Shown in pieces: positions 1-64,000 of a stretch of DNA of 64,000 bases. Below the pieces are notes generated by a model. It did no database searches, was not told the DNA's origin, and saw only the letters and a program-made list of their open reading frames with translations. Source of the DNA: Octopus sinensis (lineage: Eukaryota); contig NC_043005.1 of assembly GCF_006345805.1 (NCBI RefSeq), forward strand, positions 3,596,001-3,660,000. The letters are read 5' to 3'. The first letter of the stretch is position 1. Each line of letters begins with the position of its first letter. A program made the position numbers and the translations under genes.

Positions 1-179
1 TAACAAAGGGAAAAACTCCTTCAATTAAGTGTGGAAAGGTGGCTTTATGCCAAGGTGTTTAGGGCAAAACCTGTTATATTTTTGATAGATTATTGTTAGG
101 GGCAGGGTGTTTCTATTTTGCTGTTGAAAAAAATTAAGGACATTCTTGAAAAGTTTTTTCTTTTGGTATTAATATTTAG

Positions 180-302
180 GTTTCAGTTGATGCTGTTCTG
201 AAGACTTTCAAAGAAAATGCTGTAAAAGCTGAAAACATCCTCAAATCTGTCATCCCAGAGATTGCCAAACATAATTGGACAGATGAATTGCAACACAATA
301 AG
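180..302 (+). CDS. MTAP: S-methyl-5'-thioadenosine phosphorylase, penultimate coding exon (123 nt, phase 0/0)
   Basis: Flanked by tttag| and |gtagg. Translates VSVDAVLKTFKENAVKAENILKSVIPEIAKHNWTDELQHNK, which matches the MTAP C-terminal region (human [41 protein letters not shown]). Confidence 0.92.
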
Positions 303-519
303 GTAGGAACAACCAGATCATTCTCTTTCCTCTCTCTCTGCATCTATGTAAATGTTTTAATTAGCAGAAGTGACTGACTCTTTAATGAGGTTAACCAAAT
401 CAGTTGAAATCCTGAAGTAAATGTGTAATTAGACAAACCACCCGGTACTTTTCCCATGGGTCTACCCAGATACCTAACATTTCCACCTCTAATAATCATC
501 ACCATTTTAGCATCCATGT

Positions 520-830
520 TTCCATGAGTTCAGTGAATTTGTCAAACTGTCTGTCACCACACATTCGGATCCTTCAACATCTCATCTTTAAGCCTTGATA
601 TTCTGAGATCCAATCACACCAGTTCTTTTCATTCTTCTCTTCTTCTTCCACACCCATTCTTATTCGCATCACATCTTTATACCAATGCACTCATCTCCTG
701 CATTTAACAACACCTCTTTCAACTCACTTTTATTCGAATCATGTCTTCCTTATTGGCCCTCCTGTCCCTGCAGATCCTCCACATTTATTACACCAACCAT
801 TAGATTTTTTCAATAAGCTCTTGGCACAGC
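520..830 (-). mobile_element. Old RTE LINE 3' fragment
   Basis: Minus strand resembles the decayed RTE C-terminal coding region and tail seen intact at 11050-11800. Confidence 0.45.
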
Positions 831-1199
831 CTGCTGTTTCTACAAACAAAGAAATCGTTTTTCGTTTCTAACAAATAAAACAGCTTTCTGAACCATTTCC
901 ATTCTTTGCTTATTTCAGAAACTAAGTTTTTAATCCCCCCCCCCTTGCAGTTCTTCTTAGATCCCCCAGGCTAACACAAAACTACATCAAGTAAAATGCC
1001 TGAACACTTACTGGATAACTTACTTTGTTAGGTACTCACCATCACCATCCCTTAACATCCATTTTCCATGCTGTCCTGGGTTGGACATTTTTGACAAGAT
1101 CCAATGGGCCCAAGGACCGCATCCTGCTCCACTGTCTGCTTTGGCATTGTTTCTATGGCCAGATACCATTCCCAGCGCCAGCCACTTTACTCCTTCACA

Positions 1200-1330
1200 C
1201 ATGATCCTGAAGTCCTGGTTCTCTTGCATTATTCTCCCAGAGATTCCACAACAACATTTTGTATCTGTTCCTTGTTCACACTCAGAACACAGTACCAAAT
1301 TCTTACCTTTTTCCTTAACAGCCAATGTTT
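1200..1330 (-). mobile_element. Old RTE LINE fragment (PHD-like module of RT)
   Basis: GKNLVLCSECEQGTDTKCCCGISGRIMQENQDFR parallels GRNSIRCTKFKLWTHKRCSNVKGRL at about 10540-10615. Confidence 0.5.
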
Positions 1331-1964
1331 TGGAATCTCTCTTTCTAATTCCTCTCTTGATTTTTATGTCAGATTATTCTTTGGTCTTCGTTCCCCTCTT
1401 CTCTTACTCGCTCTCTTTCTTTCTCATTATTCTATTGTAAATATATTCCTGCAACTCTTCAACAGGTTCTGCCTTAAGAACCATATGTAGCTGTGTTGTT
1501 TAGAAGTTTGTCTCCCAACCCCTTGGTTTCAGGTTCAGTCCCACTCCATGACAACTTTGATCTTCTACCAAAGCCTTGTGAATAAATCTGGCTGATGGAA
1601 AATACAGTGATACCTTGCAGTACGAGTTTAATTCATTCCAGGACTGAACTCATCTTACGATTCACTCGTTTTACAAATCCATTTTCCCTATTGAAACAAA
1701 CTGATTAATCCATTCCAACCCACCAAAACCTCTCAAAAATAATTTTTTTATGGGTTTTAAAACAGAAAAGTTTCAAGTAGAATGACAATTATAAAAAAAG
1801 AGAATGCAAAAGAAATATGTAAACTGGTTTTATTAACTGAATTACCTTAAAGATGGGACGATTTGTGTGCTCGTACTGCGGATTTCCACTTCCAGACAAA
1901 AATTTGCACAAGTCTCAGCTCATACGGCAAATTACATGTCCAGTGGGGCCCTCGTACAGTGAGG

Positions 1965-2321
1965 TTTTACTCTTTTACTTGTTTCAGTCATTTGACTGTG
2001 GCCATGCTGGAGCACCACCTTTAGTCGAGCAAATCGACCCCGGGACTTATTCTTTGTAAGCCTAGTACTTATTCTATCGGTCTCTTTTGCCGAATCGGTT
2101 GTCAAGCAATGCTAGGGGGACAAACACACACACACATACACATATATATACATATATCCGACAGGCTTCTTTCAGTTTCCGTCTACCAAATCCACTCACA
2201 AGGCATTGGTCGGCCCGGGGCTATAGCAGAAGACACTTGCCCAAGATGCCACGCAGTGGGACTGAACCCGGAACCATGTGGTTGGTTAGCAAGCTACTTA
2301 CCACACAGCCACTCCTGCGCC
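1965..2321 (-). mobile_element. tRNA-derived SINE (family B), near full length
   Basis: Head ggcgcaggagtggctgtgtggtaag with A box and B box (ggttcagtccc), internal (TA/TG)n, tail cagtcaaatgactgaaacaagtaaaagag. Further copies at about 7230-7500, 25440-25660, 35680-36000, 38120-38400, 39510-39840, 43110-43265, 44450-44620, 50500-50870, 55495-55870, 58640-58915, 59685-59830, 63320-63470. Confidence 0.85.
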
Positions 2322-4187
2322 TGTGTGTATAGAATTTGGAAATCTTATTATTACAATAGATTGGCAGAATCGTTAGGATGCTGGGCAAAATGCTTAGCAG
2401 CATTTCTTCCGGCTCTGAGCTCAAAGGCCACCGAGGTTGACTTTGCCCTTCATCTTTTTAGGGGTCAATAAAATAAAGTACCAGTTGAGCTCTGGAGTTG
2501 AAATATTCGACTAACACCCACCCACCACGCTACTAAGAGGCCATGTGCCTTCAGTAGAAAGGGGTTGTTGCCAAATCAGACTGGAGTCCGGTGTAAACCA
2601 CCACCACCACCCTGCAGCTTACCAGTCCTGGTCAAATCGTCCAACCCATGGACGTTAAATGATGATGATTGTTTGCTTCAATAGGATGGTGTTTTGGCAG
2701 AATCATTAAAGCACTGGAAGGAATGATTCATTGTATTTCTTCTGAGTTCAAATCCTGTTCAGGTCAACTTTCCCTTCTGGGGTTGATAAAGCAAAATACC
2801 ACTCAAGTACTGAAGTCAACAAAGTCTCTCATCCGGAAATTGCTGGCCTTGTGCCTTACTAGAAACTGTAGTGGTTGTTGTAGATTGAAGGTATCACACG
2901 GTACCCAATATTGTGATGTTGTAGATTGAAGAGATTGTGTGTGCCAGGGGTTTGTACTGCCTGTCGAGTCACAAGGACTTCAAACACAGTACTTTATGCA
3001 GTATGGCCGATTTTCAAAATACACCAAATACACGAAAGTGTCGGGGGTCATAGAACCTGCTGGAAATATGATTGTTAGTTGTTAGTTGTCGGAGCACTGC
3101 ATCCTTCAAAACTTGCATGTATCTGACTCATACACTGTTCGCTTTCCAGACATTTGTACATTGCTGCATATACTTTATATGCACTTTTGACAAGTTGTGG
3201 TGCACCTGAGCACTGTATACAATAATTTCATTATTATTATTATTATTATTAACCAAGGGAGATAACGGAGTTTTAAGTAGTTAAAAGCCCTCAGGTCAGC
3301 TTGTCTCCGTTTCACCACTCTGCTTATTTTTGTCTTCCAAGCTTTATATATTTCTGGGGCCAGTCAGGTATTAATTTTATTTCCCTTTTGTACATAGGTT
3401 GGGAGACATTATTATGAAAAATTACAAAATAGCTTGTGGTCAGTGCCCCCCTCCCCCCGCCACCATTTCTCTGTTTCAATGTCCACTTTCCCACGCTTGC
3501 ATGAGTTGGACAAAACTCGAGGCAGATTTTTCTTTGACCTGATGCTCTTCCTGCCACCAACCCTTACCTGTTCCCAAGCAAAGTAATGTTTCCCCAAAAC
3601 CAGACATGTTCTCACAGAATACTGGAAATGAATGACACTGCTTGTATAACAGTGGCACTCATTTACAGCTATCACACAATATCGAACCAAGGACACACGC
3701 ACAGATGAAGGCCTTTCAGTTTCCTTCTATCAAATCCACTCACAAGTTTTTGGTCAGCCCAGGTAGAAGACACTTACCAAGGTGCTACACAGTGGGATTG
3801 AACCTGTAATCACATTGTTTGGAAGCAAACTTCTTACCTTCACAGCCATCATGCCTGCGTGGAAATTTGTTTGTGAGTAAAAGTTGTTTTCCTTTGTAGA
3901 GTCTGTGCAAAGCCATGTTGGTAATCATTATACAAATTTCCTCAGAAAAATCAAATTTCATCTCAAAACCTTTATCTGCATACAACTTCTTAAGAGTTCA
4001 TCTTTCCTTCTTCCAGAGTCAATAAAGTACCAGTCATGTACTGGGCTCGGTTTCATCAATTACTCCTCCCCCACTCCCTTGTGCTGCTTTTACATCTAAA
4101 GCTGTCGTTGGATAAAATGCTTAGCAGCATTTCTTCTGGCGCTCTGGATTCTGAGTTCAAATTCTACTGAGGTTCACTTTACCTTTC

Positions 4188-4545
4188 ATCATCATCATCG
4201 TTTAACGTTCGCTTTCCATGCTGGCATGGGTTGGATGGTTTGACTGAGGACTTGCACACCAGGCTCCAATCTGATCTGGCAAGGTTTCTACAGCTGGATG
4301 CCCTTCATAACGCCAACCACTCCAAGAGTATAGTGGGTGCTTTTTACATGCCACTGGCACGGGCCGGTCAGGTGGCATTGGCATTGATCTCAAATGGTGC
4401 TTTTTACATGCCATTCGCACAGGGACCAGTCAATTAGCACTGGCACTGACCACGCTTGAATGGTACTTTTTATGTGCCACCGGCACAAGGGCCAGTCAGG
4501 CAGCATTGGCATTGACCTCACTCGAATGGTGCTTTTTACATGCAG
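4188..4545 (-). mobile_element. RTE 3'-UTR-derived repeat (family A) with internal ~60-bp tandem units
   Basis: Same sequence as the RTE 3' end at 11390-11809 (ggaagggcatccagctgtagaaac...ccagcatggaaagcggacgttaaac(gat)n). Further copies at about 1036, 2570, 5905, 16880, 18325, 24261, 24480, 31050, 31425, 31600, 33025, 34140, 38415, 45350, 50137, 50316, 54095, 58408, 60930. Confidence 0.85.
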
Positions 4546-5885
4546 GTCAATAAAATAAGTACCAGTTGAACCCTGGAGTCAGTGAAATCAATTAGCCCCC
4601 AACCCATATTATTATAAACCTTTTTCTCTTCTGGTATGAACTTGGTTTGATCCACAACAGAATCTTTCAGCATTGCTTCATCATCAACATGCGTCCAGTG
4701 CTAACTCACCAAAAACACAATAATATCCATTTATATTCTTACATGTTTAGACAAGTATTTCTTTACTTTTCGCTTTAACCCAAGAGCTGTGGATATTTTA
4801 CCTGACAAGCTTGTGACTAGATTTTCTAAATTGTATTCAACTCATATCACCTGTCTTTAAATGTCTTTACTCAGCTAAATCTAGTCATACAATTTACTCT
4901 GGCCTTCAGGGCATTTTTTAAGACGATTCCTTTATTTAAAATGACATTTTTGACAGTCAAAGCAGCTGCTGTTGCCTTTGTTTGGACTTCTCTATATTTC
5001 CGTTTGCCTTTTGTAACTCTTACTCTCCGATCTGTCAGTTTCTCCCCAAGAAACTGACCCTTACACAGATGTAAATTGACGAATATATAATCTAAACATG
5101 TGGTTTCCTTTCTTCTCATTCTTAACACTGAGAGCAGACAGTTTAACTCTAAAAATCCAAGCCTGCTCCTCCTCCTCCTCCTCATCTGTGATGCCATCTC
5201 GTAGAACCTGCTGGAAATAGGATCGACCAAGGGAGATAACCGAGTTTTAAATAGTTAAAAGATAAGCCGTCAGGTCAGCTTGTCTCCGTTTCACCACTCT
5301 GTTTATTTTTCATATTCAACGTTGCTCTCTTGTCTTCCAAGCTTTTGCATTGGTACAAGTTTACAGCCTCCTACCGTTTACAACCAATCAATCACACCCC
5401 CCCCTCCTCTCTATTGATATTTTATAGTCAGCAGTTATTTCGGATGCTGATGGTGATTCATGTTCAATGCAGTTGTCTTGGAACAACAAGATATGTCTTC
5501 TTGAAAATCAAATAAAAATATATTTCGTTAGTGTTTATATGTAAATTGGAAATAGCTGTGCTTAAAATCGATCACTGACATCTTCCCTTCAATGACTCGT
5601 TTCTAGTTTTTCATTTTTAACTTTATTTTTGTTTCGTTTTTATTTTCTAACCTTTTGCATAAACTCTACATTTTAACAGCATAAATTTCTTGTTGCAGTC
5701 TGTTGCATGTCATTTTTACTATTCTTTATGCTTTTGCTGTTATATTCCTTTCAAATATGCTACCTTTGTTTCGTTTGATTTTGTAAATAATGAAGAATTT
5801 AGTAAAAAAAAATAAAACTTCCTTATTTTTGAAACCTAAATTAACCTGAAAGTTTGATGGCAGGTTTTAATTTCTATCATTTTAA

Positions 5886-6410
5886 CCCTTTTGTTACCAT
5901 AAAACACCTGTTCCTGTCCTCTGTCATACTTGAACCTCTCATCGCTTGGCTTGCAGCCACCTGCCTCAATGCTACGTCCACTGCAGTTGAAGGAGTCTTG
6001 TGAGTCACTCAGCAACCGCACTGGTATTGGCACCACATAAAAAGCACCCAGTTACATTCTGTAAAATGGTTGGAATTATGATGGGCATCCAGTTGTAGAA
6101 ATTATGCCAAAGCAGACATTGCAACCTGGTGCTGTCCCCCATTTCACCAGCTCTTGTGGAATTGTCCAACCCATACCAGCATGGAAAATGGATGTTCAAT
6201 GGTGATGGTTTCTGTTGAAATACACTGCATTTGTTACAATTTTTAAAATAATGAAGAATTTATTAAAATAATTTTGTCATTATTCAGCTGATGTTTGGAA
6301 TATAAATTAGCACAAAATTTTAATGGAAAGTCTTGTTTTTTTTTTAATCACTTTAAAACAGGAAGTTGGTATCATAGAAACAGGAGCAGGCTTGGGTGGT
6401 AACAAGAGGG
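5886..6410. mobile_element. piggyBac-like MITE interrupted by a family A repeat
   Basis: TTAA at 5882-5885 and 6411-6414. TIRs CCCTTTTGTTACC / GGTAACAAGAGGG. Related fragments at about 41400-41880 and 46830-47300. Confidence 0.65.
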
Positions 6411-6518
6411 TTAACCAAAGCCCTTAAAAGTCACAGTTACCATTAAATAACTGCTGCCTTTGTCAACAATCATCTCTGAGACTCTTTTATAACCTTGTTT
6501 TTTTGTTTTCTGTTGTAG

Positions 6519-6554
6519 GAGGTCCTGACCGGTTCCATTCTTTCTTACACCTGA
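6519..6554 (+). CDS. MTAP: Probable terminal coding exon of MTAP (EVLTGSILSYT*)
   Basis: Strong acceptor ttgtttttttgttttctgttgtag| in phase 0, compatible with the upstream exon. Gives 11 aa plus TGA, similar in length and S-[IV]-L pattern to human NMAQFSVLLPRH*. Followed by an AT-rich UTR-like tract. Confidence 0.65.
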   Translation, partial: EVLTGSILSYT

Positions 6555-7028
6555 ACAAATGCTGCTTGTGTAATTCTAAGTTTGAAAGCAAATTCTTTCC
6601 TCATTTGCAAAGTAATCACTCCAACATTACTTTTTTTTTTTTTTTAAGTCTTGAATCAAAAAGTGCAATCTCATGGTTGCACTCTATTTCTTATCAAATC
6701 CTTTGTGCAACATCTTATTTACAATTTCAAATGCCTTTTACAGCATTAACTCTCGTAATTTCTCTCCCCCTCAATGCTGGGCCAACACTCTACTGTAAGA
6801 ACCATAACAATTGGAAAAACAAAAGGTTTTATATTCAAAATACCATTTCTTACTGAAGTTCGAGTTCTTTTTTTTTACTCAAAGAAAAAATACATTTTTT
6901 TTTTTAATAAATTTTTGATAGTCTGAAAGCATAAAGGTAAAAAATATTTCCTGTTCATTTCAAACTTCCAATGCAAATGTTATCCAATTATTGTTAATTA
7001 TATAAGCTAAGATTTAATTTTTATTTCC

Positions 7029-7034
7029 AATAAA
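7029..7034 (+). promoter_or_regulatory. Candidate polyadenylation signal AATAAA of MTAP
   Basis: AATAAA about 480 nt after the putative stop, followed by T/GT-rich sequence. Confidence 0.35.
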
Positions 7035-7746
7035 AGAGCTGAATGCTTTTTTTCTAGTATATTCTTTGTTGTTTATTTCTTCCATTAGACATTTCTGTCT
7101 TGTCGTTAATTAGTTCCTTAAGTCCTCCCCCCTCGACAGTAAAATAATGTTGAGGCAAAGGGGGAGGGGGGCAACCATAGCAACCTTTATAATACATTTT
7201 ACTGTATTAGTCTCTTGCTATCTGATCATGCTGGGTCTCCACTTTGAAGAATTTCAGTCAAATAAATCGACTCCAGAATTTTTTGAAGCCTGGAACATAT
7301 TCGATTAAGGGCCAGGCTTTTGCTGATGGTGGAGGACAGACACACATGTATGTGTGTGTATACACAATGGGCTTCTTTTAGTATCCGTCTACCAAATCCA
7401 CTCAAGGCTTTTGTCGGTCCAAGGTGCTATGCAGTGGGACTGAACCTAGACTCCTGTGGTTAGGAAGCAAACTTCTTACCACACAGCCATGCCTATGCTT
7501 TCTTTTTACATTTACCAACGCTAGAGATGTTTTGCAGCCAGATGCCCTTATCTATTTTACAAGTAAGGACTTTCTTATTTTATGTGTCTTAGAAGGCATA
7601 GACACATACAAACATTATATGATCATCACTAAGGGAGCCGACACACCTACATTGCTAGATATAAGAGTTAAAATACCCTTAATGCCATAAGAAGATTGCA
7701 GACATACATGCTGACAGGAGAAACTGTAGGTGCTTCAGCATCCTCA

Positions 7747-7810
7747 GCCTCAACTCGAGAACGACCTCCCAGTGGTGTTGGGTGTGCCAGTTGGCCACAA
7801 ACAGTTCTCA
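7747..7810 (+). ncRNA. HDV-like self-cleaving ribozyme fold at the 5' end of the LINE
   Basis: P1 7747-7754/7777-7783 (G1-U wobble, one bulged T). P2 GAGAAC 7757-7762/GTTCTC 7804-7809. P3 ACC 7764-7766/GGT 7774-7776. L3 TCCCAGT with U20/G25. Single-pair P1.1 C7769-G7784 followed by T, as in CPEB3. P4 GCCA/TGGC. J4/2 contains CAAA (C7798). Confidence 0.75.
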
Positions 7811-7827
7811 ACCAACAACTGCCGGTG

Positions 7828-8590
7828 ATGGCTCCAGACCCCCAGGGTCAAGTTTTCAGGAGCTGCCTACCCAACTTCACTGTTCCTCCACCATCTGCGC
7901 ATCCTAAGATCGGGAGATATTGAAACCAACCCTGGCCCTCAATATCCTTGTTGGGGGTGCAAGAAGGCAGCGAGTAGAGGGAGATTGCACTGTAAGGAGT
8001 GCGGCAAATCGTTTCACCGAAAGTGCTGCCAACTATCGAGGGTGATTATTGACCGAATGAAGCAAGATGGAGAATTTGTTGTATGTTGCCACTTGCACAC
8101 AGACGGAAGAAAGAAGACCCCTTTGTGCCCGGTGTAAGAGGTTGATATCAGACTGGCACATGCCAAAGCAGAATGTCAACAGTGCCAAGAGAAGTCACAT
8201 TTAGAATGTACAGAACTCAATCGACAGGAAAGGGAAGAATTGAAGGCAGGAAGGAGAATATGGAAGTGTCTTCGATGCTGCACGTCTGCAGAAGAGCCGA
8301 AAAGTGAAGTAAAGGTCGTGGACAAGAGATGTCAGCATTGCAAAAGAAGGGTGCTGAACCAATCTATTGTCTGCGAAGAGTGTCGTAAACATTTTCATTT
8401 GAGCTGTGCAAAGCGTGAAGGAAGGCAGACATTCCAGTCGGCAGAATGGAAGTGCAGAGAGTGCCAAAGACAGAATGCAGATGTGAAAGTGGCCAAAGGC
8501 GACAGTGAGGAAAAACCAAAGAAAGACTTTAAGACGGCAACGTGTAAGGTATATAAAGAAAAAGTAAGATTGGGAGCAACCGGATTAATA
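7828..8590 (+). pseudogene. Ingi-like ORF N-terminus: 2A/StopGo peptide, three PHD fingers and the start of a fourth (frameshifted)
   Basis: ATG at 7828, frameshift near 7853, then TSLFLHHLRILRSGDIETNPGP (7874-7939). PHD1 CWGC..CKEC.KSFHRKC; PHD2 CARC..CQQC.EKSHLEC..WKCLRC; PHD3 CQHC..CEEC.KHFHLSC..WKCREC. Confidence 0.85.
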
Positions 8591-11291
8591 GTTTAGCAAC
8601 TATTATATCGGCCTATGCCCCTCAGCCAGGGCTACCTGATGGACAGAAAGACTGTTTCTACGACACCCTACTGCAGACCACCTCATTGACGAACGACAGG
8701 GACCTTCTCTTTGTGGCTGGTGACTTCAATGGGCATGTTGGATGATATGCTGAGGGCTTCTATGGCGTTCATGGAGGTTATGGTTCTCGCAATGAGGAGG
8801 GAACCAGGCTGCTGGAGTTCTATGATGCGAATAGTCTTATGGTTTGCAACACTAACTTCAGGAAACCGACAAGCCACTTGGTCACCTACCGTTCGGGCCA
8901 GCAAACTAGCCAAATCGACTACATCCTTGCCAGAAAAAGGGAAAGATGGCTGCTTATAAATGCCAAAACCTTCCCAAGCGAAGAATGTACCCCACAACAT
9001 AGACTGGTAGTCAGTGACTTTAGAATCAGGACTAAGAAGACGACCAACATGGAGAAGAAGGGTCTGGAAGCTTAAAGACCCTGCAAATGGACAGAGATTT
9101 AGAGACATGTTACTTGAAGCCTTTGAAATAGAAGGGGGTATAGCTACACATGGGGTAGAGATAACTGGGCGCTTCTAAGGGACAACCTGCTGAAAGCCAC
9201 TGACCAGATCTGTGGCTGGTGCAAAGTCCCCTTAAGACCCAAAATAACGTGGTGGTGGAACAATATTGTTGACAGGGCTATTAGACAAAAGAAACAGGCT
9301 TGGAAGAACGGTGGTAGCAGGGAAGTGTATCAGACTGCAAGAAGGGAGGCTAGGAAGCAGGTGTATTTAGCCAGAGGGGAAGCAGATAAGAAAAAATTTG
9401 CCAATGTCCTGTGCCGTGAAGATGAAAGACTTGAGGTATTTCGTGTTGCAAGACAGTGTGTGAGAGAGAATCACAACGTGGTAGAAGAGAAACGTGTTCG
9501 CAAGGATGACGGCTCACTTGCGCTAAATGAGGATGCAAAGAGAGAGGTTTGGAGACGCCACTATGAAAGGTTGCTGAATGAGGAAAATGAATGGGATAAA
9601 GAGAGTCTGCCGAATGTTGACCCAACAGAGGGACCAGCAATCAGAGTTGATAGTTCCTTGGTAGTTAAGGCAATTAGAAGCATGAAGACAGGGAAAGTCC
9701 CAGGCCCATCTGGTATCACTGCAGAGATGCTCAAAATATCTGGTAGTGCTGGCTATAGCCTAGTCACCCGTATAGTTAACCAGGTGATACACGAAGGAGT
9801 CATTCCCAATGACTGGTGTAGCAGCATAATAGTCAACTGCTACAAAGGTAATGGTGACGCCCTAGATACAAATAATTACAGAGGTATCAAGCTGTTGGAT
9901 CAAGTAATGAAGGTTACGGAGAGGGTTATAGCCCAACAAATTAGAGAGAGAGTTAGCTTAGATCAGATGCAGTTTGGGTTTGTGCCAGGGAAAAGTACTA
10001 CTGATGCTATTTTCCTGGTAAGACAGCTGCAGGAGAAATACCTAGCCAAAGACAAGCCCCTATACCTGGCTTTTGTCGATATGGAGAAAGCCTTCGACAG
10101 GGTCCCCCGATCCCTTATCTGATGGTCAATGAGGAAACTAGGGATAGATGAATGGTTAGTGAGAGCTGTACAAGCCATGTACAGAGATGCTGCTAGTAAG
10201 GTGAGGGTTGGCATCGAGTACAGTGAAGGATTCAGGGTAGAGGTTGGGGTCCACCAAGGTTCAGTCCTCAGTCCCCTCCTATTTATCATAGTCCTCCAGG
10301 CAATAACGGAGGAATTCAAGACAGGATGCCCCTGGGAGCTCCTCTATGCTGATGACCTTGCTCTAATTGCTGAGTCTCTATCAGAACTGGAGGAGAAGTT
10401 TCAGGTGTGGAAGCAAGGTTTAGAATCGAAGGGCCTTAGAATCAACATAGCCAAAACCAAAGTCCTAATAAGTAGGAAGGTAGACCAATCACAAACGCCT
10501 TCAGGTAGATGGCCTTGCTCGATCTGTAGAAAAGGTGTAGGTAGAAACTCTATAAGATGCACCAAATTTAAGCTATGGACACATAAGAGATGTAGTAATG
10601 TCAAAGGAAGACTAACTAGGAAAATAGTTTTTATCTGTGGCAGATGCCCAGGAGCAATAAACTCTGAAAATATGCAGAGACCAACTTCTATCACGTTTCA
10701 GGGAGAAAAACTAGAAGTAGTTGATAGCTTCCGCTACCTAGGTGACTAAGTCAGTAGCGGGGGCGGGTGTGCTGAAAGTGTAACTGCTAGAGTAAGAATA
10801 GCCTGGGCAAAGCTTAGAGAGCTCTTACCCCCGCGGGTGACAAAAGGCCTCTCGCTCAAAGTAAAAGGCAGACTGTATGATGCATGTGTACGTACAGCCA
10901 TGCTACATGGTAGTGAAACTTGGGCTGTGACTGCTGAGGATTTGCGTAAGCTCGCAAGAAATGAAGCTAGTATGCTCCGTTGGATGTGTAATGTCAGTGT
11001 AAATAGTCGACAGAGTGTAAGTACCTTGAGAGAAAAGTTGGACCTAAGAAGCATCAGATGTTGTGTGCAAGAGAGACGATTGCGCTGGTATGGTCATGTG
11101 GCGAGAATGGATGAAGATAGGTGTGTGAAAAAGTGCCACACCCTAGCAGTTGAGGGAACCCGTGGAAGAGGTAAACCTGGGTCGAGGTGGTGAAGCACGA
11201 CCTTCGAACTTTAGGTCTCACCAAGGAAATGACCAGAGACCGAGACCTATGGAAGTATGCTGTGCGCAAGAAGACCCGGCAAGACCAGTGA
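8588..11291 (+). pseudogene. RTE APE-RT ORF with a few stops and frameshifts
   Basis: ORF pieces 8839-9075, 9325-10122, 10129-10749, 10837-11193. In-frame TGA at 10120-10122 replaces Trp and TAA at 10747-10749 replaces Gln. Ends KKTRQDQ* at 11291. Confidence 0.9.
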
Positions 11292-11389
11292 GAACAATCA
11301 AAATCAAACCAAATCAAATCATATATCAGAAAGCAGAACCAAAATTGAGGTCGATCAACATCAGTGGGAATTGCAGCTTTGGTTAAGCG

Positions 11390-11650
11390 AACTATCCGTT
11401 CGTGTCCGCTGCCAGCCCCGCCTGGCCCCCGTGCCGGTGACACATAAAAGCACCATCCGTTCGTGACCGTTGCCAGCTCTGTCTGGGCCCCCGTGTCGGT
11501 GGCACGTAAAAGCACCATCCGTTCGTGTCCATTGCCAGCCTCGCCTATCCCCCGTGCCGGTGGCACGTAAAAAGCACCATCCATCCGTGGCCGTTTTCCA
11601 GCTCTGTCTGGCTCCTGTGCGGGTGGCATGTAAAAAGCACCCACTACACT
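11390..11650 (+). repeat. Tandem ~60-bp repeat (4 units) in the RTE 3' UTR
   Basis: Unit aaaagcaccatccgttcgtg.ccgttgccagc...cccccgtgccggtggcacgt, with alternating variants. Confidence 0.85.
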
Positions 11651-11809
11651 CACGGAGTGGTTGGCGTTAGGAAGGGCATCCAGCTGTAGAAACATTGCCA
11701 GATCTGACTGGGCCTGGCGCAGCCTTCCAGCTTCACAGACCCCAGTTGAACCGTCCAACCCATGCCAGCATGGAGAACGGACGTTAAACGATGATGATGA
11801 TGATGATGA

Positions 11810-14800
11810 ATTGCCATGGTCATCATCACATAAAGTGTGTTACAAATACAAGACTACAAGCTGAACGCACCAAGGCCAATAAAGAATGGAAATTCAAAGA
11901 ATGCAGAGAAGCTGATCCCCCAAACATCCTCACCAAGTAATGCCAATGTCACTATTACTGGTGAAACAGTAGGTACCATCCAACCCCCCAATTGACCATT
12001 TTACAATGGAACGCGAATGGTATAATGCGAGAGGTTAACCTCCTGGAAGAGTGGAATGTCGGCATTGCCTGCATACAAGAAACTAAGCTGGTACCGACTG
12101 ACACCCTCCCCAGATTGAGAAAGTACATAGAAGTACGTCAAGATAGAGAAAGGGGAGGGGGTCTGTTCACTTTTATCAAAAAACAACTCCCCTATGCAGT
12201 CACGTCGAAGAAGGTTCACGTCGCCGGTCTTGAAGAACTTCATGTGAAGGTCCCGATACCAAATGATGAGAATGTTACAGTATCAAATCTTTACCTCCCC
12301 CACCCAAGCAACTCCCCCCCCTACCTTCATCGTCTCCAATACAAAGAGGATGAAATCCCAATTCCAATCGAGCTGATATCAACGCTTATGGTCCGCCGTG
12401 GGACAACCATGCTCACACCGATGAACGAGGTCGCCTGCTGGCAGAGAGAGTGATGGACGAGAACGGGGCTTTTATAAATGATGGCACACCAACAAGGCAA
12501 GACCCAGCAACGGGCAGTTTTTCATCGCCTGATATAACCATTGTTCACGAAGCCCAGGTAGAGATGTGTGCATGGGAGACATTGAACCATCTTATCATCG
12601 GACCATAAACCTATAATTATAACAATCGGGTTCCCCACTGCGTTGAATGAAGGAACAAAAACGACTTGTTTGGGATTGGAAGACAGGAAATGTTGAGGCA
12701 TTTAAGATTGATACAGATGAGGAGTTCAAAGACTGTCCTGCGGAAAGACCAAGCAAACTTAGTGACGAGGTGAGGCTGTTTAATGAACGCATCTTAAAAT
12801 CAGCGAGGAAAACGATTGGCTTGAAGGCAGTTGGGATGTCAAATGAGTGCTGGAGAATGCGGGAAATTGCCAAAGCAGAAAAAGAAAGGGATGTCATCCG
12901 CGAAAGAGTGGGGATTCACACGGACGAGTTACAGGAGCAAGATGAGAAATTGAAAGGGTTGATCAAAGAAAGAAAGATGGAGATTTGGCAAAGGAAGGTA
13001 ACATCTATGAAAGGAACAACACAAATGTGGAGAGTTCTGCGCAGTCTGACCAACCCACGTAGAGAAGACCCAGCAGGAATAATCACAAAGGGAGACAAAA
13101 AGTATGTTACTCGTCTTGAGAAGGCGAATGTCTGCAAGTTCCCTCAAGATTGCCAAAGAAGACAGAGGCATGAAAGGTGTAACAAATGGTTTTCCCCGTA
13201 AGCACCAAGATGACTCCAAAATAAGCAAAGAGTTCACTAAAAGCGAGGTCGCAGCTGCAATCAATAGTCTGAATCCTTCCAAAGCAGCGGGTCCAGATTA
13301 TATCCACCCACGCCTTCTGCACCACATTGGGAGCAATGCCCTAAAAGCTCTAACAGACATCTACAACAAGTCCTGGGCCTCACTCCAAGTCCCGCAGGAA
13401 TGGCGCAATGCAGACATATGGCCTATGCTCAAACCGGGGAAAAACCCGAACCAATTTTCCAGTTATAGGCCGATCTCGCTTACCTCAGTGGTGGGCAAGG
13501 TGATGGAGTGTCTCGTGTGCAATAGATTGCGGTACATCATAGAAAGTAACAGGCTCTTAACCGAAGATCAAGCAGGTTTTAGGCCGAGAAGGAGGACCGA
13601 AGATCAACTCCTCAGATTGTCCCAGACGATTAATGATGGCTTCCAACAGAAACCAATAGCAAGAATGGTGATGGGGTTGATTGATGGGGTTCGGCGGGAT
13701 GCTTTAATCAATAAGATGGCAAAGAAGGGAATTCCAATACATATCATCAGATGGACCCACGCGTGGCTGGCAAACAGAATGAACTGGGTTTCGTATGAGG
13801 GCAAGCAAAGCAAAAAGCTGGTATTCAAGCAAGGTGTACCTCAGGGTTCGGTGCTTTCTCCGCTACTTTTCCTGCTCTACATTGATGACTTAGCCGATGA
13901 AATGCAAGACCTTAACATAAGCATTTTTGCTGATGATGTGGCTTTGTGGAAACAGCACCCAAGCTTGGCTATTGCAGAAAAGGCATTACAGGGCGGGTTA
14001 AACAGATTGGCAGAGTGGAGTGCTAAGTGGAAAATGACAATTTCCGTCCCAAAGTCAGAATGTACCTTCTTCTCGACCAACTCACATGAAGCAAGCTGGA
14101 GACCAAACCTTGAGCTAGAAGGCAACCAGTTGAGTTATAACCCAACCCCAGAGTTTCTCGGGGTCACTTACGACCGCCAACTCACCATTACCGCCCATAC
14201 AAACATTGTTTGCAACAACGTGAAGCGACGGGCCGCAGCTGTGCGCAGATTGGCAAATACAGATTGAGGATATGATAAGGAAACTCTTCAAGCTGCCTAT
14301 ATCACAGCAGGAAGATCCATTATTGAGTATGCAGTGCTGGCTTGGACACCTTGGATCTCGAACACAGCCATGAAGAAATTGGAGGCGAGCCAGCGGTATG
14401 CTGGTCGGGCAATTACTGACCACATGCACACCACACCACGGGAGGCGATCTTGGCCGAAGCAAACCTAGCTCTGATTGCAACTCGTGCAACCCAGCTAAG
14501 CGTTATCGGCCTGGAGAAGTCGTATTGAGTCGGCCAAGATAACCCTCGCCAGTTAATTGCAGAAAGGGAAATTCAACAGCGAACGAAGAAGAAGGGTTGG
14601 AGAGAGAAAGCCAAGGAAGCATGGTCCTCCCTATTCAGGGAAAGCAAGCCGCAAAAGCTACCAGATTTGCTGCCACCATGGTTGGAGATTGGGAACCCGG
14701 TGTTTGAAATAGAAGGGGAGAAGTCAACCAATAGCGAGAAAGATCACCGGAACGCCATCACTAGATTGAACAAAGACTGGGTGGAGTTTGACTCGACAAG

Positions 14801-15650
14801 CTACAAGGATGGGTCAACGTCATCAGAAAATCAAAACGGAGGAGGCGGTGTCATCACCACACCGGGTCGACTGTCAGAGCCGAGAATAGTTTCAGCAATG
14901 AGCCTGCCAGCAGGAAAATGGTTCTCTTTGTACCAAGCGGAGATGAAAGCCATGAAGCAAGCCTTGAACCTTTTAATCGATGGTTGCAGTGGAAAGAAGG
15001 TCCGAATTGTTAGCGACAGCAAGGCAATGCTCCTGAGGCTGAAGAGCTTGGACCCCTCCAGTCCCTTACAAGATGGTGATGAAAGAGAAGTTGTTAAGTT
15101 ACTCCACACTCTTCATCAACAAGAATGCGACCTGACGTTCATTTGGTGCCCCAGTCATCGCAGGATCGTAGGGAATGAGCTGGTGGATGAGAAAGCGAAA
15201 GAGGGACCTGAACAAGATCAAGAGGGGGAAGATTGGCATTATGCAGCAGCAAAGGCGGCTATCAAACGATCGATAAAAAACCCTCCAATGCAGCATGAAC
15301 GGTTGCGAAAGGTTTCTGGTGAAAGAGGAGAAAAGCCCAATCGCATCGAGGAACGACGGTTGACTCGTAAAGAACAAGTCACGCTTAGCAGAATGCGAAG
15401 CGACCACCATCCGGATTTGAGAAGCTGGCAGCGCAAGATTGGAAGAATTGAGGACCCTATTTGATGCAATTGCAAAATGGGTTAAGAAACGGGAGAACAT
15501 GTGATGTTGGAGTGCCCAGCTATCCATCCGTCGATCCGCGGTCAGCTGACGGACCCTGAGGCGATTGCGAAGGAGACCAGACTGGCACTCAAGGTGTGGG
15601 AGAAATGGCTGAAGATGGGGAGCAGCACTAACCAACTATACAGCCAGTAG
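11810..15650 (+). pseudogene. Ingi-like ORF remainder: end of PHD4, APE, RT, RNase H, CCHC
   Basis: NCHGHHHIKC..W.FKEC; TILQWNANG, CIQETKL, NDGTPT, SDHKP; YRPISLTS, QGSVLSP, YIDD, FLGV; DGS, AEMKA, SDSKA, WCPSH..IVGNELVD; C-x2-C-x8-H-x4-C (decayed) near 15462-15515. TAG at 15648-15650. Confidence 0.88.
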
Positions 15651-16084
15651 TTGCTAAACAGCAACAACAACAACATCAGCATCCTCAGTTACACTTAGGG
15701 ATGATTGAAGTTTTCCTTTATGGTATCACATTGCAGCTTATATTAATGTTGTTTTTTTATAAATATATATATATATATACACACACCTATATATATGTAC
15801 ACACATCTATATGAGTATATAGATATACATTGATACATGTTTAATATGCGCACATGTCTTTCTAGATAGATATGTGCCACTCAGTCCAAAAGTTGAACCC
15901 ATGATCTAGTGGTCATGAGTGCAACACCCACACCACCTGACCACACACCTTCACCTTATATATGTGTGTGTTTTTTTGTTAGAATAAAAACAATTTTACA
16001 TTAAACTGAATGATTACTCAGTATTCATAGAGTACACATTTTTTAAAAAAAACAAAGAAAGAATGGTAATAGAGTTAAAACTTT

Positions 16085-16125
16085 CAGTCTGATGAAGGCA
16101 AGCAGCCGAGACTTCGAAGTCACTG
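16085..16125 (+). ncRNA. Minimal type I hammerhead ribozyme motif (one core substitution)
   Basis: Stem I CAGT/ACTG, CTGATGA, stem II GGC/GCC, GAGA instead of GAAA, palindromic stem III ACTTCGAAGT, GTC cleavage triplet. Confidence 0.7.
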
Positions 16126-16595
16126 TCACCATTCCTGTGAAAAAATCTGTGTGTGCATTCATGTTACACTGCATGATAATTGTAGATAAATATCAGTGTC
16201 ATGTGATTTCCAGTCTTCCCTGAAAACATGTCTGGAAGGGAAAATATTACTTTGTTTGGGAATAGGTGAGAGTTGGTGGCAAAAAAGGGAACCTGGCTGA
16301 AGAAAATCTGCCCCAATAAATTCTGACCAATCCTTACAAACAGGGAAAAGTGGACACTGTAATATCCACTTTTCCATGCATGTACAGGTCAGTTGTGGGG
16401 GCAGAATTTCTACTGTGGCTGGATGCCCTTCCAGTCACCAACCGTCATCTGTTCCCAAGCAAGATTATATTTCCCCATACCCAGACATGCTTTCCATGGA
16501 AGATTGGAAATGAACAGCATCGCTTGTATGATGGGGATGCTTGTTAACAGCCCATGCATTTCTGCCCTATTTTCCTGTTCACACAAAGACAAGAG

Positions 16596-16627
<32 letters not shown>

Positions 16628-19192
16628 GCAAATTAGCAGCCGTTGTAAGTGTTGAGCATATAAACAGACTGGCTTCTTGTTTCTCTGGGATTGGCCAAAT
16701 TGATGTAGATGCGTCTGGTGAGAATCCCATAAGATTCAAATTTCATTTAAACCAGCCAGGTCCAACCAAATATTCTACAAGTTTTATGTTCAAACTATCA
16801 AGATCTGGCCTCTCACACATCCTCTACATTGTCATTCTAAAAGTAAACAATCACATCAAAATCAAATAGAAATTGTAGTTGAGCTCCCTGTGCCGGTGGC
16901 ACACAAAAAGCACCATTCGAACGTGGCCAATGCCAGCACCGCCTTGACTGGCTCCCATGCCAGTGGCATGTAAAAAGCATCATCCAATCATGGTCGATGC
17001 CAGCCCCCTCTGGCCCCTGTACCAGTGGCATGTAAAAAGCACCATCCGGTCGTGGTCAATGCCAGCCTCCTCTGGCCCCTGTGCTGGTAGCACCAAAAAG
17101 AGCACCCACTACACTCTCGGAGTGGTTGGCATTAGGAAGGGCATCCAGCTCTAGAAACACTAACAATGTGAAATCTGAATGCCAAAGGTTTAAAAGATGG
17201 TTCATCATTTTTTTGTTTTGTTTTGTTTTTCACTCTGCAGAAAAACAGCCAAATGAACCGTTTGTAGAGGTAGGAGATAAGTTACATATGTATATACAAC
17301 AGCTTCCACATAGTTTTTTTTTTTTTTGCCTGTGAAATCCATTCAGAATGGTTTGGCTAATGCAGGGCTGCAGTTAAAGACACTTGTCCTTGGTGGGTCA
17401 CAGCAGAACTAAACCAAAAGCCAAGTGGTTGGGAAGGAAACTTCTTAACGAAACAGCTCTTTGCAGTCTGAGATCAAACCTACTGAGGTCAATCTTGCTT
17501 TTCATCTTTTCAGGGGTGGGACATCCATAAAGTCTAAGAAATTAGAATGGCAGAATGGTTAGAATCTCAGCAAAGATGCTTAGCAACAAGCAACGTCTGT
17601 TGTGATTCCTTGCTTTCTAGGTTATAATGATAGTCCAGATTAAACAGCTGGTCACATTAAACCTGCAATAGGTTAGCTTGGATGGGTTGGCATATGACCA
17701 ATATAGAAGAACCTAGCAACAGCATGCTGAGGCTTTCATCCAGTTCCAAACTAAAAACAGCTGAATGGAAAAGACCATTAAATACTTTGATGATGATGAT
17801 GGTGAAGTTTTTTAACACATAAAGCATGACAGGCCACGATCATGGCCCAGATAGATGCATTTAATTTATGAGCGTATGTTGGGGTCTAATGTCACTCAAA
17901 CACTCTGATACCCCCCAGAATGCAAGAGGACTAATAGTTTAACTAAAGACTTTTCAGATGATCTAAAACTTTCCATCATTAAATACTAAGAAGATATTTT
18001 AACTACTGTTTTTGTTTTTTATGTGTGCGTGGTAGTCTCATTTTCATAAAATGTGCTCAGCAGTCCATGCTATGTAAAGTCCCAGCACTTTATCAGTTAA
18101 CATAATAACAAAAGCTTCAAATTTTGTAGGGAGTGGCTAGTCTATTAGATCAAGCTCTGGAAGATGTCCGGTACTTATATTTCATTGGCCCAGGGAGGAT
18201 GAAAGGCAAAATTGACTCAAAAAAGATTTATACATCACATCTGAAGGGTTGCAACTATTGACAGCTCAGCATTTGTTGTAGTCTCTTCTCATTTGACATT
18301 TGACAATTAAGCTTAGAAATGTTTGTGTGCCACTGGTGCCACGTGCACTCTGTAAAATGATTGGCATCAGGAAGGGCATCCAGCTGTAGAAACCATGTTA
18401 AAACAGACCACTGGAGCCTGGTTCTGCTGTTGGCCTTGCTAGCATGGAAAATGGATATTACAAGATGATTCTGATGATAATGAGGAAGATGATGATGATG
18501 ATGATAACAATAAAAATCAATAACTTAAAATATGTTCTGTTTTATATCTGATAATCAGCTGGCTCAATCATTGTCAATATGACAAAGAAATTGCTAACCA
18601 AATTCCACAAGCTAATAGAAAACAGAACATTGGAACTGTAGCCCTTTCCAACTACAGATTTGGCAAAAAACAAAAACAATGGACATCAAATGAGTTTTTT
18701 CTCAAAGAAACGTATATACTTTTGATCCCTCCAACTCTTACAATACAAGTATTTTTTTGTTTTCAACTGAATCCTCTCACAATCAAACAGACTTTGTAAT
18801 GTTCATGAAGTGTTGTTGAAGCTTTTTTTTTTGTTTTTTTTTGTTTTTTTTTGGTCTTTTTTTGTTGTTTTGTTTTTTTTTCAATATTTGGGATTTCCAT
18901 CTGAAAATAGGAATGTTCCTCGCACAAGAAATAAATTAATATAATAATCAAATTATAATTAAATATAAAATAAAATATTTACTTACAATAATAATGAGTA
19001 TCAATGAATTTTTTTTTTTTTTTTACCTAATTTTTGGAACTGGAGCTGGGGTTACGTATGAATTTTCAAATAAACAACTGGTCCTAATTTGTGTGGGTCT
19101 GAATTTATATAATACATCTGAGCCTCTCAGTATGATCAATGAAACTCTGAGTCTATCAACATGTGTGTGTGTGTATGTACATATATATATAC

Positions 19193-19224
<32 letters not shown>

Positions 19225-20346
19225 CACACACACACACAAAATGTGTGCATGTATATATGTAGATAAATAGATAGATACACAAGGTATGTGTGTCTAAGCC
19301 TATTTAATCCAATTATGACCTCTCCGTCTGAAATAGATCTGGACAGCGATATAATCAATGTGTGCAAGTTTTATTGTTTTGTTGCACTCTATCAACATGT
19401 GTATATACGTATACACAAGCTTTATGTGTGAGTGTATATGTTTATATTGTGTCATGTCAATCGAGAGTATTTATTTGGGGACAAATAAGCCAGGACAACC
19501 TGTCACTGTATTGGGTCATTAGGGAGTAACCTGTTGTCCCAGCCAGGTTACCCTAGGAGAGAAGGGTTGTTAGAAACCAAGCAGGGCAAAACAAGGTCAA
19601 AGGGATAGATGAACCCACTCTAAGGTCAACAACCATCTAGCAATTGTGTGAAAATTTAGAAACACCAAGTGGTGTTCAGTGTACCCTAAAATCAATAGGA
19701 TTGTGCCCACTCCACTGGCTCTCAATAAAGCACGTTTCAAGGAGGGGGTTACTCTATTGTAAAACCTGAGCAATGCTGTTTGAAGAGAGTGGCACATGAG
19801 AGCTATTTCTATTTTTCTGTCGTGAAAATCCCTCAGCAGCTCAGTACTGGAATTGTATTTAACTATTGAGCCTTCATACATTGAATTGGACAGGATAGGC
19901 CACCATTAAATATGTGTGTATACTATATAGCCTCACTGTGTATTAAATAAGAATGTAAACATTCCTTCTACACTATTGATGTAAAGAAAAACAATGAGGG
20001 GGAGTTTCCTGACTGACTGCTTCAAGTTGAACACTCTTCAGAGAAGTAACCCCGTTTTCTTAGTCAATGGCAGAGATCAGCTGCTTATAAAGTAATCATA
20101 GATTAGGCTAGCACATTAGTGGATAGCTTAATTGCATATTTGTGCTTTTGACAGCTCATCATCAAATATTTATCTTCAAAACAGTGTAAACCAGGACCGA
20201 AATAAATTACAAAGCCTCACTGTGAGTTAAATAAGAACATAAACAGATTGCTGTTGATGTGTGGATAATGAGGATCTGTTGGTCACTCCGCAGAGAAGAC
20301 ATACTTGGTTTCTGTCCTCAATCAGTAGCATGCACATATATATATA

Positions 20347-20378
<32 letters not shown>

Positions 20379-22860
20379 CACACACACATGCAATTTTAAT
20401 ACAAATGTAAGTGATCAAAGATCTGTCACTTTGAATCAGAGGCAAATCCCTTCATAATATCATCATTCAGAAATATCTATCAAAGACTGACTGACCCTTC
20501 TGTCTTCAGGGATGAGGGGTAAAGAAATAGCCGTTCTTACCTGCATTCCTTTGCCAAAGACAGTAAAAACAAGTGCCAATGAAAAAGAATGGTAAAAGCA
20601 AATGTTGGAACTGGACTGTTGAGGAAGCAAAAGTCGCTGCAAGCTGAAAGTTCCACTCGTATTGGCAACATCACTGATTGTCACAGCCAGTGGTTTTAAA
20701 AGCCAACCATTGTAAGACTGGTCCTAAATCTAACTTAGAAAGTTATGAGCTATATCAAATAAGTTCACCTAATTCAATGCCTTGTTTAATTATAACCAAC
20801 AGATTCAGAAAACATGATAAAAATAATTGTTAATAGAAGTAACAAGATCCCTAAAGATTTTTTTTTTTTTGCATAATTAACCCTTAGAATACAATTAGAT
20901 TGGGCTATCACTTAGAAGTTATAAAAGAGGTAGAGCTGATCCCTTTAAAAATGTATAAATTCTTTCTTTGTTGAATAGGTAAATTGTGGATAGGATGACC
21001 TTCATGTAAGAGCCACCAGCACGTGGCTCCGGACTAAGGATTCCAGCTGACCAAGCCTGCCCACGTCTCCTGGTTTACCACCTCTACTGGACTTCACCAT
21101 GTGTGTGTATGCAGTGTATTGGAAATGTGTATATTCATGTGTGTGAATATATATGTGTAGATATGTGTTTGTCATGTCTGGACACATTTGTATTTATCCA
21201 AGAGCAATATTGGTTTCCATTTTGGCACAAGGCCAGCAATTTTGCAGAAGAGGGATTAAGTCAATTACATCAACCCCAGTGCTCAACTGGTACTCCAAAA
21301 GGATGAAGGGCAAAGTTGACCTTGGCAGCATTTGAACGATTCTGCCATCTTGCTCCCTTAGACCCAAGTACAATATTAAGCTTATATACGCATGAACTGT
21401 GTGTGTGTGTATAGACACATATATGCATGTACACACACACACACCTACATATGTGCTGGAGGCCATTGTATCTACACATTGTTTAGGAGGAGGTCAGTGT
21501 AAAAAAAAAATGCAGTTGACAAATAAGTAGAAAATAATATTTAGTTGTCAGTTTTGAAAATGTGTGTGAGTGTTCAAATCCCATGCTAGTTCTATGTTTG
21601 GATCCTCCCCCAACCCCACTCAACATGAACTAAAATTAAATGCTACAGAAAGGACTAACTTAATCTGGGTCTGGTAATGGTCAGAATTCGTGAAATTAGT
21701 TTTTCTAAAGGATTTGTTTATAGCACCTATCATAAAATCATGTGTGTGTGTGTGTGTGTGTGGAAATAAATACATACTTAACAAAATAATAATTAATAAT
21801 AATAATAAGGGATTGGAAAAATAAGATAAAAATGAAGAATGTTGCTGTAAACCCTTAGGAATCTTCATGAGTCTATGGGAAAAAATTTTGTCCCTTTTTT
21901 TTTTGGTTTTGTTTGGAGCAACAACTAAAAAGAATAACAAAATAAACAAGTTAAAATGAAAAAAAAAACACAAAAGACAAACGAAAACAAAAAGGTCATT
22001 AGTGTTTGAATTATACAAGATGGGAAAAAATAATAATTATAATAATAATAGTAATAATAATAATAACAACAATATGATATCACATTCTGTCTTACATAGG
22101 TTTGAACCGGCAACAGCATGGTCAACATTTTAGTATCATGTCTCTGCCCGGAACTTGACCAATATGGAGAAAAACCCACCCACCCCCATTGTATAATGTT
22201 CGTATCATCTCCATGTGTCCTCCATGTCCAGAGTCTTTCATCTAATTTCATTCTTAAACACCACCACCCCCGGCTCCCCTCCACTGCTGCCAAACACCAG
22301 ACTGACCGTTCACCCAAACACCAGCTTGACCACTCACCCACTGAGAGGGTGGAGCGGAGGTGGAGAGAGAGAGAGAGATGATGTAGAAGGAAAGAAAGAG
22401 AAAAGGTCTAAGAAAATAATTACAAAGGCTCTTTGAATAATTTACTTTCCATTCACACAGGTTTATGGCGAGAAGGGAGTCTGGGAGAGAGAGTGGGAAG
22501 AAGAAAAGGACGACAAAAACAAGGGGGCAGGTGGACCCCCACACTCACCCACCCCCACCCATAAAAGCAGTCATTCAGTGTTTGGCATTTCCTTTCCTCC
22601 TGAAATTCCATCTGGATTAATTAATTAATTAAAAATTAAAAAAACAAAATCTTTATACACTCACACATGCATTCTTACAAGCAGTCAGTCGGCGAATGAA
22701 AGACATATTTTAGGCGCTGCATTTGTTGGTTTCTTCTTCTTCTTCTTCATTTTCCACTCCCCTCTTCCTCCTCTTCACAATGCAGCAAGTTTCAGTTCTC
22801 CAGTGACAGTTGACTGTCAGTACTGTGTTGGTGCTATGCATTTAGTAGGTTCAGTTATAT

Positions 22861-22982
22861 ATATGTGTGTGTGTGTATATATATATATACATATATATAT
22901 ATTACATATACATATATTTTTATATATAATTATGTATATATATATATATATATATTATATATAATTATGTATATTTATATAT

Positions 22983-23026
<44 letters not shown>

Positions 23027-23410
23027 TTATATGTAATTATATATATATATTAAATTTTTATATACAATCATATATATATTTGTGTGTATAAATATAGATG
23101 TGTATGCATATATAAGTGGATGGGTTATATATACATATATGTATGTAATTATATTATCTATATTTATACACACATACAAACATATTATACACACATATAA
23201 GTATATGTGTATGCATGTATAGATATATGTAATTATATATATTTGGGTTTATGCACATGTGTGTAAGTATGAGTTATATATACAAATATACATACGTGTA
23301 TGTGTATATATATAATCTGTGTGTATACATGTTTATGTGTCCGTGTGTGTATGTGTATAAATATTTGTGTATTTGATGTATAAATATCTATGTACACGTG
23401 TGTTTATACA
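22861..23410. repeat. Compound (TA)n/(TG)n/(TATG)n low-complexity tract downstream of the RNF11 stop
   Basis: Directly visible degenerate dinucleotide repeats. Confidence 0.9.
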
Positions 23411-23761
23411 TGTGTGTGCATGTTCTGTAAGTGTATATACTTCCTTTGAAGTGGTGCCTCTTGGTACTGCCCTACTCCCAAATCAAAACAGACTGGTTGA
23501 TTTCATGTGGGCCCATGCTTGTCTTCAGATGCACCGAGATCAAGAGTTGAGGATCCATGTAGGAGACACCAACAGAACTCCGAATCTATGCATGTCAGTA
23601 TTTATGTGTGTTGTGAGTGAGAGACAGAGAGAAAGAGTGAGCATATTGTGTGCGTGTCTTTGTGGCGTCTTCAATGTTTACAAGGATGTGTGAGAGAGAA
23701 AATAAAATACCAATGAACCCAACAATACAAAAAAAAAGAACAGACAACAGTCAACAGCAGT

Positions 23762-23936
23762 TCACTGATTGGTCTCATAGGTCGTCAGTAAAGCAGCATC
23801 AACTGGTTCCATACACGAAGGACAGGTGAAGGATCGCATCAACCAGTCGTCGATGCAGTCTCTATGGTAAGTGTGCATACAAGGAAGATAACGTAATGCA
23901 TCACCGATATTGAATTCTACCATGCATATCACGCAC
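23762..23936 (-). CDS. RNF11: RING finger protein 11, last coding exon (RING-H2)
   Basis: Acceptor ttctattttccag|, phase 2. (E)CVICMVEFNIGDALRYLPCMHTYHRDCIDDWLMRSFTCPSCMEPVDAALLTTYETNQ*, near-identical to the human RNF11 C-terminus. Confidence 0.96.
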
Positions 23937-26900
23937 CTGGAAAATAGAAGGAAAAAGGTTAGTGAGTGGTGTGTAAATAATGTTGATGTTACAAGTTAAA
24001 GTAGGGGAAAGGGGTTAGTTGACAGAAGCAAGCCCAGGACTTGGCTTCCATTTTATCAATCCTGAAGAGACAAAAAGTGAAGTTGACATCAGTTGGACTT
24101 GAACCGAGATGATTACTGCAAGGAATGCGAATGAGAACAAGAGAGATTCACAGACAGACGGATGTTGGTAAGCCTTGGATGAATTGAGAATAATTAAAAC
24201 ATATCAAGCAAAGAATATTTTCATTAAGATTTTAATTATTTCTTTGAATCACACACTAAATCATCATCATCATCATCGTTTAACGTCCGCTTTCCATGCT
24301 AGCATGGGTTGGACGATTTTGACTGAGGGCTGGCGAACCAGATGGCTGCACCAGGTTCCAATCTTGATCTGGCAGAGTTTCTACAGCTGAATGCCCTTCC
24401 TAATGCCAACCACTCTGAGAGTGTAGTGGGTGCCTTTTACGTGCCACTGGTACGGGGGCCAGTCAGGCGATTTAATATCCATTTTCTGTGTTGGCATGGG
24501 TTGGACGGCTTGACAGGGGCTGGCAAGGCTGGAAAGCTGCACCAGGATCCAGTTGTCTGTTTTAACATGGTTTCTATGGCTGGGTGCCCTTCTTTATTCC
24601 AACCACTTTACAGAGTATACTGGATGCTTTTATGTGGCACCAACAATTCCTAGAACTGTTATCTTTCTGGGTAGGTATGAGAGGCTGGATCTGGTTAGTT
24701 TAACCATCAAATAAGAATATTTGGCTCTGATATGGCAGGTGTAAATGCTAAATGGTTAAGGCCTGACCAGAAGTCAAGAGCTGGAATAGATCCTACAACA
24801 CTTCTTGCCCAACAAACCATCACTTTGGGGACTGACAGTTTATTGCTCCCATAGTGATTAAGAATAAGCAAGATGCGATTTGTCAGCTCTTTGCTTCAAA
24901 TTTTACACCTGAAGTCATCAAATAGTTATGTTCCTCTGGTAACAGTGCATGCCCCCACACCTAACCTAAATGTATATACCTTGTTGGAAGGCATGACATT
25001 GTGATTTTCGTCTGAGAGACACTATAGATATATATCGTGTTATAAAGCACAATATATCAGAGTGAGGTGAACATCTCCACAACACTCGTGACTATTTTAC
25101 TCACTGCTTCCTATATATCAAAGCACACATCTCATCCAGGCAAAGGACACGGTATGGCAGTGGCAAGCCCCCAAGCGGAGTGAAACATGTCCGTCATTCT
25201 TGTGAATCACAGTCACGATAACGTTCATCTCTCTCCAATCGTTGAGAGACAAAACCCACAGCATCAGGCCTGTCAATAATGTGTAATGCATTTCATAAGA
25301 GACACAGACAGCTTCTTTAGTTTACTGCTAAATTGTCTTCATATGTCACAGTTAAAACCAGACCATCCGATGCTGTAACACACCACTGGTCACAATGCGC
25401 TTTTGATTGCACCATTCTTTTTAAAAACAGTCAGAGATGTGCAGACAGACAGACAGACAGAGATGGAGAAAAGCACGGGCATAGCTGTGAGATAAGTCTG
25501 CTTCCAGGTCAGTCCCACTGTAAGGCACCTTGAGATATTGTCTTCTACTATAGCCTTGCCCCAACCAAAGTTCTGTGTCAATGGAAACTGAAAGAAGCCC
25601 ATCTTGTGTGTCTTTAGCCTCACCACCACCACTTGGCAACCAGTGTCGGTGAACCTTAACTCAGCAGGTCCCGATAACATTCCCATTCTATGCTGGAACC
25701 CCCTTGATTACAAACCAGCCAAGTTCCAACTGCTAGAAATAACAGCTGAATAAATCCCCTTCAAATTTTCAATCTACCATCTCAGTCCTTTAGCATTTAA
25801 ACCCATCAAAATATTCTACCTGTTTTCTCTTTAAACTGGCCTCATCCAACATCTCACGCATACCCTACAATGTCATTCTAAAAATAATCACATCCCAAGC
25901 TACGAGATAATGCTTCATTGATTTTAAATAACGCGAATAAGCATTGCTTTCGACAGAATTGTCTGAAAACTGAAGGATCTAGAAAGAAAAAGAAAAAAAC
26001 GTTGAGCAATGTTGCTTTTCTGTTCTCTCTCTCTCTCACGCACACACACACAAATGGGACGGTCATGGATGGAACATCTTTCATCAATGTCTATTCGTTT
26101 AGACTTGTCCTGGGACTATTATAATGCCTGAGACGGATCCAGTCTCTGTACTGTGGAGCTACCAACCAACATTCCATCACCCGCACACGCACACTCCCCC
26201 CTCCTCCTCCCACTACTAGAATCCGTGTAACTCGAACAGACATCGAAACGAAAATGTCGCGATGACTTTGATGTTAGATAACTGAAGCAATAAAGAAATT
26301 ATTTATTTGTCATAGTCTGCCCAGGCATTTTATTCCGTGCGTTGATGTTACATTGTCATTCCTGTCAGCTTAAGAAATGACCTTTAGCATCAATCATACT
26401 GTTGACGTCTGAAGAAATATTTTCTTATATTTTATTGGCGATCTTTCGACCTGTGTTTGGATTTTCCATCTTGCATTTTAATAATAATAATAATAATTGT
26501 GTACAGTGCTCAGGACTCAATCGAAAGATAACCTTTCTTTGTCATTAGCATAAAAAGAATAAAGACCTTTACGTAGTGGTGGTCTCCTGTTCTACTTTTA
26601 AAGAACGAGATGAATATTTGTAAACCATTGTAAACTGTTGCTTCTTTGAAGAATTAAGTCTGCCAACGCAAGGGAGGTAATTGCGACGCAAACGGAAGGT
26701 AATTCCCTCGCACAAATAAACACAAATAAAATAGTAGTTACGGAAGGAACTAGTGACACTCAGCACCGGCGGAAAAGGAAATCAATTGGAGATCTTTCGC
26801 TTTAGAGACAAACAAGTGCATATTGAAACATGGCAGCTGAGAATAAGCAAAAATTAAACTGGAACTTTTGAGTAAACGAAACAAATGTAAATGTTTAAAA

Positions 26901-28386
26901 GTAGGGTATCAAAATGTTATAAATTAACGCTTTCATATTTTGTAAAAAGTAATAAAAATTTAACGACTTATTTAGAAAATTAAAAATATTATTTGAAAGT
27001 TTACAGAACAGAAGTTTGTCCAATTATTCGTTTCGGTTACTCGGCATTGCCAAGTTTAGTTTTCCACATTCTTAAATACTATTTTCAATCTTGCAATCAT
27101 ATATCTCTAATGTGAGACCCCCCCCCCCAAAAAAAAGGCATTCAAATATTCGTAAAGCTACACACACGAGATAATCCAAATCTATGTTTGTATTACCTTG
27201 GATTGTTTTTAAATCATTATCAATCCTGCAAATCGCCAGCGCGAAGTTATTGCGCTAACATCGTGAAAACCAATAGGGGAGGGGGGAGCCTGTTAGGTTG
27301 AAATTTAGACATGATTAATTAAATTTATCTTCCGAAGACTTTCAAATAAAAAACCGTACTTTGTACTTTATTTATTTTTCGTTTTGGATTATCTTTTCCT
27401 GTGGCCTTAAACTGGAAGAAAAAGAATTCCATGACGCTTTTCGTGACCTCCAAGGCTGAAAGGAGGGAAAGACTCCACTAAAGGTCCAGATGGAGGTACT
27501 GAATCAGGGTACAGATTAAATCTATTTATCTACCCAAATATACGGCCATCGCAGTACAACAAACACCACAAGTTATCTGATCCAAAATTTCTTGCAGGCG
27601 CAACAAGAAGTTTACTTTCAAACCATAGCAAGTTGATGCAGGGAGTTTATCCCGACCCCCCCGCCTCCGACTTTTAGTTCATGCAACTGAAAAAACTGTA
27701 TTACTTATAAGAATAACCTTTTAGTGAAATCGTAACTATTCCAGAAATAGCAGCCAAGGTCCACCATTCCAACATATATTTCTTTATAGGGGGCTAAACG
27801 GATTAAGTCAATTACATCGACCCTAGTGCGAAACTGGTACTTTATTTATCGACCCCGAAAGGATGAAAGGCAAAGTTGACCTCGGCAGAATTTGAACTCA
27901 GAACGTAAAGACAGACGAAATACCGCTAAGCATTTTGCCCGGCGTGCTAACATTTCTGCCAGCTCGCCGCCTTCACCATTCCAACATATACCCAGCAACA
28001 AACACCCTGCATGTTGATGCATGATAGCCAATACAGTCCTTGATTTTATTAACAGAACTCTATCACGCCACAACTACAGGCACCAACTTGTGTAGTATTT
28101 CAGAAAGAGCAGCTGAGGTACCCTATTCCAGCAATGACAACCACTGAGAACATAGAAGCCACTTTGAAGGCTTGTATGTCAATGCAGGATTGCCAATGGG
28201 AATAATGCAACAATCCTGCACAACTACCAGGAAGAACCATCAGGAAGTGGTGGCACTGTTCCTGTCTATTCACATCTTATATATTGGTTGTTTTGCATGG
28301 AATTATGGGATTTCATTATCATCCCTTGCAATCAATTTTCTCTCATTTAAATGCCTAAACTTCATGTTAACCAATATTTACTCAGA

Positions 28387-28776
28387 AATTCGTCATCGTG
28401 GCACTCCATCGGTTATGACGAGGGTCCCAGTTGAGCTGATCAACAGAACAGCCTGCTCGTGAAATTAATGTGCAAGTGGCTGAGCCCTCCACAGACGTGT
28501 ACCCTTAACGTAGTTCTCAGGGGAGATTCAGCACGACACAGAATGTGACAAGGCTGGCGCTTTCAAATACAGGTACAACAGAAACAGGAAGAAAGAGTGA
28601 GAGAAAGTTGTGGTAAAAGAGTACAGCAGGGTTCGTCACCACCCCCTGCTGGAGCCTCGTGGAGCTTTACATGTTTTCGCTCAATAAACACTCACAACAC
28701 CCGTTCTGGAAATCAAAACCACGATCCTATGACTGCAAGTCCGCTGCCCTAACCACTGGGCCATTGCACCTCCACT
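28387..28776 (-). mobile_element. tRNA-derived SINE (family E)
   Basis: Head gtggaggtgcaatggcccagtggttagggcagcggac with decayed B box. Related pieces near 37800-37960. Confidence 0.65.
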
Positions 28777-30751
28777 ACTCACAAATTAATATTAAATCCT
28801 ATGAAAAGTGTAACCAAATGAATTGAGTTGGATATCTGTAGAAGTGGTATTTGTTGTGACTCTTAATGCTCAGAGTTCAAACCACACCAAGGTGAACTTT
28901 GCCCCTCATCCTTTCAAAATTGATAAAAAAAAACAAAATAAATACCAATCCTGGATACTAGATTGGAAGAATTGCAAGAACATTAAACCTGGTGGTATTT
29001 GCTCTGGCACTTTGTTCCGAGTTCAAATCTCACCATAGCCCACCTGTGTGGTGGACATAACCAATCACTTTGTGTATCCATTCTGTGGCAAGCATCCAGA
29101 CCAGGGTTTCTAGTTTGAGGAGTGGGAACACTAATCTCTGAGGCCCTGTAACAAGTCATCAGCACTGCCTTCCCTCCTAACTAAAAAGAAAAACCTATAA
29201 TGATATATGCAACCTATAAAGTAGACAGGGCTAATTAAGGCGTTTCTCTGTAAATTGAAACAATAATGAACAGCCTTAATCAGTTTTTTAATCTTATTGG
29301 AATCTAATCAGAGGTATCTTTATCAATTTGACCAATCTCAGAGAAACAGGCAGCTCATTTGTTTGTAGACTCAGAAATTACAATAGCTACAGAAAGCTGG
29401 AAGAACTAATCTGCATACTGTAAGTGTTTGTGCTTTATTTAATGCCAAGGGGCCTGTCAACATGGATCTTAGTCCACAGAGCATCAAGCAGGAACAAGCT
29501 ACCTACATAGGCAAGGTAGGCAGTGCATACCCTGAATAATACCCTGAATCAATAGCAACATTTTTCTTTTATGATAACATATGCACCTAATTCAATAAAA
29601 TTATGAAGGTTACTTTATTTTTTTGTAGATTAGGCAGTCATAATTCACTCCTGCCTTTCAATCGCACTAAGTTATGCATAGTACTGCTGTAGTACACAAG
29701 TTGTATGTGTTCCTCCAGGTTTTTTTTTATGTACTATAAAGGCAAAAGTAATTCTACCTTCAACTGAGTCACACGGCTGTGTTTCATTTATTTTTTTTGC
29801 GTGTTTTACCACATAAACGTCACCAACTGCCTACCCTGAGCAATTAATGACGCATATGCCAGGTATCAAGGTATGATATATGTAGTTGGCTGTGACTGTT
29901 GTACACCTGTTGTCTCTTGCAAACCAATTTATAACCAGGTTAAGTCTGATGGCATGGCTAAGGATTCTTGTATGGAGCTCAATACCAAAGCAATTTCTAG
30001 TTACCTTCTCTTCACCTATTTATTTATACCAGTCATTCAGAAAAGCTAAATTCTATTCTTTTTATATTCCCCGTCATTGGCTGGTTTTCATTTATAACTA
30101 TGCCTAATCACATATCCGCTTAATAGAACTCTTAACAGGAAGTCCAACCGTAATGAGAAGAGGGGAGTTCCGTAATTTCAGACAGGGCTGCTATTTCTTT
30201 AACGAAATAGGAAGTGTGTTGGAAAGCTGTGAATAAAATTTTCAATTCCCATCCTGCCAATACACTCCTTTATATATTGAAAACAGGTGCTATCATCGAA
30301 ACTTTTGCAACCCGTCTCTCTTAACTTAATGACACTCAAAATTAACAGCAAGAAGTCAGGGATGTAACACAGCACCTATTACAAGATACAGCCAACCTCT
30401 CAACAGTGTATCAACAATACTAACCTCTCAGCCAGCTACACACGAAAGAGGATTTAAACAGATCATGCTAACAGCAGTTGTTTCCTATATCAGAAATGAC
30501 ACATCTCATCTCGGCTGGCTGTGAGTACATGTTGTTAATGAGGCCCAACAAGGCTGAAATACATCTGGCCTTCTCACTGCTGAGATGATTTTTTCCTGCC
30601 ACTTCAGAATATACTGTGTTTTTAAACACAACACATCCATAAGGGATGTTATCTTTGGGGGAATATTACAGTCACTTGCCTGTCAAAAGTGTGCATATAT
30701 TCTCTCTTTATATACACACATATATACACACACATATATATATAACATGTG

Positions 30752-31015
30752 AAGGTGCATAGCCCAGTGGTTAGGGTGTTGCATTCGTGGGTTCAGTTCC
30801 CAGACAGAGTGGTGTGTTGTGTTCTTTTGTTCTTAAAACACTACATATCACATTGCTCCAGTCCACACAGCTGTAAATGGGTGCACCCTGCATTGGACTA
30901 GCTTTGCAATATCAGGGGCAGATGTTGGCGGCATCATTCAAAAGCTAAAACAATGCAAAGAGCATTGTGACCAGTGATGTATAACAGCATCTGAGAATCT
31001 AGTCAATCACATGAT
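30752..31015 (+). mobile_element. tRNA-derived SINE (family D)
   Basis: Head aggtgcatagcccagtggttagggtg, body cacattgctccagtccac.cagctg. Similar copies at about 56585-56800 and 61105-61392. Confidence 0.65.
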
Positions 31016-31954
31016 ATATATATATATATATAAATACCCCAGTCCAAACCACTCAAGAGCACCCAGTCCACCCAGCTGAGTGGTTGGTGTCAGGAAGGGC
31101 ATCCAGCTGTCAAAACCTTGCCAAAACAATTACAGAAGTCTGGTGCAGGCTTCTGCCTGTCTGGCTCTTCGTAAACTGTCCCACTCGTTCCAGCATGGAA
31201 GGCGGACATTAAACAATAATGATGACACACACACATGTTAGGCTTCTTTCAGTTTCCATCAACCATATCCACTCACAAGACCATTGGTTGCTTGGAGATG
31301 TAGTAGAAGACACTTGCCCAAGGTTAATTTATGGTCAAAATGGTCATGATCACAAAAAATATGATGGCTTTGGATTTCAGTGGATTCTATGAAGACATAT
31401 TTCAGACATATTTCTTTTAACATGTAGCATGGGCTGGACAGGTTGACACCATTTAATGCTGGAATTGGTTGGACAGTTTGTCAGGAAGTGGCAACTCAGA
31501 AGACTGTACCAGGCTCTGAAATCTGCTTTGGCATGGTTTCTACAGCTGGATACCCTTCCCTAATGCCAACCAATTTACAAGAGTGGGAAAAAAGGTTTAA
31601 ATTATCATTATCATTTAACGTCCATTGTCCATGCTGGCATGGGTTGGACGGTTTGACTGGGGCTTGCAAGCTGAGGGGTTGTACCAGATTCCAGTCTGAT
31701 TTGGCAGGGTTTCTACGGCTGGATGCCCTTCCTAATGCCAACCACTCCAAGAGTGTAATGGGTGCATTTACATGCCACTGGCACAGGTGCCAATTGCATG
31801 ACACCAGTATCTGCCATGACTGCAATTTTGCTTGGCTTGTTGGTCTTCTTCTCAAGCGCAACATAATGCCAAAGGCCTTGGTCATTTGTCATTGCCTCCA
31901 TGGGGCCCAACACTCAAAATATAAAAAGAAAGAGAAAAACTGCTGCCAACTCAC

Positions 31955-32103
31955 TCTCTGGCCTTCTTTGTGCCATCGTAAACTCCAGTTGGTAAGTGGT
32001 TAATTAGTCCAAGTCTCTGTGCTATTTTAATCTGCTCTTCTTCTGTTAATAGATTCGCTGGCCGACTCACATTGGGAGACGGGTGATATACCGGTACACT
32101 TTC
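31955..32103 (-). CDS. RNF11: RING finger protein 11, coding exon 2 (149 nt, phase 0/2)
   Basis: ctttttcccag|...|gtgagt. ESVPVYHPSPNVSRPANLLTEEEQIKIAQRLGLINHLPTGVYDGTKKAR matches human VPVYHPTPSQTRLATQLTEEEQIRIAQRIGLIQHLPKGVYD. Phase matches exon 3. Confidence 0.95.
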
Positions 32104-32374
32104 CTGGGAAAAAGAGATTAAAAATATAAATAAACAAATAGCATAACAACAATACAAATGGTTTCAAATTTTGGCACAATGCTAGCAATTTTAGGGGACA
32201 GGGGGTTAGTCAATACTCTCGACCCAGTACTTGACTGGTACTTCATTTTATCAACCCTCAAAAGATGAGAGGTAAAGTTGAACTCAGAATCTAGAGAGGA
32301 AGAAGAAATGCCACCAAGCATGTTTACCAAAGCTCTAATGATTCTGCTGTTTTGCTGTCTTGACAATAATGATT

Positions 32375-32800
32375 TCATTTATTTGCCACAAGGGCAAAGG
32401 ATGGGGGGATACAATACAACAACAGACATAAAGTCTGGGGCGTTACATATGATAATTAAATGATAAAAAAGTATACACGGTATACACTGGAAAAGAAGGG
32501 ACAAATGCATAGCATACAAAGGTAAAAAAAAATGTAGTGGGGGGGGTTGTTAGAGATGTGGCCCTCCTGGTACAGGAAGGTCTCTAGGGATAATCGAGGA
32601 ACCCCAGTCTGAGATTTCTCTGAAACCCTACGAGCAAGTCTACACTTATTGAGATGGTACCATCCACTCTTGCCATTTTCACAACTTTCACTCACCTTCA
32701 AATAAACTCACTCGAGGACAGCACTCCACTCTCCACTCTCAATTTCTTCTTCAAGTGAAACTTGAAAAAGTCAATGAGATCTTTACAAATGAGGAATGGA
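32375..32800 (-). mobile_element. L1/Tx1-like LINE 3' fragment (second subfamily)
   Basis: LIDFFKFHLKKKLRVESGVLSSSEF parallels the ORF end at 42378-42626. 3' tail cccttgtggcaaataaa. Confidence 0.55.
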
Positions 32801-35800
32801 TCTGTCCTCACTGATAATTCTGATATAGGCACAAGGCCTGAAATTTCATGGGGAGGGGACAAACCAATTATATTGACCCCCCCAGTATGCAACTGGTACT
32901 TATTTTATTGACTCTGAAAGGATGAAAGGAAAAGTTGACCTCAGTAGAATCTGAACCCAGAAAGTAAAGACGAAACAAATGCTGCAGAGTATTTTCTTAC
33001 CTGACATGTTGACAATTCTGCCAACATCATCATTTAACGTCTGTTTTCCATGCTGGCATGGGTTGGATGGTTTGACTGGGGTCTGGGAAGCCAGGAGGCT
33101 GCACCAGGCTCCAGTCTGATCTGGCAAGGTTTCTACAGCTGGATACCCTTCCTAATGCCAACTACTCCGAGAGTGTAATGGGTGCTTTTTACGTGCCAGC
33201 CAAAGCGACACTGGCATCGGCCACATTCGGATCGTGCTTTTTATGTGCCACTGGCACAGGAGTCAGTCAGGGCAAGGGGGCTGGCATAATAATGTCCACT
33301 TAATAATAATAATAATAATAATAATAGTTTCAAATTTTGGCACAAGGCCAGCTATTTCGAAGGAAGGCACAAGTCCATTACATCCCCCCTCCCCCACTGC
33401 TCAACCTCGAAAGGAGGAAAGGCAAACTTAAGTTCAAACTCAGAACTTAAAGGCAGACAAAATGCCACTAGATATTCTACCTAGCGTGCTAACAATTCTA
33501 CCATTTCACCATATTATTATGATTATTATTATTATTAATAGAGCATTCAAGTAAATGCCTTGGAATATTTGTTCTGGGTCATGCAGCAAGCTGGCAGAAT
33601 TGTTACTGCACCAAGCAAAATTGCTTTGTGATATTTCATCTGTCTTTATGCTGTGAGTTCAAATTCTGCAAAGGTCAACATTGCTTGTCATTCTTTCAGG
33701 ACTCATAAATTAAGTACCAGCTGAACACTGGAGTCGATCTAATTGACTTACCCCCAGCCCCACCCTCTCCCTTGAAATTGCTGGCCTTGTGTCAACATTT
33801 CTTCTGGCTCTCTACATTCTGATTTCAAATCCCACCAAGGGGATAAGTTTGCCTTTCATCTCTCTAAAAATAAAATGAAACAGTAAAATACTGGGGTTGA
33901 TGTAGTCAAGTAGGCCCCTCCCCTCAAACCTGATGGTTTTCTGCCAAACTTCAAAGCAATTAAGAATAATGAATTAGGACAATTAAAATACACACACGGA
34001 CATACATGTTTACATGCACACACACACACACACACTCATTTATACACACATAGATGTGAATATCAACACATACACAGATGCTTACATGTACACACACATG
34101 CATAGATAAATGCACATGCACACACACACATATACGACTAGCTAAGGCTATTTTCGATAGGTCCGCCTGACTGGCTCCCATTGGCACATAAAAAGCGCCA
34201 TCCGAACATGGTTGATGCCAGTATCCCCCGACTGGCTCCTGTGCTGATGACAGGTAAAAAGCACCCACTACACTCTCGGAGGGGTTGGTGTTAGGAGGGC
34301 ATCCAGCTGTAGAAACATTGCCAGATCAGACTGGAGCCTGGTGCAGCCTCTCCTGGCTTGTCAGTCCCCAGTCAAACCACCCAACCCATGCCAGCATGGA
34401 AAACGGACATTAAACGATGATAGTGTTAGAACATCAGACAAGATGCTTAGTGGTATATCTTCTGGCTAGTTACGTTCTAAGTTCAAATCTGGTTGAAGTC
34501 AAATATTACCCTTTATTCTTCCAGGGCTGATAAAATAAAGTTAAAGTACCAGTCAAAGAAAGTACTGGAGTTGAGGACATTGGCTGACCCCCTCTCCCTC
34601 TCAAAGTTTTAGGCCTTGTACATATGTTGGTTTCCCATTTGGGTGCAAGGGTGGGAATAATTAATTCAACCCCAGGGCTCAGCTGGTACTTATTTCATCA
34701 ACCCCAAAAGTATAAAAGACAAACCTGAGCCAAACTGAATTTGGACTCAGAACATGAAGACAGACAAAGTGCCACTGAAGCCTTCCACCCATCATGTTAA
34801 CAGTTCTGTCAGCTGGCCACCTTGTCTATATATTAGAAACCATGTGTGGACAGGATGCCAGAAGCACTCTTGCTGAAGGACAAGGAGCCAAATGGACACA
34901 ATGCCAAATGGATGTAAAGCCAAACGGACACAATAATAAAGAAAAAAAAAAGCATTCCTATCCACATAGTTTAATGACCAAATCACCAATTTCACACTTG
35001 AAATTTAACGAGATTAAATTTTAATTTTTGTATGTCTGTTCTTCAGCATTGCGTTCGTTTGGCTTCTCATCCTTCAGCAAAAATGCATTCAGCATCCCAT
35101 CCCTGAGCCATTATCAACAGTTAAAGATGGTGAACAGACAGAATCATTACTGATGGACAAACTACCTGTCAGCATTATTTCAAATCTTTATGTTCAGGGT
35201 TCAAATCCTACCTTAGTCAATTTTGCCTTTCATGCATTCAGGCCAATAAAGAGCCAGTTAAGTAGAGTAAGAACATAACCCCTCAACTAAATTTCTGACT
35301 TTGAGCCTACATTAGAAACATTATTATGATTGTTATTATTATCATTATTGTTGGTATTATTACTGCTGCTGGTATTGTTATTATTCAGATCATTATTATC
35401 ATTTTTTTATCAACATTACTATAACTATTATTATTATTATTGTAACTATTGTTGTTGTTGTTGTTATTTTTATTATTATCGAGAATGTGTTCCAGTAAAC
35501 ATTTAGTTCACATATTTGTAATATTAAAAAAGATTTCCTCTGTGCGTGACCTTCAACCAACCTGTTTTTGGTGCAGTCGAAGAAGATTTGCATAGAGAGA
35601 AAAAAGGGGGAAGAAAAACAACTTTTTTATCTGTACACACACATATGTATACATCCACATATATACATATATGTATATATCTTCAAGTTTACTTTCCAAC
35701 CACATGGTTTCAGGTTCAGTCCCACTGCATGGCACCTTGAGCAAGTGTTTAGTATAACCCCTGATTGACCAAAGCCTTACGAGTAGGTTTGGTAGACAGA

Positions 35801-36423
35801 AACTGAAAAAGCCCAATGTATGGACGTGTGTGTGTGTATTGTCCATCACTGCTCAACAACTGGTGTTGGTTTGTTTACGTCCCTGTGACTTTGAAGTTTC
35901 GCAAAAGGGGCTGATAGAATAAGTACCAGACTTTAAAAAAACATGGATATAAAAAAAAAGTACTGGGGCAGGTGCCCCAGCATGGGCTGCATTCTAACAA
36001 CTGAAACAAAGAAAAATAAATACATAAAAACATACATCCACACAAGCATACATACATACATACGTGTGTGTGTGTGTGTGTGAATGAATAATCTAACATT
36101 ATAATATCCGTAAGTTGATGAACAAACTGAATTTGTTTCTCCATTTCTTATTTGTATCATAAATTTAAGGTAAAAATATTTCTTTACCTTCACCCGTTTA
36201 ATACAATAAATGAATTAACTGCATTGCAATTAAAAACATTTGTGTATTAAGAATTTGGGTACTTTACCAACAGTATATTGGATAAATACTATCCCTTAGT
36301 GGGTTACACTCATAACCCCTATCTTACTTTATACTATATATATATACTCTCCTTATTTGCTTCCTTTCCCAAAATAACTCCTATATTGAACTAATATTTC
36401 CCTCTATTTAACTATCTCACATC

Positions 36424-36471
36424 GTCTCTGATGAAGTGATATTCCTAATATCTCAGAAACAGCTGTAAGAC
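36424..36471 (+). ncRNA. Minimal type I hammerhead ribozyme motif with intact catalytic core
   Basis: Stem I GTCT/AGAC, CTGATGA, stem II GATATT/AATATC, GAAA, palindromic stem III ACAGCTGT, GTA cleavage triplet (36465-36467). Confidence 0.75.
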
Positions 36472-36567
36472 TAACCTTCTCTTTATTATTATTAAATGAC
36501 CTGAAAATTCCACATAGCCTTGGCTTTGTTGTCTCATTTTATCTAACATATATACATACATATATAT

Positions 36568-36614
<47 letters not shown>

Positions 36615-37171
36615 TAAATATGCATACACACACTAGCCTGTCTATACTGAAAATTCATACATTACATTCTATACACATACATCACATTTTATACACATCC
36701 CAGTTCACACATAGCATCTCCTCTCAATATACATGTAATACATACACATACACTTCACTTTTCTCAAAGTCAATACAAACTTTACACACAAAACACACAC
36801 ACACAGTTCTGAATCATACACATACACACAAATTTATCTTAGAATGAAAGTAAACACATACACGCACAGACACACACACACACACACACACAGATGCAGA
36901 GAGAGAGAGAGTTAGTGAGTGGCTTGCATAAGCAATACAAATATTACACAGACTCACACCCAAAACTTGTCTGAACACAAAAGCAACCCCCCCCTTCCAG
37001 CCATGCCTACACACAAAGAAGAAAACAAAAAAACTTATCCAGTTGAAGTATTGTGTGAGTGTGTGCGTACACATGCTTATATACACACACACACATATAT
37101 ACACACACACAGATAAATAGATATATATATATACAAAAACATATACACTCACTCACATGTTAATATATACA

Positions 37172-37211
<40 letters not shown>

Positions 37212-38769
37212 ATATGCACTCACATATACACACATATAGAGAGAAGAGACTTATACAAATGTGTGAGAGGGAGAAGGGGAGAGAGGAGGAGGGGGGAGGG
37301 CAAATGTTGTCAGACAGCAAAGTCATCGAAACAGCTGACAAAAAGAAAAAAAGCCAGTGATGTCATTAATTTTACTTCCATAAGTAGGAGGATGGGTGGG
37401 GGTCGTTGGTAAGGTGGATGGAGGCGGAGGGAGGAGGCAGAAGTGGGGGATGCACTCTTGTTTAATCCAGGTTGACTATGATTAAGCACACCTATCCAAC
37501 TATGACCATCCCATCTTTTACTGACATAACATACTCACTAGCTTACATTATTTTCGGGACTGTTTCTCAAAAATACAATTTAAGGAAATTTGGCTGCTAT
37601 TTCTAGCATGTTGAGTGACGACATAGAAACTCACTGCTAGGCAATGTGGCTCTGTTGTTGTTTAACAGTCCTGATCAAGGACATCCTATCCATGACAATC
37701 CAACTGGCTTTTTCCTTTTTTTTTCCCTTTTTTCATGGACCATGTACAAAGGACTCCATTGTATACTTTTTCTCTCTAAGGTTAAAAATAGCAGCTACAT
37801 TCCTTTCTAATCTTATGATAAGCTATGTGTGTGTGAAGGCTGAGTCATTGTTGTTGTTGATGTTAGAGCAGCCCTGGTTGAACAAACTCACAGTGAAAGG
37901 CGTTCCGGTGATGACTGCCCGGTACTTCAGTCAGGTTTGTGTATCTAGGACTACCTTACACAATGCCCCTTTTTCAAGTTGGTAAGGCTTCGTTCATGTT
38001 CAAAGCACAAGGAGGGTTTTTGTTCTTTTTTTATTATCGTGGATCCTCCAGTTGTAAATGACAAGTAAGGGTTACAAAACTCCTTGCTGAAGAGAAGGCT
38101 TGCTTATAGCGATCGAACATAGGTGCAGGCATGGCTGCGTTCATAAGGTGCTTGCTTCCCAACCACATGGTTCTGGGTTCAATCCCACTGCTTGGCACCC
38201 TGACCAAGTGTTTTCCACCAAAGCCTCAAGTTGATCAAAGCCTTGTGAGTGGATTTGGTTGACAGAAACTGAAAGAAGCCTGTTGTGGATGTGTGTGTGT
38301 GTGTGTGCGTGTGTGCATGTGCGCGAGTGTGTGTGTGTGTCCTTGTCTTGACATTGCTTGAAGGTTGTAAATGAGTGTCACTGTCATACAAGTGGTGTCA
38401 TTTTTTCAATATTTTGCCGGTGGCACATAAAAAACACCCACTACACTCTCGGAGTGGTTGGCGTTAGGAAGGGCATCCAGCTGTAGAAACACTGCCAGAT
38501 CAGATTGGAGTCTGGCACAGCCTACTGGCTTCCCAGACCCCAATTGAACCATCCAACCCATGCCAGCATGGAAAACAGACGTTAAACAGTGATGATGATG
38601 ATGAACAAGTCTGACCATGAGGTAAATATTACCTTGTTTGGAAACAGGTGAGAGTCTGCAACAGGAAGAGCATCCTGCCGTTGAAAACCTGCCTTGGATA
38701 AACTCTCTCCAACCCATGCATTCATGGAGAAGCAGACATTAAATGATTATTATTTTATATATGCAACCG

Positions 38770-38966
38770 CGTGTGTATTGTTGGCAATTTTTTTCTCCTC
38801 CGTGTTCCCTTCCATGGATCCTTCCTTTTCTATGTTTCTGACAAAGAGCTCCGCTCGAAACGTTAAATCCTCTTTCTTTCCTTTCCTAAGCATCCAATAA
38901 CACTATACTTGTTCCACGTCCTCGCTGTTGTGATTTCTCTTTGTGTTTTCATGTTTCGATTAACTT

Positions 38967-38970
<4 letters not shown>
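38770..38970 (+). mobile_element. Hammerhead-bearing (Penelope-type) repeat
   Basis: tttCTGACAAagagctccgctcGAAACGTTaaa at 38835-38867 (G8 to A). Related decayed copy on the minus strand at about 42905-43010. Confidence 0.55.
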
Positions 38971-39002
<32 letters not shown>

Positions 39003-39007
<5 letters not shown>

Positions 39008-39500
39008 ATGATGGTCGTCCACTCGTGACCGATGAAGACCATTGCTGACCTTCAGGAACATTGTGCGCTCTAGAACTAGCTTATATTTTGCATTTGCGGC
39101 TCCGTTGGTGGTTAATGAGCACTACTCTTGACAAGTGCACACGACTGCAAACATTGCAGACCAAGCTTTCCCCATTCACTACACCAGCCGTGCACTTTCA
39201 AGCAGCACACTTAAGTTCTTCATGCTGAATTTGTGCTCTCTCAAAAGTGTCGACCCCCACTCCTTAACCTGCTTCCTCCATCTGTGGCATTGCTCTCCTA
39301 TTCAGTCTCTTGCATATCACAGGCCTTTAATGAGGACTTGGTAGAGCCTTGGTTTCTGTGAGGGTCTCTTTCCATTCACAAGTTCTCCATATAGCATCTG
39401 CTTAGGGATCCTGCTATCCTTCATTCTAAATAAGGTGTCCAGTGCAACGTAACCGGTACTTGTGCACCATGGCCTCAGTACTCAAGATATCAGCAACCTT
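39003..39500 (-). mobile_element. RTE (BovB-like) LINE 3' fragment
   Basis: Minus strand YRLRCTGHL..RMKDSRIPKQMLYGELVNGKR, decayed C-terminus, (TCA)n tail. Confidence 0.7.
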
Positions 39501-40329
39501 TTAATCGTTTCAGCCATTAGACTGTGGCCATGCTCAGATACCACCTTGAAGAATTCTTAGTTGAGTGAATCAACACTATATTTATTTTAGTTCCTTTTGA
39601 CGAACTGCTAAGTTATATGGACATTAACACACCAACACCAGTTGTCGAACTGTAGAGAACAAAACATACACACACAATATATATATATGTGGCAGGCTTC
39701 TTTTAGTTTCCGTCTACCAAGTCCACTCACAAAGCTCTGGTTGTCCTCAGGCTATAAGACATTTGCTCTCAAGGAGCCATGCAGTGGAACAGAACCCTGA
39801 ACCATGTGGTTAGGAAGCAAACTTCTTACCACACAGTCCAATGATGAAATCAGCTGGTCAAAACTTCGAAGTCACTGTCAACACTGTCAACTTGTTAAAG
39901 AGAAATAAATTTGTACTCTACAAAAATATAAAGCAATCCATCAGATTAATGCAAAATTGTTCTTAACTGAACATAAAAACAAACGTTAATCTTTAAAAGA
40001 TCTTTCTGTCTTGGTAAAATGAAACTCTTCAGTTCTTTGCCCTCGAAGGAATTTGCATGTCCCATAATCATTTTTCTGGGTTAAATCTGTAGAAACTGAT
40101 TGTTTAATATCTACTTAACGACTTTAAATCGTTGCATTTGGTGGCGGATTATTGCAGCTCAATAATCCTGCAATGTTTCTAGGCTTTCCATCACTTTTGC
40201 AGCTTCACAGCATTTGTTTGTTTGTTTCTTGGTGACTACCTCCATCATCACCATGACCATCACCTCTCAATTCAGGCATTTGTATTGAGAGAAACTTGAT
40301 TCCCACCTTTTTTATGTGTGTGAATGGGG

Positions 40330-40610
40330 AGGGGCTGTGTTAGTGTTGGAGGAAGTGAAATGGTAGGGGAAGGTCATGGCTGGGTTAAGGAATCCAGTCG
40401 GGGGGGGGATTATTGAGGGGAGGGGAGGAGGGAATGAGAGAAGGAGACAGGGGAAGGTAAGAGAGATTGGTGGGGAGAATGGAGAGGATAGAAAGGTGGT
40501 GGAGAGAGAGGAAGGGGAACATGGAAGAGGGTGAGAGGTTAAGGATGTGAGGGAGGAGGGAGATAAGGAGAGAGAGAGGAATGATGAGGGAGGCAGGTGG
40601 GAGGAAAAAT
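40330..40610. repeat. Polypurine (G/A-rich) low-complexity tract
   Basis: Almost exclusively G/A on the + strand with many GG/GGG runs. Confidence 0.8.
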
Positions 40611-42227
40611 TAACCACCTATAAAGAGAATAATTGGAGAGAAAAGAAACCCCAAATGCAGGAGACAGCAATTAGCAGATTCCTAAGGGCAACATCCCTTA
40701 AGTTGGTGGACACACAAGCAGATGGCAATCAGTTTCCATTGTGTGCGTGTGTGTTTTACTTCATTATTTTGTTTTAGCCTTCGCAATGAGCATTTCAGAT
40801 AATAATAATAATAATGATAAAACTAATAATAATCCTTTTTATTAAAGGCACAAGGCTTGAAATTTTGTGGGGAGGCATAAGTCGGTTACATTGACCCCAA
40901 TTCTCAGCTGGTACGCATTTCACTGACTCCAAAAGGATGAAAGGCAAAGTCAACCTCAGCAGAATTTGAACTCAGAACATAAAGGCAGACAAAATGCCGC
41001 TAAGCATTCTGCCCAGCATGCTAACAATTCTGCCAGCTTGAATAATAATAATAATAATAATAACAACAACCATTTTATAGAGACTAATGTGATCTCCAAC
41101 TTACATTATTATTTCTTAGCCAAGCTGAAAATCCATAACTCCCTTCAAATTCTAAGCTTAACTTCTTAATAATCTGTTGGTAATCTGTTGTGAATCCCTC
41201 ACGCAGCTTAAATAGTTTCCTGTCATCTCTTAAGTCACACTCTTTCAGCTTTATTTCATCATTATATTCATAGAAAACACTTTTTCTTTCTTTTATTTTC
41301 CAACAAAATCTGGTTTAACAGCAACTAGAAGGTTTGCTTTAAGACGCACCTGGTTAACGCGAAAATGAATCGTTTCATTTCTATTAAGGTTGTGTAGCCG
41401 TTAACCCTTTCAAAAACCAACCTATCTAAGACAGCCTTTGGTTCTAAAATACAAACTTCCCGTTTTAAAGTGATCTACACCAGAAGATGTTTCAACCCCA
41501 ATCGCTACTGATATTCTACAAGGCTCAAGTAAGGGCCACGATGGAATACTGCTCCTACACATCACACAAGGCAGCTGCTACTCACACACAGACATTCTGA
41601 GCCGGAGATGGCAGAATCGTTATCGCGCCGGGTGAAATACTCAGCGGTATTTTATAAGAGGACAGCGGTGGTGCCCCAGCATGGCCACGGCCTTCGGGCT
41701 AAAACATTTTTAAGGATTTTAAGGATTAAAATCTCCCATTAAAATTCCTTTTTAAACCTGTTGCTTTATGTTCCAAACACCAGTTCAAAGACAAAAGTTA
41801 TTTTACTAATGTCTTCCTTGTGTTCAAAATAAATTGAAGCAAAGGCAGTGTATTACAACAGAAATATGATCACAAAAGGCTACCTTCCCACCCAACAAAT
41901 AGTTCTTTTGAATTACCATCCTGCAAGCATTTTCCTACAGGTACCAGTTCTGAGAACTATTGTATTCATCCTAAATGTCTCCAGAGGTAATTCAACACAA
42001 CTGATTTAGATAATACACTAAAACAGACCCAAACACTAAAACAAGATATGTTATACAATACGTTACAGAAAAAATGTTTTCAACAATTTTTCCACAAACC
42101 ATATCAAGTGCCCGAGACTCATCCTGTGACTTTTCACTTTGCTTTCCTATCACACTGAATACTTACATAGCTTTCATAACTTTCATTTATTTATTTATTT
42201 ATTTATTTATTTAGACAGACAGACATG

Positions 42228-42815
42228 TTTCTTTATTGGCCACACAGGGCTGAACACAGAGGAGACAAAATAAAAAGTAGAACTTTTCTTTTTGGAAAGA
42301 AGAAGGGAGAAAATAAGGTGGGGGTCGAATTTCAATCCAAAGGGATCGTGGGTCTCTTTTTTCTTTTCTTTTTTTGTTCATAGGATTATACTCAAGGTGG
42401 CTTCGCCATTCATACGTGCGATCCTTGCTACATTCACCCATCTTTTTTTTAAACATTCACTAGGCAAAACTTCCCTCTCTACTCTCACCTTCCTCTTCAA
42501 GTGATACTTGAAGAGGTTGATGAGCTGCAGGAAAGCGTGCCTCACAAATGGTGACCACACCTGTTCACCGTCGTCTACGTAGAGCCGGAGATGTCGCAGT
42601 CTCAGCACATGTCCGCGCATCATCAACCACGGTATGCCCAGGCCTCCTTTTAAACAGTGTTGGTAGCAAACAGATCACTGGACCAATGGAACGCATCCTT
42701 TCCACAAGAAGCAGAAGAGGGTGTATTCCAGTTTCGTGATGGTAGGGTCGGGACAAGGCACGACGGTCAGGCAGTAGTAGATGGACACAATGTACATGTT
42801 CGCCATCTCCAGTCA
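42228..42815 (-). mobile_element. 5'-truncated L1/Tx1-like LINE
   Basis: ORF end LINLFKYHLKRKVRVEREVLPSECLKKRWVNVARIARMNGEATLSIIL* (stop at 42378-42380), 3' UTR with AATAAA, flanked on both sides by (GACA)n. Clade call is from resemblance only. Confidence 0.6.
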
Positions 42816-42844
42816 ACCTTTTAGGGACAGACAGACAGACAGGC

Positions 42845-42887
<43 letters not shown>

Positions 42888-45046
42888 TATATATAGTTGA
42901 AATTTACAGAAAAACAATAAAGCAAGTGTATTCGTTTGAAGCTCGGGAAGGTAAGAAAGTCTTTTAATGTTTCAACCCTTTGCTCTTCAACAGAAAAGAA
43001 CACGAGAAAATAAACAGAGTGATATTAAAAAAAAAATTGTGGATTTAGTGGTCAATCATACATATATATAGATATATACATACATGCGTGTGTGTGTGTG
43101 CAAGCACATGTGTAGCTGTCTGATATACAAGCTTGTCTCCCAACCATATGGTTCTAGGTTCAGTCCTGCTGCAGGGCACCTTAGACAAGTGTTTTCTACC
43201 ATAACCCTGCACTGACCAAAGCCTTCTAAATGCATTTGGTAGGTGGAAACTGAGAGAAGCCCAGTGGGTCTTTTTATGTGGCACCAGCACTAGGGAGGTC
43301 ACCAAGTACTTTCCAAGACTACGAACCCCAAAACAGGCAGTTTTTATGGTAGGAGAGGAGGTGTTGAAGAATGAGAGTAGAACAGACATCTTGCTGCAGG
43401 GGAGTGAAATGGTTTTGCACATTTTAGAAGAGAGGATAAAGGAGATCAGAGAGGGTCAGACAAGAGTATGATGGAGCAGAGATTTCTATGGGTGGATGCC
43501 CTTCTTGTGGCCAACACCCCTTACTTGTTTCCAGATGAGGTAATAATATCCCATTCTATGAAATAATAAACAGTGGTGATGAAGTGTTCAGGTGGCAGGA
43601 GCAACGGTGGTGGGGGGGGAGAGGGAAATAGGCAACATCTGTTAGGACTGAGGGGAGGAGGTGCAAGAGGAGAGAAACAGGGGACAAAAGATGATGAGGT
43701 TAGGGAGATATTAGCAGTACGGTGGTAACCATACTGTTGACAGGGGAAGGAGAGAGATAGACAGATAGCACGCGAGAGAGAGAGAGAAAGAGAGCATGAG
43801 AGAGAGAGAGAGAGAGAGAGAAGAGAGCATGAGAGAGAGAGAGAAATATGAGGTGTTTGGGTAGGTTGCAGGAGTGGAGAAAAAAGATAAAACAGGTGTG
43901 TTTATATGCATATATAGCGTTTGTGTGTGTGTATATATATATTAGTTATGCATTCATATGTGTACGTGTATACACACACACGCACGTATGTATGCATGCA
44001 CACACAAACCCCAACTATTGTGCAACTTTAAATCTGTCACACCTTTCCAATCGATGCAAGGTGTAAAACACACGAAAAAAGCCCCAACAGTCAATTCCAC
44101 GATTGCAAAATATTGCCATGATGTACGGTGGGAGAGAGATGGATGCAGACAATACGCTTCCCTGTCATTGCAAACAAATATAAATACTGCATAATCAATG
44201 CAAACGCTGCATTATGCATCGTCGCCAAATGCACAATCAATATCAACATGCAACATTGACTGCTCAAAACATTGCCAAAACAAACCATCGCAGACACTGT
44301 GTGCACCACACACTCAAACCCCCACCCACCTCCCATCACGTGCATCTTCAATGCCGCAAAATGCAAATATAAAAAAAAAACCAACAAAAGTGTTTCTATG
44401 TAACCACTAAACCTACTAGAAATAGCAGCCAAATTTTCCTCATAGAGATGCAGGCATGACCATGTGGTGTTAAGTTTGTTTCTCAACCACATGGTTCCAA
44501 GTTCGGTCCCACCACATGGAACCTCAAGCGTCTTCTACTATAAACTCAGCCTGACCAAAGTCTTGCAAGTGAATTCAGTAGACAAAAATTCAAAGAAGTT
44601 CGTATCGTGGGTATGTTTGTGTACACACACACACACACACACACAGACGCATATATATATATATATATATATATGTAATTGACATATTTATAGACATAAG
44701 TTACATGAGAACATAGTTTTTGTAAATTTTTATCTTTTATTTTATTTTTTGTAATTTTTTATTTGAATTAAATTATGGCTTGTACAGTAGGGTCCGGCGA
44801 ACCTTTTTACACATACTTATATGTTTAAAAAATTAAAACAGTTTTTCGTATCAAACTATGAGAAAGTGATGTAGAGGCCTGATGATTGGGGTTCTATTTT
44901 AAGAAAGGTTCCAGCAAAACACGGCGTGGTTAAGGAACCGGGAAATGAACTTCAAGAAACACGTGTAGCCGAGATATAAGTAGCAAGTATTGAATTAAAT
45001 AAAAATTCTTTTATATGGTGGGATGAAGGGGTCTACTATCTCTAAA

Positions 45047-45084
<38 letters not shown>

Positions 45085-46376
45085 CATACATACATATATA
45101 AGAGTGAGTGTGTGTGTGTCCCACCACCACTTGACAACTGATGTTGATATGATTACATCTCCATAACTTAGCAGTTCAGCAATAGAAACCGACAGAATAA
45201 ATACCAGGCTTAAAAAGAAAATATAAGTTGATTCGATTGACTGAAATATTCTTCAAGGCAGTGCCCCAGCATGGCCACAGTCTAATGACTGGAACAAGGA
45301 TAAGATACAATGGAATCCCAGTGTTTTTTGCCTGTGGTGCAGATTAAATAAAAGGGTGGTCGATGCCGGGACCACCTGAGTGACTTCCGTGCTGGTGACA
45401 CATAAAAAGCACCATCTGAACATGGCCAATGCCAGTACCCCCAGACTGGCTCGTGTGCCAGTGGCACATAAAAAGCACTATCCAAACGTGACTGATGCCA
45501 AGTGCCGCCTAACTGGCTCCTGTACCAGTGGCATGTAAAAAGCACCCACTACACTCTCAGAGTGGTTGGCATTAGGAAGGGCATCCAGCTATAGAAACAT
45601 TGCCAGATCAGACTGGAGCCTGGTGCAACCTCCTGACTTGCCAGTCCTCAGTCACACTGTCCAACCCATGCCAGCATCAAAAACGGATGTTAAACTGTGA
45701 TGATGATGATGATGATGAATGGCCCACAGCACTTGTGAGTTAAATGAGACAATGTTTCACAGTTAAAAACTTAGGAAAAAAATAATGTAAAAACACATTT
45801 GTTTCCTTTGTTCAATGAATCATATTCTCTCCTCTTCATTTGCCAGCCCTGAATGGCATCAGCAATCATGGGCCTCCTTGTCAAAGTCTGATGATTCACA
45901 ATTTTTATTGAGCAGCACTTCCGTTTGCCTTCTGCTGATTTATTTACAGTCTATTCTGCTAAGTCTCCTGCTTACTCTTAAGGCACAGAGGTGGTGTGTC
46001 TATTTAACCCTTACACAACAGGAGGGGCCTGGTTGACATGACATCAGAGCATGGCCATGCACTGATAGTTTTGTATGACATGTGGCTAAAGGCCACTCCT
46101 CCTCCAAGTCCTGTATAGCTTAGCCACAAGACCACCTTCTGCTATTTAACTCATAACTGGGACCCTTGACAGAGACAACTCCTCTTGTCAAGAACAAATT
46201 GAAAAGTAACGGTGACTGAGAACTAACCTCATACTCTCAAAAACATCTTAACTACAAGATGCAGTTTAAAATCTTTTCATACCAACCCACATCAAACTAA
46301 CCCTGGGTCTGTAATAAAAAATTCCTGAAAATTACTATTTGTAAATCTCACAACGTGAGATATTCAGCAACAGTAC

Positions 46377-46803
46377 TTTGGAGTAAAGATTGTTTACCAA
46401 CATAATATGGCAGTCCTGATTTAGGACGAATGTTGCTGTAATTTAGCCCCAGAAGACACTGTCTCCGGCTGGTTATATGACACGATCTGTGTCCTTAGCA
46501 CCCCCACTCAGCTCAAAACAATATCTGTGCATCACGATTTCTGGGTTATTTCTCTTCATCATCAAAGAATAACTGTCCAGCTATAGGTGGTGCTTCCAAA
46601 TTCCCATTTGAAATATATAGTTTTCAAAGTGAAAACTAGTCACTGATCTATAAATTAGAAAATTACTATTTGTTTGAAAATATAAGGACACAGATCGTGT
46701 CATATAGAGAGCTGGAGACAGTGTCTCCTGGGGCTAAATTACAGCAACATTCATCCTAAACCAGGACTGCCATGTTATGTTGGCAAACAATCTTTACTCC
46801 AAA
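46377..46803. repeat. ~120-bp inverted repeat pair (fold-back or MITE-like)
   Basis: 46377-46498 is the near reverse complement of 46683-46803, with a ~185-bp spacer. Confidence 0.85.
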
Positions 46804-47550
46804 AACTTCCTGTATTAATAGGATCTAAATAAAAACCTTCCATCAAAATTTCGTGTTAATTTATGTTCCCAAACATCATCTTAATGAAAAAAAGTTATTT
46901 TACTAATGACTTTATTATTTTCAAAATTAACAGAAACGAAGGTTGTGAATTTCAACAGAAATATAATAACAAAAGGGTTAAGCAAACCTATGTACAAAGA
47001 CATCCCAGCCATGACCATCCAGTCATTTTTATTTAACCACATTAAATCCCAGACTACATCATCCAATGGTGGTAGAGTACGATTTAACCCTTTTGATACC
47101 AACCCTCATGAGACTGCCCTTGGTTGTATAATAACATACTCCTTATTTTAAAGGAATCTAATTTAAAACCTTTCATCAAAATTTCATGTTAATTCATAAT
47201 CCAAACACCAGATTAATAATAAAATCATTTTACTAAATTCTTCATTGTTTTCAAAATTAAATAAATACAGTATCAACAGAAAGGGTAGAAAAAGGGTTGA
47301 TGCTTTATTCGGGGCAACTAGGACAATACTAAGGATACTAGAGAAGAGTGAAATTAGTAAATGCTTAAAAATCAGATTTTCTATGGCCCCAAATTATGTA
47401 TATTTAAAAATCCAGTGTACTTCAGTAGCCATTGCTGTGCACCATTGCAATGTGGTACCCCATTTCAGAACCAGTGCTCTGTCATCATGAAAAGGAAGAC
47501 ACACTGGATGAAAGACTCCTAGATACTCAATGCCTAATAGGAGGATGATA

Positions 47551-47960
47551 CAGTTCTGTATTTAAGAGATTTAGGAATTATGTATATTATTTACATCTGA
47601 CGGATATTTGTCCTCATCTTGTTTGTTGTTAACACGTTTCGGCTGATATACCCTCCAGCCTTCATCAGGTGTCTTGGGGAAATTTTGAACTTGGGTTCTC
47701 ATTCCTAAGCTATTTTTCAATATTATTATTATTATTATTCAGGTCACTGCCTGGAATCGAACTCGGAATCTTGGGGTTAAGAGCGCAGGCTACTAACCCC
47801 AAGATTCCAAGTTCAATTCCAGGCAATTACCTGAATAATAATAATAATAACATCGAAAAATACGTTAGGAATGAGAAATTTCCCAAGACACCTGATGAAG
47901 GCTGGAGGGTATATCAGCCGAAACATTGTGTTAACAACAAACAAGATGAGGACAAATATT
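47551..47960. mobile_element. Head-to-head palindromic dimer of a tRNA-headed, hammerhead-bearing SINE
   Basis: Left arm (minus copy) 47551-47779 and right arm (plus copy) 47775-47960, joined at the microhomology GGTTA. B box gagttcgattcc. Hammerheads at 47632-47672 (-) and 47888-47931 (+). Confidence 0.8.
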
Positions 47961-49606
47961 CATATGTAGTTCAAATTGGTTTCTATGTCTGGATGCCCTT
48001 TCAAATGCCAACTATTTAACAGTGTCCTGGGTACTTTTTAAATGGCACCAACACTAGTGGGATCACCAAATAACTTGGAAAATAAGACCCCTCAATTAAA
48101 GGCAGGGGAAGTAGTACTGAAAAGGGGTGGCTTTGTGCCAGATGTTGAGAAGTATGATAGAGGGACAGGAACAGGTATCTTGCTGTAGAGGGGATGCATG
48201 GCTAACCCAGTTGGAAAAGGAGGAAAGGTGGTGAAGAGGTAGCAGGGCCTACCCTCAAGTTACAGGAAAGTGAACGTACAAAGTGGTCCAGAGAACTGGA
48301 CAGAGTGAACGAGAAGGTAAGTTTGTGAGTGTGAAAGGAGATTGACAGACAGATAGAAACGAAGGCAGTGAATGGTGGCCCTTTTTTTTTTTTTATTTAA
48401 TTTGCTCTGAAGAAAGAGGCTGTGTCCATAGTGTTCAGTGTGACTCCTGGGACTTAACAAAAACATAAGGAGTCATCACAGAAAGTTTCTATGGCTTTCT
48501 GTGAGGACTCTTTAACATCAGAACACCAGTGTGATCATGACTGTTCCATCTATTTTACTGGTATGTCCAGAAGTCATGCAGTATACTCAACCACTTTTAA
48601 GATGGCAGACTCAGGTGTGAGAGGGTGATAGCTGACTGCTATTTTTAACCAGACAAGCAACTGCATAGAGGCGTCAAACAACATGAAGAACCAGTGAGAG
48701 AGTTTTCATGTGGTTACATGACCTCCTCAATATAGAAGTATTTAAATGCTTCTACAGCTGAGTGGAGATGGGGAAACAGGAAAATGAACACAATGAACTG
48801 AGTTCAAATATGCACTACACCAACACACACACACACACACACATGCATGTGAACATGGAAATCATATGTGGATTACTTGACCTGTTTAGAATAGCAGCCT
48901 AAAATCTCCCTCAAACCCACAACTTCTCCTCAAATAAATACATAAACACATTAGAAGGGACACATTAGGTAATGCAGTCCCAGATACACAATGTTTGAAT
49001 AAAAGATGGGGGTGGTCACAGGCTTCATGACAGAGTCGATCAATTAGAAATAACCCGGGGCTAAACACCCCCAAACCTTGCAGGTAAGTCAATTAATGAT
49101 ACACACTAAATATAGTTACATATTTAGTTTTAAGGAAGGTTAAGTTGGAGGAAAAATGCTTTGCTCGATGTAATGTGAGAAAATATTTGGCAATAACTTT
49201 CACCTTCTGACATGTTGCATAGTAACCTAGTTCAGCATTTTAACCTCATAAATATCTATTTATCTGTATCTGAATATCTGTCGAGTTCTATAAATGAGAT
49301 TGTTAAAGTACATTAAACATGGTTTCTTATTCATTCGCTCAGTCAATAGCAAGAGGGGTCGGGACTGTGGCAATAACTTCTACAGGTCTTACAAGACGAG
49401 GGAGATCAATACGTATGGAAGTTTGAATCATCATCATCATCAGCAGCAGCAGCATTGTCTTCATGGCTTCACATCTACTTTTCCATGTTTGCATGGCTGA
49501 GACAGAACTATGTTGAGTAGAGGTTTTCTATGGCCAGATGCCCTTTCTGTCCCCAATAGCACTTACTTTGTTTTCAAGGGAGGTAATAATCTCCCAGTTT
49601 ATCAAA

Positions 49607-50001
49607 TAACTAGCAGTATCGCCCGGCATTGCTCGGGTTTATTTCGACCCTTTAGAATTGGAATTTTTGGAAAGTAAAAATTTTGCATCATGTAGCTTGT
49701 TATTCTCTTTAAGTGAACGTTTTTCTGGTTGAAATACACCGAAAAATGGCGACACAGCAGTCATAAAATCGTAAAAAAAAATAGGGATTTTCATAGAAAA
49801 AAAGCACCTTTTTGATGTAAATAATTTTTGGTGTTAACATGGTCCGATTTCAATTTTTTCTTCTATGGAAGGAAGAGCAAGCCTTCTTCTATCATACTCT
49901 CAATTTTGGTCAACTTGCGCCACAAGGTCTCAGAGGAGATAGTGTTCGTTGAAGGCTACCAAACCTGCCATACACAGACAACTTCAGCTTTATATATATA
50001 G
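49607..50001 (+). mobile_element. Non-autonomous Helitron-like element
   Basis: 5' taactagcagtatcgcccggcattgctcggg with a subterminal hairpin; 3' cagacaacttcagctttatatatatag. This layout resembles Lep1-like Helitron-derived repeats. Confidence 0.6.
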
Positions 50002-51052
50002 CAATAAACAGCCTAGACAAGCTTACACAGTGAACTGCAAGCAATTGACTGTTTATGAAATGATTGTTTACAGCTTTGCAAACACAGTCTTCCATTGTGT
50101 CACATAAAAGAGCAGCCTTACTGGCACTCCGTAAAAGAGCACCCAGTGCGCTCTGTAGAGTGGTTGGCGTTAGGAAAAGAATCCAGTTGTAGAAACCATG
50201 CCAAAACAGACAACTGGGGCCTGGTGCAGCCCTCTGGCTTGCCAGCTCCTGTCAAACCATATAACCCATGCTAGCATGGAAGACGGATGTTAAATGATGA
50301 CGAGATACATATATATCATCATCATCATCGTTTATCGTCCGCTTTCCATGCTGGCATGGGTTGGACGATTTTGACTGAGGGCTGGTGAACCAAATGGCTT
50401 CACCAGGCTCCAATCTGATCTGGCAGAGTTTCTACAGCTGGATGCCCTTCCTAACGCCAACCACTCTGAGAGTGTAGTATATATATATATATATATTTAT
50501 TACTTGTTTCAGTCATTAGACTGTGGCTATGCTGGAGCAGTGCATACCCCAAAGAAATTTTTTTTAGCTGAACGAAATGACCCCAGTATTTACTTTTTTA
50601 AAGCCTAACACTTATTTTATCAGTCACTTTTGCCAAACCACAAAGTTATGGGGGCATAAACATACCAATACCAGTTGCAAAGCATAGTGGGACACACACA
50701 CACACATTATATATGATGGGCTTTTTTCAGTTTCTGTCTACCAAATCCATTCGCAAGGCTTGGGCCGAAGTTATAGTAGAAGACACTTTCTCAAGATGCC
50801 ATAGTGTTACAGATCCTGGAAGCATGTGGTTGGGGAGCAAATGTCCGACCACACAGTCACGCTTGCGCCTACGAGAGGAAATTTAAAGGAAAAATACCCA
50901 ACTTTCTTTTGGCTTGATATATAGAGACACTGAGTAAAGCTTATGAAACCCTGGACATTACAAGGAAAGAGCAGAAGAGCCATCAAGAAGATAGGCTGCT
51001 AAGAAAGCCACTAGATGGCTCTGGCTGAAAAGAGGTGACTTATAGTGTCAGT

Positions 51053-51449
51053 ACAGGGGCCAGATTAAGACCCATCAAGGCCCTGAGCACTTAAAAGATT
51101 TTGGTGCCCCCATAAAAGATTATGTAATTCAAAATATAAGCAATAATGAAACAAAACAGTAAAAGGGAAATAATGTTCATTTTAGTCTCCTTCCACTTTA
51201 TTTAGATTTGCAAAGTTTCCTCCTACTTTTTTGAATTGCAAAGTCTTTGATCAGATCCTCAAAATTAATCTTAGGTAAAACATTTGCATCTATACTTAGT
51301 AGAAATAAAGGCATCCCGAATATTATTTTAGAAAGTTTAAAGGGATTTCTTTTGGCGCTGTAAACCCGTTACCATTTCTGTGGAGCTCCCTTTTTTCCTT
51401 GATGCCTTAAGCAGGAACTTATTTTGCTTAATGGTTAATCCCGCATTGC
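51053..51449. mobile_element. hAT-like MITE (decayed)
   Basis: Imperfect TIRs caggggccagattaa / ttaatcccgcattg, plus internal inverted catcaagg/ccttgatg. Confidence 0.45.
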
Positions 51450-51472
51450 ATCAGTAGCAGATCCAGGCTTAA

Positions 51473-51691
51473 CCCTTTAGCATTTAAACCGGCCATATCC
51501 AGCCTAAATATTTTACCTCTTTTATGTTCAAAACCAGTCAGATCCTGTCTCTTACACCTATCCTACAATATCAATCCCAACGTAGAGTCACATCATAGAA
51601 ATCTCAAAGCTATGAGAGAATGCATGATTAATTCAATACAATGTGAAAAAATAAGCATCACATTTGGTAGAATAATCTGAATACTAAAGGG
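51473..51691. mobile_element. piggyBac-like MITE (219 bp)
   Basis: TTAA TSD at 51469-51472 and 51692-51695. TIR CCCTTTAGCATT / AATACTAAAGGG (11/12). A partial relative lies near 25785-25910. Confidence 0.75.
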
Positions 51692-54500
51692 TTAATCAAC
51701 ATAGGTCAAATCATCTGGATGAGGATGTAAGTTGTAAGAACAACTAATGATCCTAGGATACAACATGGACGATGTGACAAAGTATCGCAGCCGTAACTGA
51801 ATGTGGAACGCATCACTATTGAAGCATATTTGCATAGTCTCTTCAGCGATGCATTGTAGATCTAGATTGCTATGTAGATGACATCTGTGACAAGAATATC
51901 AAGAGTAAAAGGTAACATTATCTGTAAAAGGGGTGTCTGACATTAGAACTTACAGTGAGAGAATCATTAACTCTGTATTATAACAATACTGCATGACACA
52001 GCATCAGGTAGCCAGTTGTGAAAGGCATGATATCACAGTAATCCTACTAACCTTGCTTACATTCATTTTTAAAAACATGAGGAACTTACTAATGTAACAA
52101 AGAAAACTAATCCTCCTTCTGCCATTTCTTTCTGTTCTGTAACGGAAATATTACAGGAGAGGGCAGCTAACTTGAAAAATTTTCAATAGAAGGTGAAGGG
52201 TTATTATATCGAAGGAAGACTGTGGTAGATATTTGCCAGACTTTTGAATACACCAGAGACAGCCCCATCAATATGTCAATGAACTGGTTTGATAGGAAGC
52301 TTTCAGTCCAAAACATGGGAGAAAGAGAGCAAACCCAGTGAAGATTGACTTATCCAGACACAGTGCTGCTTCTGGTTGTTGTTGTTGTTGTCGTTTAGGC
52401 AGAGGTCAGCCCTGGTCAAGCAAACTTGTATTCAAATACATTGAGAATTCATGGAAGAATTCATGCGCGCGTGCGGGCAGCTGAAAACCTGGGTTACGAC
52501 GATCAAGGAGGGCCTCTCCGTGCTCACGGGACCGCAAGTGGTTGGCCTGCACCGATGGAACCGTGACTGGCTCGCTATCTCCAGTGAACTGGCACAGGAC
52601 CGTCATGCGTGGGCTGCCATGGTTCAAGATGCCTTGAGGGTGGTGGAAGAAGCAGACTCAACCCACCCAGGGTGAATGTCGCCACAAGTAAGTAAGTATT
52701 CAAATACACTCCAGTTGTGAACATCCAAAATGTTTTTTCTCCTTTCGCTTACTGTATCTAGAACTACATCAACCAAGGTCTCTTTCTTTTGTTTTTTAAG
52801 GATCTGAGGGACATTCAGCTGCTATTTCTTGCAGGTCAAACAACCAGAGAGAGACTCTTTTGCTGGCGTATAAGCCAGACATAACTGAAAGTTTCGTGAA
52901 TGTCAATAACAAGAACATGGCTTTCACAAAAATTCTCAAAATGAAGAGTTAACAGGTTCGTGATATAAAGGTGAGAAAGATCTTCAATAGAACTGGCATT
53001 ACAGAAACATGATTGATGGTGACTAAAGAAGCCAAAAGAAGACTGAAGAAAGGTGGAGGCGGCAGTGGTGGTGGTGATGATTTACAACAGTATCCTTTGT
53101 TGTTGTTGTTATCAGAAAAGGACAAGCAATCAGTCTGGAGTTGGCAAGGTCAGTGATGTTGCCCCTCTTCATAATGGAACACACAACCTGAACACAGAGA
53201 TGATTTAGGGACAAAGTTAAATATAGTCTTCAGTCCATCAGCCTCTTGCCCCTGACAGCTCTCTCCCCCGCTCCGTCTCTCATCTACCAAAATATTGATT
53301 TCTGACATTGGCATAAGGCCACAATTCTTTCTCTCTTTTTTTTTTCTGGAGGGGGGTGCAGAGGGTAAATCAATTCAATCACCCCCCACCCCCACACCCT
53401 GACTATCCATTGAAAATAGTAATGAATAAATTGGAAGGGAAGAAAAGCGAATTAAACATTGGGCTATTATCAACAGATGTGTATATGAGTGGTTAATTCG
53501 TGTGTGTGTGTGTGTGTGTGTTTAAATAGACAGGCAGAAGAGAGAGCAGAGAAATAGAGAGAGAGAGAGAGACAAACAGCCAGAGAAAGTGAGAGAGGGG
53601 GGAAGGGGGGGGTTAACATATGTAAATGATAATAATGACTGACTGACTGTCCATCAACCAAAGCAGAATGGGATTGATGTGATGAGAACAACAACAACAA
53701 CAGGTTGTAAGCTTTATTCTTGGTTCAATATTAATCAGCTCCGACTCCAATCAATCAACTCAGAAGCAGCAGACTGCCAGAGATTGGAGTCAATAGTTGC
53801 CACTTGACCTGTTTGTATAATTAATCCTCCACATAACTCCCTCAAACCTGCTCAAACAACAACAACAACAAGTAAATCTTCTTTCAAACAAATCCTGGCC
53901 ATTTAAAAATGCAGGTAAAGGGCAGCACACACACACACACACCCACACACACACCCCACGTGTTCAATGTCTTCATTTTGAGAACCAATGAAAAACCAAC
54001 AGGGAGGAACGAGGTTCTCTTCACGCAAAATCATTTCTATCATTTTACTTATCCAAATCACTTTTGTAAATTTGTCTCGAGCATGAGTGTTACCAATGTC
54101 GCCTTACTGGCACCTGTGCTGGTGGCATGTGTAAAGAGATTCGAGCGAGGTCATTGCCAGTACTGCCTGACTGGCCCCCGTGCCGGTGGCACGTAAAAAG
54201 CTCCCACTACACTCCCAGAGTGGTTGGCGTTAGGAAGGGCATCCAGCTGTAGAAATCTGCCAGATCAAGATTGGAGCCTGGTGCAGCCATCTGGTTCGCC
54301 AGCCCTCAGTCAAAATCGTCCAACCCATGCTAGCATGGAAAGCAGACGTTAAACGATGATGATGATGATCCACATTCGTTTCCAGACTTTTAGTTCACCC
54401 TTGTTTCATATGTTCGAAGTAATATAAAACTTTCTTCTCATAAATCCCAAGTTATTCTAATGATTGAAAAAAAAAAATTGGGAAATTGTACCATATACAT

Positions 54501-54740
54501 CGGTTGTTCTCAACTGGGGTCCATATGGCCTTTGATAGTCCCAATAAGACTTTGTTGTTAAAATTTATTAGCAATAAATTAATTAGATTTCTATAAAACA
54601 CAAAATATTTTAACCATTTTTTTTAATAGAATTCCCCATAGCAATTCTAAAAATATGATAGGATTTTAAACATTGAATGGCTATGAGGGTCCATCCAAGT
54701 AAAACTGGAATCAAAGGTAAGAAACGGTTGAGAACCACTG
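54501..54740. mobile_element. hAT (Charlie-like) MITE
   Basis: Right TIR ggttgagaaccactg (reverse complement CAGTGGTTCTCAACC), left degenerate cggttgttctcaac. Confidence 0.55.
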
Positions 54741-56084
54741 ACATATAATGCATTTACAGGCCACGAAAATATGTCTAGGACAGGCAAAGGGTTAAGCTTC
54801 CATCTTCTATACTAGCATGGATTGGCTGGTTTGACAGGATCCAATGGATCTGTATCGTACACTTGTGTGAAATTCCTCTCTCCTTTATTACATATGCGTA
54901 CATTCGAATGCCCATCCAACAGCATTACAACGACCTCCATCTTCGTCGCAACCATCATGCCTCTCACCAACGTCATCAACAACATCTCTATCTACACTGC
55001 ACAGGTTCTAACATAGCACTGTTTGTGAACTACTTCGCCATGGTTAACAGCAAACATACAACCCACACAGATGCATGTAAATGTGTCAATAAATCTTTCA
55101 TAAACCTTCTACTCGGTTGTGCCTCTTCTCTTTTTCCGACTGGTACATTATATGTATTATTTCAACCTTCTGATATGAATCATTATTAGATGGTCACACT
55201 ACGCATCCCCTTGACCATTACAGATCCAAGGATTGCATGAGGCTCCAACATCTACTTTGATGTGATTCCTATGGCTAGATCTCCTTCCTAAGTTAATATA
55301 ATCAATGACCAATTCTTCTCTTAAATCAAGCACCTCTCTTTCTAAGGTCAATTGCAGGAACAAGATTAATAAGTTTTTAGAACAAAGGTGTACATGAAAT
55401 AATAAAGGTCCTTAGCAATAGGGGCCAGAAGTTGTAGCAGTCAATATTTGAAGTAGGCAGCAAACTGGCAGAATCATAAGCACACAGGGAAAAATGAAGG
55501 AGTGGTTGTGTGGTAAGAAGCTTGCTTCCCAAACAGATGGTCCTGGGTTCAGTCCCACTGGGTGGCACCTTGGGCAAGTGTCTTCTACTATAGCCTCAGG
55601 CTGACCAAAGCATTGTGAGTGGATTTGGTAGATGGAAATTGAAAGAAGCCTGTCATATATGTGTGTGTGTTTATGTGACTGTGTTTGTTCCCCCCCCCCA
55701 TCGCTTGACGACCGATGTTGGTGTGTTTATATCCCTGTAACTTAACGGTTCAGTAAAAGACACCGATAGAATAAGTACTAGGCTTACAAAGAAAATGTCT
55801 TGGGGCCCATTTGTTCAACTAAAGGCAGTGCTCCAGCACGGCCACAGTCAAATGACCGAAATGAATAAAAGAATTTCATCCATATTTATATTTTGAGTTC
55901 AAATGTCACCAAGGTCAACTTTGCCTTTCATTCTTTTGGGGTCAACAAAATAAGTACCAGTTGAGTACTGGGGTCAATGCAATTGACTCACCCACTGCCC
56001 CAAATTTGCTGGCCCTTTGCCAAAATTTGAAACCAATATTTGAAGGGGATGAGACAGTAAAATGATAGAGAGTATGTAATCTTG

Positions 56085-56369
56085 CAGTTCTATATTTAAG
56101 GGATGAGGAATTATTTACAATATTTACATTTGACGAGCATACGGTGTAGTGGCTAAGAGTGCGGGCTACTAACCCCAGAGACCTGAATAATAATAATAAT
56201 AATAATGATAATAATGATGATAACATTGAAAAATACCTTAGGAATGAGAACCCAGGTTCAAAATTTCCCCAGGATACCTGATGAAGGGTGGAGGGTATGT
56301 AAGCCAAAATGTTGTGTTAACAACAGACAAGATGAGAACAAATATCCATCAACTGTAAATAATGTAGAA
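56085..56369 (+). mobile_element. tRNA-headed SINE with hammerhead motif and inverted 5' segment
   Basis: 12-bp TSD TATGTAATCTTG at 56073-56084 and 56370-56381. 56085-56135 is an inverted copy of the family 3' end. A box ggtgtagtgg, (AAT)n, decayed hammerhead cctgatgaagg...gccaaaatgttgtgt at about 56274-56317. Confidence 0.78.
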
Positions 56370-57673
56370 TATGTAATCTTGTTAGATATTTCGGGTTCAA
56401 TACATGCAAGAGTCATCTTTACCTTTCAACCTTTGGGGATCAATAAATCAAAATACTAATAATAATTTCTGATTGAAGCACAAAAAACACCAGTAATTTT
56501 GAAGTGGTGGTGGGGGGGAGGTTGATACCATTGATCCCAGTTTTTGACTGGTATTTTGTTTTATGACCCCAAGAAGGATGAGAGGCAATGTGGCCTAGTG
56601 GATAGGCTGTTGCACTCATGAACATAAGATTGTGGTTTTGATTCCTGGGCCAGGATATGCAGTGTGTCCTTGAGCAGGACCCTTCATTCCACACTGCTCC
56701 AGTCCACTCAGTTGTGAGTAGCCATTGTGATGGAAGGGGATCCCGTTCAGGGGAAACTGTTGGGATCTCAGTCACTTATACACCACGGAAATCAGATAGA
56801 CAGGCCCTATAAGCTGTAAGGGCCTGAGACAGTAACGTCCAGGGGTTGATGATGAAGGATGAAAGGCAAAGCTGACCTCAGCAAAATGAAAATGCAAATC
56901 GTGCCAACATTATGCTGGAGTTGATATGAGCAATGGCTGCTCTTCCGAAAAAGGAAGGAAAAAAGCCTGAAAGAAATGGAAGCAAACAAAGGAAGAAATC
57001 TACAGAAAAAAAAAAACTGATTCAACACAAAACTACAACTGCAAATGGACCTCCTCATAGTCATTCATATTGCTAAAAATAGCAGCCAAATCACCATCAT
57101 ATTAAACCAAACTGCCGTTCAAAAAGAGAAGACAGGACATGGCAATGCAACAATATATTGTCCGGATTAGTTCATTTTTTTACAGTTAAACTCAAAGTAG
57201 ATAAAATTATAAATAATAACCTGTAAATATGGAGTTAAAAATGTTTTTGGATAGAAAAGTCAAAGGCTGTTCCATGGGACATCCTTCAACCTTTTCCATC
57301 TGAAGGGTGTCTTCTTAGCCTAATATTTACATGCCATTATAGCTTTATCTACTTCAAGTTCCACTGTTAAAAATGAATTATTTCAGGTCTCTTGAAGTTT
57401 TGAAATTCTTATGACAATCATTTAGTATATACACGCAAAAATACAGGATAGTCATGGGCGGAAGGTCTTTGATCACAGATCTGCTCGAGCAAGGCTGATC
57501 AAGAACACAACAACAGTCTAATCCCATATATCTTTCCACAGCTAAAAAGTAGCAGTTGAGTAGCTTTGTTTAGTTCCAGTAAGTAAAGGAATTAGTCAAT
57601 ATTATGTAGACAGTGGAATCAATGGAACCACTCCGTATCTCACACATACATAAACACATGCATTATACAAGAT

Positions 57674-57704
<31 letters not shown>

Positions 57705-58647
57705 AATACATTATACATCACATATACATACATGTGTCATGTATACATAATCATGCATATGCGCATATACATCTGCACACAGATGCACACACACACACAC
57801 ACATGTGCAAATGCACACGTAATGCACATATATCTGTAATTTCAGATAAATTGACAGCAAACCATAATACGTTGAGTGCATTAAGTGCATAAACATCAAA
57901 AGATGCACACATGCAGAGTGGGAGAGCAGAAGACTGACGACTGCACAGATAGCTGAAAAGCAGCAGCAGCACTTGTCTTCTGTTACTTCTCTCATACCAT
58001 TTAAGAGGCGGCACCGAGATTCAGCAATTGGTAATTCAGTTGACTGAATGTCATAACCCAGTTTTGATTCTTGGCTAGAATTGCTCCAGCTGTACCTGTG
58101 ATATCTTGCGGAAAAGTATGAACCTCACATTATCACTGCCATCATCATCATCTTTGTCATAAAGTCCATTTTTCCATAATGCTTGCATGAGTCAGACAAA
58201 ATTCATTGAGGCAGATTTTCCATGGCTGGATGCCCTTCCTGTTGCCAACCCTTACCTGTTTCCAAGCAAAGTAATATTTCCCTATGACCAGATACATATT
58301 TCATACAAAAGTAAAAGTAGGCCTAGAGGTTAAAGCTTATATGACAAAGATGCCCGTATACAACCATCAGGTGATGTCTAGACGTGGGCACACTCACACA
58401 CACACATATCATCATCATCGTTTAGCGTCCGCTTTCCATGCTAGCATGGGTTGGACGGTTCAACTGGGGTCTGGAAAGCCAGAAGGCTGCACCAGGCTCA
58501 GTCTGATCTGGCAATGTATCTATGGCTGGATGCCCTTCCTAATGCCAAACACTCTGAGTGTAGTGGGTGCTTTTTACATGCCACCGGCACGGGGGCCAGG
58601 CGAAGCTGGCAATGGCCACGATCAGATGGTGCTTTTAAAGAAGCCTG

Positions 58648-58726
<79 letters not shown>

Positions 58727-59859
58727 TGTGTGTTTGTCCCCCCAACAATGCTGGTGTATTTGTGTCCCTGTAACTTAGCCGTTCAGCAAAAGAGACTGAT
58801 AGAATAAGTGCTAGGCTTACAAAGAATACGTCCTGGGGTCAATTTGCTCGACTAAAGGTGGTGCTCCAGCATGGCCACAGTCAAATGACTGAAACAAGTA
58901 AAAGGGTAAAAGAGTATACAGCAAATGAAGTCCTAGTTGAGTAAAATAGGAATTAAAGGGGTCTATAAGAACCACTGTAAATAGGGATAAGTTGTGTTGG
59001 GAGGGAGTGTGTGGAGGGGGTAGGAGGGGGAGAGAAGTGGTGGATATGAGTGGCAAAGGTGGAGAGAAGGGCATCAATGGCAAATACAAGGGAGTGTTGT
59101 ATTGCAATTAGGGGCAAGTATTCCTTACCTACAAAACACACCAAAATACCCAAACTAGATTTGAACCCATGACATATATCATCAGTCAGTCAGCCAGGTG
59201 CACAGATGAAATATGCAGATTGCTGGTTAGTGTTAAACACATCCTCAAAATTTGTCTCCATTAAGAAAAAAAAATATAAAAAATAAAATACAAACACACA
59301 GAGTCTCATCCACCTGCTTCCTTAACAGACCTCTTCCACCTGCCTAATTAATTATTTGGGGCTGATCCTCAGATTATCAGTGGCTTTTGTGTGAAAGGTC
59401 TACTTGAACAGACTTGGGAAAGCCTTCTCAACACCACCATGAACAATAGCATAGTTGTCTTGTGGATTAAGATAATCCTGATAAGCTAACTGGAGTTTTA
59501 GTTATTGCTCTCAGTGCATAGACTAAGTGAGATGAAACACACACTAGTCTGTCTGTCTGTCCGTTCAACCAGATTGGTCTTCTGAGATTTCTATACAAAA
59601 GCATCACGTGAAAGAGTTATTTAAAGCATTTATGGTCCAATAATAACTTTTCTGGTTTAGACCAAGTATTGTTTGTTTTGGGTATAGATGCTTTGTGGTT
59701 GAGCAGTCTGCTTCCCAAACATTTGGTTCTGGATTCAGTCCCACTGTGTGGCACCTTGGACAAGTGTCTTCTGTTATATTCCCAGATCAACCAAAGTCTT
59801 GTGAGTGAATTTGGTAGACTGAAACCAAAAGAAGGTACCAAGGAGATACCCAAAAGAAA

Positions 59860-60290
59860 CCAGAATTTTCTAATATCATATTATTCACATAGTTTTACAT
59901 GTTTACGCTTTGGTCACCTTCAAAGAATTCTCCATTTGAAGCAAAAGATCAGGCTAGATATGTTTTCCACTGTTCAAAGCAGTCCTGGAACTCTTGCAAA
60001 GTGATGCCTTTTAATGCCTCCATTGTTTCCTTCTTCACCTCTTCCACATCTGCAAATTCCATAGCACCAGCTTTCATCACCAGTGATGACCTTCAAAATA
60101 AGGTCCAGATCAACTTCCAACTGCTCTTTCAGTTCACAACATGCATTCAGTTGTGACTGCTTTTGATCTTCCTTGAGAAAGCGAGGCATGAATTTTTCTA
60201 CAACTCTTTTCATTCGCATTTCCTTGCTCAAAATTTGTTGGCAGGGGCTCCAAGACAGACCAATCATAACATGTTCGTCAATTGTTCAGA
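59860..60290 (-). mobile_element. Internally deleted mariner (Tc1/mariner) transposase remnant
   Basis: MIGLSWS.CQQIL..KF.PRFL.EDQKQ..KVITGDESWCYG fused near 60057 to FADVEEVKK..FQDCFEQWK..ASNGEFFEGD. The rest of the catalytic core is missing. Confidence 0.85.
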
Positions 60291-62374
60291 AGTCATCTCA
60301 GTTCCTTGTCATCTCCTCTGTGATGCCTAATGTCTGGAGATCCTTTCTCACTATTTTGTCCCACGTCTTCCATATAACATTAAACACAAAATCATTTTAA
60401 GGTAGGTATATGTTAGGTCCCTGTATGTTCAAATTCCTGGGTACCACATGGATTTGAACTTTTGTCATCATTATTGCTAGTGACAATCTTAAGTAATCTG
60501 GTAGCAAACTTCCAACAGCTAGATAGAATAAAATATTCTGCCCAGAAAAGCCTGGACTTGAACTAATGACCTATGCGTAAGTAAACCAACACCTTATTCA
60601 CTTGGGCATCTCATCTCAGCACAAACAATATTAACTAGTGTGTGTGTGTGTGTGTGTGACCTGCTGTTATACTCAAGATCTTCCGCCAACATCTTAACAA
60701 AAAATGATTACAGGAAATATGATGCATTTTATAAGGATTAAGACTGCAGTCAGGACCTGTTCCAGATCCCTGGCCTGGGGAACCAAAGAGATGCCTGACA
60801 AATGAAGGAGAGGCCCGTGACTATTCACTGGGCCCTTCCTTAAAAAGAAAATAGAAAAAATTTGTTTCGGCATTTGAGAAAAAAAAATTATAAACGTTTA
60901 TATATGAGAGACAATGCATCATGAAAACAATAATCATCAAGAGTTGGATGGTTTGACAGGAAACCATGTGTCCAAGGGTTGCACCGAGCTCTGACGCCTG
61001 TTTCAGCATCAGTTTTATGACTGAATGCCCTTCCTAATGCCAACCACTTTACAGCATGGGCTCATGAAAACTAACGTGTGTGTGTGAGAGAGAGAGAGAG
61101 AGAAGGTACATAGCCTAGTGGTTAGGGGTGTTGCACTTACAATCACCAGATCGTGGATTCAATTCCTGGACCAAGCAGCACATTGTGTTCTTGAGCAAAA
61201 CACTTCATTTCATGTTGCTCCAGTCCACTCAGCTAGAAAGGGGTAACCCTGGAATGGATGACCCTTCTGATCAGGGGAAATTTTGGCCTACTCACCTAAG
61301 TAGTGGAGTGGCATCATTCAAAAGTTTAAAAAGTATAAAGCGCATTGTGACTAGTGATGTATAACAACATCTGATAATCTGATCGATCATGTGATATATA
61401 TATATAACCACATCACCTACCCCTACCTTTTGTCCACTCCTGCTGTCAGTTATCCCTAGTGATTATTCTACCCCCAGGCTTACAGACTGATGACTGGATC
61501 TGCTCATCCTCATCCCTTCTCTACGTTTATGTAAGAGATTACATTGGACCATTCCCCTGTCTCTAGAATTTTCTCTCTATCACAACTCATCTTTCTCCAC
61601 AACCAACCACCATACACACTAACCTCCAGGCCACCTCCATTGCCACACATCACTCCATAATGACTGGAAAATGGAGCGAATGTCTATAGTGCTAGTAGCA
61701 ACCACAAAACACACTTAATATACACCAAAGTGGTTGGCAAACAAGGAAGAAAGGAGTGCTTGAAGGTCTTAAGTCCCTTTATTCAACCTCTTCAGGATTG
61801 GTGTCATGAGAAACTGTATCCAATACACTCTGTATAGTGATTGGTGTTAGAAAGACCATCTGGCCGTAGAAAGCAAGTCAGAATGACATGTGAGCGCCAG
61901 TCTGGGAGAACAATTGCCCCTTGTCCAGAAGAGGAAATGATTCAGTTTGCGAGATGACCCAACCAACACCTGCCAGATTCAAAAGCTAATGTCAAAATTT
62001 CATATAAATCCATACATGTGTACATATGAATATCTGTGAATGAGTATGCATGTAAGTGTGTGTGTGTGTGTGTGTGTACACACATACACACATATATATT
62101 TCTTTACTGCCCACAAGAGGCTAAACATAGAGGGGACAAACAAGGACAGACAAACGGATTAAGTTGATTACATCGACCCCAGTGCGAAACTGGTACTTTA
62201 TTTATCGACCCCGAAAGGATGAAAGGCAAAGTCGACCTCGGCAGAATTTGAACTCAGAACACATACACACTTATTCTCTGACTGATAAAGCCAAAATTAG
62301 AATTATAACTTCCCAGCACCATGGCAGTACTGCAGCATGGGCTGAAGTACAGCGGTTTGAAATACTAACTGAAA

Positions 62375-62414
<40 letters not shown>

Positions 62415-62639
62415 ACAGCAAAAAGAATTGCATTACCACCGAAAATAAATGAAACTAAATTCAAATAAACACACATTGTTTGTTTCCCATTCCCCCCCCA
62501 CCACCACCACCACTCTATTTTCTCTTTAAAGAGAAAAGCTAATGCACCACCACCACCACCAGCCACCAGTTATTTATAGAAGACACTAGTTCTGGATGTA
62601 TGTCAAAGTATTTGTCCTGCGTCTGTGTGTGCGTGTGTC

Positions 62640-62670
<31 letters not shown>

Positions 62671-63659
62671 CTCAGTCGAAGCCAGCCTGCCTCGTTAAAA
62701 AGCAGACAAATATTATACAAGGGTGACAGCTAGGAAGAAGTGAAATAATCTATAGGCAACAGGCAACTTCATTTCTTTTTTTCTTATTTATTTTTTGCTC
62801 ATACGTTTCCAGTATTTTTCTTTTTTTTTTTGAGACGGATTTCTGCAACATATACACAATGTGTAAAGTGTGACTCCGCCCTTATGCAAAACGGAATGAA
62901 AAGAGAGAGAGAGAGAGAGAGAGTGAGAAGATAAAGAAAACACTCTCCCCTCAAAAAGGGAAATTGTAAAATACAAAACTATCCCATTGATTTAAGTTGC
63001 TTTGATAAATGCTTATGTTGGTACATGTACTTAATGCATGTAGCATGTACACACACACACGCATAAATAAATGGATAAAGGTCTTTCCAGAGTCGTATAG
63101 GCTCACAGGACCAGTTTCCCAGTTTACTTGGCACATGCTTTCCCCCCTGGATAGGACACCAGTCCATCACAGGGTTAACTCATTCTAACTAGCTAAGAGA
63201 ACAGGAGCAATGTGACCTGAAGTGTTTTGCTCAAGAATGCAACACGTCGCCCAGTCAAGGAATTGAAACCACAATCTTACGATCATGAGTCCAACACTCT
63301 TACCACAAAGCCATGCACCTCCACACACAACCAGCTTCTTTCAGAGTCTGTCCACAAATCCACCAATAAAGTTTTGGTCAACATGGGGTTAAAGTAGAAG
63401 ACACTCACCCGAGGTGCCATGCAGTGGAAGTGAACCTGACGCCACACAGTTGAGAAGCGTTTGAACCACACAGCCATGTCTACTTAGAAATATCAAAGCA
63501 CTTTCAGCACAAGAACAAAATGCCTAAGGCTGTTGTTGAGAAACAGTATCCCTCATCACAAGTACAAGTCTCTCACACACACCATCCATCTTTTATAACT
63601 TGCTTTATTCTAGTTAATGTTCCAGTGATAACAACTGGCTCCATCATCATCTTTTCTTA

Positions 63660-63879
63660 CTTCTTTATTGCCCACAAGAGGCTAAACATAGAGAGGACAA
63701 ACAAAGGGATTAAGTCGATTACATCAACCCCAGTGCGAAACTGGTACTTTATTTATCGACCCCGAAAAGATGAAAGGCTAAGTAGACCTCGACGGAATTT
63801 GAACTCAGAACGTAGCGGCAGACGAAATACCACTAAGAATTTCGCCCAGCGTGCTAACGATTCTGCCAGCTCACCACCT
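63660..63879 (-). mobile_element. tRNA-like-headed SINE (family C), full length
   Basis: Head ggtgagctggcagaatcgttagcacgc, ctgagttcaaattcc B box, body gactttgcctttcatcctttcggggtcgataaa, tail gtttagcctcttgtgggcaataaagaa. Further copies at about 2355, 27781-27971, 32900, 40840-41040, 62099-62260 and many fragments. Confidence 0.85.
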
Positions 63880-64000
63880 TTTCTTATACAACTCGTCTTT
63901 TGTTATACAGAAGCTCATCAGAGTGTGGAGGTCAGTTGGATGTGTAACGTTAACTTGCATGGAAAAATGAAGAACACTTGAGAGAGAGGTGAAGCATTTT

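Follow-up and report, generated by a model that had tools for sequence, protein, structure and literature searches.

Organisation of the locus

The window, by which we mean the whole 64 kb stretch of DNA analysed, is eukaryotic and repeat-rich, with a GC content of about 40%. A non-LTR retrotransposon has been identified at 7748-15675 on the forward strand. Translation and Pfam matches reveal that it encodes, in order, a 2A peptide, PHD fingers, an APE endonuclease, a reverse transcriptase (RT) and an RNase H, which probably made up a single ORF originally. The features of the element, together with the relative (L005) used as reference for its coding region, are as follows.

7735-7747 (+): 5' copy of the target site duplication (TSD), 13 bp, TCAGCATCCTCAG; G7747 is shared, closing the TSD and opening helix P1
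7883-7939 (+): 2A ribosome-skipping peptide at the ORF start, from translation, ...LRILRSGDIETNPGP, core at 7913-7939
7940-8596 (+): PHD-finger region, Pfam PF00628 (E = 3e-10), colinear with the ORF of L005; decayed, with a stop at 8138
8600-11808 (+, approximate): nested second non-LTR element, 5'-truncated, with its own RT and a (GAT)n tail; separate from the element under study
11809-15464 (+): rest of the host coding region, from Pfam and tblastn against L005; several frameshifts
11992-12453 (+): APE endonuclease, Pfam PF03372
13104-14267 (+): reverse transcriptase, Pfam PF00078
14667-15464 (+): RNase H, Pfam PF00075
15662-15675 (+): 3' tail (CAA)n, CAACAACAACAACA
15676-15688 (+): 3' copy of the TSD, 13 bp, TCAGCATCCTCAG

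APE-type non-LTR retrotransposons with an N-terminal 2A peptide, GD(V/I)ExNPGP at 40-80 residues from the ORF start, have been described before (PMC3708506). The APE, RT and RNase H domains, the TSD, the simple-repeat tail and the 2A motif are all present in the element considered here. The two TSD copies are identical, and the 13-bp word has just 2 matches in the window as against 0.09 expected by chance. This copy of the element is dead, since its frames are broken several times and it carries a nested insertion of 3.2 kb. Further copies of the element have not been found within the 64-kb window.

The nested element has its RT at 9325-10749, with RVT_1 matches in Pfam at 9325-10746, and the host ORF picks up again after it at 11809, as seen from tblastn against L005. 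It also has an APE C-terminal motif near 8700, a PHD-like finger following the RT and a (GAT)n tail at approximately 11793-11808. A SINE-like repeat with GGTTGGCATTAGGAAGGGCATCCAGCT occurs 15 times in the 64 kb, on both strands (4292, 11659, 17124, 18359, 24385, 31082, 31717, 33137, 38456, 45564, 50436, 54222, 58224, 58524 and 61019). One of its copies (11659-11685) lies inside the 3' part of the nested element, which suggests that the nested LINE and the SINE-like repeat form a LINE/SINE pair with a common 3' module.

A double-pseudoknot fold at the 5' end of the element

An HDV-like ribozyme had been proposed at the 5' boundary of the element in an earlier note, and all the helices drawn there are present in the sequence where the note had placed them. 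The region 7747-7809 satisfies the nested double-pseudoknot order P1-P2-P3-L3-P3'-P1'-P1.1-P4-J4/2-P2' with the following segments.

7747-7754 (+): P1 5' strand, GCC(T)CAAC, T7750 bulged; predicted cleavage 5' of G7747
7755-7756 (+): J1/2 spacer, T7755 and C7756
7757-7762 (+): P2 5' strand, GAGAAC, six Watson-Crick pairs with 7804-7809
7763 (+): J2/3, one unpaired G, opposite A7803
7764-7766 with 7774-7776 (+): P3, ACC/GGT
7767-7773 (+): L3, TCCCAGT, 7 nt, enclosed by P3
7777-7783 (+): P1 3' strand, GTTGGGT, 7 bp with G7747-C7754
7784-7785 (+): J1/4, G7784 in P1.1 and T7785 unpaired
7786-7795 (+): P4 hairpin, GCC (7786-7788)/GGC (7793-7795) with an AGTT loop, 3 bp
7796-7803 (+): J4/2, CACAAACA, with C7798 as the candidate catalytic cytidine
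7804-7809 (+): P2 3' strand, GTTCTC

The first pair of P1 is the G7747.U7783 wobble, and the equivalents of U20 and G25 are kept in L3 as T7767 and G7772, both in agreement with the note. The single P1.1 pair which it described is C7769-G7784, followed by the unpaired T7785; this one-pair P1.1 presumably recalls that of CPEB3. Its CAAA in J4/2 is likewise found, and C7798-A-A-A aligns with a C-R-R-A that is conserved in 6/7 of the elements compared below.

Two irregularities of the fold had been put down, tentatively, to decay following insertion. The A7803 mismatch is not decay, since an unpaired A before P2' and opposite an unpaired J2/3 base recurs in three of the related elements (L001, L003 and L004). 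Decay is not required for the bulged T7750 either, as P1 of L007 likewise has one bulged base. A bulge-free register of P1 (7749-7754 with 7777-7782) was considered and rejected; it shifts the 5' end 2 nt inside the TSD boundary and loses the P1.1 pair.

The minimum-free-energy (MFE) fold, which is free of pseudoknots, recovers P2, P3 and P4. Compared with shuffled sequences this pseudoknot-free MFE reveals no extra stability of the fold (z = -0.16), as is expected for a pseudoknot. The bulged P1, the one-pair P1.1 and the 3-bp P4 are the weak points of this copy, which is a fossil in a dead element and may have lost its capacity to cleave.

Occurrence of the motif in related elements

Relatives of the element have been identified through its RT, with sequence identities of 39-55%, in several ENA assemblies and in a contaminating contig of the metagenome-assembled genome of a lucinid-clam symbiont. 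They were selected by similarity of the RT protein and not of the RNA. A motif homologous to 7747-7809 of the window has been identified in six of them (L001, L003, L004, L007, L083 and L084), which come from five other assemblies, and it is situated 170-330 nt upstream of the NPGP motif in all six. The segments of the six motifs, with the position of each, are given below; the linker is the region between P1' and P2'.

L001, 7928: P1 CCCGAC, J1/2 TAC, P2 AGGAAC, J2/3 C, P3 ACC, L3 TTCACGC, P3' GGT, P1' GTCGGG, linker CCTAACGGAGA, P2' GTTCCT
L003, 7276: P1 (CAG)CAAC, J1/2 TCC, P2 GGGGAC, J2/3 C, P3 ACC, L3 TCTGCAT, P3' GGC, P1' GTTGGG, linker CAAAACAAAGA, P2' GTCCTC
L004, 7807: P1 CTCCCAC, J1/2 AA, P2 TCCTCC, J2/3 A, P3 ACT, L3 TCAACGC, P3' AGT, P1' GTGGGAG, linker TGGACCCCGAGAGGTTACGAA, P2' GGGGGA
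L007, 8044: P1 GCGG(A)GAC, J1/2 AACGA, P2 TCCGGA, no J2/3, P3 ACC, L3 TTCACGT, P3' GAT, P1' GTCCCGC, linker GAGGAGATGCAGCC, P2' TTCGGA
L083, 4530: P1 CTGCACC, J1/2 AA, P2 TCAACAGCC, no J2/3, P3 GCC, L3 TCAACGT, P3' GGT, P1' GGTGCGG, linker TCCCCGGCCCTGTTTGGGTTGGGTCGAAAT, P2' GGCTGTTGG
L084, 3906: P1 CTACACC, J1/2 AA, P2 CGACAAGCC, no J2/3, P3 ACC, L3 TCAACGT, P3' GGT, P1' GGTGCAG, linker TCCCCTTCCCTACACTGGAAAGGGTCGAAAT, P2' GGCTTGTCG

Some of the copies are imperfect: L001 is without the P1.1 pair, L003 has a P1 of 4 bp and an A.C in P3, and L007 has a C.A in P3. The first pair of P1 is G.U in the window, C-G in L004, L083 and L084, and G-C in L007. The J1/2 spacer is 2-5 nt long in 7/7 elements; HDV-like ribozymes are known to need a spacer of at least 2 nt for activity (PMC4908430). 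The linker between P1' and P2' is highly variable, from 10 to 31 nt, and P4 is absent in L001, L003 and L007, while it is long and covarying in L083 and L084, where this helix shows two G.U to U-A compensations.

The 2A motif followed by PHD fingers has been found in every relative which reaches the 5' region with a recognisable ORF start. The motif is present in L004-L007, L082 and L084 and in a decayed form in L001, and in L005 and L082 the 2A, PHD and APE regions form one continuous ORF. The 5' end is unusable in five relatives, of which three (L002, L008 and L081) are truncated and two (L005 and L082) start inside the motif or just after it. An HDV-like fold was not found in the AT-rich 5' region (7780-8140) of L006, a full-length element with an RT 44% identical and a 2A motif GDIEINPGP; the lineage of L006 may have lost the fold or had it replaced. 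Protein searches with ORF1, as the window sequence and as a profile of six sequences, yielded nothing useful.

Compensatory changes and conserved unpaired bases

The motif of the window has been compared with those of the six relatives. The block P3-L3-P3'-P1' of all the seven elements is placed in register by MAFFT unaided. The program fails on the 5' strands of P1 and P2 due to differences in length of J1/2 and P2, and the pairs of these two helices were therefore counted on a hand-made, structure-guided alignment. The earlier note had let its reading depend on covariation of P1, P2 and P3 among copies, and such covariation is seen: on the structure-guided alignment 105/112 helix cells pair (94%), with two-sided compensatory changes in 13/16 pairs (P1 6/7, P2 6/6 and P3 1/3). 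None of 5000 column shuffles matches the 105 paired cells and 13 compensatory pairs, the shuffle mean being 72 paired cells.

On the MAFFT alignment 90.5% of the P3 cells are paired, and a single C-G to U-A compensation is seen in this helix. The first P1.1 pair, also on this alignment of the seven elements, is AU in three, CG in two, UA in one and a non-pair in the remaining one; a second P1.1 pair is found in L004 and L007 only. The covariation score of P3 and P1.1 taken together is 0.39 on the MAFFT alignment, as against 0.16 +/- 0.05 in shuffles, 1/500 of which reach it, and at most 0.114 in controls with slid partners.

Certain unpaired positions are also conserved. The first position of L3 is U in 7/7 elements and the sixth is G in 6/7. 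The C-R-R-A in J4/2 lies 4-6 nt before P2' in the window, L001, L003, L004, L083 and L084, and L007 deviates from it. The U and G positions of L3 and the C of J4/2 are known to form the active site in HDV-like ribozymes (PMC4908430, PMC3774820).

Target site duplications and tails

The observation in the earlier note that the predicted cleavage site coincides with the junction of TSD and element to within 1 nt holds good in the window, and the coincidence repeats in L004, L007, L083 and L084. In these five elements the TSD adjoins the first nucleotide of P1 within 0-2 nt, as listed here.

Window: TSD TCAGCATCCTCAG, 1-nt overlap with the first base of P1
L007: TSD ACTACAATGTGT, ends directly before G8044, the first base of P1
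L083: TSD AACTGGCGGTC, 1-nt overlap with the first base of P1
L084: TSD ACATATTGTAACCCT, 2-nt overlap with the first base of P1
L004: TSD AGCATCAACAG, ends 2 nt before the first base of P1, or 1 nt if a G7806.U pair opens P1

TSDs in this group of elements are 11-15 bp long, and in each of the five the 3' copy directly follows a tail of (CAA)n or (CAAA)n. The tails (12340-12369 in L004, 12545-12565 in L007, 9310-9324 in L083 and 15662-15675 in the window) are made up of these repeats and are not poly(A). The small overlaps of TSD and P1 look like the microhomology joins reported in those R2 lineages in which cleavage falls at the element's 5' end (PMC3774820).

The remaining two elements lie head-to-tail, directly behind tail-like DNA. 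In front of L003 (6950-7285) this is another copy, whose 3' end stands in place of the first three bases of P1 and whose tail supplies the CAAC that completes the shortened P1. L001 (7700-7927) is situated directly behind tail-like (CAA)n DNA.

Chance expectation and model searches

A descriptor of the topology only, in which G.U pairs and one bulge are allowed, has dozens of matches on both strands of the window, many in TA/TG repeats and roughly two dozen in ordinary sequence. The TA/TG/CA microsatellite tracts at 19160-19260, 22860-23120, 42850-42930 and 57640-57760 are the main source of spurious matches to this loose descriptor. With a stricter descriptor (U at position 1 and G at position 6 of L3, and limits on wobbles) there are 26 matches in 573 kb, about 4e-5 per base. 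The drawing of helices alone is compatible with chance, and the case must therefore rest on independent evidence.

One such line of evidence is an anchored-shuffle test, independent of the structure-guided alignment, in which P3 and L3 were kept fixed, 40 nt upstream and 110 nt downstream were shuffled, and a P1 with at most one defect together with a 6-bp P2 was counted as success. The p values are 0.008 for the window, 5e-5 for L001, 0.0033 for L004, 0.0032 for L007, 0.014 for L083 and 0.004 for L084. L003 fails the test because its P1 survives in just 4 bp.

The Rfam models of HDV, CPEB3 and drz ribozymes, which are narrow and in which pseudoknots are not scored, gave no HDV-like match in the whole window at the gathering threshold or in 7600-8000 at E <= 10, and nothing relevant in L083 and L007 at E <= 10. 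In L004 the drz-agam-1 model (RF01787) gave a sub-threshold match of 12.7 bits (E = 3.7), the gathering threshold being 37 bits, and this alignment has the same register for P3, L3 and P1'. A covariance model built from L001 and L003 only ranks 7748-7812 of the window first in 64 kb and in the expected register, with a weak score of 12.0 bits (E = 0.63); L004, L007, L083 and L084 were not found with it.

Approximately thirty loci of other LINE clades in JGI and ENA metagenomes, chosen solely by a 2A peptide plus a PHD finger, served as controls, and no such fold was found in the 400 nt upstream of their 2A. The core sequence pattern has 42 matches in bacterial and archaeal genomes, all of them in ordinary coding DNA and judged to be due to chance, and no match in viral contigs.

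Possible roles of the conserved fold

The sequence comparisons indicate that 7747-7809 is, with good probability, a DNA copy of an HDV-like self-cleaving ribozyme which forms the 5' end of the retrotransposon, a reading that applies at the level of the family. Its support comes from the conserved fold, the compensatory changes, the core bases that are kept and the agreement with the TSD boundary. Catalysis and co-transcriptional folding we infer by analogy with R2 and L1Tc. Transcription of the element would come, at least in part, from read-through that starts in upstream DNA. The first ~63 nt would fold on emerging, with P1 stacked on P1.1 and P4, and P2 on P3, and the J4/2 cytidine C7798 together with the U/G pocket of L3 would catalyse scission 5' of G7747. 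An uncapped RNA with a 5'-OH, starting at the first base of the element, would thereby be freed, and its full-length reverse transcription could account for the genomic 5' junction at the first nucleotide of P1.

The main rival is a double pseudoknot, conserved at the 5' terminus, that is non-catalytic and resembles HDV-like ribozymes in fold only, potentially serving in a cap-independent start of translation, in binding of an element protein at integration or as an internal promoter at the DNA level. Conservation of helices proves structure and not catalysis, and the first 77 nt of L1Tc, which comprise a promoter and a ribozyme, exemplify that 5' ends can hold several functions (PMC3383444, PMC3185411). 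In L007 and L084 the 2A frame runs uninterrupted through the fold, and L005 and L082 lack an in-frame ATG before 2A, both of which fit a role in the start of translation; the great variation of the P1'-P2' linker (10-31 nt) is also in its favour. The rival is nevertheless rather unlikely: the unpaired bases that are conserved are those which an HDV-like active site needs (L3 U in 7/7 and G in 6/7, C-R-R-A in 6/7), the P1.1 pair covaries, and the structure begins at the first base of the element, a hallmark of ribozymes with their cleavage site 5' of P1. The two roles are not mutually exclusive.

Selection could instead have acted on a leader peptide in the 2A frame and not on the RNA, as no stop interrupts this frame across the motif in L007 and L084, and in the window it is almost open. 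The leader peptides have no recognisable common sequence, while the helices keep pairing through two-sided changes; in-frame stops are found just downstream in the window, L001 and L004, and the conserved bases sit in loops of the RNA fold. Such coding constraint is very improbable and, like chance, nearly excluded. A chance match, in which helices are drawn on an ordinary 5' UTR by generous rules (bulge, mismatch and G.U), is the least probable reading: the dozens of topology-only matches in the window and the 26 stricter ones in 573 kb, the silence of Rfam on the window and the ordinary folding energy would be in keeping with it, but the comparative data refute it as far as computation can, since six relatives have this fold in the homologous position and with compensatory changes, the shuffle p values per element range from 5e-5 to 0.014, the TSD boundary coincides with the fold in five elements and the control 2A elements have no matches upstream of 2A.

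The 2A frame and the translation of the element

The intact relatives L005 (1-160) and L082 (1-150) have no in-frame ATG between the motif and 2A. In L007 (7984-8250) and L084 (3825-4250) the 2A frame is open through the whole of the motif and past the 5' end of the element. An ATGGC located just 3' of P2' (window 7829, in the region 7826-7940 examined, and nucleotide 8 of L082) is out of frame with 2A. The missing in-frame ATG and the frame open through the predicted ribozyme suggest AUG-independent or read-in translation, with a leader that is trimmed by 2A.

More tentatively, the ribozyme, the AUG-less open frame and 2A could constitute one functional module, in the kinetoplastid L1Tc/ingi elements and in the metazoan relatives considered here alike, though we regard this as a doubtful extension. 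The ribozyme would yield an uncapped RNA, ribosomes would start at variable non-AUG or upstream sites in or near the folded ribozyme, or enter from a host ORF, and 2A would remove whatever leader had been made, giving a constant N-terminus of the PHD-APE-RT protein. If this is true, HDV-like ribozyme and 2A would owe their ancient association to a mechanistic link and not to coincidence.

Comparison with known HDV-like ribozymes

The presence, at LINE 5' ends, of HDV-like ribozymes is already established for R2 and L1Tc/ingi, and such ribozymes have reportedly been described at the 5' ends of RTE- and LOA-type elements also (Ruminski et al., in 2011). They provide one route by which host read-through transcripts can yield RNAs of promoterless LINE-type elements that have a defined 5' end. 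The present family would add a ribozyme lineage that is missed by current Rfam models, in invertebrate elements that bear RNase H and encode 2A, and would extend to animal genomes the ribozyme-plus-2A combination so far documented in trypanosome L1Tc/ingi. The seven natural variants, which differ in having or lacking P4, in the base at +1 (C or G) and in the bulging of P1, could serve as the seed of a better covariance model and as a test set for the tolerance of the fold. In genome annotation, the motif would mark full-length 5' ends of this 2A-PHD-APE-RT-RNase H family.

Every deviation observed here, such as the loss of P4 and a C at +1, is precedented in the R2 and L1Tc ribozymes. The ribozymes of R2 have a P1 of 6-7 bp with mismatches, a P2 of at least 5 bp, a P4 that is often absent and a J1/4 of 0-2 nt, and their conserved bases are the catalytic C and four others only (PMC3774820). 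In L1TcRz scission falls 5' of C1, and the pairing partner of this base is G37 (PMC3185411). A G.U at the cleavage-site pair is thus not strictly defining, as the active L1TcRz has C1-G37, and this pair is matched by the C-G in L004, L083 and L084.

The closest parallels are with L1TcRz, the ribozyme in the first 77 nt (Pr77) of L1Tc of Trypanosoma cruzi, from the L1Tc/ingi clade. In both an HDV-like fold lies on the first bases of the element, with cleavage, here predicted, 5' of nucleotide +1. Both elements are APE-type LINEs with 2A near the N-terminus of the ORF, an N-terminal 2A being known in L1Tc and Ingi (PMC3708506), and in both the RNA would be uncapped and its translation presumably cap-independent. 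Elements of the present group differ from L1Tc in host, which to judge from the sources of the relatives alone is probably a mollusc or another invertebrate of the sea, in the PHD fingers between 2A and APE and in the (CAA)n tail, and there is no detectable sequence similarity between the two. LINEs bearing 2A are also known in molluscs, echinoderms, cephalochordates and cnidarians, in a report that makes no mention of ribozymes (PMC3708506).

With drz-agam-1 (RF01787) the motif shares the L3 pattern U-Y-C-N-C-G-Y and a P3 of ACC/GGU, while its J4/2 of 6-8 nt is longer than the 4-5 nt of drz-agam-1 and other genomic HDV-like ribozymes.

The R2 ribozymes of arthropods and other animals resemble the motif in the nested double pseudoknot, the P1 of 6-7 bp with tolerated defects, the variable or absent P4, the J1/4 of 0-2 nt and the few invariant bases (catalytic C and L3 G). 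As in R2, microhomology makes the 5' junctions differ by a few bases, and an open frame extends up to the ribozyme with no fixed AUG (PMC3774820). R2 inserts site-specifically into 28S rDNA, has a restriction-like endonuclease and is often cleaved inside 28S sequence, whereas the elements described here are APE-type, with varied insertion sites, TSDs of 11-15 bp and a predicted cleavage at their own first base.
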